Source of the DNA: Macrostomum lignano
Lineage: Eukaryota
Assembly (NCBI GenBank): GCA_002269645.1
Contig: NIVC01001681.1
Location: 124,001-188,000 of the forward strand
Direction: 5' to 3'
Length of the DNA: 64,000 nucleotides
The notes beneath the pieces were generated by a model. That model was given only the letters and a program-made list of their open reading frames with translations, had not been told where the DNA came from and did not search any database. The translations under genes and the position numbers were made by a program. Each line of letters opens with the position of its first letter. Within the stretch, counting starts at the first letter, position 1. This document shows, piece by piece, positions 1-64,000 of this stretch.

Positions 1-1521
1 TCTCGGGCTAAAAAAAGTGTCACCTCCTATGGAATACCTGCGATCAGCCCGGACCTGAATTCTGCGGTAACCCCTGGTGCCTTCATGGCTGGGATTCGAT
101 CCCAACGTGTCTGCTGACTCTCCCCACTGTATTGCAGACCCGGTAGTAACTGCTTTGGTTGCATTTGGGCTGGTGCAGTGGCTGGAAATAGTAGATCCCA
201 TAGTATCCTATTGATAGTGGAGTTCAGTGAGTATTGGAATGGTGTACTGGAAGTCTGGTGGCCCCCAGTGATCTCGTAATGTTTCCTGCTGCATTCTCCT
301 CCTTTAGTAATTCCTCCCCCCTGCTGTCAGTCTGATAGGGGAGGTGGGTGTGCCAATCAGCCCGACCCGGTAGAACGGCGCTCCTGCCCGACTTGTCAGC
401 CTGGCCCAGGAAGGCGCTATTGCGCAACTCTTTTCCCCTCTGGCCACTGCAGCCCACTAAGCGCTTAGACGCAGGGTTGCATGCAGTCCCCTAATGTAAA
501 GCCCCGGTACATAGAGTGCCACCCCAGTGCCCCGCAAGGTCAATAAGACGGGTTGACGTCTCTGGCAACTTGGAATAACCTAGATGGAGGTACCGCTGTC
601 TCCTGGTAGAACCGGGCGTTCAAGTACAGTAAAGTGGAGAGGCTGACAACTGTAGGACTTTCTCCGCCATCAGATAAAGGTCCCAAGTATGCTATTTCGA
701 GCTGCAGCAAAGGTGGAGTATCGGAGGGGCAAGCATTTCAGGAAGATACTCACTTAGGTCTGTTTATCCTAGGAAAGCGGGCGAGAGTTTCAGGCTTGTA
801 ATCCGCCTAACCTGAAAACTTCGGGGACAGTTTAGTCTGGACTCCCGCTGCGCGCCTTCGCTCTGAACAGAAGGGGGAGGTCTTGGTTTTTGTGGATTCT
901 GCTAGACGTAGGGGAGCTGGATTCCCGCCTTTTGTGAAGCTGCGTGTACAAGATTGGTAGTCCTGAGGTGGAAGCCCCACTGGACTCCGACGGTTTTCCG
1001 GCTGTGCAAGGGCAGTAAAGTGGGAGGACCTCCATGGGGATTGCTCCCGCCACTTGGGTTTTTGGGTCCAGGCGCCAACGCTTCTTCGTAGTAGCTTTCT
1101 TAAGGAAATGGGGTCCGGCGCGCAACCCTAGGGGAGAATTTGTACAGGTGCCGTAAGTCCGTTTACGGTCGGCATTTGGGTTCCCTAGCATGGCCGCAAA
1201 ATGAAGGTCAAGTCTCTCTGAATAGCCAATTTTTCCCTGTCAGGATGTGCCATAGACAACTGGTAGTGGTAGCCGCAGTTTGAGTCAGTGTGCTTTGCCG
1301 AGTGAAGCCGTTAGGACTGCCTAAATGGAATTATGTGGAGCCACCCGTTTTTCAATTTGTTTTCTTCGACGCCGCAAGTGTGTGGTTTTGTCTGTGTTTG
1401 TGTGTGTGTGAGTGTGTTTGTGTGTTTCGGATCAACTTTTCGGTCTTTACCTGTAGTTGCCCCGGTTTTCTTTTCTTTTCCTTCCCGGTGGTGGGTACTC
1501 CCCCAGCTATCCGGCATTCAC

Positions 1522-2967
1522 ATGTCACGGGCGCGTGGAGATAGGGTCGTAGAAGCTGTGTGCGCAGACGCCCCTGGTCAACCACCCTCGGCCGCTGACA
1601 CCCCAGCAGTTGCCGCCCCCGCAGCCGCAATGGCCGCAGCCGCTGGTAACCAGGTCCCTCAGCCTCCAGAAGCAGTAGTAGTTGAGGAACCAGATGAAGG
1701 AGTAGCAGCTCCCGCTCCCAATCAGGGTGGCGCAGCAGCCGCCGCTGCTCCCCCGGACGCAGCCCAGAATCCTCCTCAGGCAGTCCCGCAGCTAGGAGAC
1801 TTAGTTGCCGCTATAGCCAATGCGTTTAACCAGCTAAACATGGGCCAAGACGCCCAGAGGCCGAAAATCTACGTAGAAAAGTTCTCTCCCGGCGAACACT
1901 GTTTTGTGCAATGGGTAGAGAGAATGATCTACAAGCTGGACGCGGAGAGAACTGTAGGAGATCAGGCTAGGAAGCAGGTGCTCATCTCGCACCTCCCAGG
2001 TGAATTTCAGAACTTAGCCTTAGGATTGGACGGGCAATTGCCCTTTGAGCAGTTCGTATCTAGATTAGGAGAGCAGTTGGGCGAGGCCAACACTGATCTG
2101 GCTAAGAGAAATAAGCTGAAGAATCTGAGCCAGAAACCCGGCCAATCACATAGTGCTTTTGCTGCTATGATAAGATCTCAGATAACGGCCATGTTTCCTC
2201 AGATTCAGGGTGAGCAGAGAGAACAAGAAATCGTGTACACCTACTTGGAACACGCTAAGCTCCCCCGCCAGGTCAGACAAGATCTGTTGAGCCGTCGCTG
2301 GCAGACAATTGAGCAGGTGTTAGAACAGCAGCAAGCCCTGTTAGAAGCCGCAGACTTAGCCGGGAAATGGGACAGTAGTGGCCCGCCCAGGTCTGAGTCC
2401 CGCACCGAAGTCCGTCTGCAACCTCAGCAGCCACCCAGGCCCCCTCGCAAGTGGGTCAGGATGGTGAACCAGGAAGCTGACGAGACGGAGGAGGACGGTG
2501 ACGGCCTATCAGAGATGCAAGAGAGGTTGGGCGCGCTAGAGCAAACGCAAAAGGATCTGCGCAACCAGCTGGTGCAGCTCAATGAAACTATGAAGGCGAC
2601 AGCAGAGTCTGTTGCCCAGCTGCCCCAGCAGATGAGGCCCCCTCGCCCCGCCACTCCCAACAGGAACTGGAGGCAGGGGCAGGGCGGCTCTAATAGCAGT
2701 AGGAACTGGCGCCAACCCCAGCCCCCGCCGCTTGCAATTCAGGAGGCGCCCACGCCGCCGGCGCCGGGTGTGCAGCAGCAGCAATTGCAGCTTCGTGCGC
2801 CACCTGATCGCCATAGGCAAGATTTAGAGGAGTGGGGCAGAGATATGTTAGACGAGGCTACCAGGGAGAGGCAGGAGAGGCTCGCCCAGCTGCGCGCGCA
2901 AGCTCTGATGCCTCCTCCTTCCACGCCTGAAGAGCCCCCGGGTTCGGGAAACCCGTGGGAGGGCTGA
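1522..2967 (+). CDS. Retrotransposon Gag (capsid-like), 481 aa
   Basis: Uninterrupted ORF from ATG 1522. Segments KIYVEKFSPGEHCFVQW and KLKNLSQKPGQSHSAFAAMIRSQITAMFP resemble the Ty3/gypsy capsid pattern L..L.Q..GES...F...I..L...AFP. No CCHC knuckle. Confidence 0.8.
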   Translation: MSRARGDRVVEAVCADAPGQPPSAADTPAVAAPAAAMAAAAGNQVPQPPEAVVVEEPDEGVAAPAPNQGGAAAAAAPPDAAQNPPQAVPQLGDLVAAIANAFNQLNMGQDAQRPKIYVEKFSPGEHCFVQWVERMIYKLDAERTVGDQARKQVLISHLPGEFQNLALGLDGQLPFEQFVSRLGEQLGEANTDLAKRNKLKNLSQKPGQSHSAFAAMIRSQITAMFPQIQGEQREQEIVYTYLEHAKLPRQVRQDLLSRRWQTIEQVLEQQQALLEAADLAGKWDSSGPPRSESRTEVRLQPQQPPRPPRKWVRMVNQEADETEEDGDGLSEMQERLGALEQTQKDLRNQLVQLNETMKATAESVAQLPQQMRPPRPATPNRNWRQGQGGSNSSRNWRQPQPPPLAIQEAPTPPAPGVQQQQLQLRAPPDRHRQDLEEWGRDMLDEATRERQERLAQLRAQALMPPPSTPEEPPGSGNPWEG

Positions 2968-3008
2968 ATGGCCCGGCCCGAACTCAGCCCCGTTCCCTCT
3001 CTAGGGCC
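2946..3008 (+). promoter_or_regulatory. -1 programmed ribosomal frameshift signal: slippery heptamer plus predicted H-type pseudoknot
   Basis: G GGA AAC (2946-2952) lies in the correct gag phase. After an 8-nt spacer, GGGCTGA (2961-2967) pairs with TCAGCCC (2984-2990), and loop GGCCC can pair with GGGCC (3004-3008). The downstream ORF is in the -1 frame. Confidence 0.85.
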
Positions 3009-3470
3009 CAGCTTAACCTGCCACGTCCGCCCAGCAAGAAGTTTAGATTTGAGAAGGTACCCGATTTCTATCAGCCAAGACCAGCTAGAGGACAACGCGG
3101 GAGAGATATTGTTGTAGAGTTGCCAATTGAGAATGTTCCCACCCGCCTCCTGGTAGATGGGGGCAGTGCGCTGTCTTTGCTAACAGTCAAAGACTTTACT
3201 AAAATTACCGGACAGAGTGTGGAGGCCCTGGAGCCCCCATGTGTGAAGGCCGTGTCCTACACGGGCAATGAATTAGAGATGCTAGGCCAGGCCACCCTCA
3301 CAGCAGTTATTGGGCTAGAAGAGGTGAGAATCCTCTTTCTGGTCGTTGGCAATTCAGCAGCAGTTTCCCTCCTGGGTAGTGCTTTTCTAGCCAGTACGCA
3401 TGCTATCATAGACTATCGAACAGAAAAGGTTTACTTGCTAGGTGTGAGTCTCCCATTCGACCCCCGCTGA
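2952..3470 (+). CDS. Retropepsin-like aspartic protease domain, translated as a Gag-Pro fusion by -1 frameshift
   Basis: RLLVDGGSALSLL (active-site-like), VSYTGNEL (flap-like) and LLGSAFLAS..AIIDY (ILGxDFL-like). TGA at 3468-3470 with another in-frame stop four codons later, so no pol continuation. Confidence 0.8.
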   Translation, partial: PVGGLNGPARTQPRSLSRAQLNLPRPPSKKFRFEKVPDFYQPRPARGQRGRDIVVELPIENVPTRLLVDGGSALSLLTVKDFTKITGQSVEALEPPCVKAVSYTGNELEMLGQATLTAVIGLEEVRILFLVVGNSAAVSLLGSAFLASTHAIIDYRTEKVYLLGVSLPFDPR

Positions 3471-4056
3471 GTAACAGATCGGTAGCTAGCCAGTGATTGC
3501 TTAATTCCCCCCCCCGATTCGCGTGTCGAAATTTTGCTCGTGTTGCCCCGTTGGAGACCGCTTTTCGCGTATTTACGTATGCCCTCTATTACTCGAATTT
3601 ATGTTGTGACCTCGTGCTCGTTGGTGTTGTTTAAATATCTAAGATTTTAGCTCGAAAATTAGGCCCGTACAGTATGCGTTAATTCCCTATCAGTAAATAT
3701 TAACTTGGAAACTAGTAAAATTTCTATGGGTCTGCTCCACAGGAGGTCCTGCCCCGCTGTTCAAGATTTTCTGGGAACAATGGAAGTCTGGGACCGTAGG
3801 AAATTAGCACCTTTAGGTCTGATTTCGTGTGTTTGTTCACACTTTGTGAAAGTCCGATTTTGGGAAACTTTTAATTGGTTTCGATGAGGCAATAGGGGGG
3901 GCATTCAATGTAATTAAGTTTATCAGGCAAATGGGGCAGCAATTAGTTTAGAGTAGGCCAGTGGTTTAGTCAATGTAAAGTCAGGTAAGTAATTAAAGTC
4001 AAGTTATGGGGACAGATAGTTCAGAATTAGTAAGTAAGCATTAAGAACCACCAGCA

Positions 4057-4463
4057 TCAGCAGTTGGGAAGCCGCAGAAATAGCTCCAAGAGCAGTAGCC
4101 AGTGCATTGTGAGACCGGCTATTAGGGCCGTCGACAGCACGACCAAATGCCAGGAGCCGTCGGTCTCCACCACAGGGGTTGGCAAGGGCTGTGGAGCGGC
4201 AGCCACGGGCGTCACCGCGGCGACCGGCGGCGGAGCGTGCGCTCGGGCTGACAACGGCGGTGGTACCGGATGCCAACCGGCCCCGGACGCTGGTTCGCTG
4301 GCGGCCCGGCGGTCGCATGGCCCGGGAGCCGCGGCGCCTATGTCACCAGATGGCGCAGCCGGCCCAGAATCAGAGGGGGCGTCCGGCTCTGAATGGCTGT
4401 CTTCGGGCGCTTCGTAGTCGGACTCCTCTTCAAGGATGGGCTCGGCTACTAGCGGCCGGAATC
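4057..4463 (-). CDS. Candidate antisense terminal exon: acidic/Pro-Ala-rich protein with C-terminal hydrophobic anchor
   Basis: Acceptor tttcatcccttaaattctcattttcAG at 4465-4464, then an open frame FRPLVAEPILEEESDYEAPEDS...WHLVVLSTALIAGLTMHWLLLLELFLRLPNC*. The start exon is unresolved. Confidence 0.45.
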
Positions 4464-4554
4464 CTGAAAATGAGAATTTAAGGGATGAAATAGAAGTAGG
4501 GAACTAGCCGGGTATTAGGATGTAGATAGATGGGGATTTTAACTTTATGGCGTG

Positions 4555-4925
4555 TGGTAGTGGCCTTCCTGGGGGTTTCTTCCTTTCTTCATTCCCTCTC
4601 CTTCCCTTGAGCTCTAGGTGATCAAGTAGTGGTAGCCTTCTTCCCCGCCTTCTTTTAATGATACACCTCTAAGGATGGCAGTTTTTCGTCTTCCTCTCCT
4701 CTGGTAGAAGGGCAAATAGTGGCAGTTTCCCCGGGCAATCCACTCTAATTGGTGACGGGTTCCCTCTTTCTCTTCCCTGTTAATGTACAATTGGTGGCAG
4801 TTTTCCCTAGCAACCTCTCTCAAAATGGTGGCTGATCCTCCTTTTCTTTTCTTTGGTAATGCGCCAAGATGGTGGTAGGTTCCCCTTTCTCTTTTATAAT
4901 AGTACATCAAACTGGTGGCAGTCAA
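4555..4925. repeat. Degenerate array of ~9 units (33-47 bp) with core TRGTGGYWG followed by a pyrimidine tract
   Basis: Cores near 4555, 4626, 4673, 4717, 4750, 4792, 4826, 4870 and 4913; exact TGGTGGCAGT at 4792 and 4913. Confidence 0.7.
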
Positions 4926-5257
4926 ATTAATGATTAATTCCTCTTTCGAATTCTTTCGGCTGTTAAGTTTATGAGGGTCTCGGAGGCATGGATGAGAACT
5001 GCGTGCGCGTGGCGTTGAAGGAAGAAATCGAAGGGAGTTGGGCCGCATCATCATTTATCCTCCGGAGTCTAATCTCCCAAATCCCTCTTCTATTCATATT
5101 AACCAAATTAATTTGTGTGCCTGATCTGAATGTGTGCATGTGAGGTGGGAGTGCGATCTCTGTCGGCTGGAGTACGGATCTGCCGCGGGCGCGACCGGAG
5201 GTGGTCTCGGGTCTGCCCCCTGCTCACAGGTGAGGAAACAGGAAGCGGCGGAACCAG

Positions 5258-5374
5258 CCAATCAGAGCGCACGGAGACTAGAGCGAGCGGTCCCAAGCCA
5301 ACGGCGACCCCGGCCGCAGCAGGTGTGCCTCCCAATGTGCTCAACCAATGGGAAGCCAGCCCCGGCACTATAAG
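5258..5374 (+). promoter_or_regulatory. Internal Pol II promoter (two CCAAT boxes, TATA)
   Basis: CCAAT at 5258 and 5345, TATAAG at 5369, about 100 nt upstream of ATG 5468. Confidence 0.5.
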
Positions 5375-5467
5375 AAGACCCACGCCTGCCAGAGCTGGAA
5401 ATCATCAATCAGAGAAATCATTCTGTCCTTCAATCGCTGAAGCATTCTATGAACTATCCAGCTTGAC

Positions 5468-6816
5468 ATGGACACGAAGCCTACCATCAATCGAATTCAG
5501 CTATGCTCCAGCTTACCGTCTGAGCGTCCTGCCAGCCCAGTTAGCCGAAAGCGGCCCCGTGACGCCATCCAAGAGGCGGAGGACGGCCCCGAGCCGCCAG
5601 CGGCGGCCTCCGCCAGGGTCGAAGAAGGTGACGAGACAATCGACCCGGCCAATGCTGGGGGCGACACCGCGGACATTTCGGACCTGGCGGCCGAATTCGG
5701 CGAGGCGGCCCGCCGCCTGCGTGATGTTCTGCCCAACAGCCGCCGAAGTGTGGACATCGCCCTGCAAAGAGAAGAAGTCATTGGGGTCAGGTGGCTGGCG
5801 AACCTTCGGCGACAGCTATGGATCTGGTGCACTGGGTCGGGCCTGAGTCCTATCATGGCCCACTCCAGGCCGAGGACAGGCATGCGACTCTAGAGCGCCA
5901 ACTTCGCGACAACCTGGACCGGCCCTGTCTGCTCATCCTGTCAAAAGCGGCCCTGCTGGGATTGGTTGACAATACGCTGTTAATGTACATCGAGGCAGCG
6001 GCCCAGAGCGCCTACAAATACGCCCTCGGCGACCTAGTCCGGCAGGCCGCCAAGTTCCTCCGCAAGGTTGTGGATGAGGAACCATCACACCTGACAGCCC
6101 GGCCGCCGTCCTGTGCCCCCATCACAGCAATCTTCAGCACCTGCGATCGGCCGGTCTACAAGAAGGTGATCATCAGCTGCGCAGCCTCCTCTCAGATGAC
6201 TAGACAACTGACACCAACCCAGAGAGCCCGGCTATTGATTGGCCTGGCCAGCTTGGCCAGCCGCTGGGGCATGCTTCCTGCGGACCTGCCAGGGCTGCTC
6301 TGGGGCTTCCTGAGCGAGGGCGCCGAATGGGAAGAGGCTCTCGTCATCCACGACGGCATTCTTGCGGCCTCCGCGCCGGCCTCTGCGCCCCTCCTCTATG
6401 CGCCGTTTGCCACAGTGGCCTGGGCCGCCACTCTCTCGCAACGGTTCAATCGCCGCTGTGGGTGGGTGTTGGCGGCCCTGGGCGACGTTGAGCCCGGCTA
6501 CGCGGGCCTGGCCGAGGTGCCCCGTGGCACTTTGCAGCATTTTGCAATCGCGCAGCCGCCCCTGTCTGCACCAACTCTGACACGGCTGCAACAAGTACGG
6601 AATGCGGCCTTCGTCGTCCAATGCCAAGCCCTGGGCATCCCGACTCTGCCGCAGTTGAGGGGCGTGCTGCGCAACGACATCTTGCCTAGCCGATGGCACC
6701 GAGTGGTGCTCACGGCCGCGGCAGCCCAACGTTATGTGGAAGCATGGGCAAGTGCCATGGCTCAGGTGGCGGCATATGGCCCGTACCAGCTAAATCAAGA
6801 GGCCCATTTCGAGTAA
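5468..6816 (+). CDS. Unknown cargo protein in two overlapping frames (5468-5893 and 5791-6816); probably one gene with a frameshift or short intron
   Basis: The N-part is acidic with a basic RKRPR patch. The C-part is ~340 open codons, Ala/Leu-rich and helical-looking. No family recognised. Confidence 0.6.
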
Positions 6817-7158
6817 GGATGCCGACTGCCTGCTGAGCGACGTCCGCCGGCCGGTCCGACCCGCCTTTCCGCCCCCTTGCGTTGTGTGTTTGTCGTGTGT
6901 GTGTGTGTGAAATTATCCTATTAATATTCGGTTCTTCCATAATATTCATTTTTAAACTTTAATAACCAATATACGAGTCATTGTTGTGTCATTATCCTAA
7001 AAATTCCTAAAAATGGCTCTGTGTTGGCTGCTCACTACTTTTACCGTAAGAAAGGCCATATATTATTACTGCAATTGGCTCAGTTTAAAACGAAAGGCAT
7101 GGCGAGTGGGTAGATTTCGTTTAACGTACAGGCGAAAGGAAATCAGGTTGGTGATGGG

Positions 7159-7271
7159 ACTTACCGAGTAGTTGTATAGTTTGGAAAATCGTGCTGAGTG
7201 CCTTGGTTGGAAACTGCGACTCCGTGTAGGTTGCAGGCAGCCGGCTCCCGTTATCAGTGGCGCCTTTTATA
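7159..7271 (-). promoter_or_regulatory. Antisense promoter and non-coding first exon
   Basis: TATAAAA on the minus strand (7271-7265) followed ~100 nt later by a consensus donor CG|GTAAGT (7164-7159); no ATG in between. Confidence 0.45.
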
Positions 7272-7859
7272 CAGTGGCCAGCGCACGGCGCGGCGCCTCC
7301 CAGCCTACAACCGATCGCCCCGAAGCCCTCTGACTGGCTGAAGCGGGGTCCGAGCCTTCAAGGACGCTAGGCCTCCGTGCGGTTGAACTCCCGGCGAAAT
7401 TAGCTTATTAATTTACTGCGCTGCATTAGTATTTTTCCCCTGTGTAATTGTCATTCTCCCCGAGGCTCTGCCCTTGGCTGTGTGCTAGCAACCCTTCCCC
7501 CCTTCTTTTTCCCCACTTCCCTCACCCTTCCCCGTTTCCTCTCTTTCCCAGCTGCGCTTCTATCCAATTATGATAATTTATTGTTGACAATTCGCTATTT
7601 TTCTCCCTACTATTGCGCTGTCTGTGTTTCCCCCCTCCCACTTTAGCCACAGCAACAGTTGAAATTTTTGAAATTCTGTATTGCACTCCAACCTATGTAT
7701 CTCGTTTTGTGAATTTATTGCTATCCCCTCTATTTTATCGCCTTTTTCCATTCCCGCTCGCGGTTTGTTAATTCTGTGATTTCACGTTCGGTTGAGATCC
7801 CGCTCCCGTCTGTGTGGTTCCATGTTGGGCAGTGATGATGACGGAACCAGTTCCGTCAC

Positions 7860-7879
7860 AAAAGGCAGTGGGGGTGTGA
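7860..7879 (+). promoter_or_regulatory. Polypurine tract (plus-strand primer site)
   Basis: AAAAGGCAGTGGGGGTGTGA directly abuts the TG of the LTR. Confidence 0.65.
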
Positions 7880-10094
7880 TGTAACCACGCTCTGGTCGCG
7901 GGATAGGGCATGGGAACTTTTTCGAAAGTGCCTCCTATCCCGTGCACCCTCTGCACAGAGCTGTCGAGACTCGGCCAGGTCTCCGACCGGGCCTGGAGAC
8001 TCCCGCTCTGCTGCACCCCTCCTGCTGCCTTGGTCCCGTCTCTCCTGCCGCCACACCTGCCTTTCCGGAGCCCCTACCCCTTTCTGTACCTCCCCCTCTA
8101 CCCTATCTCTTCTGTTCCCGCCCTATTCTTCCTGTACTTTCTCTACCTCCTCCCTTTTTTTTGTCTCCCTCTGCACTCTTTTCCTGCGCTGTCCCCTCTT
8201 TCCCTGTGTCTACTTACAGTACTTTGTGTGCTCACCGTCTCCCCATCCCCTCTCAAACTCCCAAACGGTGACGCAAGTCGTGTGACCCCTTCTCCCCCTC
8301 GGTGACTCATCGATGACTCATCCCCCTCTCTTGCGCAACCTTTTCTCACGCTATTGTTCTCCTTCCCAAATTTCTCATGTGACACCCACCCCACCTCCGC
8401 TTCTATTGTTCTCGTTTTTGCTTCTTTTGTTCTCTCGACCCCCACCAATTATCACATTTTCTCCGATTTTCTCTTTCTTTTGTTCTCGTTTTCGCACCTA
8501 ATTATCACCTTTTCTCCAATGTTTACTTTTCCATTGTTCTCAGTTTTCCCCAATTATCCCCGATTTCCAATTCCTTTGTTCTCGACCCCAGCCCTATTGT
8601 TCTCAATGTTTGCTTGCGCAACACTTTCGCGACCACCCGCTGCGCCAATTATCCCCCCACCCCACCTCCGGATTGCGCAATTTCCCGATTTCTCATGTTG
8701 CTATGCCGGTCTCATGCTTCTCATCATGACTCATTCTGACGTCATTCTGCCGGCAGCCAATCAGAGAGAGGGAGCCATGGTAACGACCTTGAGGAGGCGG
8801 CTGTGAGGTCTATAAAAGGAAGCGATTTCGGCATGAGAATACTCAACTGAGGTTATCTCTGTTCCTCTCCTCGTCCTTCTTTGGACTTGCTGTCAGATTG
8901 AGCTCTGACCCATTCGTCTATAAGACGAATCCCTGCCGGTCCGCGGTCTGTTACCGCCAAGTTATCCTTAGCTCCCCAAGTGAGCTCGCCTATCGGCCAG
9001 CGGTCTGATACCGCCCAGCATCATCAGCATCGCCTGATCTACATCAGCGCCTCGTCGCTCCAGCGCATCGCCGCTTCACCGTCTGCCTGACTGCAGCCTA
9101 CAGCCGCCCTCGGTCACTCCGTCTCTCTCTCTCTCTCTGTGCAGCTGCCGGTAAGTTCCTGCTACTAATTTGTGCTCTAATTGCCTTTGCTTATCCGGGG
9201 TTTGCCTATTTTCCATTGTCTGATTAGAGAGCTGAGCCAATTGTGATACCGTATCTTTTGCTGTATTTTACTCAATAGTGAAGCCGCCTAATTGCCTGCT
9301 TATTTGCCTAAGGGCCTAATTATTAACTATTAACTAACTTCATCATTATTCAATCTTTCACCATCATTTCACTCATGGCTTACTAAGCCTTTCTCCCGGG
9401 GTGGCAAAGCATAAGGAAGTTTGGGTAAGCTAATGGCCTCTCCCCGTGCAAAGCCCGCCTGTGAGGGCGTGCTGCGGGGCCGCGTGTGCGTGCAGTAGAG
9501 GGATTAGCGAGTCTTGGCACAGAATGGCAGTAGGAAGGTTGCAACCCCATGCTAACGCGTCCCTTCGCCCTGAGCAATCTAAACTGTAGACAGTACATGT
9601 TCGCCTCATACTACTCTTAGTAATCAAAGTCGCAAGTCAGCCTCGCTCACAGCCACAAAGGATCCCCTGCTGAGAAATCCTCCAGGATTGAGCCCAGAGT
9701 TCCCGATCATGCCCCAAGCAGAGTCCCTGTACTCGGCTGCATGCGTCTCCCCTGTTAGCCTAAATCCCCTGGTAACCAATCCAGGCGGGGCTCTAGCCTC
9801 GAGAGGTCTGGTAGAAAGATCCAGGTGCGCCAGGTCACATAGAGTGGTGGCAGCCACTCGGTCATACTACGACCGAGTGACCAACTATTGCACCTTGGCT
9901 ACAGGTGGGGTCCATGTGGGTCCTTGGCCCTCTGGTCACGAAGCGCTACCAAAGCTACTAATCATGTGGGCGGGACAGTCTGGTGCTGGAGGTCCGTCAG
10001 GTCATTGCCCGGTCATAGGCAGCCTACGGTCATTGCCCCCTCTAGTCATGCGTTCGTCTCTCTACGGAGCGGACAGGCGACAAGGGCGGTTACA
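7880..10094 (+). repeat. 3' LTR, 2215 bp
   Basis: Perfect 7-bp terminal inverted repeat TGTAACC/GGTTACA, an upstream PPT, an internal promoter, and an abrupt switch to unrelated minisatellite after 10094. Confidence 0.75.
8727..8817 (+). promoter_or_regulatory. LTR U3 promoter
   Basis: TGACTCA (AP-1-like) and TGACGTCA (CRE) at ~8727-8744, CCAAT 8757, TATAAAA 8811; two more TGACTCA at ~8303-8320. Confidence 0.65.
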
Positions 10095-11224
10095 TCACAC
10101 ACACAAATCTTTCCAAATCCTCAAAACTTACACACACAAATCTTTCCAAGTCCTCAAAACTTACACACACAAATCTTTCCAAATCCTCAAAACTTACTCA
10201 CTAAAAATCTTCCCAAATCCTCAAAATTTACACACACAAATCTTCCCAAATCCTCAAAATTTACACACACAAATCTTTCCAAATCCTCAAAATTTACACA
10301 CACAAATCTTCCCAAATCCTCAAAATTTACACACACAAATCTTCCCAAATCCTCAAAATTTACACACACAAATCTTCCCAAATCCTCAAAATTTACACAC
10401 AAATCTTCCCAAATCCTGAAAACTTACACACACACAAATCTTCCCAAATCCTCAAAACTTACACACACACAAATCTTCCCAAATCCTCAAAATTTACACA
10501 CACAAATCTTTCCAAATCCTCAAAACTTACACACACAAATCTTTCCAAGTCCTCAAAACTTACACACACAAATCTTTCCAAATCCTCAAAACTTACTCAC
10601 TAAAAATCTTCCCAAATCCTCAAAATTTACACACACAAATCTTCCCAAATCCTCAAAATTTACACACACAAATCTTCCCAAATCCTCAAAATTTACACAC
10701 AAAAATCTTCCCAAATCCTGAAAACTTACACACACACAAATCTTCCCAAATCCTCAAAATTTACACACAAATCTTCCCAAATCCTCAAAATTTACACATA
10801 CAAATCTTCCCAAATCCTCAAAATTTACACATACAAATCTTCCCAAATCCTCAAAATTTACACACACAAATCTTCCCAAATCCTCAAAACTAACACACAC
10901 AAATCTTTCCAAATCCTCAAAACTAACACACACAAATCTTCCCAAATCCTCAAAATTTACACACACAAATCTTCCCAAATCCTCAAAATTTACACACACA
11001 AATCTTCCCAAATCCTCAAAATTTACACACACAAATCTTCCCAAATCCTCAAAATTTACACACACAAATCTTCTCAAATCCTCAAAATTTTCACACACAA
11101 ATCTTCCCAAATCCTCAAACTTGCACACGCAAATCTTCCCAAATCCTCAAACTTGCACACGCAAATCTTCCCAAATCCTCAAAACTTACACACACAAATC
11201 TTCCCAAATCCTCAAACTTGCACT
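10095..11224. repeat. 33-bp minisatellite (ACACACACAAATCTTCCCAAATCCTCAAAATTT)
   Basis: Direct tandem copies in RB1CC1 intron 3. Confidence 0.95.
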
Positions 11225-11302
11225 AACAAGCGCAAATCCCTAAACTGCAACCCCCAAGCTTATCAATTCAACCAATCAACAGGCAAAATTCCCAGCGCTC
11301 AC

Positions 11303-12524
11303 CTCAGCGAGTGCCACGCGCTGCCTTAGGCATTCAGCGGTAGCTGCCTGCTGTGCCACAGAGACGCGGACTCGATCGCAGATGTCGGAGTGCTTGGCCG
11401 CGAGCGTGCTGGCCACGGGCGCTCTGTCACTGCGAATGCTGTCCACGTTAAATAGGAATATCGGATTGCCCGGGTCCTGCGGGAAGAGTGGTTGCTAGGG
11501 TGAGCACAGGCAGCGAAACCATTGATAGGAAGCGCTAGCCGAGTCCGATATTTGAGTCGCGCATTAAAGCTCAAGCCCTTAGATCACTTCACATTACCGA
11601 AATTGTCACAAATTCGAAAAGAAACTTTCTAAGAAATGACTTCTTCTGCTCTATTTAACACAGAATTAAACCGTCAATCAATCAAATTCTAGGATCTATA
11701 ACTAGGATGAGCAACAGGTCTCATTAGATCCTGTAGGAATATTAGCCAAATACCGAGTGTACTCACCAGACCAACATGGTACTGCTCAACCAGGTTGCTA
11801 CCCTGCATATAGACGCCGCCAGAGGCTAAAAGCACCTGATTAGCTATTGGAACATTCAATGCAGATTGAAGCTCCTCCTGCAGTACTGTGATGCTAAAAT
11901 TTGAAGTCATAATATTATGTTTCTTTATAATAGAGCCCTGCTATAGCTATGGTCTATGGATACAGCTACAAGTGTAGTTATGGGAACACATAACTCCCAG
12001 ATCTAGTTCTATCTAGTGATAGTTGGCCTTTCAATAACTGAGACTTAAAAGACCATTGGGGCCCTTAATTTCATTGGTGGGGGGGTAGTCCCCTGGGCTT
12101 AGGGACTCAAGCAAAACAGATTTTTAATGCCACATTTGGCTAAAGTTAATGCAGTGAATGCAGTCCCAGTCATTCTTCTAATACAATAAATAAATGAGAC
12201 CTGTTAATGAGTGAGAAACTAGGGACATTGGATTTAAAATTGTTAAAAGTTATCTGGGGAAAATTATGGGAAATTAAGTAGGTATACAGATTTGATATGA
12301 ATATGAATAGGCTACCATTACATAAAAATATACATAGCAATAGATAAGGATAAAGGAAAATGTAGGTCACAATGGACCTATAATTCATTAGAGTAAGAAA
12401 AAATACCTAAATGCTATTTTAGATACAAATAAAAAGTCACTCACCTTCTTTTTAAGAAGCCTGCATCTACTGTATGAATGGAACCATTGTCCATCAAGAA
12501 TATATAAATTGCTTCTTGATTCAT
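11303..12524 (-). CDS. RB1CC1: RB1CC1/FIP200 (Atg11/Atg17 family), first three coding exons: 12524-12445, 11893-11767, 11476-11303; the rest lies beyond the window start
   Basis: The spliced frame MNQEAIYIFLMDNGSIHTVD...LQSALNVPIANQVLLASGG...DPGNPIFLFN matches the FIP200 N-terminal ubiquitin-like domain (LYVFL..G, HQVLV..GG, NPIFLFN). Introns are GT-AG with consistent phases 2 and 0. Confidence 0.85.
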
Positions 12525-13050
12525 TGTATGTGAAATCAGTGCTGAAACATGAAACAATAATTAAAGATAGTTAAAAAGGTCAAAAAAACACAGATACCAA
12601 ATCATAATACATATAGTAAAGCACATTTATAGAGCATTATTAAAAGTATCACTAGGCATAATAAATATGTCATGTCTTTAATATTTTCTTTTATAAAGTA
12701 TATCTTATTATAAAACAATTTAAGAGCATTCTACTTCTATTTAGAAATTACAAATAAAGCTATACTATGCTAGGCTAGGTAATAAAAGGTCTACCCAAAG
12801 TAAGTCACAAAAATGCCTAAGCTTACTTAAAAAAAGAAAAGAAGAAATAAAAAGGCAAAAGAGAAGGGAAAAAAGAGGCAAGGAAGTGAAAAAAGAAAAT
12901 AAAAAGAAAAAGAAAAAAGCAAAAGCAGAGACTATATTGTACCCAAATGCAATTAAATCACAATTCTTGGGAAAAACTAAGTTGAATTAGGCCTACTCAG
13001 GTAAAATTTTATAGTTGGGTATATATAAGTATAAAACCAAGCTATTTTTG

Positions 13051-13400
13051 GGAAATTTGCACGTCTGAGAAAAAGTAGAATTAAGAAGGTAAGCACTATC
13101 ATTTTTTATGCAACATGTTTCGCCTCGCGTCAGGCATCATCCGGCTCTTAAAATTAGTAATGATTTATTTGTTCATTAATATTTAACAATTAAGACTAAG
13201 AACGGGTTGATAATCTACTGTTAATTTATATACGTACAATCTACGTACAATATACATACAATCTATGTACAATCTACTGTTAATTTTATATACATTTCTA
13301 ACTTTTATCGACCAATTCTTAGTCTTAATTGTTAAATATTAATGAACAAATAAGTTGTTACTAATTTTAAGCGCCTGAAGATGCCTGACGCGAGGCGAAA
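13051..13400. mobile_element. Short Penelope-like insertion with inverted arms and decayed hammerhead motifs
   Basis: Flanked by a 13-bp direct repeat CAAGCTATTTTTG (13038-13050, 13401-13413). Arms of ~88 bp (13116-13203, 13316-13402) are inverted. CTGAAGA-T-GCCT-GACGCG-AGGC-GAAAC lies at 13375-13401. Confidence 0.65.
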
Positions 13401-14823
13401 CAAGCTATTTTTGTATATATTATTTGTTTTCATGAATATTAAATGATATTGAATGACAGTAATCCTATGACATATATCTATAGAAATAAATATAATTCTA
13501 TATTATAAAATATATGCTATTGCTATAATATACTTTTTTAATTTTAGGAATCTAGCATAGGATAGGAGGGCCTAGAGCTCTGTATATTGAATATTGGATA
13601 ACATTGTTAAACTAAAATAGGACTACTTCAAGTTCAAGCTCAAGTTGAAGCAAGTAAAGTGTTATTCCATTTTACAAATAACACTTTTTGAGCGACAATC
13701 CCACAGAAGCTTAATCTTAACACCAAGAAAAATATTATCAACTGAGTTGACTTGGCTTTACACTACGGCAAGGAACCATGAATTAGGCCTATTAGAGTTA
13801 GGAACCAGCACCACCTCTGTCAGTAGTATTAATTTTTATTGTATTTCCCAAAATCAAATAAGTTCACTGTCGATCAGCTGATAATCATACACAATAAAAG
13901 CGACAAATAATGCAAAAACAATATTTAGTCATATAAAATTAAAATAATTTATTAAACCGACACTATAGTCTATGACTTAAAGCCGATTAAAGCCACAAAA
14001 GCGGAGAAAATGTTTAAGTTCAAAAAACCCGGAAAAGTACGAGTTAGACTTTTGAGTTCGTATATTTCGTGCTGGTAATTGTGTCATTCATCATGCTAAA
14101 AATTCTTCAAATGCCTACTTATTACATAAAATTTATAACTTCCAACATCAGTCAAGTAACTAGTAGAACCACTATAGTTGCCTTAAGTGTTAAAATCAAG
14201 GAGCTTGATCTTTTTGCGTAAAAATAAATATATTGAATTGGGATACCTTTTATTCAATGATTTCGACATAGAATTCTGTGGATTTCGGTCATTTCAGTCA
14301 GGACGATCAAACGTAAGGTTACAGGTACGAAATGCAAATTATTACATTCGATCAATTCAATGAAATCTAATAAATAATCCTACACAAAATAGCTTACACA
14401 ACGTGCATTTTGGTGTACATTACAAGTAACATTTTACCATTGATTTACTTAATAACCAAAAACAAGGAATATTTTAGATTACATTAATTGGCTCAAGCAC
14501 AGAAACAAATTACTGCATACGCTAAACACGTTAAGGTTAGATTAACAAACCATATTTTAAATATTTGCTAATTACAAACAAAAAGACACAAATGTATTCG
14601 CGAAAACAGAAGTTTTCTAATTTTTTAATATTGTAGGATTTTTTATTACTTTATGAAATTATTCAAAAACTGCTGTGTATTAGTGAGTAAGAAATCGTCA
14701 CCATTAATTTATTCTTTGCGAGTTGTACAAGCGTACAGTAAATATCTATAACGATATTGTAGTTTTCCACAGCTTGGCGTCACGTAGTCATCCGATTTCG
14801 ATTTCTGAAGCATTTTGATCTCA

Positions 14824-23898
<9,075 letters not shown>

Positions 23899-25670
23899 GC
23901 TGGTTGGTTTGTTTGTCTTAAACCTGAATGAAAAACTCTGACTGAACTCTCTGTCTTTAACACTGAAGCGGATCAACAGCAAAGCACTATGTCAGTTAAG
24001 CTAAAATGTTCCGGAAGAAAAATCTAAATTAAACCAATTGGGTCGTATTTATACAGCACGCGTGCACAAATAGGTTAGTGCAATTTGCTTACAGAATTCG
24101 AAATTTGAACTGACAACTAGAAAACTACTATGAGTAGCTAGCAGTTTTTTTCTGTCTCTGAATCCCCTCGTTTGTCACTGCGTACTTTTATATAAATAAT
24201 TATTGTCATCCGCGTGCAGAAACTCAATCGAACTGGTGAGGTTGCTTCTGTTTTCAAATTTGAACTATATATTTGCATATATTCAGCAAACTCAAAAGCC
24301 AGGTTAAGTAGATCCGTGTGCAATTTAAATAAACCGCTCATCTTTTTTATGTTGAAAATTGAAATCCTATCCCTACTCTACTAAATATTGGTTTTCCTTA
24401 GTACTAAAATTAGTAAGTCCAGACAAAGTTTATCTAATAATCTAATTTGTCAGCCACGTCTCGCTGTCACCATTTTCTGTTTAGTTTAACTGTTTGGTCT
24501 GTTTTTCACTGTCGCTCTCTTTATAAGAAAATATGCAATTGTTTTCAGGTTGCAGAAATTTGAAATATAAAAAGAACTCAAATCAGCAAGTTGCAAGCTC
24601 TCCCTCTGCCACTCTCTCTTTTTCTCCTCTCGTTACTCTCGTATAACTGTCGAATGTTTTAACCCACAAAAGAAGCAGACTGTTTTGTATATTTTCTTCT
24701 TTTTTCAAAACTTCAAGACGGTCAAATCAGTATGGGGGAGCATATTCGTTGCAGACTACTAATGAGTAGGCTGAATCTGAGTTGCAATTAGTTTGTACAT
24801 GTGCTGTAAACTTTGACTAGAAACTATCCAAGATTGATGGATAGGTGGATGGATCATTGGTTGGCTGCTTGTATGTTTCCGAAAATTCCTGTGTGTCAAT
24901 GATTTGAAATTACAAATACTGCTTTTCAGAAAAGCACCCAGCCACAAAACCGCTTTTCTGCATTGCTATTCTGCGGGACGAATATTTGCATTGGAGATTA
25001 AAATACAACAGCAAAAAAATGCGACTACACGCATAATTGCAAACTGCTACTTTTAGTAGTAGCACAAAAGATAGGCTGAATAAGCGCGCATTATCACGCG
25101 CGTTTCGTTGACGTAAGCAATCGAGAATGAGAAATGCCAAACACTGGCGCAAGCTCTGGTCGGTCAGTAGCGCGCAGTTGACAAGCAGGCGGCAAGCTAG
25201 TAATTCCAAACACAAGCGCGCAAAAAGTGTTTTAAAGAGTTAACCGCACAGATTTTGCTTTCATATTTGACTAATCAAGCTGCTACGGACCCCCAGTGAA
25301 GTCGACACAACCAGTGTCGCGCAGGCGACATTCATCTGGGGCTTGTGCAGCCAAACTACTGGCCTGGGGTTGTCGTGCAATTTACAGCCATGAGAGCCAA
25401 ATCCCCCCCCAAGGCACAGAGTGTACATGTCTGACGATTAGAAAGTCGGGGCCGCTGTACACCCTGTGAGTGCGTGCCTGCGTACAGTATTGGCGCGCTG
25501 GTATTGTGCTCAGAAGCCAGCGGAATCCTGCGAAGGCCCGTAGCTTAAAACTTACTGCGCGATTTTGCTTAGATGGAGTTTTGCACGCTTGTGAACATAC
25601 ACATGCAGGTAGCAAAAGTACATGCGAGTAAGCAGGCCTATGCCATGCCGCGGTTGTCTAAATTTTAGGG

Positions 25671-33741
<8,071 letters not shown>

Positions 33742-34587
33742 TATTTAATATAAATTCAAACCCTCTGGAAGAGGGGGGAGACACAGCGAGACACCGAGAG
33801 AGAGAGAGAGAGAGAAGGAGAGAGAGAACCCTCGGGGCTCGCAGCGGCCGGGCGGAGACAAACACAGCACCAGCCGGCTCCTCCTCCCCGGAGTAAACAC
33901 AGCTGGATAAGTCAAGTGGCGGTGTGAGCCCACCTGTGCTGCGCTGCCTGTTGCTTAGATTTGTGTTTGTATTTATGATTTTGTCCGCCTGTCTCCGGGC
34001 TTCTGTATACACGCGCGTGTTTGGCTCCGACTGTTTATCCCCCGGCTAGGAAATTTACATTTTACCAAATCGGCGCGGCAACCCCACAGATTGGCCATCG
34101 AGTCAGTTGCCGTGCGATCCGCCCCCGGCCCAATAGCGGACAGGCTGGCTGGTGGAAGCTAGAATATTCGCGCTAATCCCCCTCCCCCCACCGAATTTCA
34201 ATCTGGAGCCAATGGCGAGGCTTCTGACGGTTCCACTGAGATTTTGCCTAATATAATTCTGACAATGATAGCTGATTGTACGCTCCCTTTTTGTCTTTTT
34301 TTGGCTCAGAGGCTCCCGGGTTCGATTCCCTGGCGAAACTGGCCTGGCGAGTGTCTTCTTGTGAGAAACTGGTTTTTGCCATATTCCACAGCTGCTCCCC
34401 AATGTACATTTACCCGATGTACAAATTTCATCACGTGACTGCTTTCCCTCAATAAATATCCAACCACCCTCCTTATTTTTGCATTATAATAGCGTGAACT
34501 AAGTGTGAAATAATGATATTTGTGCTGGACAAAATACAAGTACGATGCACTTGTTTAGCATGTTGCTTTGTTGAACACCTCAGCTTA

Positions 34588-36660
34588 CATACATACTGAA
34601 CAATCTGCCATTATTCACCTCCGCTACATACTGAACAATCTGCCATTATTCACCTCCGCTACACACTGAACAGTCTGCCATTATTCACCTCCGCTACATA
34701 CTGAACAATCTGCCATTATTCACCTCCGCTACATACTGAACAATCTGCCATTATATTATTCACCTCCGCTACACACTGAACAATCTGCCATTATTCAACT
34801 CAGCTACACACTGAACAATCTGCCATTATTCAACTCAGCTACATACTGAACAATCTGCCGTTATTCAACTCAGCTACATACTGAACAATCTGCCATTATT
34901 CACCTCAGCTACACACTGAACAATCTGCCATTATTCAACTCAGCTACACACTGAACAATCTGCTATTATTCACATCAGCTACATACTGAACAATCTGCTA
35001 TTATTCAACTCAGCTACATACTGAACAATCTGCCATTATTCAACTCAGCTACATACTGAACAATCTGCCATTATTCACCTCAGCTACATACTGAACAATC
35101 TGCCATTATTCACCTCAGCTACATACTGAACAATCTGCCATTATTCAACTCAGCTACATACTGAACAATCTGCCATTATTCACCTCAGCTACACACTGAA
35201 AAATCTGCCATTATTCAACTCAGCTACATACTGAACAATCTGCCATTATTCAACTCAGCTACACACTGAACAATCTGCCATTATTCAACTCAGCTACATA
35301 CTGAATAATCTGCCATTATTCACCTCAGCTACACACTGAACAATCTGCCATTATTCAACTCTGCTACACACTGAACAATCTGCTATTATTCAACTCAGCT
35401 ACACACTGAACAATCTGCTATTATTCACCTCAGCTACACACTGAACAATCTGCCATTATTCAGCTCAGCTACACACTGAACAATCTGCCGTTATTCAACT
35501 CTGCTACATACTGAACAATCTGCCATTATTCACCTCAGCTACACACTGAACAATCTGCCATTATTTACATCAGCTACACACTGAACAATCTGCCATTATT
35601 CACCTCAGCTACATACTGAACAATCTGCTATTATTCACATCAGCTACACACTGAACAATCTGCCATTATTCAACTCAGCTACACACTGAACAATCTGCCA
35701 TTATTCAACTCAGCTACACACTGAACAATCTGCCATTATTCAACTCAGCTACATACTGAACAATCTGCCATTATTTACATCAGCTACACACTGAACAATC
35801 TGCCATTATTCACATCAGCTACACACTGAACAATCTGCCATTATTCAACTCAGCTACATACTGAACAATCTGCCATTATTTACATCAGCTACATACTGAA
35901 CAATCTGCCATTATTCACCTCAGCTACATACTGAACAATCTGCCATTATTCACCTCAGCTACATACTGAACAATCTGCCATTATTCACATCAGCTACATA
36001 CTGAACAATCTGCCATTATATTATTCACCTCCGCTACATACTGAACAATCTGCCATTATTCACCTCAGCTACATACTGAACAATCTGCCATTATTCACCT
36101 CAGCTACATACTGAACAATCTGCCATTATTCACCTCAGCTACATACTGAACAATCTGCCATTATTCACATCAGCTACATACTGAACAATCTGCCATTATT
36201 CACCTCAGCTACACACTGAACAATCTGCCATTATATTATTCACCTCCGCTACATACTGAACAATCTGCCATTATTTACATCAGCTACACACTGAACAATC
36301 TGCCATTATTCACCTCCGCTACATACTGAACAATCTGCCATTATTCAACTCAGCTACATACTGAACAATCTGCCATTATTCACCTCAGCTACATACTGAA
36401 CAATCTGCCATTATTCACATCAGCTACATACTGAACAATCTGTCATTATTCACATCAGCTACACACTGAACAATCTGCCATTATTCAACTCAGCTACATA
36501 CTGAACAATCTGCTATTATTCAACTCAGCTACACACAGAACAATCTGCCATTATTCAACTCAGCTACACACTGAACAATCTGCCATTATTCACCTCAGCT
36601 ACACACTGAAAAATCTGCCATTATTCACTCAGCTACACACTGAACAATCTGCCATTATTC
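34588..36660. repeat. 35-bp minisatellite (TACAYACTGAACAATCTGCCATTATTCAMCTCAGC)
   Basis: About 59 tandem copies upstream of FoxF. Confidence 0.97.
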
Positions 36661-36710
36661 TTAAAAGGATAACATGATCCTTTCACATGATGTAATGCGT
36701 GTATGAGATA

Positions 36711-36865
36711 CAAGGGGTCCGTCGCCCAGTGGTCTAGTGCGGCGCTTTGATGTCTGATATACCTGCGGCACAGGCTCGATTCCAAGTGCAGTCTCATTAA
36801 TTTGGGGCTAAATCTTGGCTCTCTGCTCGTGCAATTTACGCCTTTGAGGGTAACTAAGTGACTGA
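36711..36865 (+). mobile_element. tRNA-derived SINE
   Basis: A-box-like GCCCAGTGGTCTAG and B-box-like GGCTCGATTCC; reverse-complement similar to 48847-49009. Confidence 0.75.
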
Positions 36866-37661
36866 CAAAGTAATTCTTAGAAATGTGAATTTAAATTTTC
36901 CAATACAAACCTTTTTGACTCACCAAAACAGGCTCCCTTTCCCAACCTTCACACGTGCTAACTAAGAAATGAAATTGTTGCTTTCGCACCCACCTGAGAC
37001 GGGGCAGGTCTCGCTTCTTCGAAAGCGGAAAACAGCGCCGGTCCAAACTGAGTCTTACTTACCAGCCTGCGAGCTTCAGCATCTGATGCCAACCCAGTGA
37101 CAAAAATATTTTTTATGACTATAATTGGGCTGGAGTGGTCGAACTGAATCATTCTTGGGTGTTGGCCAATACAATAATTACTATTCGGGACTGAATCAAT
37201 TCTTAGTCTGGTCCAATTTGCTGCCCAGTTCCAACAGCTGAGAGCATTTCTTCGCAATGGAAGACTCCGGCTTGACGGATGAGGAGAAGAAGCTGGCCAG
37301 ATGTGGAGTTCGCTCAGGCATCTGTGGAATTGCTTGTTATTCAAATCCCTGTTTTCATTTCAACAGAGAAGATTTTGAGATATTCTTTATCACAGGTTTT
37401 CGCAGGGCTGTTCTAAGTTTAATGCAAGCGAGCTTTGAAACTTTTTCAGATCTTAATACATAAGGTTGGTCATATGCTTTTAAAATACGTCATCAGCCTC
37501 ATAAGCCTGACGGGCATTCGGGATCTTCAACAAGGTTGAAAACAAATTGAGCATTTTGCTGTGAAGAATTAAATTACAAGTTATGCACTGATGGCGGCTC
37601 TCATATTGTGCGAGTTTAACACAACAATTTAGCTTTTTGGAAAGCAGAATCTTAATTATCA

Positions 37662-38228
37662 ATCTGTCCAATCATTCATCTCAACGATCTCATAGATCTA
37701 CTGAACAAACTCATCGATCTACCCAAAAAAACCCATCAATCTACACAATTAAACTCATCAACAAACTCATCATCTACTCAACAATCTCATAAAATATTCA
37801 ACAATCTCATCGATCTACTCAACAAACTCATCGATCTATTCAACAAACTAATCGATCTATTCAACAAACTAATCGATCTATTCAACAATCTCATGGATCT
37901 ACTGAACAAACTCATCGATCTACTTAACAAACTCATCGATCTACTCAACAAACTCATCGATCTACTCAACAATCTCATCGATCTACTCAACAAACTCATC
38001 GATCTACTCAACAATCTCATCGATCTACTCAACAAACTCATCGATCTACTCAACAATCTCATCGATCTACTCAACAAACTCATCGATCTACTCAACAATC
38101 TCATCGATCTACTCAACAAACTCATCGATCTACTCAACAATCTCATCGATCTACTCAACAATCTCATCGATCTACTCAACAATCTCATCGATCTACTCAA
38201 CAAACTCATCGATCTACTCAACAATCTC
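37662..38228 (+). repeat. 21-bp minisatellite (CTACTCAACAAACTCATCGAT), left arm
   Basis: Tandem copies; same unit as 39115-40605 in the opposite orientation. Confidence 0.95.
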
Positions 38229-39114
38229 CTGGATCAGCCCATTCAATATGCTGGTATTATCAGCAATCCGATTTGCTCAATATTAACGTGTTCAAGAAGC
38301 GTTCTTAATTGCAAGATGCCATTCGAATCTAACAACTGCCTAAGTCGCTGATCTGCTGGTACCCCCCCACTCTTCTGCAGACATCCCGATTGGGATAAAT
38401 ATTTACGCGGGAGCAAATCCTCCATCTTGCATCCTTCTTGCACGTGTAGGTCAGGAGGGACATGGATGCCTTAGGCTAGATATCTGGACTTGAAGCAGAT
38501 TATTGCAAATATAGATTTTAGAAGATGAAAAACTCGAAATAACTGTTTCTCTGTCTCTAGGGCTCCATGCCCGGGTTGGGGGGGGGGGGCTGTGGGGTCG
38601 AGCGAGGACCCACTAACAAAGTCTGCTGCTGCACAGAGAAACGAATAAACAAAAGACTGGCATGGCGCAGAAGAAGTGGTGTGGGAGGAAGCAGAGCGCT
38701 GTGATAGCTCGACAGGGATGGAATGCACTGGGGGATTTGCGTCCGTTGGAATCAACCAGAGCTTCAGCCCAACCTGCTCCTTCATTCAAAATATCCCTGT
38801 CTCACTCTCTTTCACTCTGTCTACCGTTGGTGGATCTTCAAAACAAACTGTCAAAAAAGCCCTCGGCGACCCATGCGGGATTTTCATGTCAGACCCCTCA
38901 TCATAGCGGGGAGTTGGGGCACTGGGCTTGATGGATTGGAGCGATCATTTTTGCGGTTGAAGCAACAGTTTCCGGCTTTGGTCTATGGATAAGCCTCCTG
39001 GAACCTCTGCTGGCAGGAGGATGCAGCATTTTCAACAATAACGAGGTTTAATAACTAAACTGAATGTTTGAAGGCAGTTGCAGTTAAATATCCTACTTTC
39101 TACAATTCAGGTAA

Positions 39115-40605
39115 CTTCGGTTGAGTAGATCGATGAGTTTGTTGAGTAGATTGATGAGTTTGTTAAGTAGATCGATGAGCTTGCTGAGTAGATCGATGAA
39201 GTTGTTGAGTAGATCGATGAGTTTGTTGAGTAGATCGATGAGTTTGTTGAGTAGATCGATGAGTTTGTTGAGTAGATCGATGAGTTTGTTAAGTAGATCG
39301 ATGAGTTTGTTAAGTAGATCGATGAGTTTCTTGAGTAGATCGATGAGATTCTTGAGTAGATTGATGAGCTTGTTGAGTAGATCAATGAGTTTGTTAAGTA
39401 GATTGATGAGGTTGTTGGGTAGATCGACGAGTTTCTTGAGTAGATCGATGAGTTTGTTGCGTAGATTGATGAGGTTGTTGGGTAGATCGATGAGTTTGTT
39501 GCGTAGATTGATGAGGTTGTTGGGTAGATTGATGAGTTTGTTGAGTAGATTGATGAGGTTGTTGAGTAGATCGATGAGTTTGTTGAGTAGATTGATGAGG
39601 TTGTTGAGTAGATCGATGAGTTTGTTAAGTAGATTGATGAGTTTCTTGAGTAGATCGATGAGTTTGTTGCGTAGATTGATGAGGTTGTTGGGTAGATCGA
39701 TGAGTTTGTTGCGTAGATTGATGAGGTTGTTGGGTAGATCGATGAGTTTGTTGAGTAGATTGATGAGGTTGTTGAGTAGATCGATGAGTTTGTTGAGTAG
39801 ATTGATGAGGTTGTTGAGTAGATCGATGAGTTTGTTGAGTATATCGATGAGTTTGTTGAGTATATCGATGAGTTTCTTGAGTAGATTGATGAGTTTGTTA
39901 AGTAGATCGATGAGCTTGCTGAGTAGATCGATGAAGTTGTTGAGTAGATCGATGAGTTTGTTGAGTAGATCGATGAGTTTGTTGAGTAGATCGATGAGTT
40001 TGTTGAGTAGATCGATGAGTTTGTTGAGTAGATCGATGAGTTTGTTGAGTAGATCGATGAGTTTCTTGAGTAGATCGATGAGATTCTTGAGTAGATTGAT
40101 GAGCTTGTTGAGTAGATCAATGAGTTTGTTAAGTAGATTGATGAGGTTGTTGGGTAGATCGACGAGTTTGTTGAGTAGATCGATGAGTTTGTTAAGTAGA
40201 TCGATGAGTTTCTTGAGTAGATCGATGAGTTTGTTGAGTAGATTGATGAGTTTGTTAAGTAGATTGATGAGTTTCTTGAGTAGATCGATGAGTTTGTTGC
40301 GTAGATTGATGAGGTTGTTGGGTAGATCGATGAGTTTGTTGCGTAGATTGATGAGGTTGTTGAGTAGATCGATGAGTTTGTTGAGTAGATTGATGAGGTT
40401 GTTGAGTAGATGATGAGTTTGTTGAGTAGATTGATGAGTTTGTTGAGTAGATCAATGAGTTTGTTGAGTAGATCGATGAGTTTGTTGAGTATATCGATGA
40501 GTTTGTTAAGTAGATCGATGAGCTTGCTGAGTAGATCGATGAGATTGTTGAGTAGGTTGATGGGTGTACTGAGTAGATCGATTAGTTGCAAATGGTTGGA
40601 TAGAT
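39115..40605 (-). repeat. 21-bp minisatellite, right arm (inverted relative to 37662-38228)
   Basis: AGTAGATCGATGAGTTTGTTG tandem copies, with an internal 735-bp (35-unit) block duplication (marker at 39181 and 39916). Confidence 0.95.
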
Positions 40606-41132
40606 AGAGAGCACGCCAGCTGCATGAAATTCTATGGAAAATGGGCCAGAGTTTGACTATTTTGTTTTACCAAACCGTAGGTCAGCAAATACAGCGGATC
40701 GGCAGCTGGGAGCGCCGAGTTTCTTGCAGCTGCGGCTGGATGCAGCCGATTGGAAAGCTGAGTTCCCAATGATGATGCTGCGATGCTGAGAAACATTTAT
40801 CCAAGCTCCTCCCATTATCTGTACTGCAGCTGGAGAGGATGATGGGACTGCAATCGACTGTATTTTTAGCGATATTGAAATGGAAAGTCAGCCTATCTTA
40901 CAAGGGATAAATTCAATATGATTATTCAACATCAGTGCCATGCGGTAGGTGCGCCTGATGTACAACGAAAAAAAAAACAAAATCACGCAAATATAGACGA
41001 CAAAGTTACAGCTATATTTTCAATATTTTACCTGATAATCTGACTTCTGTATGTAAATTTGAGTATTACAAATATCAGTTAATACAATTATCGTTTAGGT
41101 GAAGTTTATGAGCAGTCAAAGTCTTGAAACTC

Positions 41133-41470
<338 letters not shown>

Positions 41471-41482
41471 GCAGCCAAGAGG

Positions 41483-44400
41483 TTACATGGGGAAAACGTA
41501 GGCACAGATGGCTCCGTAGGCGGACTTCTCTTTCGCGCAGAATTCGCTGAATTCGTCAAACCCGAGCAGGGCGTCCGGCGCCACAGGCTGAAATTTGAAA
41601 TTGAACAAAACAGTATAATTGTGGAGCTGGTTGTGGAGCTCAAAATATTGAAATAGGAACACAGCCTCACCGTCCCGTCGAGGGCATCGCCATTGGCGCG
41701 CTTGGCAGAGCCGTTGCTGTCCTCCACTGAGACCGCCACATCCACCGCAGCCGCGCCCCCTTCGTCCCCTTCAGTTTCTGGGTCCTCTAGCTCGTCCGCC
41801 ACGAAGCTGCGCACGAAACGACGAAATTCGGCTTTTGGGACGCTGTTGCATCCGGCCGGATCCATCACGCTGAACAGGGCTGCGAGAGGGGAGCGCGGAG
41901 TGAGCACTCAGGGTGAGCCACCACGTCATCAGCCACAACCCCGTCAGCCACAACCCCATCAGCCACAACCCCATCAGCCACAACCCCATCAGCCACAACC
42001 CCATCAGCCACAACCCCATCAGCCACAACCCCATCAGCCACAACCCCATCAGCCACAACCCCATCAGCCGCAACCCCATCAGTCACAATCCCATCAGCCG
42101 CAACCCCATCAACCACAACCCCATCAGCCGCAACCCCATCAGTCACAATCCCATCAGCCGCAACCCCATCAACCACAACCCCAACAGCCACAACCCCATC
42201 AGCCACAACCCCAACAGCCACAACCCCATCAGCCACAACCCCAACAGCCACAACCCCATCAGCCACAACCCCATCAGCCACAACCTCACCAGTCACACCC
42301 CCATCAGCCGCAACCCCATCAGCCACAACCCCATCAGCCACAACCCCAACAGCCACAACCCCATCAGCCACAACCCCGTCAGCCACAACCCCATCAGCCA
42401 CAACCCCATCAGCCACAACCCCATCAGCCACAACCCCATCAGCAACAACCCCATCAGCCGCAACCCCATCAGTCACAATCCCATCAGCCGCAACCCCATC
42501 AGCCGCAACCCCATCAGCCACAACCCCAACAGCCACAACCCCATCAGCCACAACCCCAACAGCCACAACCCCATCAGCCACAACCCCATCAGCCACAACC
42601 CCATCAGCCACAACCCCAACAGCCACAACCCCATCAGTCACAATCCCATCAGCCGCAACCCCATCAGTCACAATCCCATCAGCCGCAACCCCATCAGCCA
42701 CAACCCCAACAGCCACAACCCCATCAGCCACAACCCCAACAGCCACAACCCCATCAGCCACAACCCCATCAGCCACAACCTCACCAGTCACACCCCCATC
42801 AGCCGCAACCCCATCAGCCACAACCCCGTCAGCAACAACCCCATCAGCCACAACCCCATCAACCACAACCCCCAACCGAATTACCATGCATTCTCTCGGA
42901 TTCGTCGAGGCTGCCGACTCTGTTGCTGAGCAGCATCAGCATGACGAACCCGTCGAACTTGAGGCTGTTGGTCCTGGAGTCGGCGAAGGCGTAGTACACG
43001 GAGCGCATGTCCGACTCGTCCCTCTGCAGCTTGGACTCCGGGTAGAGCTCGAGAAACTCCTGCATTGAGGTGAAGGGTGAGCATGAGGGGAGATTGAAAC
43101 ATCTGCAAACGAAGTTAAGAATATAGCTACATGCCCTTATGATACTACTGACCTACTTGATACTAGTAGGCCGTATCGCGAATTATCTTAGAACGTTTCA
43201 CGTCGAATTTTTATTTTTATCAATGAGCTGCTGCGCTTGAACTTTTAGCTATTTTCTGTAAGCATGCAGAGGAGATAGTTTTTGTTTGCTTTCTTGCTCG
43301 AAGCGAGGAAAATTAGACCCTTGCTCTGAGATGTCGGAATGCAAACACGAGGCTGCAGCCTATTTTTATTTGTCTCTCTTACAAGCCAACAGCTCACCTT
43401 GAAGCTAATATAGCGTTTGCCCTTGGCCGCCTTCTTGAACATGGCCTCCAGCTTAGCCATCTGCTCCTCTGACACTGCAATTGGCAGGGCGGCAGGGCGC
43501 TTGAGGACTCAAAAGGCGCACTTGCGATTTTTGTTTGAAAAGAAAGAGAGATGGCTGGCTTTAGAACTGAAAGTGTAACTGTAATCTGACTCTTCAGATG
43601 TTCGGTGTTGCTCCCTTGCAATGCACAAAACAATCCACAAACCAAAGCCCAAATAAACTGCAACCCAAACTCCAAATTATCCATAATCCAAGCTCCAAAT
43701 TAACCTCAATCCACGCCTCAAATAATCCACAACCCAAATAATCCACAACTCAAATAATCCACAAGTCAAATAATCCAAAACCCAAATAGTCCACAACCCA
43801 AACGCTCCACAACCCATTTACTCCACAACACAAATAATCCACAACCCAAGTAATCCACAACCCAAATAATCCACAACCCAAATAATCCACAACCCAAATA
43901 ATCCACAACCCAAATAATCCACAACCCAAATAATCCACAACCCAAATAATCCACAACCCAAATAATCCACAACCCAAATAATCCACAACCCAAATAATCC
44001 ACAACCCAAATAATCCACAACCCAAATAATCCACAACCCAAATAATCCACAACCCAAATAATCCACAACCCAAATAATCCACAACCCAAATAATCCACAA
44101 CCCAAATAATCCACAACCCAAATAATCCACAACCCAAATAATCCACAACCCAAATAATCCACAACCCAAATAATCCACAACCCAAATAATCCACAACCCA
44201 AATAATCCACAACCCAAATAATCCACAACCCAAATAATCCACAACCCAAATAATCCACAACCCAAATAATCCACAACCCAAATAATCCACAACCCAAATA
44301 ATCCACAACCCAAATAATCCACAACCCAAATAATCCACAACCCAAATAATCCACAACCAAATAATCCACAACCCTAATAATCCACAATCCAAATAATCCA

Positions 44401-44621
44401 CAACCCAAATAATCCATAATCCAAATAATCCACAACCCAAATAATCCACAACCCAAATAATCCACAACCCTCAACGTGAACAGTAGTTAATCCGCAGCCA
44501 TCAATCAGACAAGTGGAGTCAAAGCAGCCCCAAATTCGGTCTCCAGTATCTCACAAGTGTGCCGCTCCATCAGGCCGACTCTCCGCCTCGCCGCCGCGCC
44601 GTTCCCGCAGGTGTTGCCCAT
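41483..44621 (-). CDS. N-myristoylated EF-hand protein (NCS/calcineurin-B-like), 210 aa; exons 44621-44555, 43474-43398, 43059-42885, 41879-41671, 41587-41483
   Basis: Five exons join in frame (633 nt): MGNTCG...ISFKEFLELYP...FADSRTNSLKFDGF...LFSVMDPAGCNSVPKAEF...LLGFDEFSEFCAKEK...VFPM*. All introns are GT-AG. Confidence 0.8.
41925..42875. repeat. 15-bp minisatellite (CAGCCACAACCCCAT)
   Basis: Occupies nearly all of EF-hand intron 3. Confidence 0.97.
43715..44470. repeat. 16-bp minisatellite (AATAATCCACAACCCA)
   Basis: Homogeneous core with degenerate edges in EF-hand intron 1. Confidence 0.97.
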
Positions 44622-45279
44622 CTTGCCAGGCCTCGCTAATAACCTAAATTAGCGAACAAAATACCGGAGAGAAAGGAGAGACAGCGCCGTGCTTTGTTGA
44701 GAAATCTGCTGGCTATAAAAGCCACCCTGAGACTCGACCTCACTTATGATACGACTTTTGCGCCGCATGTGACCGCCGCCCCCGCCCCTCCGTCCCAGAA
44801 ACTCGCGCGCCACCAACTCTCTCACAACTGTTTCATTGCCGCCCAACCCGCTGCCCAATAAACTAGTTAGAATTAAAGTTTGCGTAATGACCCCCCCCCA
44901 TAGCTAAGCCGAGGAGCACACACGGCTCTCATTTTAGTTGTTGAATGAATCGCACCATCTCAACCGCGGAGAACAACAAGAAGGCGATTTTGACCTCCTC
45001 TGCGGCCGCCTCTCACTCTGTCTTGAAACCCCGCTTACAGCCAGGCACTCATCACAAGAGTGACTAGTAAGCCCATGGAGTTCTAATTTTAATTATGCAT
45101 TATAAAATCTGGAAATGGAAAACCGCTAGATGATTTAACGCAAAAAAATCTGCGCTTTATTAACAGCATTTGTCTCTACGAAATAGTCGAATACTGTTTA
45201 ATACAATCAAATACTGCCAAAGTTTTTGGTCTGGTTGAAATGCTCAAAAAGGAAGTCTGCTTTCCAATAAGGGGGTCCA

Positions 45280-45415
45280 CTGAGAGGATTCCACTGAAAG
45301 GGATTCCACTGAAAGGGATTCCACTGGAGGGGATTCCACTGAGGGGATTCCACTGAAAGGGATTCCGCTCAGAGGATTCCACTGAGGGGATTCCACTGAG
45401 GGGATTCCACAGAGG
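45280..45415. repeat. 14-bp repeat (GGGATTCCACTGAR)
   Basis: About 9 copies. Confidence 0.9.
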
Positions 45416-45482
45416 GGGATTTCACTCCTATTTGGGCTTTTCCACTATATTTACAAATCCTAATCTCTGACAGACAAAACCT

Positions 45483-45715
45483 CGACTGACACAGTCACAA
45501 CTGACACAGCCACAACTGACACAGTCACAACTGACACAGCCACAACTGACACAGTCAGAAATGAACAGTCACAACTGACACAGTCACAACTGACACTGTC
45601 ACAACTGACATAGTCACAACTGACACTGTCACAACTGACACCAGTCACAACTGACACAGTCACGACTGACACAGTCACAACTGACACAGTCACGACTGAC
45701 ACAATCCAGACCGAC
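45483..45715. repeat. 15-bp repeat (ACTGACACAGTCACA)
   Basis: Tandem copies. Confidence 0.9.
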
Positions 45716-46353
45716 ACAAACAGAGTCGCACAAACTCGACTTTAAAATACTAAATCAGATTTTTCGACCTCACCTAAGTCACTGTCTCAGACCTGAAAAG
45801 TGATCAAGATGGCGCACATCTGTTCTTACTTCAGTATCATTCCATAGTGCCCCACAGCAGCTCCGGCCAAACAGTGAAGTTGTAAACAGTCGAAAAAGAT
45901 CAAAGCATTTTCTGTTGAGGTCGGCAATAATTGGCTCATTATTTTTCGGTTTCAGTCTGTTGACAGTTGCTCTCTTCACCCAGTGAATGCGCTCAGTGGG
46001 GGTCAGGCCGAGCAAGCACGCGCCTCCCCCCGTTCTCATTCCAAAGAACTGATGACCCTCAGCTGGACCAATCTGCCCAAGAAATTTTGTTGTGTCACAA
46101 GCGCTCAGCGCTCGAGGCTGAGAGGGGCAGAGATTGAGCGATGAGCTGGGGTGGGGGTGCCGCCTCTTTGTCTTTTCAAATTACTCAAGCCCATGAAGCT
46201 TTGCTGCGAGTTGCTTCGATGTTTAGCAGAGCAGAAAGTGCAAATTCCATTCTCGGGGGCGGCTGAGCGGCAATGTTTAACCACTTGGCTAAATGTGAAC
46301 AAAACCATAGGCTTTATGCCAAGGCTGACCGCTTGCTCGCTGGCATAGAATTC

Positions 46354-46725
<372 letters not shown>

Positions 46726-47059
46726 ATTTAGTACAGCAAAAAAACTCCTGTCTTAAGTATCCATAAGCCTTTAAAAGGCATACTGCACCAATGTATACGA
46801 GTGTAATTGTAACTTCGATTTCTAAGAGCAAAAGAGACCTTCTGAGTGCTGAAAAAGCCACGAGTCATTTCATTAAATGGACTTCGAAGCCGCCATTCTT
46901 CTTTTGATGCTATTTTTGCAAGCTCACTTACCAAGCTGGGTGAGCCAGGCTTCCGCAAGAGCACTACGCTCGTAGCAACTCAGGCCCTGAAATAAGAAGT
47001 TCGTCTTGCCTGCCCTCCATCGAACTGACTTACTCGTAGCCCTGCCCTTCCCTGGTATT

Positions 47060-47535
47060 CACTCCTGACCTAACTCATGAGAATCACTCCTGATCCTAGC
47101 CATGAGAATCACTCCTGACCCAACTCATGAGAATCACTCCTGACCCAACTCATAAGAATCACTCCTGATCCTAACCATGAGAATCACTCCTAATACTAGC
47201 CTTGAGAATCACTCCTGACCCAACTCATAGAATCACTCCTGATCCTAGCCATGAGAATCACTCCTGACCCAACTCATGAGAATCACTCCTGATCCTAGCC
47301 ATGAGAATCACTCCTGACCCAACTCATGAGAATCACTCCTGATCCTAGCCATGAGAATCGCTCCTAGCCATGAGAATCGCTCCTAGCCATGAGAATCGCT
47401 CCTAGCCATGAGAATCGCTCCTAGCCATGAGAATCGCTCCTAGCCATGAGAATCGCTCCTAGCCATGAGAATCGCTCCTAGCCATGAGAATCGCTCCTAG
47501 CCATGAGAATCAATCCTGACCCTAGCATGAGAATC
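47060..47535. repeat. 25-bp (alternating A/B) minisatellite changing into a 19-bp unit
   Basis: CATGAGAATCACTCCTGATCCTAGC alternates with CATGAGAATCACTCCTGACCCAACT, then CATGAGAATCGCTCCTAGC from 47350. Confidence 0.92.
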
Positions 47536-48846
47536 ACATTCGATTCACTCTTGACACGCCTTGAAGAAGGCCATGGGGATGGCAATCTGCCTGATCACAC
47601 TTATGAGACTTAGTAAGCAATAATTTAAAGCAAGTATTTTTGCTATGGATTGTATTCGGTGTTCGAGCAAAGCAGCTTTTCTTCTGAATAGATAAGTATA
47701 AATCTGGCGCACTGGAGTAATCTAATGAAGTTTTGCCGCCTATTCGATGGCTGCACAAAAGTGAATTCGAGATTCCAGCGGCTTAAATGCACGGCTGCTG
47801 TTGTGCTCGGACTTGTCTCGTCAATTCCAAGATTGGGAAACTGTGGGACTTTGAATTTAGCAGCTCAGCTTCCCCCCTTCTCCCATTTCCCCAATCCATC
47901 TTTCCTTCTCTTTACCCACAACTCATTCCCTTACTCCCCTCCTCTTCTTCTCCAATATCCTTTGCAAGTGAAGTCAAAGTAAATCGAGTTTTTTTTCAGA
48001 GCAACTTCAGAAGAAGCAATGCAAAATGTCTTGATTTTCCCTTGCATGATTTTGAATTTAGGAAATTAAAAACTTCTCCATCAATCGGATTAATATGATG
48101 GGGATATGCCTTTGATCTCCGCTCCCTCCTGCTCAATTTCACATCCTGTCTGGGCTATAACAAGAATTCGCTTTTTCCCCAACTATCAGCAGACAACTTG
48201 TAGATTCATTCCTGCACTCTTGAATACCTTATAAAGGGTGAACGAAGCGCGGCCATGGAGCTTTATATGTACCAAGGAGTTCTAGAGCAAAACTATCTGG
48301 AATGGAAACGGACTGGCTAAATTAAGCTTATTTATCAATTTTTCACCTGTATGTTAAGAACTGCTGTCTATAAGCTCATTGAGAAAAATTGAGTTTGCCA
48401 ATTGTTGTGACTGAATCAGCTGAGTGACCCACACGGATAAATCATAATTTCTAACTTACGTATTAAATATGACTCATGACGCAATGAATCAATACAGCTC
48501 GTAGGGACTTTTTAGTTTAGTTAGAGGCAGGGGCTGCGTGCTCCACAGATTCTATATTACCTAGATGGGCCACTCCGGCGCGAAAACCCCGGGGTTTTGA
48601 CCATAGACCATAGCTTTTGCTGCTCTCAAGACATTACGCTCGTAGCAGCAGCAGCTAGTGTCTGTGCCCTAACCCTGAGGTTTTCGGGGCCTCAGAGGCG
48701 GCCGCTAAATGAGCAAATGCTGGAGTGCCGCTTCTAGGTAAAATAGTATCTGTGGTGTACACCCTGCTGCACTTTAAGCGAAACTTTAAGTACACAGGGG
48801 TGTACAGCGGCCCTAATTCATTTATCGTTAGGTTTGTCGTTTATCG

Positions 48847-49009
48847 TCACTGTGCCTTGGGGGTTGGCCCTCAAGGTTGTTAATTGCACGAGCAGAGCCA
48901 AGCCGAGATTCTAACTCAGGCCCAAATTAATGAGACTGCACTTGGAATCGAGCCTGGGCCGCTGGCACATCAGAGCGCCGCGCCAGACCACTGGGCTCAC
49001 GGCCCCTTG
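48847..49009 (-). mobile_element. tRNA-derived SINE, apparently full length
   Basis: The minus strand begins CAAGGGGCCGTGAGCCCAGTGGTCTGG (A-box-like) ... GGCTCGATTCC (B-box-like); third copy of the family. Confidence 0.78.
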
Positions 49010-49514
49010 TCCGTCGCGGCTTACAGAGCTGTGAAAGTTTTTTTAATTAAAAAATCCTGCTTTTATTTTTATTTCACACTAAGAAACTAACTTCAATTTT
49101 CAAAAGCAATAAAAGTTTCACTTCACCAAGCTAATAATTTGGCTAGCTTTGCCATATTGCGCAGGAAAAAACCAAAGAACATATTCAAGCGAGCTTGCAT
49201 CAATGTAACCGAGTTCTATGAATTAAACTACCGTTTATTCCTGCTTAATCTTCTCATATTTACAGTAACTTTAATAAAATTCTATTTTGAACCATCAGTA
49301 CCGAGTCTTAGTGATTTTCTACACGTACTCTAAATAGAAAAAAAATTGAATTTCCAATTTATTTTTTACTCCTATTAATAATTGAAGCTTAACTATGTGG
49401 AGCAACTAACTAGCATCGATATGGAATTCACTGCAGCATTTTCGACGTTTTCTAAAGAAGCAAACAATACATAATGGATATTACGAACAGACTTGTACAG
49501 CAAAGCATTGAAGG

Positions 49515-49835
49515 AGTGGGGTGGGCTACAGACACTGAGCGATAAGTTAAGTGAGCTAGCCAATGAGAGCTGCGGGAGTGGGGTGGGCTACAGACACGGC
49601 GATAAGTCAAGCGAGCTAGCCAATGAGAACTTTGGGAGTGGTGTGGGCCACAGACACGGCGATAAGTCAAGCGAGCTAGCCAATGAGAACTTTGGGAGTG
49701 GGGTGGGCTACAGACACGGCGATAAGTCAAGCGAGCTAGCCAATGAGAACTTTGGGAGTGGGGTGGGCTACAGACACGGCGATAAGTCAAGCGAGCTAGC
49801 CAATGAGAACTGTAGGAGTGGTGTGGGCATCACAC
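49515..49835. repeat. 60-bp tandem repeat, ~5 copies
   Basis: CAATGAGA recurs at 49561, 49621, 49681, 49741 and 49801. Confidence 0.95.
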
Positions 49836-50389
49836 AGTGAAAGAAAATACATGCAAGCCAACCAATCAGCACTGAGGGAGCTAGAATCGTTTAAAGCAGG
49901 TTTTAATATCGATAGCTTAGTTTTTCAAAACAAAAAGGAATATCAACTGTACCAAGAATTGTTATACACTCGTTACAGTAAGTCGTTACAGGATGTTACA
50001 GGAAATAAACAGCGTAATGAATAACAGGAATTCTTCAGACATTCGTAGACACAACACTAAAATCGGGACACAAATATTGGGCTAACGCAGAAAAAAATCT
50101 TTTTTTTGTTTTGTCGTTTCGATTTAACTAACTCAATTAACCAAACAGCAAGAGGTGCAAAGAGACAAAGTAAAATTTAGAAATAATCGTTCAAAATGGA
50201 TCTGTGAGCATCTGTGGATGGGATGGCCCCAGACTATAATGCGCTAAGTCAGCCAGACATTAGCTTGGCTCTCTAAAAAGCAGCTATGAACTACAACGAA
50301 AGTTTATTATCGATAACCAAATGACAACTAAAAAAAGAAACACATTAAAACACTCGATTACAGTTATGCAAAGACCAAGAGTCATACAA

Positions 50390-50860
50390 AACAGGTTTCA
50401 CAAACTCGAAATTTCACAACGTCGAAAGCACCTTCTTTCACAAGATCGAAATTTCACAAGGTCGAAATTTCATAACATCGAAAACTCAAATAGCAACCAC
50501 TTTCACAAGGTTGAAACTTCACAAGGTCGAAACTTCACAAGGTCGAAATTTCACAACATCGAAAACTTTAGCAAGGGACTTCAAAGGTCGAAACTTCACA
50601 AGGTCGAAATTTCATAACATCGAAAACTCAAATAGCAGCCATTTTCACAAGGTCGAAATTTCACAACGTAAAAAACTACTGCATAGTTCTTGTTATATTA
50701 AATTTTCGACGTTGTAAAATTTCGAGCTTATGAAGCTTCGACCTTGTGAAAGTGGCTGCTATTTGATGTTGTGAAATTTCGACCTTGCAAAGTTTCGACC
50801 TTGTGAAAGTGGCTGTTATTTGAGTTTTCTACGTTGTGAAATTTCGACCTTATGAAGTCT
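50390..50860. repeat. Foldback-like structure with inverted arms built from short subrepeats
   Basis: TTTCACAAGGTCGAAA/AACTCAAATAGCARCCACTTT units forward at 50390-50670 and as the reverse complement at 50703-50860. Confidence 0.75.
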
Positions 50861-51042
50861 CTTGCCATAGTTTATACAAAACATGCGCCACGGATACGAA
50901 AAAGTATTTTTATTGCCAGAAAACCAAAAGGAAACAAAAGTGAAGCTCGAAATTAGCGCAATCGCAGACAAACATGGCCCTCACGAATCTCATTCTTTAT
51001 TCTAGCGCATCAAATCGAAACAGTCTTTATTTAGCAGCAATA

Positions 51043-51470
51043 AACATAATCAATCTTGGACGCTCCTCCCGGGGACACTTTGCCATAGACATAATCAATC
51101 TTGCACGCTCCTCCCGGGGACACTTTGCCATAGACATAATCAATCCTGGACGCTCCTCTCCTCCCGGGGCACTTTGCCATAGACATAATCAATCCTGGAC
51201 GCTCCTCCCGGGGACACTTTGCCATAGACATAATCAATCTTGCACGCTCCTCCCGGGGACACTTTGCCATAGACATAATCAATCTTGCACGCTCCTCCCG
51301 GGGACACTTTGCCATAGACATAATCAATCTTGCACGCTCCTCCCGGGGACACTTTGCCATAGACATAATCAATCTTGCACGCTCCTCCCGGGAACACTTT
51401 GCCATAGACATAATCAATCCTGGACGCTCCTCTCCTCCCGGGGCACTTTGCCATAGACATAATCAATCCC
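51043..51470. repeat. 45-bp tandem repeat, ~9 copies
   Basis: GACATAATCAATCTTGCACGCTCCTCCCGGGGACACTTTGCCATA; begins ~70 nt after the GPCR stop. Confidence 0.95.
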
Positions 51471-51540
51471 AAAGATTGATTATCACTTAAAACGAAGTTT
51501 CGCGTCCATCTACTTAAGTCGTCCTTGGTCCATGCCGGCT

Positions 51541-52683
51541 TCAGCCGCACCAACAGGCGGCCCGAAAGCGGCGAGCAAATTCACGTCGGAATTTCTTAGC
51601 CACCAGGCAGTAGAGAAAGAAATTAGCAGAATGATTGGCGTACATCAGCAGCTCTGTACAGGCCAGGCCGAGCTGGTAGCGAGCATAGAACACAGTGTCG
51701 TTGTTCGTCTCGAAGTTGATCACGGACGACAGGGAGCTGAGCACCTTTAGCACAGTGATGGGCAGCGAGGTGAAGATGAAGAAGAACGACACCAGCAAGA
51801 GCATCAGCGTCACCTGGTTGACGCTCCGGCCGAGACCAGACGACTGGTAGCTGAACAGTGGGCGCCGATTAGCGTTGGTGATTGAGTTCAGCGAGCGCTG
51901 CGGCCTCTCGGACGCTGCCAGCACGCAGGTGGAGCCGCCAGCAGTCTGCGTGTCGGCTGCCGCCACCGGCCGGAGCCGCACCGACTCGCTGGCGGCGTTC
52001 AACTGGCCGGAGTAGAGCTTCTTGGAGATGTACAGCTTGCGGATGATGAGGATATTGCACACCACCAGAATGGAGATGGGAATCAGGGAGTAGAGGGAAA
52101 AATCCAGCCAGGCGAGCGGCTGCTTCAACGAGGCGAATCTCGGGCGCAGGTCGCAGATTCGATGGGTCCGGTTCGACCCCGGCCGCCAGTGAAAGTCGTA
52201 GACGTCCAGCACGAAGAACCAGTGGGCGTTGAGCAGCAGGCAGACAATCAGGAGGGCGCCGATGATGCGACGGGTGCGCTCAACCGCCGTGTTGGGCGTC
52301 GGCAGCTGGGACAGCAGGACGAACACCCGTTCGAGAGTTACGGCCGCGATGAGAAACACGCTGAAGTAGGTGGCCATGGTGGACAGGAAGTTGCCGCCGA
52401 TGCACAGCTCCACGCTGATGAGGGAGCAATCGTAGCCAAGCAGGCAGGAGATCCAGGACTTGAACAGGCCAGACAACAGGGTCACCTGGTCCGCTATGCT
52501 CAGCACTAACAGGTAATTGTGCGTGCCATTTCTTTTCACGTGGTTCTTCAGTATCCAGACAGACAGGCAGTTGGCAACGGACCCGACCAGGAGGAGCAGC
52601 GGACTGCCGGCCCAGCAGAGCCACTTGGCTGCCCGGAATTCCCAGTGCCGAGTGTAGAGCAGCAGGTCCTGATCGGATTGCAT
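51541..52683 (-). CDS. Class A (rhodopsin-like) GPCR, peptide-receptor type, ~380 aa, single exon
   Basis: Seven hydrophobic segments; GSVAN (TM1), LSIAD (TM2), TLERV (DRY position), FTSLP (TM6), NHSANFFLY (TM7) and KKFRREF (helix 8). ATG 52683 is the first in-frame ATG; the start is tentative. Confidence 0.92.
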   Translation of the reverse strand: MQSDQDLLLYTRHWEFRAAKWLCWAGSPLLLLVGSVANCLSVWILKNHVKRNGTHNYLLVLSIADQVTLLSGLFKSWISCLLGYDCSLISVELCIGGNFLSTMATYFSVFLIAAVTLERVFVLLSQLPTPNTAVERTRRIIGALLIVCLLLNAHWFFVLDVYDFHWRPGSNRTHRICDLRPRFASLKQPLAWLDFSLYSLIPISILVVCNILIIRKLYISKKLYSGQLNAASESVRLRPVAAADTQTAGGSTCVLAASERPQRSLNSITNANRRPLFSYQSSGLGRSVNQVTLMLLLVSFFFIFTSLPITVLKVLSSLSSVINFETNNDTVFYARYQLGLACTELLMYANHSANFFLYCLVAKKFRREFARRFRAACWCG

Positions 52684-53689
52684 GGCTGGGAGCGGAGGGC
52701 AGGTGGTGCGAACTCTAATACCAGCTACCTGAGACACAAGGTGTCATTTGGCAATTTCATAACGTAAAGATTTTCAGCCCCCCCCCCAGCTCTGTTTACG
52801 TGTAGAGCAAGACTTACATGTACGGAGTGAGAGGTATCAACCGAAGAAATCACTCTATTGAGAAATATCACCCAAGAGATTGCCTTCCCCTGGGAGATAC
52901 CACTAAAGACATGCGTGATACGATGAGCTAGGAGATCGACATTATGCTAAAATAAATTGTTTCTTTGATATTGCAAAGCCGCGATTAGCATACTAATTAA
53001 ACTATTCAGCAGAAGAGCTGATGCAATTAAAACAACTTTACAAGAGAATATTGTACGAATCTATATATACGAGCGTACTCAGTAAGCATTAATAGAAACT
53101 TACTTGAGCCAAGCTTTTTTGACAACAAATGTCAAGCGGTAGAGTGAGGAGGATCCTTGGGATTCTTGGCTGCTTGACCGAGGAATAGTAAGCGATAAGA
53201 ATTTGAGGGGAGGAGTGAGCAGTTTTATCTACTAACTCAACGACTTGCAAAGCTCATCCTGATATTTGAGCAGCCAATGACAGTCAGTCAGTCAGTCAGC
53301 AGTTCATAGATGTCCTAAACTATAAATCTGGACAATAAGCAAAGCTCTGACAGTCATTTTTATTCAAACTTCACGGACTAAAACCGCGATAGTTAATCAG
53401 CATCCAGTTAAACAGCTTTGCAACACAGAAACTTACATTGAGGATCCGTAGCACTTTATTGTCATGGAATTCTTATTTAAAATAATTAATATTATTATTA
53501 TATATATTGCTTTTCTCAGCCAAGTTCAGCCAACAAGTTGTGAATTCCCAGTTGGCAGCAGTACAGTAGATTTGGTAGTAGACTTCCATGCAGTAAAGAT
53601 CAGAATTACCTGCTTGATTTCCCTCTCCGTCTGTGTCTATGGACAAGACCAAATCTACTGTTGCCAAATGGCTCGATCAACTTGATTTG

Positions 53690-55010
53690 CTCAAAACCTC
53701 TTCAAGACGGTGGAAATATTCGCCACTCTCCGTTTCAGTTGGATGGGTCAAATTCGGGCCATAGACACAAATTTCTGCTCAACCCTGTATCCCCATTCCA
53801 GTCGGAAAGATAGAGGGAAAGATTTTGTACGAGCTACATACACGTATGCCTGTGTCCTCTGTGAGTTTCTGTCACCGACAGTAAAGTGCTTTATTTTAAT
53901 CCGCAACTTACCAAAAGTTTTTCAAAAGTCATGGCTTCGAGAACAGCTCCACCCAGACAGGCTTTATTGGCTGAAATCAACAACAGCGCTGACTTGGACT
54001 CCGAGGATGAGGTCAATTTGGAATCTGCCGGATCAAGCCGATGAAAATGAGTCTTTTTTCGTCAAGAAGTTCTTGACAGGTAACATTTTTCAGCGTCTTT
54101 CGGACTGGACAAATGCGAGAGCCTGGAAGGAGTTCATGAATGTACAGGAAAGAGCCGGATGTGCCACCCAGGCTAGTTCAGTGGAAGGACTGTAGACCAA
54201 ATGAGATTTGTGGCCATTGTAGTCTACTTGGGACTAAACAAGAAGCCTGAATTGAACAGTTACTGGTCGAAAGATTTGTTCTATCACATCTCATACCTAA
54301 GCCAGTCTTTCTGCCTTACTCGCAATCGGTTTAAGAGTATCATGGGCTTCATATGCAATTATACGACTGCAATGCGAGGTTTGCGAGGAACAGCAATGCT
54401 TAAAGGCGTGCAAGTTTGTCGACAAAAAGCAGAGCGGAACAAAGATTGTCTACGTGATTGACAGTCAGGGCGAGGCAGGCAAGCTGTGTCAACGTTACTC
54501 GAATTCGCCGAGGCGACGTGGAAGAAGTAATCCAAAAGCCGGTTTGCATCGCCAACTATTCATCTTTTATGGGCGGCGTAGATTGACTGGACAGTGGACT
54601 CCAGCCGTATACCATCCGAACAGAAAGACGCAAAAATGGTTTCAGAAGCTCGGTTTTCATGTCATCCTTCTTCTGGTAGGCAATGCTTGCATCGTTTACC
54701 AGAATGCTGAGGAACAAAGAGCTTCCTCAGCTTCTTAGAAGTTGCGATCAAGGATTTGACTGAACAGTCTGGGCCAGGCAGACGTTGCGTTTCGGATCGA
54801 GTCGGCCGGGCACATCCAAGCAAGTCAGGCCAGGCTGTTGGGCAAAATCGACCGAGTGTCAAAAAAGACAGGGTACGTCTGCTCGCAGTGTCAGGCACCC
54901 CGTCCCTGTGTCTTGTGAACTCCTTTGGCACGTGGCACAGTAAAAAATCAAAGAACCATTGCCATCTTCTAAAATGTTGCTTTAGAAATTCGAATGAAGC
55001 GAATGACAAA
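53690..55010 (+). mobile_element. Decayed, internally deleted piggyBac (PGBD4-like) transposon
   Basis: Frameshifted fragments: an acidic N-terminus (DLDSEDE), RFVAIVVYLGLNKKPELNSYWSKD..TRNRFKSIM, and KWFQKLGFHVILLLVGNACIVY, with a Cys-rich tail. The central catalytic region is missing and TIRs are not clearly identified. Confidence 0.75.
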
Positions 55011-55169
55011 TAGTGTGTGAAAGTAGAGCAAGGCGTAAACTAGTTAATAGAGCTTTAAAGCTACTTCTAATCCTTAGAGCTACTTCAATATTGTTTTATA
55101 TTCCAATATACAAATATCTTTGCAAAGTTTGTTTGCTTTACTTCTATTATTGGTCGAGTTCGACCCAGA

Positions 55170-55690
55170 GCCGACTGGAGCGGTAGGAAGGGAATTCATG
55201 TGCTGGTCATGCATGTAACTATTTTGAACTGCCCTGTTTGGACTCAACCGCAGGGACATCAGAGCGGTGACCATGGCCCTCTCGGGTCATGGCTGCTTTG
55301 CCAGGCATCGTCACCTCCGGGGGAAAATCCGCAGTGAGGAATGCCCATTTCTGCCTCTCCAGTGTCGAGAATGCGGAGCACTTCATCTGTGAATGCCCGC
55401 CTTTACTCAGGACAGGCTCACCTACCTCGGCCCAAACCCGGACCTCTCCGACGTTTTCAGGTTCGAGAATCTCTGCCAGCTCGTCCGCTACCTAAGGGCT
55501 ACCGGGCGAGCGACAGTCCACCTCCTGGACCTCCTGAGGGGGACCGCGCTGCGGACACCGGCACCACCGGAACTTCCTGCGCGACACCGCAGCACTAGCT
55601 GCCCGTGTGGTCGCCAGGGGCTAGCGAAATGGGCGGCAACGCCTCCTCGCTGTTTCCGGACGCACGGAGCCCCCTGCAGCTAAGTCAAGT
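55170..55690 (+). mobile_element. 5'-truncated non-LTR retrotransposon 3' end
   Basis: Frameshifted LSGHGCFARH...[29 protein letters not shown], the C-terminal CCHC knuckle of R1/I-group ORF2. Confidence 0.75.
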
Positions 55691-57693
55691 ATTTTGAACC
55701 GAATGCGCTGGGGAGTAAAAAGTGGTCGAAACAACTTTCCAGACTTCTCAAGGTTAACCTCGTATCAACTTGGCTACTAGAGACGATAGCGATAGCTACA
55801 TACGAGTAATACATCTATACTGTATATCATATAGATCATAGTACATTATAGGTCATCCATTGGTTACGCCCAAGCGAAACGTGCGGAACGCACAGGCCCC
55901 AGGCCAATTTTTGTTCACGAGCCCCCAATTAATGTGGCCGCTCACGGAACCTGGGTACTTGATAGCTACTCAGACATATCAGTTGCTCCACCCCTCCCGT
56001 GCATAAAGTCTGAGTTCTGTATTCAGCTTCAAGTTATCCGTGCTTTATTAGCCAGACCCTCCGCCCTATATTGTCTGGCAGAGCGAGGCGAAAAGAATGG
56101 AATTAGTTAAGAAGGAATTGGAAGTTTTCCAACCCGAATAATCCCTTCCTATGATGCCTTCATTTAAAACCTTTCAGTTCGGCAGCTTGCAGCAATAGTT
56201 TAGTCTAGCTTTCGTCTCCGAATCTCGTTTGGTTTTAGTGTCTGATCTTGATCCTATCTACCTGTGCTAGGCCTCAGAAATCAGTTGTACCTTATAACGG
56301 GTTGCCCTTATATTCTCAGCAGCCGGGATTATACGCGGTCAGCTAATCCGAGCGGAGATCTGAGCAAATCTAGCGTAGGGCGCGGAGACATAGGAAATTA
56401 TCCCGTGTCAGAAGCTCCTCGCATTTATAATTGGGATTTAACAGCCGCTCTGTAGAAAAATGTGTGGCAGACGGCGAGAGGTCGCTCGCCGAAAGTTCTA
56501 GGATGCAGCCAGTAATCCAATATACTAAAAATCAAAACTATGTACCTACCTACCTATATATGTATAGGAACTTTCGTTTGTCGCTTCAGTGACATCATCC
56601 CGCAGTCAGTCGGTGCTGTTAGAAGTCGCGTGATGGATTTCACGCAACTCCAAACAGTACACAGAAAGATCAGTTGCTCATTTGAGATCAGTTCAAATCA
56701 CAGCATGGTTGCTCTGTAAGTTAAAGATTGCTCAAATCGGTGTTAAAATGGGTCTGAATACTGATTTTGACACCGAGCAGTGTAAAATTGAAAGAGAAAA
56801 GTTTTCATGTTCTTCCACAGACAGAGATAGAAAATATAGTTTAAAGCTGAATATCAAAAACAAATGAAAATAGTCATTATTGCTTGGTTCTTGTCAATTT
56901 CGCTAATTTACCTTAGTTTAATACGATTCTGAAAGTGTTTCACAAGGAAACGATTGCTACTAAAATTAGGAGCTCATTGATTTATCATTGAAGCATGCGC
57001 AGACGTACTCAAATCCGACTATTGAATCCCTTGTTTACGCCTTCTACGCCAAGAAATCAATGAATAGACTAAATTCGTCAAGAAATGTGTACTTATAGGA
57101 ATCATTTGACGATAGACCCTAGACTAGGAGTATAATTAAAAGATCCATATTTCTTTGGACTGATTGTTGGGCCAAATTAATCAAAGTCTACGAGCGTACC
57201 CCAGAGTTGGCTGGTCAATTCGCTAACTAGCCAAGTACCGGCGTAGTTAAGAAACGGAATTATAGCCGTAGCTTAGTAAGCTCATTCTAGATTAATTTAC
57301 AGTTAGTACCCACCTAGGACAATGGTTGACGGAATTTATAACATGCCATACGACGCTCCGATAGAGGTTTGTCAACGAAAATTTCCTGCGCTTACTCAAC
57401 TATGTTGTTGCTTGTGATTATTAAGTTACAACTCAGCGATATTAAAAGCCGCCACTATAGACTGTGTACCTGAGTAAGAGGTTAAAATGATTCCTTTGAA
57501 GTGTAGTGAATTGAAGTCGAACGTTTCCCCTTCGCTCTATAGGCAACGTTGACGGTCTTTTAATTTTGCTGAGTACATCTTAAGACTTAAGTCCTTAGCT
57601 TAAGATTCTTAGATGGTGCTGTTCCAAAATTTTGTGCGCCCGAGTGGCAATATAAATAATTACCCGATAATACTAAAATTCTTTTCCAACCAG

Positions 57694-58670
57694 TTGATTC
57701 AACTCTGGATTGACGACATCTCTCAAGGCCGACCCAACCTGGTTCAAGTGAAGAACAATGTTCCGCCCCAGGTCCTACTGTATCACGTGCTTATATTTAT
57801 TTTCGGAGTGCTACTACTACTGTTGATGGCCGTTCTAGCAACTATTGAGGCAAGGTAAGGCTCGGGCATTGTTTGGCCTGTTTCAATCCATTTCTAGGTT
57901 TTTTGTTGAATCCAATTCAATTGGTTTCTGCACGAATTACAGTGCTTTTTGCACAAAATGCATTTGATGCTTCTTAAAGTGAATAATGAGCCGAATTATG
58001 AGTGCATGGGCAAACAAAGCACTCTAGTCAACCAGACCAACGCCTGCAAAATACACATGACCAGCTGCCTCAAGGGATGACGGAAAGCAGCCTACTCAGC
58101 TTCGTACTATCCACGGCCACCTCTGCTTAACTTGCAAGTGCTGGCAGCAAATACGTTGGGCTCTTGTTATCATCGCTGTTGTGTTCTAATTGACACAGAG
58201 AGTTTCGTTTGATTAAAGCTTTTGAGCTCAGAGATACACATCTCGCTCACAATATATTTATAGAGATCAAACTCCTACTTGCACGTTGCACGTTGCAATC
58301 TCCTACTCATTCTAGTCTTAGTACAGTATACGCCCACGCATTCAATAAGGCCAATAGTTCATTGTCAGTAGTCAATTCATTGCGCGAGCATTGTCAATCA
58401 CAACAATCGCTCATGCTCACCTTGCTGCATACAACTCACTAACATCTATTTAACTATGCTTGCCAACATTATTTAAACAGATACGGCATCGCCCTTCATA
58501 GACTGCTGCCTCTAGTCACCCGGGTCATCGACGTTGCACAGCTTTTTGATCTCACTCCGCTGCCGCAGTCTAAGCGCATATCATTTGGCGTGGAGGCGCA
58601 GAACAGCACGAACTACAATCGAGCCCTCACTGATGCCTTGCTGAATCCAGGAGCGCAGCTTCATACTTGA
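57694..58670 (+). CDS. Two 3' exons (57694-57854, 58481-58670) of an unknown single-pass membrane protein
   Basis: Acceptor ttcttttccaacCAG, donor AG|GTAAGG and acceptor tttaaaCAG, joined in phase 2. Hydrophobic run VLLYHVLIFIFGVLLLLLMAVLA. 5' exons unresolved. Confidence 0.5.
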
Positions 58671-58749
58671 CAGCATATTTGAGCTACATGTAATAGCATG
58701 GCCGCTGGACTGCGCTGAGTTGCTTGGTTTCAATTCCTAGTTCTAATGA

Positions 58750-59215
58750 TTGATCTATCCACCTCACAGGTCCTCAGATTGATCTATCCACCTCACAGAT
58801 CCTCAGATTGATCTATACACCTCACAGATCCTCAGATTGATCTATCCACCTCAAAGATCCTCCTCAGATTGATCTGTATCTATCCACCTTAAAGATCCTC
58901 CTCAGATTGATCTATTGAACACTTCAAAGATCCTCAGATTGATCTATCCACCTCAAAGATCCTCCTCAGATTGATCTGTATCTATCCACCTTAAAGATTC
59001 TCCTCAGATTGATCTATTGAACACTTCAAAGATCCTCAGATTGATCTATCCACCTTAAAGATTCTCCTCAGATTGATCGGTATCTATCCACCTTAAAGAT
59101 TCTCCTCAGATTGATCTATATCTATCCACCTCAAAGATCCTCCTTAGATTGATCTATCCACCTTAAAGATCCTCCTCAGTTTGATCTATTGACCACTTCA
59201 AGGATCCTCAGTCCA
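58750..59215. repeat. Degenerate ~29-38-bp repeat (CCTCAGATTGATCTATCCACCTYAAAGAT)
   Basis: Tandem imperfect copies. Confidence 0.88.
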
Positions 59216-59695
59216 CATCCCAAAAACTCAGATTGAAATACTTTTCTCAAAAATTCTCTCAAGTCGATCTTATCAATCCATGAACCTCGAAAATGATTTA
59301 ATGCCGCACAGTTAATCAAATTTTAACAAAACTTGAAGCAGTGTTTATATAATGGACTCATGTCTCGTTCTTTGTCATCCATCCGTATAAAAAGATGAAT
59401 AAATAATAAGCGAACAGTAGCATGCTAGAACTCAGCTTCGTGTATAATTAACTCGGCAATATCTGCTTTCAATTAGCTAAAATACTCGTACTTTCGAATA
59501 GGCTCTCTAATAACGCACATTCAAAGCCAGTAAATTGATCAAGAATCTCGCAATTATATGGCAAAGAACGAATAAAGGTGCATAATAAATACAGGCAAAA
59601 AATCCATACGCAGATTTTTTATAGAATTCGCTATTGTCCCAAGAAAATCATTTTGCAGCTATAGGGATCAGGCTAAAGGTGACAATTGTAGGCTC

Positions 59696-61231
59696 CTAGG
59701 CTCGCTTGGCCTCGCCGAACTCCAGCACGCCGAGGCCGCGGACGGCAGCGCGGCTTTGACGATTTGGCCAGCTGTCGCAGCCGATGAAAGCGAAGGCGCC
59801 CCGGCCGCGGCTGCACCAGGCGTCGGCTGTGGCGGACGCCAGCTTGCGGATGGCGGCGCTGAGCAGGTCCGTCTGGTTGCCGACGTCAACGATAACTAGA
59901 GACCTGCAGCGGGGAGGGGTCGTGCAAGGGTCTTGATTATTTGTTATTACTTTTTTATTTAGGGAATTAGGGAATTTGTTATTATAGGTCTAATCTAATA
60001 CTTTAGGGAGGGATTCTAATCTAATACTTTTAGGGATTCTGGAATGCAAGCCAAATACGAGGACCATAGGAATTTCGGTGGCAATTCGAGATATTCTGAG
60101 AGAGGGTCGGTATTTTGGGGGTTGGATAGATAAGCAGATGAAATTTATGTGTGAACTGTCAAGTCTCTAAGTCTTCAGATGCAAAGAGCTTACCAGATCC
60201 CACTGAAGGGTTAAAATGCTGACAAACTAACCGGAGAATCGAGGGAGATTAGCGATTGAAAGACAGATTTGAGAAGACTCAACAAAACTGCAAAAAATGA
60301 GTTTTAATTGGCCTGTTTCAAAAACTCACCTGCTAGTGAGCCCGTTGCACAGACCGCTCAGCTGATCGAATAGAGCGGCAGATCCTTCCGTGTTCCAATC
60401 CGCGCTTTCCGCGGCGCCCCCAGCGGAGTCTGGCGCCTCGTCGATCGGCGCCAGACGCAGTGCGATAAGCCGATCGCACAGGCGGAACGAGGCCTGCAAA
60501 GCGGGCACGTCCGAGCCGGCCTGGGCCATGACCTGCATCAGGCCGATCTGCCGAAGGAAGTCGCGCCTGTCCTGGCCGGCGCCGCCGCACACGGCCAGCA
60601 GGGAGCAGGCCCGCGAGGCGAACGCGTGCCGCCCGGGCCCGCCGCCGCAGACCGATCGGCGCCGTGTCGGACAGGCGAGCGGCGGCGGCAGCGGGTGGCG
60701 GCCGCAGCGAATGGCGAGCCGGTCGCCGAACTCCGGCCTGGTGTAGCTGCGCTGCACGCTGGCCAGGGCTAGGGAGCTGAGCAGATCGGCATTGCTAACG
60801 GCATCAATGCATTTGAATAGCTGCATGGCGTGGGCTGGCAGCGACTCAAATAGCAGCTCAAATATCTGCAGCGTCAGCTTGTAGACGTTCTCGACGCTGA
60901 CCTCGATGTCGGCGTTCAGAGCCGCCAGCTGGCTAGTGGTGAAGCTGCAGCACCGGCGGCCAATTGTCAGGTTGAGAAGCTCAGGCGCCAGACGGCTAGC
61001 TGTCTCCAGCAGGGTTGGCGGCCTCCGCTGCTCTCGGCGCCGCTGCTGAGGTGCTTGGCAATCTAGCTCGCTGCTGCACCAGCTGCTGCTGCTGCCGTAG
61101 GTGTTGCCGTTGCCGGCTGGGCCTGCAGACGAATTGGAAACAGCAGCGGCAGCAGCACCAGAGGAATTGTGGGAGTCGTGAGGACTCACTAGTAGAGAGC
61201 TGAGTGTCTCATCGTCATTAGCGTCGCCGTC
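59696..61231 (-). CDS. MSH4: MSH4-like MutS homologue, last two exons (61231-60330, 59903-59696), with degenerate ATPase motifs
   Basis: SFTTSQL..LN...VYKLT...QLFKCIDAVSNADLLSSLA..YTRPEFGDRLAIRCGRHPL and FLRQIGLMQVMAQAGSDVPA match MSH4 domains III-V. In-frame phase-2 splice; upstream exons unresolved. Confidence 0.8.
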
Positions 61232-61947
61232 CTATTGAGAAGCAGAAAAAGTAGCTAAAGCTGTTACAGCTGATTTCAAGGCACCCAAGCGGGCTGCTTG
61301 CCAACAAAGAAGACGATTTCAGCCAAGCCTGTATTTGAGCGCTAAGGAAACCACCTGGAAGAGAGGCCTATAAACTTTGCGTTTATTGTTTAACTGCATT
61401 AGGCAGAAACCAGGCTTGGTGAAAGCTCAGACCCGAGCCCGTTAATCTATAATCGAAGCGGCAGGCAAAAATTGATTAAAAGCTTTCCATTTCTTCATCA
61501 AGAAAATTATTTATCGCTTTTTTATAATTTGACGGCCTGGATTCGTCTTTGAAAACAAAAGAACAACCTCGGCAGCAAAGAGGGCTAAGCGGATTATCTA
61601 TGGAAGAAAAAACGTATCAATTTATTCAGTCAAGGCAAACAGGCCATTAAAGTGATTGGAATCAAATTAACTAGAAGCTGCGAATTATATTAGAATCCTA
61701 CTCTAACAGATTAGCTTCCGTATCATGATCACATGAAATGGAGAATTAATTAGCATAGGCTTATCCAAGATCTGCTCAGACAAATAAGATATAGTATAAG
61801 ATGCTCTTGTTTAAAGACTTTTTTTACCCTCTACATGACACTTACAGTTCAAGGCTGTTATGCGTCTGGGGCTTGCGGCTTGTCGTCTGATCCGCAGAAA
61901 TGAGGGCAACAGCTAAAGCACAGAGTGTATTCATAACTGACAATGAG

Positions 61948-62040
61948 ACAGCTAGGGCTGCTGTAAACCCTGTGTGAGTGAGCAGCTAGGGCTGCTGTAA
62001 ACCCTGTGTGAGTGAGCAGCTAGGGCTGCTGTACATCCTT
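61948..62040. repeat. ~33-bp repeat, 3 copies (GCAGCTAGGGCTGCTGTAAACCCTGTGTGAGTGA)
   Basis: Directly precedes and grades into the 23-bp array. Confidence 0.8.
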
Positions 62041-64000
62041 GAGAGTGAGCAGCCACTCTCACTAAATCTGAGCAGTCACTCTCACTGAATCTGAGCAGCC
62101 ACTCTCACTGAATCTGAGCAGCCACTCTCACTGAATCTGAGCAGCCACTCTCACTGAATCTGAGCAGCCACTCTCACTGAATCTGAGCAGCCACTCTCAC
62201 TGAATCTGAGCAGCCACTCTCACTGAATCTAAACAGCCACCCTCACTGAATCTAAGCAGTGAGCAGTCACTCTCACTAAATCTGAGCAGCCACTCTCACT
62301 AAATCTGAGCAGTCACTCTCACTGAATCTGAGCAGCCACTCTCACTGAATCTGAGCAGCCACTCTCACTGAATCTAAACAGCCACTCTCACTAAATCTGA
62401 GCAGTCACTCTCACTTAATCTAAGCAGCCACTCTCACTGAATCTGAGCAGCCACTCTCACTAAATCTAAACAGCCACCCTCACTGAATCTAAGCAGTCAC
62501 TCTCACTAAATCTGAGCAGCCACTCTCACTGAATCTGAGCAGTCACTCTCACTAAATCTGAGCAGCCACTCTCACTGAATCTGAGCAGTCACTCACTGAA
62601 TTTAAACAGCCACCCTCACTGAATCTGAGCAGCCACTCTCACTGAATCTGAGCAGTCACTCTCACTAAATCTGAGCAGTCACTCTCACTGAATCTGAGCA
62701 GCCACTCTCACTGAATCTGAGAAGCCACTCTCACTGAATCTAAACAGCCACTCTCACTAAATCTGAGCAGTCACTCTCACTGAATCTAAACAGCCACTCT
62801 CACTGAATCTAAACAGCCACTCTCACTAAATCTGAGCAGTCACTCTCACTGAATCTGAGCAGCCACTCTCACCGAATCTGAGCAGCCACTCTCACTGAAT
62901 CTAAACAGCCACTCTCACTAAATCTGAGCAGTCACTCTCACTGAATCTGAGCAGCCACTCTCACTGAATCTGAGCAGCCCTCTCACTGAATCTGAGCAGC
63001 CACTCTCACTTAATCTAAGCAGCCACTCTCACTGAATCTGAGCAGCCACTCTCACTGAATCTGAGCAGCCACTCTCACTTAATCTAAGCAGCCACTCTCA
63101 CTGAATCTGAGCAGCCACTCTCACTGAATCTAAACAGCCACCCTCACTGAATCTAAGCAGTGAGCAGTCACTCTCACTAAATCTGAGCAGCCACTCTCAC
63201 TAAATCTGAGCAGTCACTCTCACTGAATCTGAGCAGCCACTCTCACTGAATCTGAGCAGCCACTCTCACTGAATCTAAACAGCCACTCTCACTAAATCTG
63301 AGCAGCCACTCTCACTGAATCTGAGCAGCCACTCTCACTGAATCTGAGCAGCCACTCTCACTGAATCTGAGCAGTCACTCTCACTAAATCTGAGCAGCCA
63401 CTCTCACTGAATCTGAGCAGCACTCTCACTGAATCTGAGCAGCCACTCTCACTGAATCTAAACAGCCACCCTCACTGAATCTAAGCAGTGAGCAGTCACT
63501 CTCACTAAATCTGAGCAGCCACTCTCACTAAATCTGAGCAGTCACTCTCACTGAATCTGAGCAGCCACTCTCACTGAATCTGAGCAGCCACTCTCACTGA
63601 ATCTAAACAGCCACTCTCACTAAATCTGAGCAGTCACTCTCACTGAATCTGAGCAGCCACTCTCACTGAATCTGAGCAGCCACTCTCACTGAATCTGAGC
63701 AGCCACTCTCACTGAATCTAAGCAGTGAGCAGTCACTCTCACTAAATCTGAGCAGCCACTCTCACTGAATCTGAGCAGTCACTCTCACTAAATCTGAGCA
63801 GCCACTCTCACTGAATCTGAGCAGCCACTCTCACTGAATCTGAGCAGCCACTCTCACTGAATCTGAGCAGCCACTCTCACTGAATCTGAGCAGCCACTCT
63901 CACTGAATCTGAGCAGCCACTCTCACTGAATCTGAGCAGCCACTCTCACTGAATCTGAGCAGCCACTCTCACTAAATCTGAGCAGCCACTCTCACTGAAT
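62040..64000. repeat. 23-bp minisatellite (CTCTCACTGAATCTGAGCAGCCA), runs off the window end
   Basis: More than 80 tandem copies, upstream of the MSH4-like exon (probably intronic). Confidence 0.97.

What the first reader, a model, noticed from the sequence alone, without database searches (positions are those of the whole stretch)
4057..7271. Antisense spliced transcription unit inside the element, ending in a tail-anchored membrane protein
Seen: a minus-strand TATAAAA (7271), consensus donors at 7164 and 5516, a strong acceptor at 4464, and ~135 open codons with an acidic tyrosine motif (EEESDYEAP), a Pro/Ala linker and a C-terminal hydrophobic stretch. The 5516 donor is phase-compatible and would fuse the minus ORF from ATG 5883 into a 257-aa product overlapping the sense cargo gene, although that match has a one-in-three chance of being accidental. 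Inference: a retrovirus-style antisense accessory gene, with the membrane anchor on the opposite strand from where env normally sits.
Basis: partly seen in the sequence, partly recalled or inferred. Interest (0 to 1): 0.7.

Follow-up and report, generated by a model that had tools for sequence, protein, structure and literature searches.

The report
Spliced antisense gene in flatworm retrotransposon
A flatworm jumping gene that lacks its copying enzymes carries, on its opposite strand, a three-exon gene that probably makes a small membrane-anchored protein, an arrangement known from plant retrotransposons and retroviruses but whose job here is untested.

Summary
The antisense unit is real, but its structure needs correcting. 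It lies in the 3' part of a pol-less, Ty3/gypsy-like LTR element of the flatworm Macrostomum lignano. All cited motifs are present. The likely mRNA has three exons (~7240-7165, 5761-5517, 4463 onward). Its first AUG (5757) gives a 215-aa protein identical to UniRef A0A1I8G6W2, not the proposed 257-aa product. Of 12 public M. lignano gene models, 9 use the 5517-4463 junction, including one from an RNA-seq-based annotation; 0 reach ATG 5883. Exon 3 scores best in the EEESDY frame. A diverged copy keeps the acidic-tyrosine motif and the hydrophobic tail while the linker drifts. Exon 2 is an overprint on a sense ORF. Against: 7 of 12 models appear to switch frame within exon 3, both RNA-derived models are frameshifted, and no homologue was found outside this species. 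Best reading: an antisense accessory ORF (like plant aORF-3R, HBZ, ASP) encoding a tail-anchored adaptor; it is neither env nor a FAST-type fusogen. New variant of a known kind.

The parts
7328..7340 (-). CCAAT-like box CAGCCAGTCAGAG, 69 nt upstream of the antisense TATA; a one-mismatch copy of the box found before the LTR TATA and the internal sense TATA
   Evidence: 4 matches in 64 kb, all inside the element, 0.08 expected; the pattern was taken from two of the four, and the fourth lies in exon 3
7264..7271 (-). TATA box TATAAAAG of the antisense unit (predicted promoter)
7165..7240 (-). Exon 1, no AUG; 5' end only estimated from TATA spacing; donor GT at 7164
   Evidence: model P0002 joins 7165 to 4463
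5517..5761 (-). Exon 2 (acceptor AG 5763-5762, donor GT 5516), start codon ATG 5757; codes residues 1-81 (Arg-rich start), overprinted on sense ORF-A with shared wobble positions
   Evidence: models P0005/6/8/9/10 start at 5757; P0011 splices in at 5761
4057..4463 (-). Exon 3 coding part (acceptor AG 4465-4464): residues 82-215, stop TGA 4059-4057
   Evidence: identical to P0006 / A0A1I8G6W2
4405..4431 (-). Acidic tyrosine motif EEESDYEAP (the only Tyr of the protein), unchanged in diverged copy P0009
4087..4143 (-). Single predicted transmembrane segment (residues 188-206) followed by a 9-residue tail
3870..3875 (-). Candidate poly(A) signal ATTAAA, about 180 nt past the stop (no AATAAA in 3450-4060)
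5255..5377 (+). Internal sense promoter (CCAAT at 5258, 5332, 5345; TATAAGAAG at 5369) inside antisense intron 2, facing the antisense promoter
5468..5893 (+). Sense ORF-A, 141 aa, no family match
5818..6816 (+). Sense ORF-B, 332 aa from ATG 5818, overlapping the end of ORF-A and lying inside antisense intron 1; clear coding signal, no homologue found
1522..2967 (+). gag-like ORF, 481 aa; capsid region folds nearest to Arc/PNMA2 (weak)
2931..3470 (+). Retropepsin-type protease frame, with a GGGAAAC slippery-type heptamer at 2946-2952; ends in a stop, with no RT/RH/IN found behind it
   Evidence: (E=1.1e-7 to 'Retroviral-like aspartic protease 1')
7860..7879 (+). Polypurine-tract-like stretch
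7880..10094 (+). Inferred 3' LTR, 2215 bp, TGTAACC...GGTTACA, with CCAAT box at 8757 and TATA at 8811; no second copy in the window

Best explanation
A multi-copy, pol-less Ty3/gypsy-like LTR element of Macrostomum lignano carries an accessory gene in antisense. A TATA promoter at 7271 gives a Pol II transcript spliced 7165->5761 and 5517->4463 and polyadenylated near 3850. Scanning reaches AUG 5757 and makes a 215-aa protein. It has an Arg-rich start, a long disordered Pro/Ala/Ser/Gly region with one acidic tyrosine motif, and one transmembrane helix 9 residues from the end, so it is a tail-anchored protein with nearly all its length in the cytosol. Most likely job (inferred; about 1 in 3 if the protein is made): a membrane-tethered adaptor that uses the acidic/Tyr motif to engage host trafficking or signalling proteins on behalf of the element's Gag particles. 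It is not a fusogen. The reverse orientation is what lets the gene keep its introns and poly(A) signal: the packaged sense RNA is neither spliced nor cut at them (inference from how LTR elements replicate). The convergent promoters may also make this gene and sense ORF-A/B mutually exclusive. Shown: motifs, junction use in gene models, coding frame of exon 3, hydrophobic segment. Inferred: start site, exon 1 use, translation, topology, function.
For: The three-exon mRNA's first AUG gives exactly the database protein P0006. 9 of 12 models carry the 5517->4463 junction: 7 letter for letter in frame, 1 diverged, 1 in another frame. The last is BOX15_Mlig000729g2, from an annotation built on stranded RNA-seq (PMC5730564 section 31); it enters at the 5762 acceptor from a host exon and crosses the junction in a frame that no long-ORF bias would favour. 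A codon model that picks the right frame in 22 of 22 held-out 134-codon windows ranks the EEESDY frame first of six (-2.3 vs next -14.4); 14 of 2000 dinucleotide shuffles reach that score in any frame. Diverged copy P0009 (74% identical): 3 of 38 changes in the C-terminal part, all conservative, vs 19 of 58 elsewhere in the comparable parts of exon 3 (Fisher p=0.006; 0.048 after scan correction). In a 24-codon stretch that P0009 reads in a shifted frame, inferred changes fall at 8 of 24 wobble sites, vs 25 of 192 first/second sites in the in-frame parts (p=0.016). Hydrophobic segment: 38 of 6292 open shuffles reach it. Promoter box shared with the other two promoters.
Against: No reads, start-site or poly(A) data and no peptide were seen; the 7165->5761 junction is in no model (non-coding, so invisible in proteins). 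Only 6 of 12 models end at the LPNC stop and only 3 of 12 read exon 3 to the stop with no frame switch; 3 end in the alternative frame. Both RNA-derived BOX15 models (P0005, P0011) are frameshifted. The exon 3 coding score is just below the range of true coding windows (-0.2 to 25) and its margin is reached by 123 of 2000 shuffles. The selection signal rests on one diverged, evidently mosaic copy (exon 2 differs at 1 of 81 residues), so recombination could mimic it. The neighbouring frame also ends in a hydrophobic stretch (KD19 1.98; 134 of 4566 shuffles). Exon 2 is not independent evidence of coding. No homologue outside M. lignano (Pfam none). 5 of 12 models begin at 5779-5780, inside predicted intron 1, unexplained.
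Confidence: 0.55

Rival explanations
1. The spliced antisense RNA is real but works as RNA. Transcription from 7271 converges on the sense promoter at 5369 and dampens ORF-A/B and the genomic RNA by interference, dsRNA or piRNA. The ORF is a weakly constrained by-product of GC-rich sequence.
For: Facing promoters bracket ORF-A/B. Exon 2 is complementary to ORF-A mRNA. Many models are frameshifted. Gag, ORF-A and ORF-B were not found in the protein collection while the antisense unit has 12 models. Non-coding antisense RNAs of micropia and TART are precedents (PMC7264820); M. lignano Macpiwi1 piRNAs are mostly antisense to transposons (PMC4604429).
Against: Frame-specific codon signal, wobble-biased divergence and conservative changes in the hydrophobic tail; first AUG in frame with the last exon across an intron. 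An RNA role can coexist with a protein role.
Confidence: 0.22
2. There is no promoter of its own. The splice sites are used only when host transcripts read through an oppositely oriented insertion (exon trapping), or they are spliced-leader trans-splice acceptors.
For: P0011 is exactly such a host-element chimera. 38.8% of M. lignano genes are trans-spliced (PMC5730564).
Against: Perfect TATA plus the shared upstream box at promoter spacing. P0005 (Mlig001352g23) starts at the element's own AUG with no host residues. Flatworm leaders end in AUG (PMC12582326); at either acceptor that AUG would be out of frame with the 215-aa ORF (read from the sequence).
Confidence: 0.1
3. The main product comes from skipping exon 2 (7165->4463): either the 104-aa ORF from AUG 4318 in the neighbouring frame, which also ends hydrophobic, or a non-AUG start in exon 1 read into the EEESDY frame.
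For: P0002 uses this junction, and exon 1 is open in frame with exon 3. 3 of 12 models end in the alternative frame.
Against: The alternative frame scores -11.2 (665 of 2000 shuffles reach it) and its AUG is lost in P0009. P0002 is a 1204-aa chimera running on into unrelated sequence. 10 of 12 models use donor 5516.
Confidence: 0.07
4. One reading: a 257-aa protein from AUG 5883 on a transcript with no acceptor at 5762.
For: The frame is open and phase-compatible; 5 of 12 models start 18-19 nt upstream of the 5762 acceptor.
Against: 0 of 12 models reach 5883. That frame stays open in 10566 of 20000 codon shuffles of the sense ORF. From a 7240 start without the 5762 splice, many AUGs precede 5883.
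Confidence: 0.04
5. The protein is an env substitute or FAST/sORF2-type cell-cell fusogen.
For: A small single-pass protein in an env-less gypsy-like element, as with Drosophila sORF2 (PMC11952523).
Against: No MGxxxS/T start, no ~30-residue ectodomain before a central helix, no polybasic cytoplasmic tail after it, no signal peptide, no N-glycan sequon; only 9 residues follow the helix.
Confidence: 0.04

Closest known systems
Antisense additional ORFs between pol and 3' LTR (aORF-3R) of plant/fungal Ty3/gypsy elements: maize Grande gene23, rice RIRE2, Retand, PvRetro13, Boty (PMC7264820, parts 1-2 of 3 read; PMC11963269, passages)
   Same: Gypsy-type element; long 3' internal region; antisense ORF without homologues; Grande gene23 has its own upstream promoter; some Retand elements are non-autonomous.
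   Different: Animal host; three exons; product predicted membrane-anchored rather than nuclear or DNA-binding; no TRP28/Smc match; a convergent sense cassette nested in its introns.
Retroviral antisense genes HTLV-1 hbz and HIV-1 asp (PMC10186651, passages)
   Same: Antisense and spliced (hbz); predicted transmembrane with Pro-rich motifs (ASP); exon 2 overprints a sense ORF with shared wobble positions (that asp does the same on env is recalled).
   Different: Promoter has a TATA box and lies ~610 nt outside the LTR (theirs are TATA-less, inside the 3' LTR); one C-terminal helix vs two in ASP; host element has no env or pol match; no sequence similarity found.
Drosophila MDG1-group sORF2 / FAST proteins (PMC11952523, passages) and bdelloid transmembrane ORF3s (PMC5408684, passages)
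   Same: Small membrane protein carried by an env-less animal gypsy-type element; the rotifer ORF3s are expressed from spliced messages.
   Different: No myristoylation motif, no central helix with polybasic tail, no two-helix/Cys/RXXR layout; here the helix is terminal and the gene is antisense.
TR-GAG non-autonomous LTR elements (PMC8704663, passages)
   Same: LTR element with an intact gag and no RT or integrase.
   Different: Keeps a protease frame and carries three extra ORFs; whether the whole family lacks pol could not be tested.
Alphaherpesvirus US9-type tail-anchored adaptors (recalled, no call)
   Same: Cytosolic N-terminus, acidic cluster with tyrosine, C-terminal anchor.
   Different: Analogy of layout only; no sequence match in any search.

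Membership tests
Ty3/gypsy LTR retrotransposon (host element) | LTR with TG...CA ends preceded by a polypurine tract | tested here: met
   7880-10094 with a 7-bp terminal inverted repeat; purine tract 7860-7879; inferred from one copy
Ty3/gypsy LTR retrotransposon (host element) | Paired LTRs, PBS and target-site duplication | not testable with these tools
   The 5' end lies outside the window; no second LTR copy
Ty3/gypsy LTR retrotransposon (host element) | Capsid fold in Gag | tested here: inconclusive
   Single-sequence model pLDDT 66; Foldseek top 5 all Arc/PNMA2, best E=0.065; VIA Z 6.3, rmsd 5.8, 138 aligned to Arc, tied with unrelated hits
Ty3/gypsy LTR retrotransposon (host element) | Retropepsin protease after gag | tested here: met
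   E=1.1e-7 to PDB 'Retroviral-like aspartic protease 1'; Pfam gag-asp_proteas E=0.021
Ty3/gypsy LTR retrotransposon (host element) | RT, RNase H and integrase in pol | tested here: not met
   No Pfam match at E<=0.1 in six frames of 3471-7879 read through stops; this copy is non-autonomous and cannot be placed in an RT clade
Antisense additional ORF (aORF-3R) | ORF antisense to gag, between the pol position and the 3' LTR | tested here: met
Antisense additional ORF (aORF-3R) | Transcribed from its own promoter | tested here: inconclusive
   TATA and upstream box; RNA-derived models exist but no 5'-end data
Antisense additional ORF (aORF-3R) | Conserved in most copies of the family | tested here: inconclusive
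   6 of 12 models end at the same stop, 7 show frame switches in exon 3; no DNA of the copies available
Retand-type aORF | TRP28 (PF04195) or Smc domain | tested here: not met
   No Pfam match for P0006 or P0009
Retroviral antisense gene (hbz/asp type) | TATA-less promoter inside the 3' LTR | tested here: not met
   The predicted promoter has TATA at 7271, 609 nt before the LTR start at 7880; further LTR-driven antisense starts were not tested
Retroviral antisense gene (hbz/asp type) | Spliced antisense transcript | tested here: met
   9 of 12 models carry the junction; indirect, no reads seen
env glycoprotein | Signal peptide and large ectodomain before a C-terminal anchor; sense orientation | tested here: not met
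   Best 9-residue KD in the first 38 residues is 1.0; no sequon; 2 Cys; antisense
sORF2/FAST fusogen | Short ectodomain, central helix, polybasic cytoplasmic region, usually MGxxxS/T | tested here: not met
   Starts MST; helix at 188-206; tail ELFLRLPNC; features from PMC11952523
Tail-anchored protein | Single hydrophobic helix near the C-terminus and no signal sequence | tested here: met
   KD19 windows >=1.6 start only at residues 186-194; hydropathy only, no dedicated TM or signal predictor available
Tail-anchored protein | Post-translational insertion with cytosolic N-terminus | not testable with these tools
   Needs an experiment

The most novel reading that the evidence does not exclude
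A family of pol-less gypsy-like elements in a regenerating flatworm has evolved two nested, convergent accessory transcription units. The spliced antisense one makes a tail-anchored adaptor that docks Gag particles on membranes and lets element RNA pass between cells (for example soma to neoblasts or germline) without env or a FAST-type fusogen; the facing promoters switch between this mode and the sense ORF-A/B programme.
Probability: 0.08. Interest if true: 0.8.

Novelty: new variant of a known kind. Interest (0 to 1): 0.5.

Why it matters
Antisense accessory ORFs of LTR retrotransposons are described mainly in plants and their function is open; the review read here asks for a search for antisense and spliced transcripts (PMC7264820). 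A multi-exon, apparently expressed, membrane-targeted example in an animal with transgenesis and RNAi makes the question testable. The published M. lignano LTR catalogue starts from RT hits (PMC12801592), so pol-less copies like this one fall outside it. Exon 2 is a clean case of overprinting on a sense ORF, and one copy appears to trap the exons of a host gene. If the protein proves unselected, it remains an ordinary antisense RNA of a transposon.

Tried and rejected
No relatives for ORF-B: word-index search, ESM Atlas, PDB sequences (best E=0.56); its single-sequence fold was unusable (pLDDT 40) and was not searched. No relatives for Gag residues 80-300 or in PDB sequences. Exact look-ups of 9 window ORFs: 0 of 9 present. 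Atlas features search of P0006: no usable hit. Rfam: 0; tRNA: 0. 'Mlig001352' in paper text: 0; in supplements of PMC12801592 and PMC7806878: 0 (the second table holds Mlig ids but looks like a subset). Paper searches found no description of this element or of a spliced antisense tail-anchored gene in a retrotransposon; subscription journals, bioRxiv supplements and the earlier M. lignano LTR classification cited in PMC12801592 were not seen. UniRef names on the hits (US8A, GPS, BON, LigA, ORF3) are not supported by Pfam for P0006 or P0009 and were ignored. The second minus-strand TATAAAAG at 4898 was set aside as probably chance (no donor follows; the scan found GGTAAG only at 7165 and 5517). 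No complex prediction was sent, as there is no specific partner. The bacterial/archaeal genome, phage and plasmid collections were not searched as irrelevant to a flatworm element; viral and metagenome contig collections stayed unchecked. No eukaryotic genome collection was available, so copy DNA, copy number and true dN/dS remain open.
Full report
Setting. The first 10.1 kb of the window is the 3' part of an LTR element. It has a 481-aa gag-like ORF (1522-2967), a protease frame entered near a GGGAAAC heptamer and ending at 3470, about 4.4 kb of 3' internal sequence, a purine tract, and an inferred 2215-bp LTR with TGTAACC...GGTTACA ends. No second LTR lies in the window. The protease matches PDB 'Retroviral-like aspartic protease 1' at E=1.1e-7. 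A single-sequence model of the capsid region (pLDDT 66) finds Arc and PNMA2 in the top five Foldseek rows, none at E<=0.001, and Arc at Z 6.3, tied with unrelated folds. Six-frame Pfam scans through stops find no RT, RNase H, integrase or env. So this copy is a non-autonomous, Ty3/gypsy-like element (that Arc and PNMA derive from gypsy Gag is recalled). The host is Macrostomum lignano: every homologue found is a named record of that species, and the window's spliced product equals one of them letter for letter.

Observation. Against block shuffles only the TATA motif stands out (2 vs 0.09; P=0.006); the donors (2 vs 0.74) and a strict acceptor pattern (1 vs 0.16) do not. A 13-base CCAAT-type box found before the LTR TATA and the internal sense TATA recurs with one mismatch 69 nt upstream of the antisense TATA; a fourth match lies in exon 3.

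External evidence for splicing. Exon 3 searched against 1.84 billion representatives gave 5 hits; cluster look-ups and a search with P0006 extended these to 12 proteins, all from M. lignano. Mapped back to the window: 10 of 12 use donor 5516, 10 of 12 use acceptor 4464, and 9 use the two together. P0005 has the same intron shifted by about 10 nt at both ends, P0003 uses a later acceptor, and P0002 joins 7165 to 4463. Five start at ATG 5757, five start at 5779-5780, one (P0011) enters at the 5762 acceptor from a host exon, and none reaches 5883. Joining 7165->5761 and 5517->4463 makes 5757 the first AUG and yields P0006 exactly, 215 aa. P0005 and P0011 are BOX15_Mlig models; that annotation was assembled from stranded RNA-seq, discarded the weaker strand at five-fold difference, and gave clustered transcripts one name prefix (PMC5730564 section 31). 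The suffix g23 suggests at least 23 loci in the cluster (my inference). P0011 crosses the junction in a frame that stops ten codons later, so the junction was not chosen to lengthen an ORF. The other ten carry A0A1I8 accessions, which I recall as gene models of the earlier PacBio-only assembly; how much RNA evidence they used I could not check.

Is it coding? A three-periodic model trained on window genes picked the right frame in 22 of 22 held-out 134-codon windows and 41 of 43 81-codon windows. For exon 3 it ranks the EEESDY frame first (-2.3; next -14.4); 14 of 2000 dinucleotide shuffles reach that score in any frame, but 123 of 2000 reach the margin, and the score sits just below the range of true coding windows. 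For exon 2 the sense ORF-A frame wins (+3.4 vs -16.0), and the antisense frame, which shares wobble positions with ORF-A, stays open in 84% of codon-order shuffles: exon 2 is borrowed. The diverged copy P0009 (74% identity) keeps EEESDYEAPE unchanged and has 3 conservative changes in the last 38 residues against 19 in 58 elsewhere (p=0.006; 0.048 scan-corrected). A stretch of it read in the neighbouring frame exposes wobble positions: 8 of 24 changed against 25 of 192 first/second positions in the in-frame parts (p=0.016; one boundary codon left out, and two codons needing two changes counted at both positions). The alternative AUG 4318 is lost in it. About ten deleted codons of P0009 were not compared. 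Caveats: one copy, evidently mosaic, and no DNA.

Against. Only 6 of 12 models end at the LPNC stop, only 3 read exon 3 to the stop without a frame switch, and 7 show a switch in exon 3 (for P0004 this rests on its last residue); both RNA-derived models are shifted. The switch points mostly differ between models, and several lie at G/C runs. That fits assembly error (31.9% and 64.0% error-free bases for the two assemblies) and the removal of repeat-overlapping transcripts from the GenBank set, but decayed copies fit too. The neighbouring frame also ends hydrophobic (134 of 4566 shuffles), so a hydrophobic tail alone is weak evidence, though the real one is rarer (38 of 6292).

How it most likely works. 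A Pol II promoter outside the 3' LTR fires backwards through the sense cassette. Two introns remove ORF-B and the sense promoter region, and ATTAAA at 3875 ends the RNA before the protease gene. The product has one hydrophobic helix (188-206), no signal-like segment and no glycan sequon, and is 57% Pro/Ala/Ser/Gly over residues 1-180: a tail-anchored protein with a disordered cytosolic body. The conserved parts are the anchor and the acidic Tyr motif, the layout of a membrane adaptor (that such motifs bind SH2 domains or sorting adaptors is recalled). Reverse orientation protects introns and the poly(A) signal from being used on the packaged RNA (inference). Confidence 0.55 that a selected tail-anchored protein is made; rivals: regulatory RNA 0.22, exon trap or trans-splice only 0.10, exon-skipped product 0.07, 257-aa form 0.04, fusogen 0.04.

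Comparison and novelty. Antisense ORFs between pol and the 3' LTR are established in plant and fungal gypsy elements, with unknown function and nuclear or DNA-binding hints (PMC7264820; PMC11963269). Retroviruses have spliced (hbz) and transmembrane (asp) antisense genes driven from TATA-less 3' LTR promoters (PMC10186651). Animal gypsy elements carry small membrane proteins (sORF2, PMC11952523; rotifer ORF3s, PMC5408684). This unit works like an aORF-3R, fails the defining tests for env, FAST/sORF2, Retand TRP28 and LTR-driven retroviral antisense genes, and combines an animal host, three exons, a tail anchor and a nested convergent cassette in a way my searches did not find in print. The M. 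lignano LTR catalogue is RT-seeded (PMC12801592). Verdict: new variant of a known kind, interest 0.5.

What was read: PMC12801592 parts 1-3 of 6 plus a supplement search; PMC7264820 parts 1-2 of 3; PMC5730564 passages and section 31; passages only of PMC4604429, PMC11952523, PMC8704663, PMC11963269, PMC5408684, PMC10186651, PMC12582326, PMC13524379 (nothing on this element) and PMC8629364 (nothing useful); PMC7806878 supplement searches only. Unseen expression tables and bioRxiv supplements may list Mlig001352.

Noticed in passing
P0011 (BOX15_Mlig000729g2): A host sulfotransferase-like gene (Pfam Sulfotransfer_1 E=0.012) is spliced onto the element's exon 2 and exon 3 and ends early: apparent exon trapping by another copy of this element.
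   Followed up: partly
window 5779-5780 (-), models P0001, P0003, P0004, P0007, P0012: 5 of 12 models begin at the same spot 18-19 nt upstream of the 5762 acceptor, with no AG there; a repeat-mask edge, alignment artefact or alternative 5' end. Unexplained.
   Followed up: partly
window 5255-6816 (+): Orphan sense cassette with its own CCAAT/TATA promoter: ORF-A (141 aa) and ORF-B (332 aa) overlap by 76 nt in different frames; no AATAAA/ATTAAA in 6816-7300, so its RNA may run to the 3' LTR. Bicistronic, recoded or broken is undecided.
   Followed up: partly
window 9151 and 1455-1456 (+): A donor (CCG|GTAAGT) downstream of the LTR TATA and an acceptor (CTGTAG) before the gag start suggest a spliced leader-to-gag RNA from the 5' LTR.
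   Followed up: no
window 14824-23898 (+): Host p97/VCP gene, 8 exons, 792 aa, with a 17-nt first coding exon and a 4.7-kb first intron.
   Followed up: yes
window ~16570-17070 (+): Degenerate Tc1/mariner-type transposase remnant in the first VCP intron (Pfam Transposase_1 E=5e-24).
   Followed up: partly
window 51541-52743 (-) and 60326-61231 (-): An uninterrupted rhodopsin-family GPCR ORF and a MutS-domain-V-like exon.
   Followed up: no
window 10097-11216, 26601-29012, 37758-38235, 39120-40587: Many minisatellite arrays; the element's LTR abuts a 33-bp array, and two 21-bp arrays lie in inverted orientation.
   Followed up: no
P0006 / P0009: The antisense protein has no lysine and a single tyrosine in both variants; the first 26 residues carry net charge +7 to +8 and no acidic residue (could act as a nuclear or mitochondrial targeting stretch, or be a by-product of overprinting).
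   Followed up: no

What the first reader, a model, noticed from the sequence alone, without database searches (positions are those of the whole stretch)
5258..6816. Unrecognised ~450-codon cargo gene with its own promoter in place of pol
Seen: two CCAAT boxes and a TATA, an ATG, an acidic N-terminus with an NLS-like RKRPR, and a long helical-looking domain. The two halves overlap by 103 nt in different frames, with only weak splice sites to join them. I cannot assign a family. Inference: a nuclear accessory factor (for example anti-silencing or transactivating) or a captured gene; the break may be a mutation, an assembly error, an intron or recoding.
Basis: partly seen in the sequence, partly recalled or inferred. 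Interest (0 to 1): 0.75.

Follow-up and report, generated by a model that had tools for sequence, protein, structure and literature searches.

The report
Orphan gene aboard a pol-less retrotransposon
A jumping gene of an animal that lacks its own copying enzymes carries an extra protein gene of no known family, whose apparent split is likely a sequence-assembly error and whose product likely works in the nucleus to help the element's family get expressed.

Summary
The gene is real. It lies in an LTR retrotransposon with a gag-like ORF, a retroviral-type protease, a polypurine tract and a 2.2-kb LTR, but no RT, RNase H or integrase. CCAAT boxes, TATA, ATG and RKRPR are present; the frames overlap by 169 nt, not 103. 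The split is probably an error in this assembly: in 4 of 4 public runs laid, the contig across it is one base longer, and an unnamed 437-aa single-ORF relative aligns at 34% over 342 residues, through the proposed intron. Intron and recoding are thus unlikely. Only three relatives were found; no hit in Pfam, PHROGs, NCBIfam, PDB or the Atlas; AlphaFold models were poor (pLDDT 42, 36), so the fold is unassigned. No env features. A methyltransferase-like lead got no sequence support. Best reading: an element-borne nuclear accessory gene with its own promoter, like maize Grande gene23; function is inferred, not shown. Contig ends in one run hint at a spliced antisense transcript overlapping it. 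Extra ORFs and gag/protease-only elements are known; this protein family and combination were not found in my searches.

The parts
1522..2967 (+). gag-like ORF, 481 aa
   Evidence: Open frame. Called gag from position ahead of the protease; no significant Pfam, PDB or homolog hit.
2946..2952 (+). GGGAAAC slippery heptamer in the gag/protease overlap, likely -1 frameshift site
   Evidence: No unusually stable RNA structure downstream (z 0.05).
2931..3470 (+). Retroviral-type aspartic protease ORF ending in a stop; active-site triplet reads DGG
   Evidence: ASPRV1 E 2.2e-7; Pfam gag-asp_proteas E 0.021, below cut-off. 4 of the 5 listed sibling variants here are synonymous.
4057..4463 (-). Possible antisense exon: acidic, proline-rich frame with a hydrophobic C-terminus; acceptor at 4464-4465, candidate donor at 5515-5516
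   Evidence: contig ends of run X1 at 4464 and 5516 fit this GT-AG intron exactly and in phase. One run only; joint not printed.
5258..5374 (+). Promoter-like region: CCAAT at 5258, 5332, 5345; TATAAG at 5369
   Evidence: Activity untested.
5449..5466 (+). 5-codon upstream ORF in weak context, ending one base before the main ATG
   Evidence: Sequence.
5468..5893 (+). ORF A: N-terminal part of the cargo; low-complexity, acidic, RKRPR at 5546-5560
   Evidence: Same composition as the first 85 residues of P0003 (P/S/A/E/D/G 0.61 v 0.60) but no significant alignment.
5725..6816 (+). ORF B: conserved domain of the cargo, about 330 aa from about 5770
   Evidence: 34% identity over 342 aa to P0003, 37% to P0001, 40% to P0002.
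4986..7041 (.). Stretch that differs or is absent in sibling elements that share both flanks
   Evidence: Joint 4985-7042 in X1, joint 1654-7042 in X4, loose end before 7042 in X20; sequence between not known.
7860..7876 (+). Polypurine tract
   Evidence: Sequence.
7877..10097 (+). LTR of about 2.2 kb with 10-bp inverted ends (TG...CA), CCAAT 8757, TATA 8811, splice donor 9151; read as the 3' LTR
   Evidence: loose ends before 7876/7877 in X15 and X1 and a sharp rise in depth from bin 7752-8088. Right end not covered. No second LTR in the window.

Best explanation
This is a conserved protein gene of no known family inside an LTR retrotransposon that has gag-like and protease ORFs but no RT or integrase; it is likely one ORF of about 450 codons, likely transcribed from its own CCAAT/TATA promoter, and likely encodes a nuclear accessory protein that helps the element's family get expressed. 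Shown: motifs, frames, LTR and PPT, absence of RT/IN motifs, a single-ORF relative, contigs one base longer than the window. Inferred (about 0.85): the split is an error of this assembly or a private indel. Inferred (about 0.65): a subgenomic mRNA starts near 5400 and ends in the 3' LTR. Inferred (about 0.6): nuclear import through a basic patch in a disordered N-terminus. Inferred (about 0.35): the folded domain acts in trans on chromatin or RNA of the family (transactivation, anti-silencing or RNA export). The element would be copied by an autonomous partner sharing its LTR (inferred from general LTR biology; partner not seen).
For: Contigs across the cargo are one base longer than the window with one gap each in 4 of 4 runs from 4 studies: X1 1628 letters on 5516-7142, X15 1715 on 5429-7142, X20 862 on 5685-6545, X4 2226 on 4918-7142. 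With an unknown base at each of 859 possible places, 171 give one 449-codon ORF. P0003 is one 437-aa ORF, 34% identical over 342 aa from ORF B residue 16, with 11 of 30 identities in residues 31-60, inside the proposed intron. Three lineages at 34-45% identity keep 25 invariant columns, which points to selection on the protein. Both N-termini are low-complexity with a basic patch (RKRPR; KTRR). Promoter arrangement 1 of 2000 shuffles. No joint into or within the ORF among the 15 of 26 joints shown. Precedent: Grande gene23, transcribed from a promoter upstream of it (PMC7264820, passages; the title of a reference there calls it a nuclear protein), and Cer1 CERV (PMC10309623, abstract and section 15).
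Against: The place of the extra base was not printed; 688 of 859 placements would leave the ORF broken. The genomic context of P0001-P0003 is unknown, so the family is not shown to be element-borne. ORF A does not align to P0003. No fold or family was assigned, so the regulatory role rests on position, a short basic motif and analogy. No transcription start was observed. The 20 holders are all one organism, and the copies laid are nearly identical, so dN/dS on the cargo could not be computed.
Confidence: 0.5

Rival explanations
1. A host gene of a lineage-restricted family, captured by the element and carried as a passenger with no role in transposition.
For: Relatives are few, unnamed, Logan-only and without context. 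Sibling elements differ between 4986 and 7041, as expected for a swapped-in cassette. No terminal repeats bracket it.
Against: RNA-level capture usually leaves the promoter behind (general knowledge), yet promoter motifs are present. The ORF is intronless and stays open against relatives at 34-45% identity.
Confidence: 0.22
2. A captured, highly diverged Rossmann-type enzyme (class I SAM methyltransferase-like, or GT-A-like) that modifies the element's DNA, RNA or chromatin.
Against: Model pLDDT 42; all scores are at noise level. A filter-free profile scored 20 E. coli methyltransferases and 10 GT2 no better than 81 other ORFs or the reversed profile; hhalign probability 0.14-0.20% against 0.05-0.21% for the reversed control. 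The recalled glycine-rich SAM loop and acidic strand-2 residue are not there by eye.
Confidence: 0.13
3. The break is real and functional: an intron or a programmed -1 frameshift makes the long protein, or two proteins are made.
For: A GT donor at 5791 and AG acceptors nearby; a weak 24-nt inverted repeat at 5741-5811.
Against: Contigs in 4 of 4 runs are a base longer than the window; the relative is a single ORF conserved through the would-be intron; the 103-nt intron is out of frame.
Confidence: 0.04
4. An env-like or membrane protein for cell-to-cell spread.
For: ORF3 position; one hydrophobic window in ORF B (mean Kyte-Doolittle 1.71 at residue 68).
Against: No hydrophobic N-terminus, no N-glycosylation sequon in ORF A, ORF B or P0003, and the most hydrophobic windows of ORF B and P0003 are not at homologous places; no Pfam env hit.
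Confidence: 0.03
5. The cassette matters mainly for its antisense transcript; the sense ORF is a silent or decaying relic.
For: Contig ends in X1 fit a spliced minus-strand RNA overlapping the 5' part of the ORF.
Against: Protein-level conservation follows the sense frame over 342 residues; the antisense exon has no likeness to P0003.
Confidence: 0.08

Closest known systems
Maize Grande gene23 and Retand TRP28 additional ORFs (PMC7264820, passages; PMC11963269, abstract)
   Same: Extra ORF between the pol region and the 3' LTR of a gypsy-type element; promoter upstream of the ORF; nuclear role proposed; some Retand elements are non-autonomous.
   Different: Those ORFs are antisense and in plants. 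This one is sense, in an animal, with no Pfam hit, in an element with no RT or integrase.
TR-GAG / GAG-PROT-only non-autonomous LTR elements (10.64898/2026.03.01.708851, passages)
   Same: Keep gag and protease, lack RT, RNase H and integrase.
   Different: Described in plants, TR-GAG first defined as under 4 kb; this element has over 7.8 kb of internal sequence in the window plus a 2.2-kb LTR, and a long extra gene.
Bdelloid rotifer LTR ORF3s (GDSL, DEDDy, TM, env), including non-autonomous TelKA2n (PMC5408684, passages)
   Same: Animal LTR elements with family-specific, exchangeable ORF3s; one non-autonomous family lacks most of pol and keeps its ORF3.
   Different: Those ORF3s have identifiable families and are said to be expressed typically from spliced messages; this protein matches none in Pfam and has promoter motifs directly upstream.
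C. elegans Cer1 CERV (PMC10309623, abstract and section 15)
   Same: Element-encoded protein unlike known retroviral proteins, nuclear, needed by an animal LTR element: the closest functional model.
   Different: CERV comes from a spliced mRNA of an autonomous element and has a Cys loop. Homology to CERV was not tested; only one cysteine column is invariant here.
DAM- and DNMT-carrying retrotransposons (10.64898/2026.05.21.726589, passages; PMC5890265, search listing only)
   Same: Precedent for a methyltransferase cargo, if the weak Rossmann-like lead were right.
   Different: Those domains are recognisable by HMM; here Pfam is blank and a profile test was negative.

Membership tests
Ty3/gypsy-type LTR retrotransposon (autonomous) | LTR with TG...CA inverted ends and adjacent polypurine tract | tested here: met
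   7877-10097, 10-bp inverted ends, PPT 7860-7876; loose ends at 7876/7877.
Ty3/gypsy-type LTR retrotransposon (autonomous) | Two LTRs, primer-binding site, target-site duplication | not testable with these tools
   5' end lies before the window (contigs run about 880 nt beyond base 1); no genome held.
Ty3/gypsy-type LTR retrotransposon (autonomous) | gag with capsid domain | tested here: inconclusive
   481-aa ORF in gag position; no significant hit.
Ty3/gypsy-type LTR retrotransposon (autonomous) | Retropepsin protease after gag | tested here: met
   ASPRV1 E 2.2e-7; triplet DGG rather than the recalled D-S/T-G.
Ty3/gypsy-type LTR retrotransposon (autonomous) | RT, RNase H, integrase in that order | tested here: not met
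   Stop at 3470; no YxDD or HHCC in six frames up to the LTR. Superfamily cannot be set by RT.
TR-GAG / GAG-PROT-only non-autonomous element | gag and protease kept, RT/RH/IN absent | tested here: met
TR-GAG / GAG-PROT-only non-autonomous element | Length under 4 kb (original definition, as quoted in 10.64898/2026.03.01.708851) | tested here: not met
   Over 10 kb in the window alone.
env-like ORF3 | Signal peptide, transmembrane anchor, N-glycosylation sequons | tested here: not met
   (hydropathy and sequon counts; no dedicated predictor on hand).
Known TE domains (tyrosine recombinase, RNase H, GDSL, DEDDy, Dam) | HMM match in Pfam | tested here: not met
   0 families for ORF A and ORF B at E up to 1 and for P0001-P0003 at E up to 10; HMMER filters drop most weak matches.
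Grande gene23-type accessory ORF | Own promoter upstream of the ORF | tested here: inconclusive
   Motifs present and rare in shuffles; no start site observed.
Grande gene23-type accessory ORF | Antisense to gag-pol | tested here: not met
   Same strand as gag.
Grande gene23-type accessory ORF | Nuclear localisation | not testable with these tools
   Basic patches only.
Class I SAM methyltransferase | Rossmann-like seven-strand fold | tested here: inconclusive
Class I SAM methyltransferase | Sequence profile likeness | tested here: not met
   low power, four-row alignment.
Cer1 CERV | Sequence or structural homology | not tested
   CERV was not fetched.

The most novel reading that the evidence does not exclude
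A retrotransposon with divided labour: a pol-less LTR element persists because it supplies its family, in trans, with capsid, protease and a new nuclear protein family from an exchangeable cassette that is read both ways (sense gene from its own promoter, spliced antisense gene overlapping it), a layout recalled from complex retroviruses.
Probability: 0.15. Interest if true: 0.75.

Novelty: new variant of a known kind. Interest (0 to 1): 0.47.

Why it matters
Most known extra ORFs of animal LTR elements are env or recognisable enzymes, and RT-based annotation pipelines miss pol-less elements altogether. A conserved orphan protein kept by such an element is a candidate new anti-silencing, transactivating or RNA-export factor, and a test case for whether non-autonomous elements pay their way by carrying helper genes. 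The result also removes a false lead: the split needs no recoding or odd intron.

Full report
Context. The finding lies in a GC-rich block at the start of the window. An ORF of 481 aa (1522-2967) overlaps a 179-codon frame (2931-3470) at a GGGAAAC heptamer. The second frame matches the retroviral-like aspartic protease ASPRV1 at E 2.2e-7. It ends in a stop, and no frame up to the LTR has an RT (YxDD) or integrase (HHCC) motif. A purine tract at 7860-7876 precedes a 2.2-kb segment with 10-bp inverted ends, TG...CA; contigs of other insertions break off at 7876/7877 and depth rises sharply there. I read this as the 3' LTR of a non-autonomous gag-protease element. The 5' LTR is outside the window and no genome is held. 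Of the 5 protease variants among the 40 rows shown (of 296), 4 are synonymous. The host is an animal by inference from the intron-split p97-like and GPCR-like frames further on (named from recall); my guess of a macrostomid flatworm is recalled and untested.

The observation. The promoter motifs, ATG, RKRPR and acidic stretch are all there. The CCAAT/TATA arrangement arose in 1 of 2000 shuffles and a 363-codon frame in 1 of 300.

The break. Twenty of 24 listed runs, from 7 studies and all of one coded organism, hold at least 93% of the sampled words. I laid 4 of them, from 4 studies. In each, the contig over the cargo has one gap and is one base longer than the window: 1628 letters on 5516-7142, 1715 on 5429-7142, 862 on 5685-6545, 2226 on 4918-7142. 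The place was not among the rows printed. With an unknown base tried at all 859 places, 171 give one 449-codon ORF, 652 leave ORF A at 141 codons and 36 shorten it to 85. The first case is the simple one, since the others need two breaks. Independent support: HMMER over 1.84 billion proteins found 2 relatives, and the cluster of one holds P0003, a single ORF of 437 aa. P0003 aligns at 34% over 342 residues from ORF B residue 16, with 11 of 30 identities in residues 31-60, which lie inside the proposed intron. Its first 85 residues have the same low-complexity make-up as ORF A and a basic patch, though they do not align. So the natural product is likely one protein of about 450 aa, and the window's split is likely an assembly error; a private indel cannot be excluded. 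One of the runs may be the source of the assembly, so not all four need be independent.

The cassette. Sibling contigs share the flanks near 4918-4985 and from 7042 but are unlike or lack what lies between (joints 4985-7042 in X1, 1654-7042 in X4, loose end before 7042 in X20). What they carry there is not known. No terminal repeats bracket the stretch. In run X1 alone, whose RNA status is a guess, two contig ends (5516 and 4464) fall exactly where a minus-strand GT-AG intron of 1053 nt predicts, in phase with open frames on both sides. One of the 12 end pairs examined fits (6 internal pieces of the 8 shown for X1, of 165 laid); random pairs fit in 1044 of 200,000 draws loosely and 36 of 580,013 with consensus sites. 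The other three runs read through 5516. The joint itself was not among the 15 of 26 shown. This is a hint of a spliced antisense RNA, not a finding.

Mechanism. Shown: the layout, the missing enzymes, the conserved protein. Inferred: a subgenomic mRNA from about 5400 to the 3' LTR; translation from ATG 5468 after a weak uORF; nuclear import; action in trans on the family's chromatin or RNA. The last step rests on position, the basic patch and precedent, about 0.35. A captured passenger gene (0.22) and a diverged enzyme (0.13) are the main rivals; the context of P0001-P0003 would separate the first.

Comparison. It works most like Grande gene23 (own promoter; PMC7264820, passages) or CERV (PMC10309623, abstract and section 15), but is sense-strand, shows no splice into the ORF and sits in a pol-less element. 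The backbone resembles GAG/PROT-only elements (10.64898/2026.03.01.708851, passages) but fails the original size limit. Bdelloid ORF3s show exchangeable cargo in animals, and TelKA2n is a non-autonomous case (PMC5408684, passages). Also seen: PMC12801592 (first of six parts, passages, supplement 1, supplement search), whose pipeline starts from RT and so would miss this element; PMC6431247 and PMC11728184 (passages); PMC11963269 (abstract); 10.64898/2026.05.21.726589 (passages); PMC5890265 (listing). Ten searches listed no paper on this element or protein; the library lacks most subscription journals, Repbase and Dfam were not searchable, and bioRxiv supplements were not seen, so a prior annotation is possible.

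Verdict. Real gene, apparently new protein family, known kind of arrangement; the odd split is probably an artefact. New variant of a known kind, interest 0.47.

Noticed in passing
window 4057-4463 and 5517 upward, minus strand: Possible spliced antisense gene: contig ends in run X1 match a GT-AG intron 5516 to 4464, in phase; the second exon codes an acidic, proline-rich stretch with a hydrophobic C-terminus (Kyte-Doolittle 2.0). No family hit.
   Followed up: partly
window 3047-3470: The protease has DGG at the active-site triplet yet its listed sibling variants are mostly synonymous (4 of 5); activity is an open question.
   Followed up: partly
window 1-1521 and about 880 nt before it: Very long leader (about 2.4 kb by contig overhang) ahead of the gag-like ORF; several short frames and splice donors; no Rfam match.
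   Followed up: no
window 4986-7041; joints 4985-7042 and 1654-7042: Sibling elements diverge upstream of one shared point near 7042, suggesting a recombination boundary and exchangeable cargo; another sibling about 90% alike runs to 5238 and then departs.
   Followed up: partly
window 10097-11216: The LTR abuts a 33-bp minisatellite array of about 34 copies; the element may have inserted into or beside it.
   Followed up: no
window 1-12000, plus strand: No AATAAA in the element or its LTR; the polyadenylation signal is unclear.
   Followed up: no
window 4713-4922: Three short GGTGGCAGT-like repeats spaced 75 and 121 nt in the non-coding stretch upstream of the promoter.
   Followed up: no
window 20699-23260, 28700-29111 and 51541-52743: Host genes recognised from recall: an intron-split p97/VCP-like AAA ATPase, the end of a forkhead-like domain and a GPCR-like ORF, among many minisatellite arrays.
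   Followed up: no
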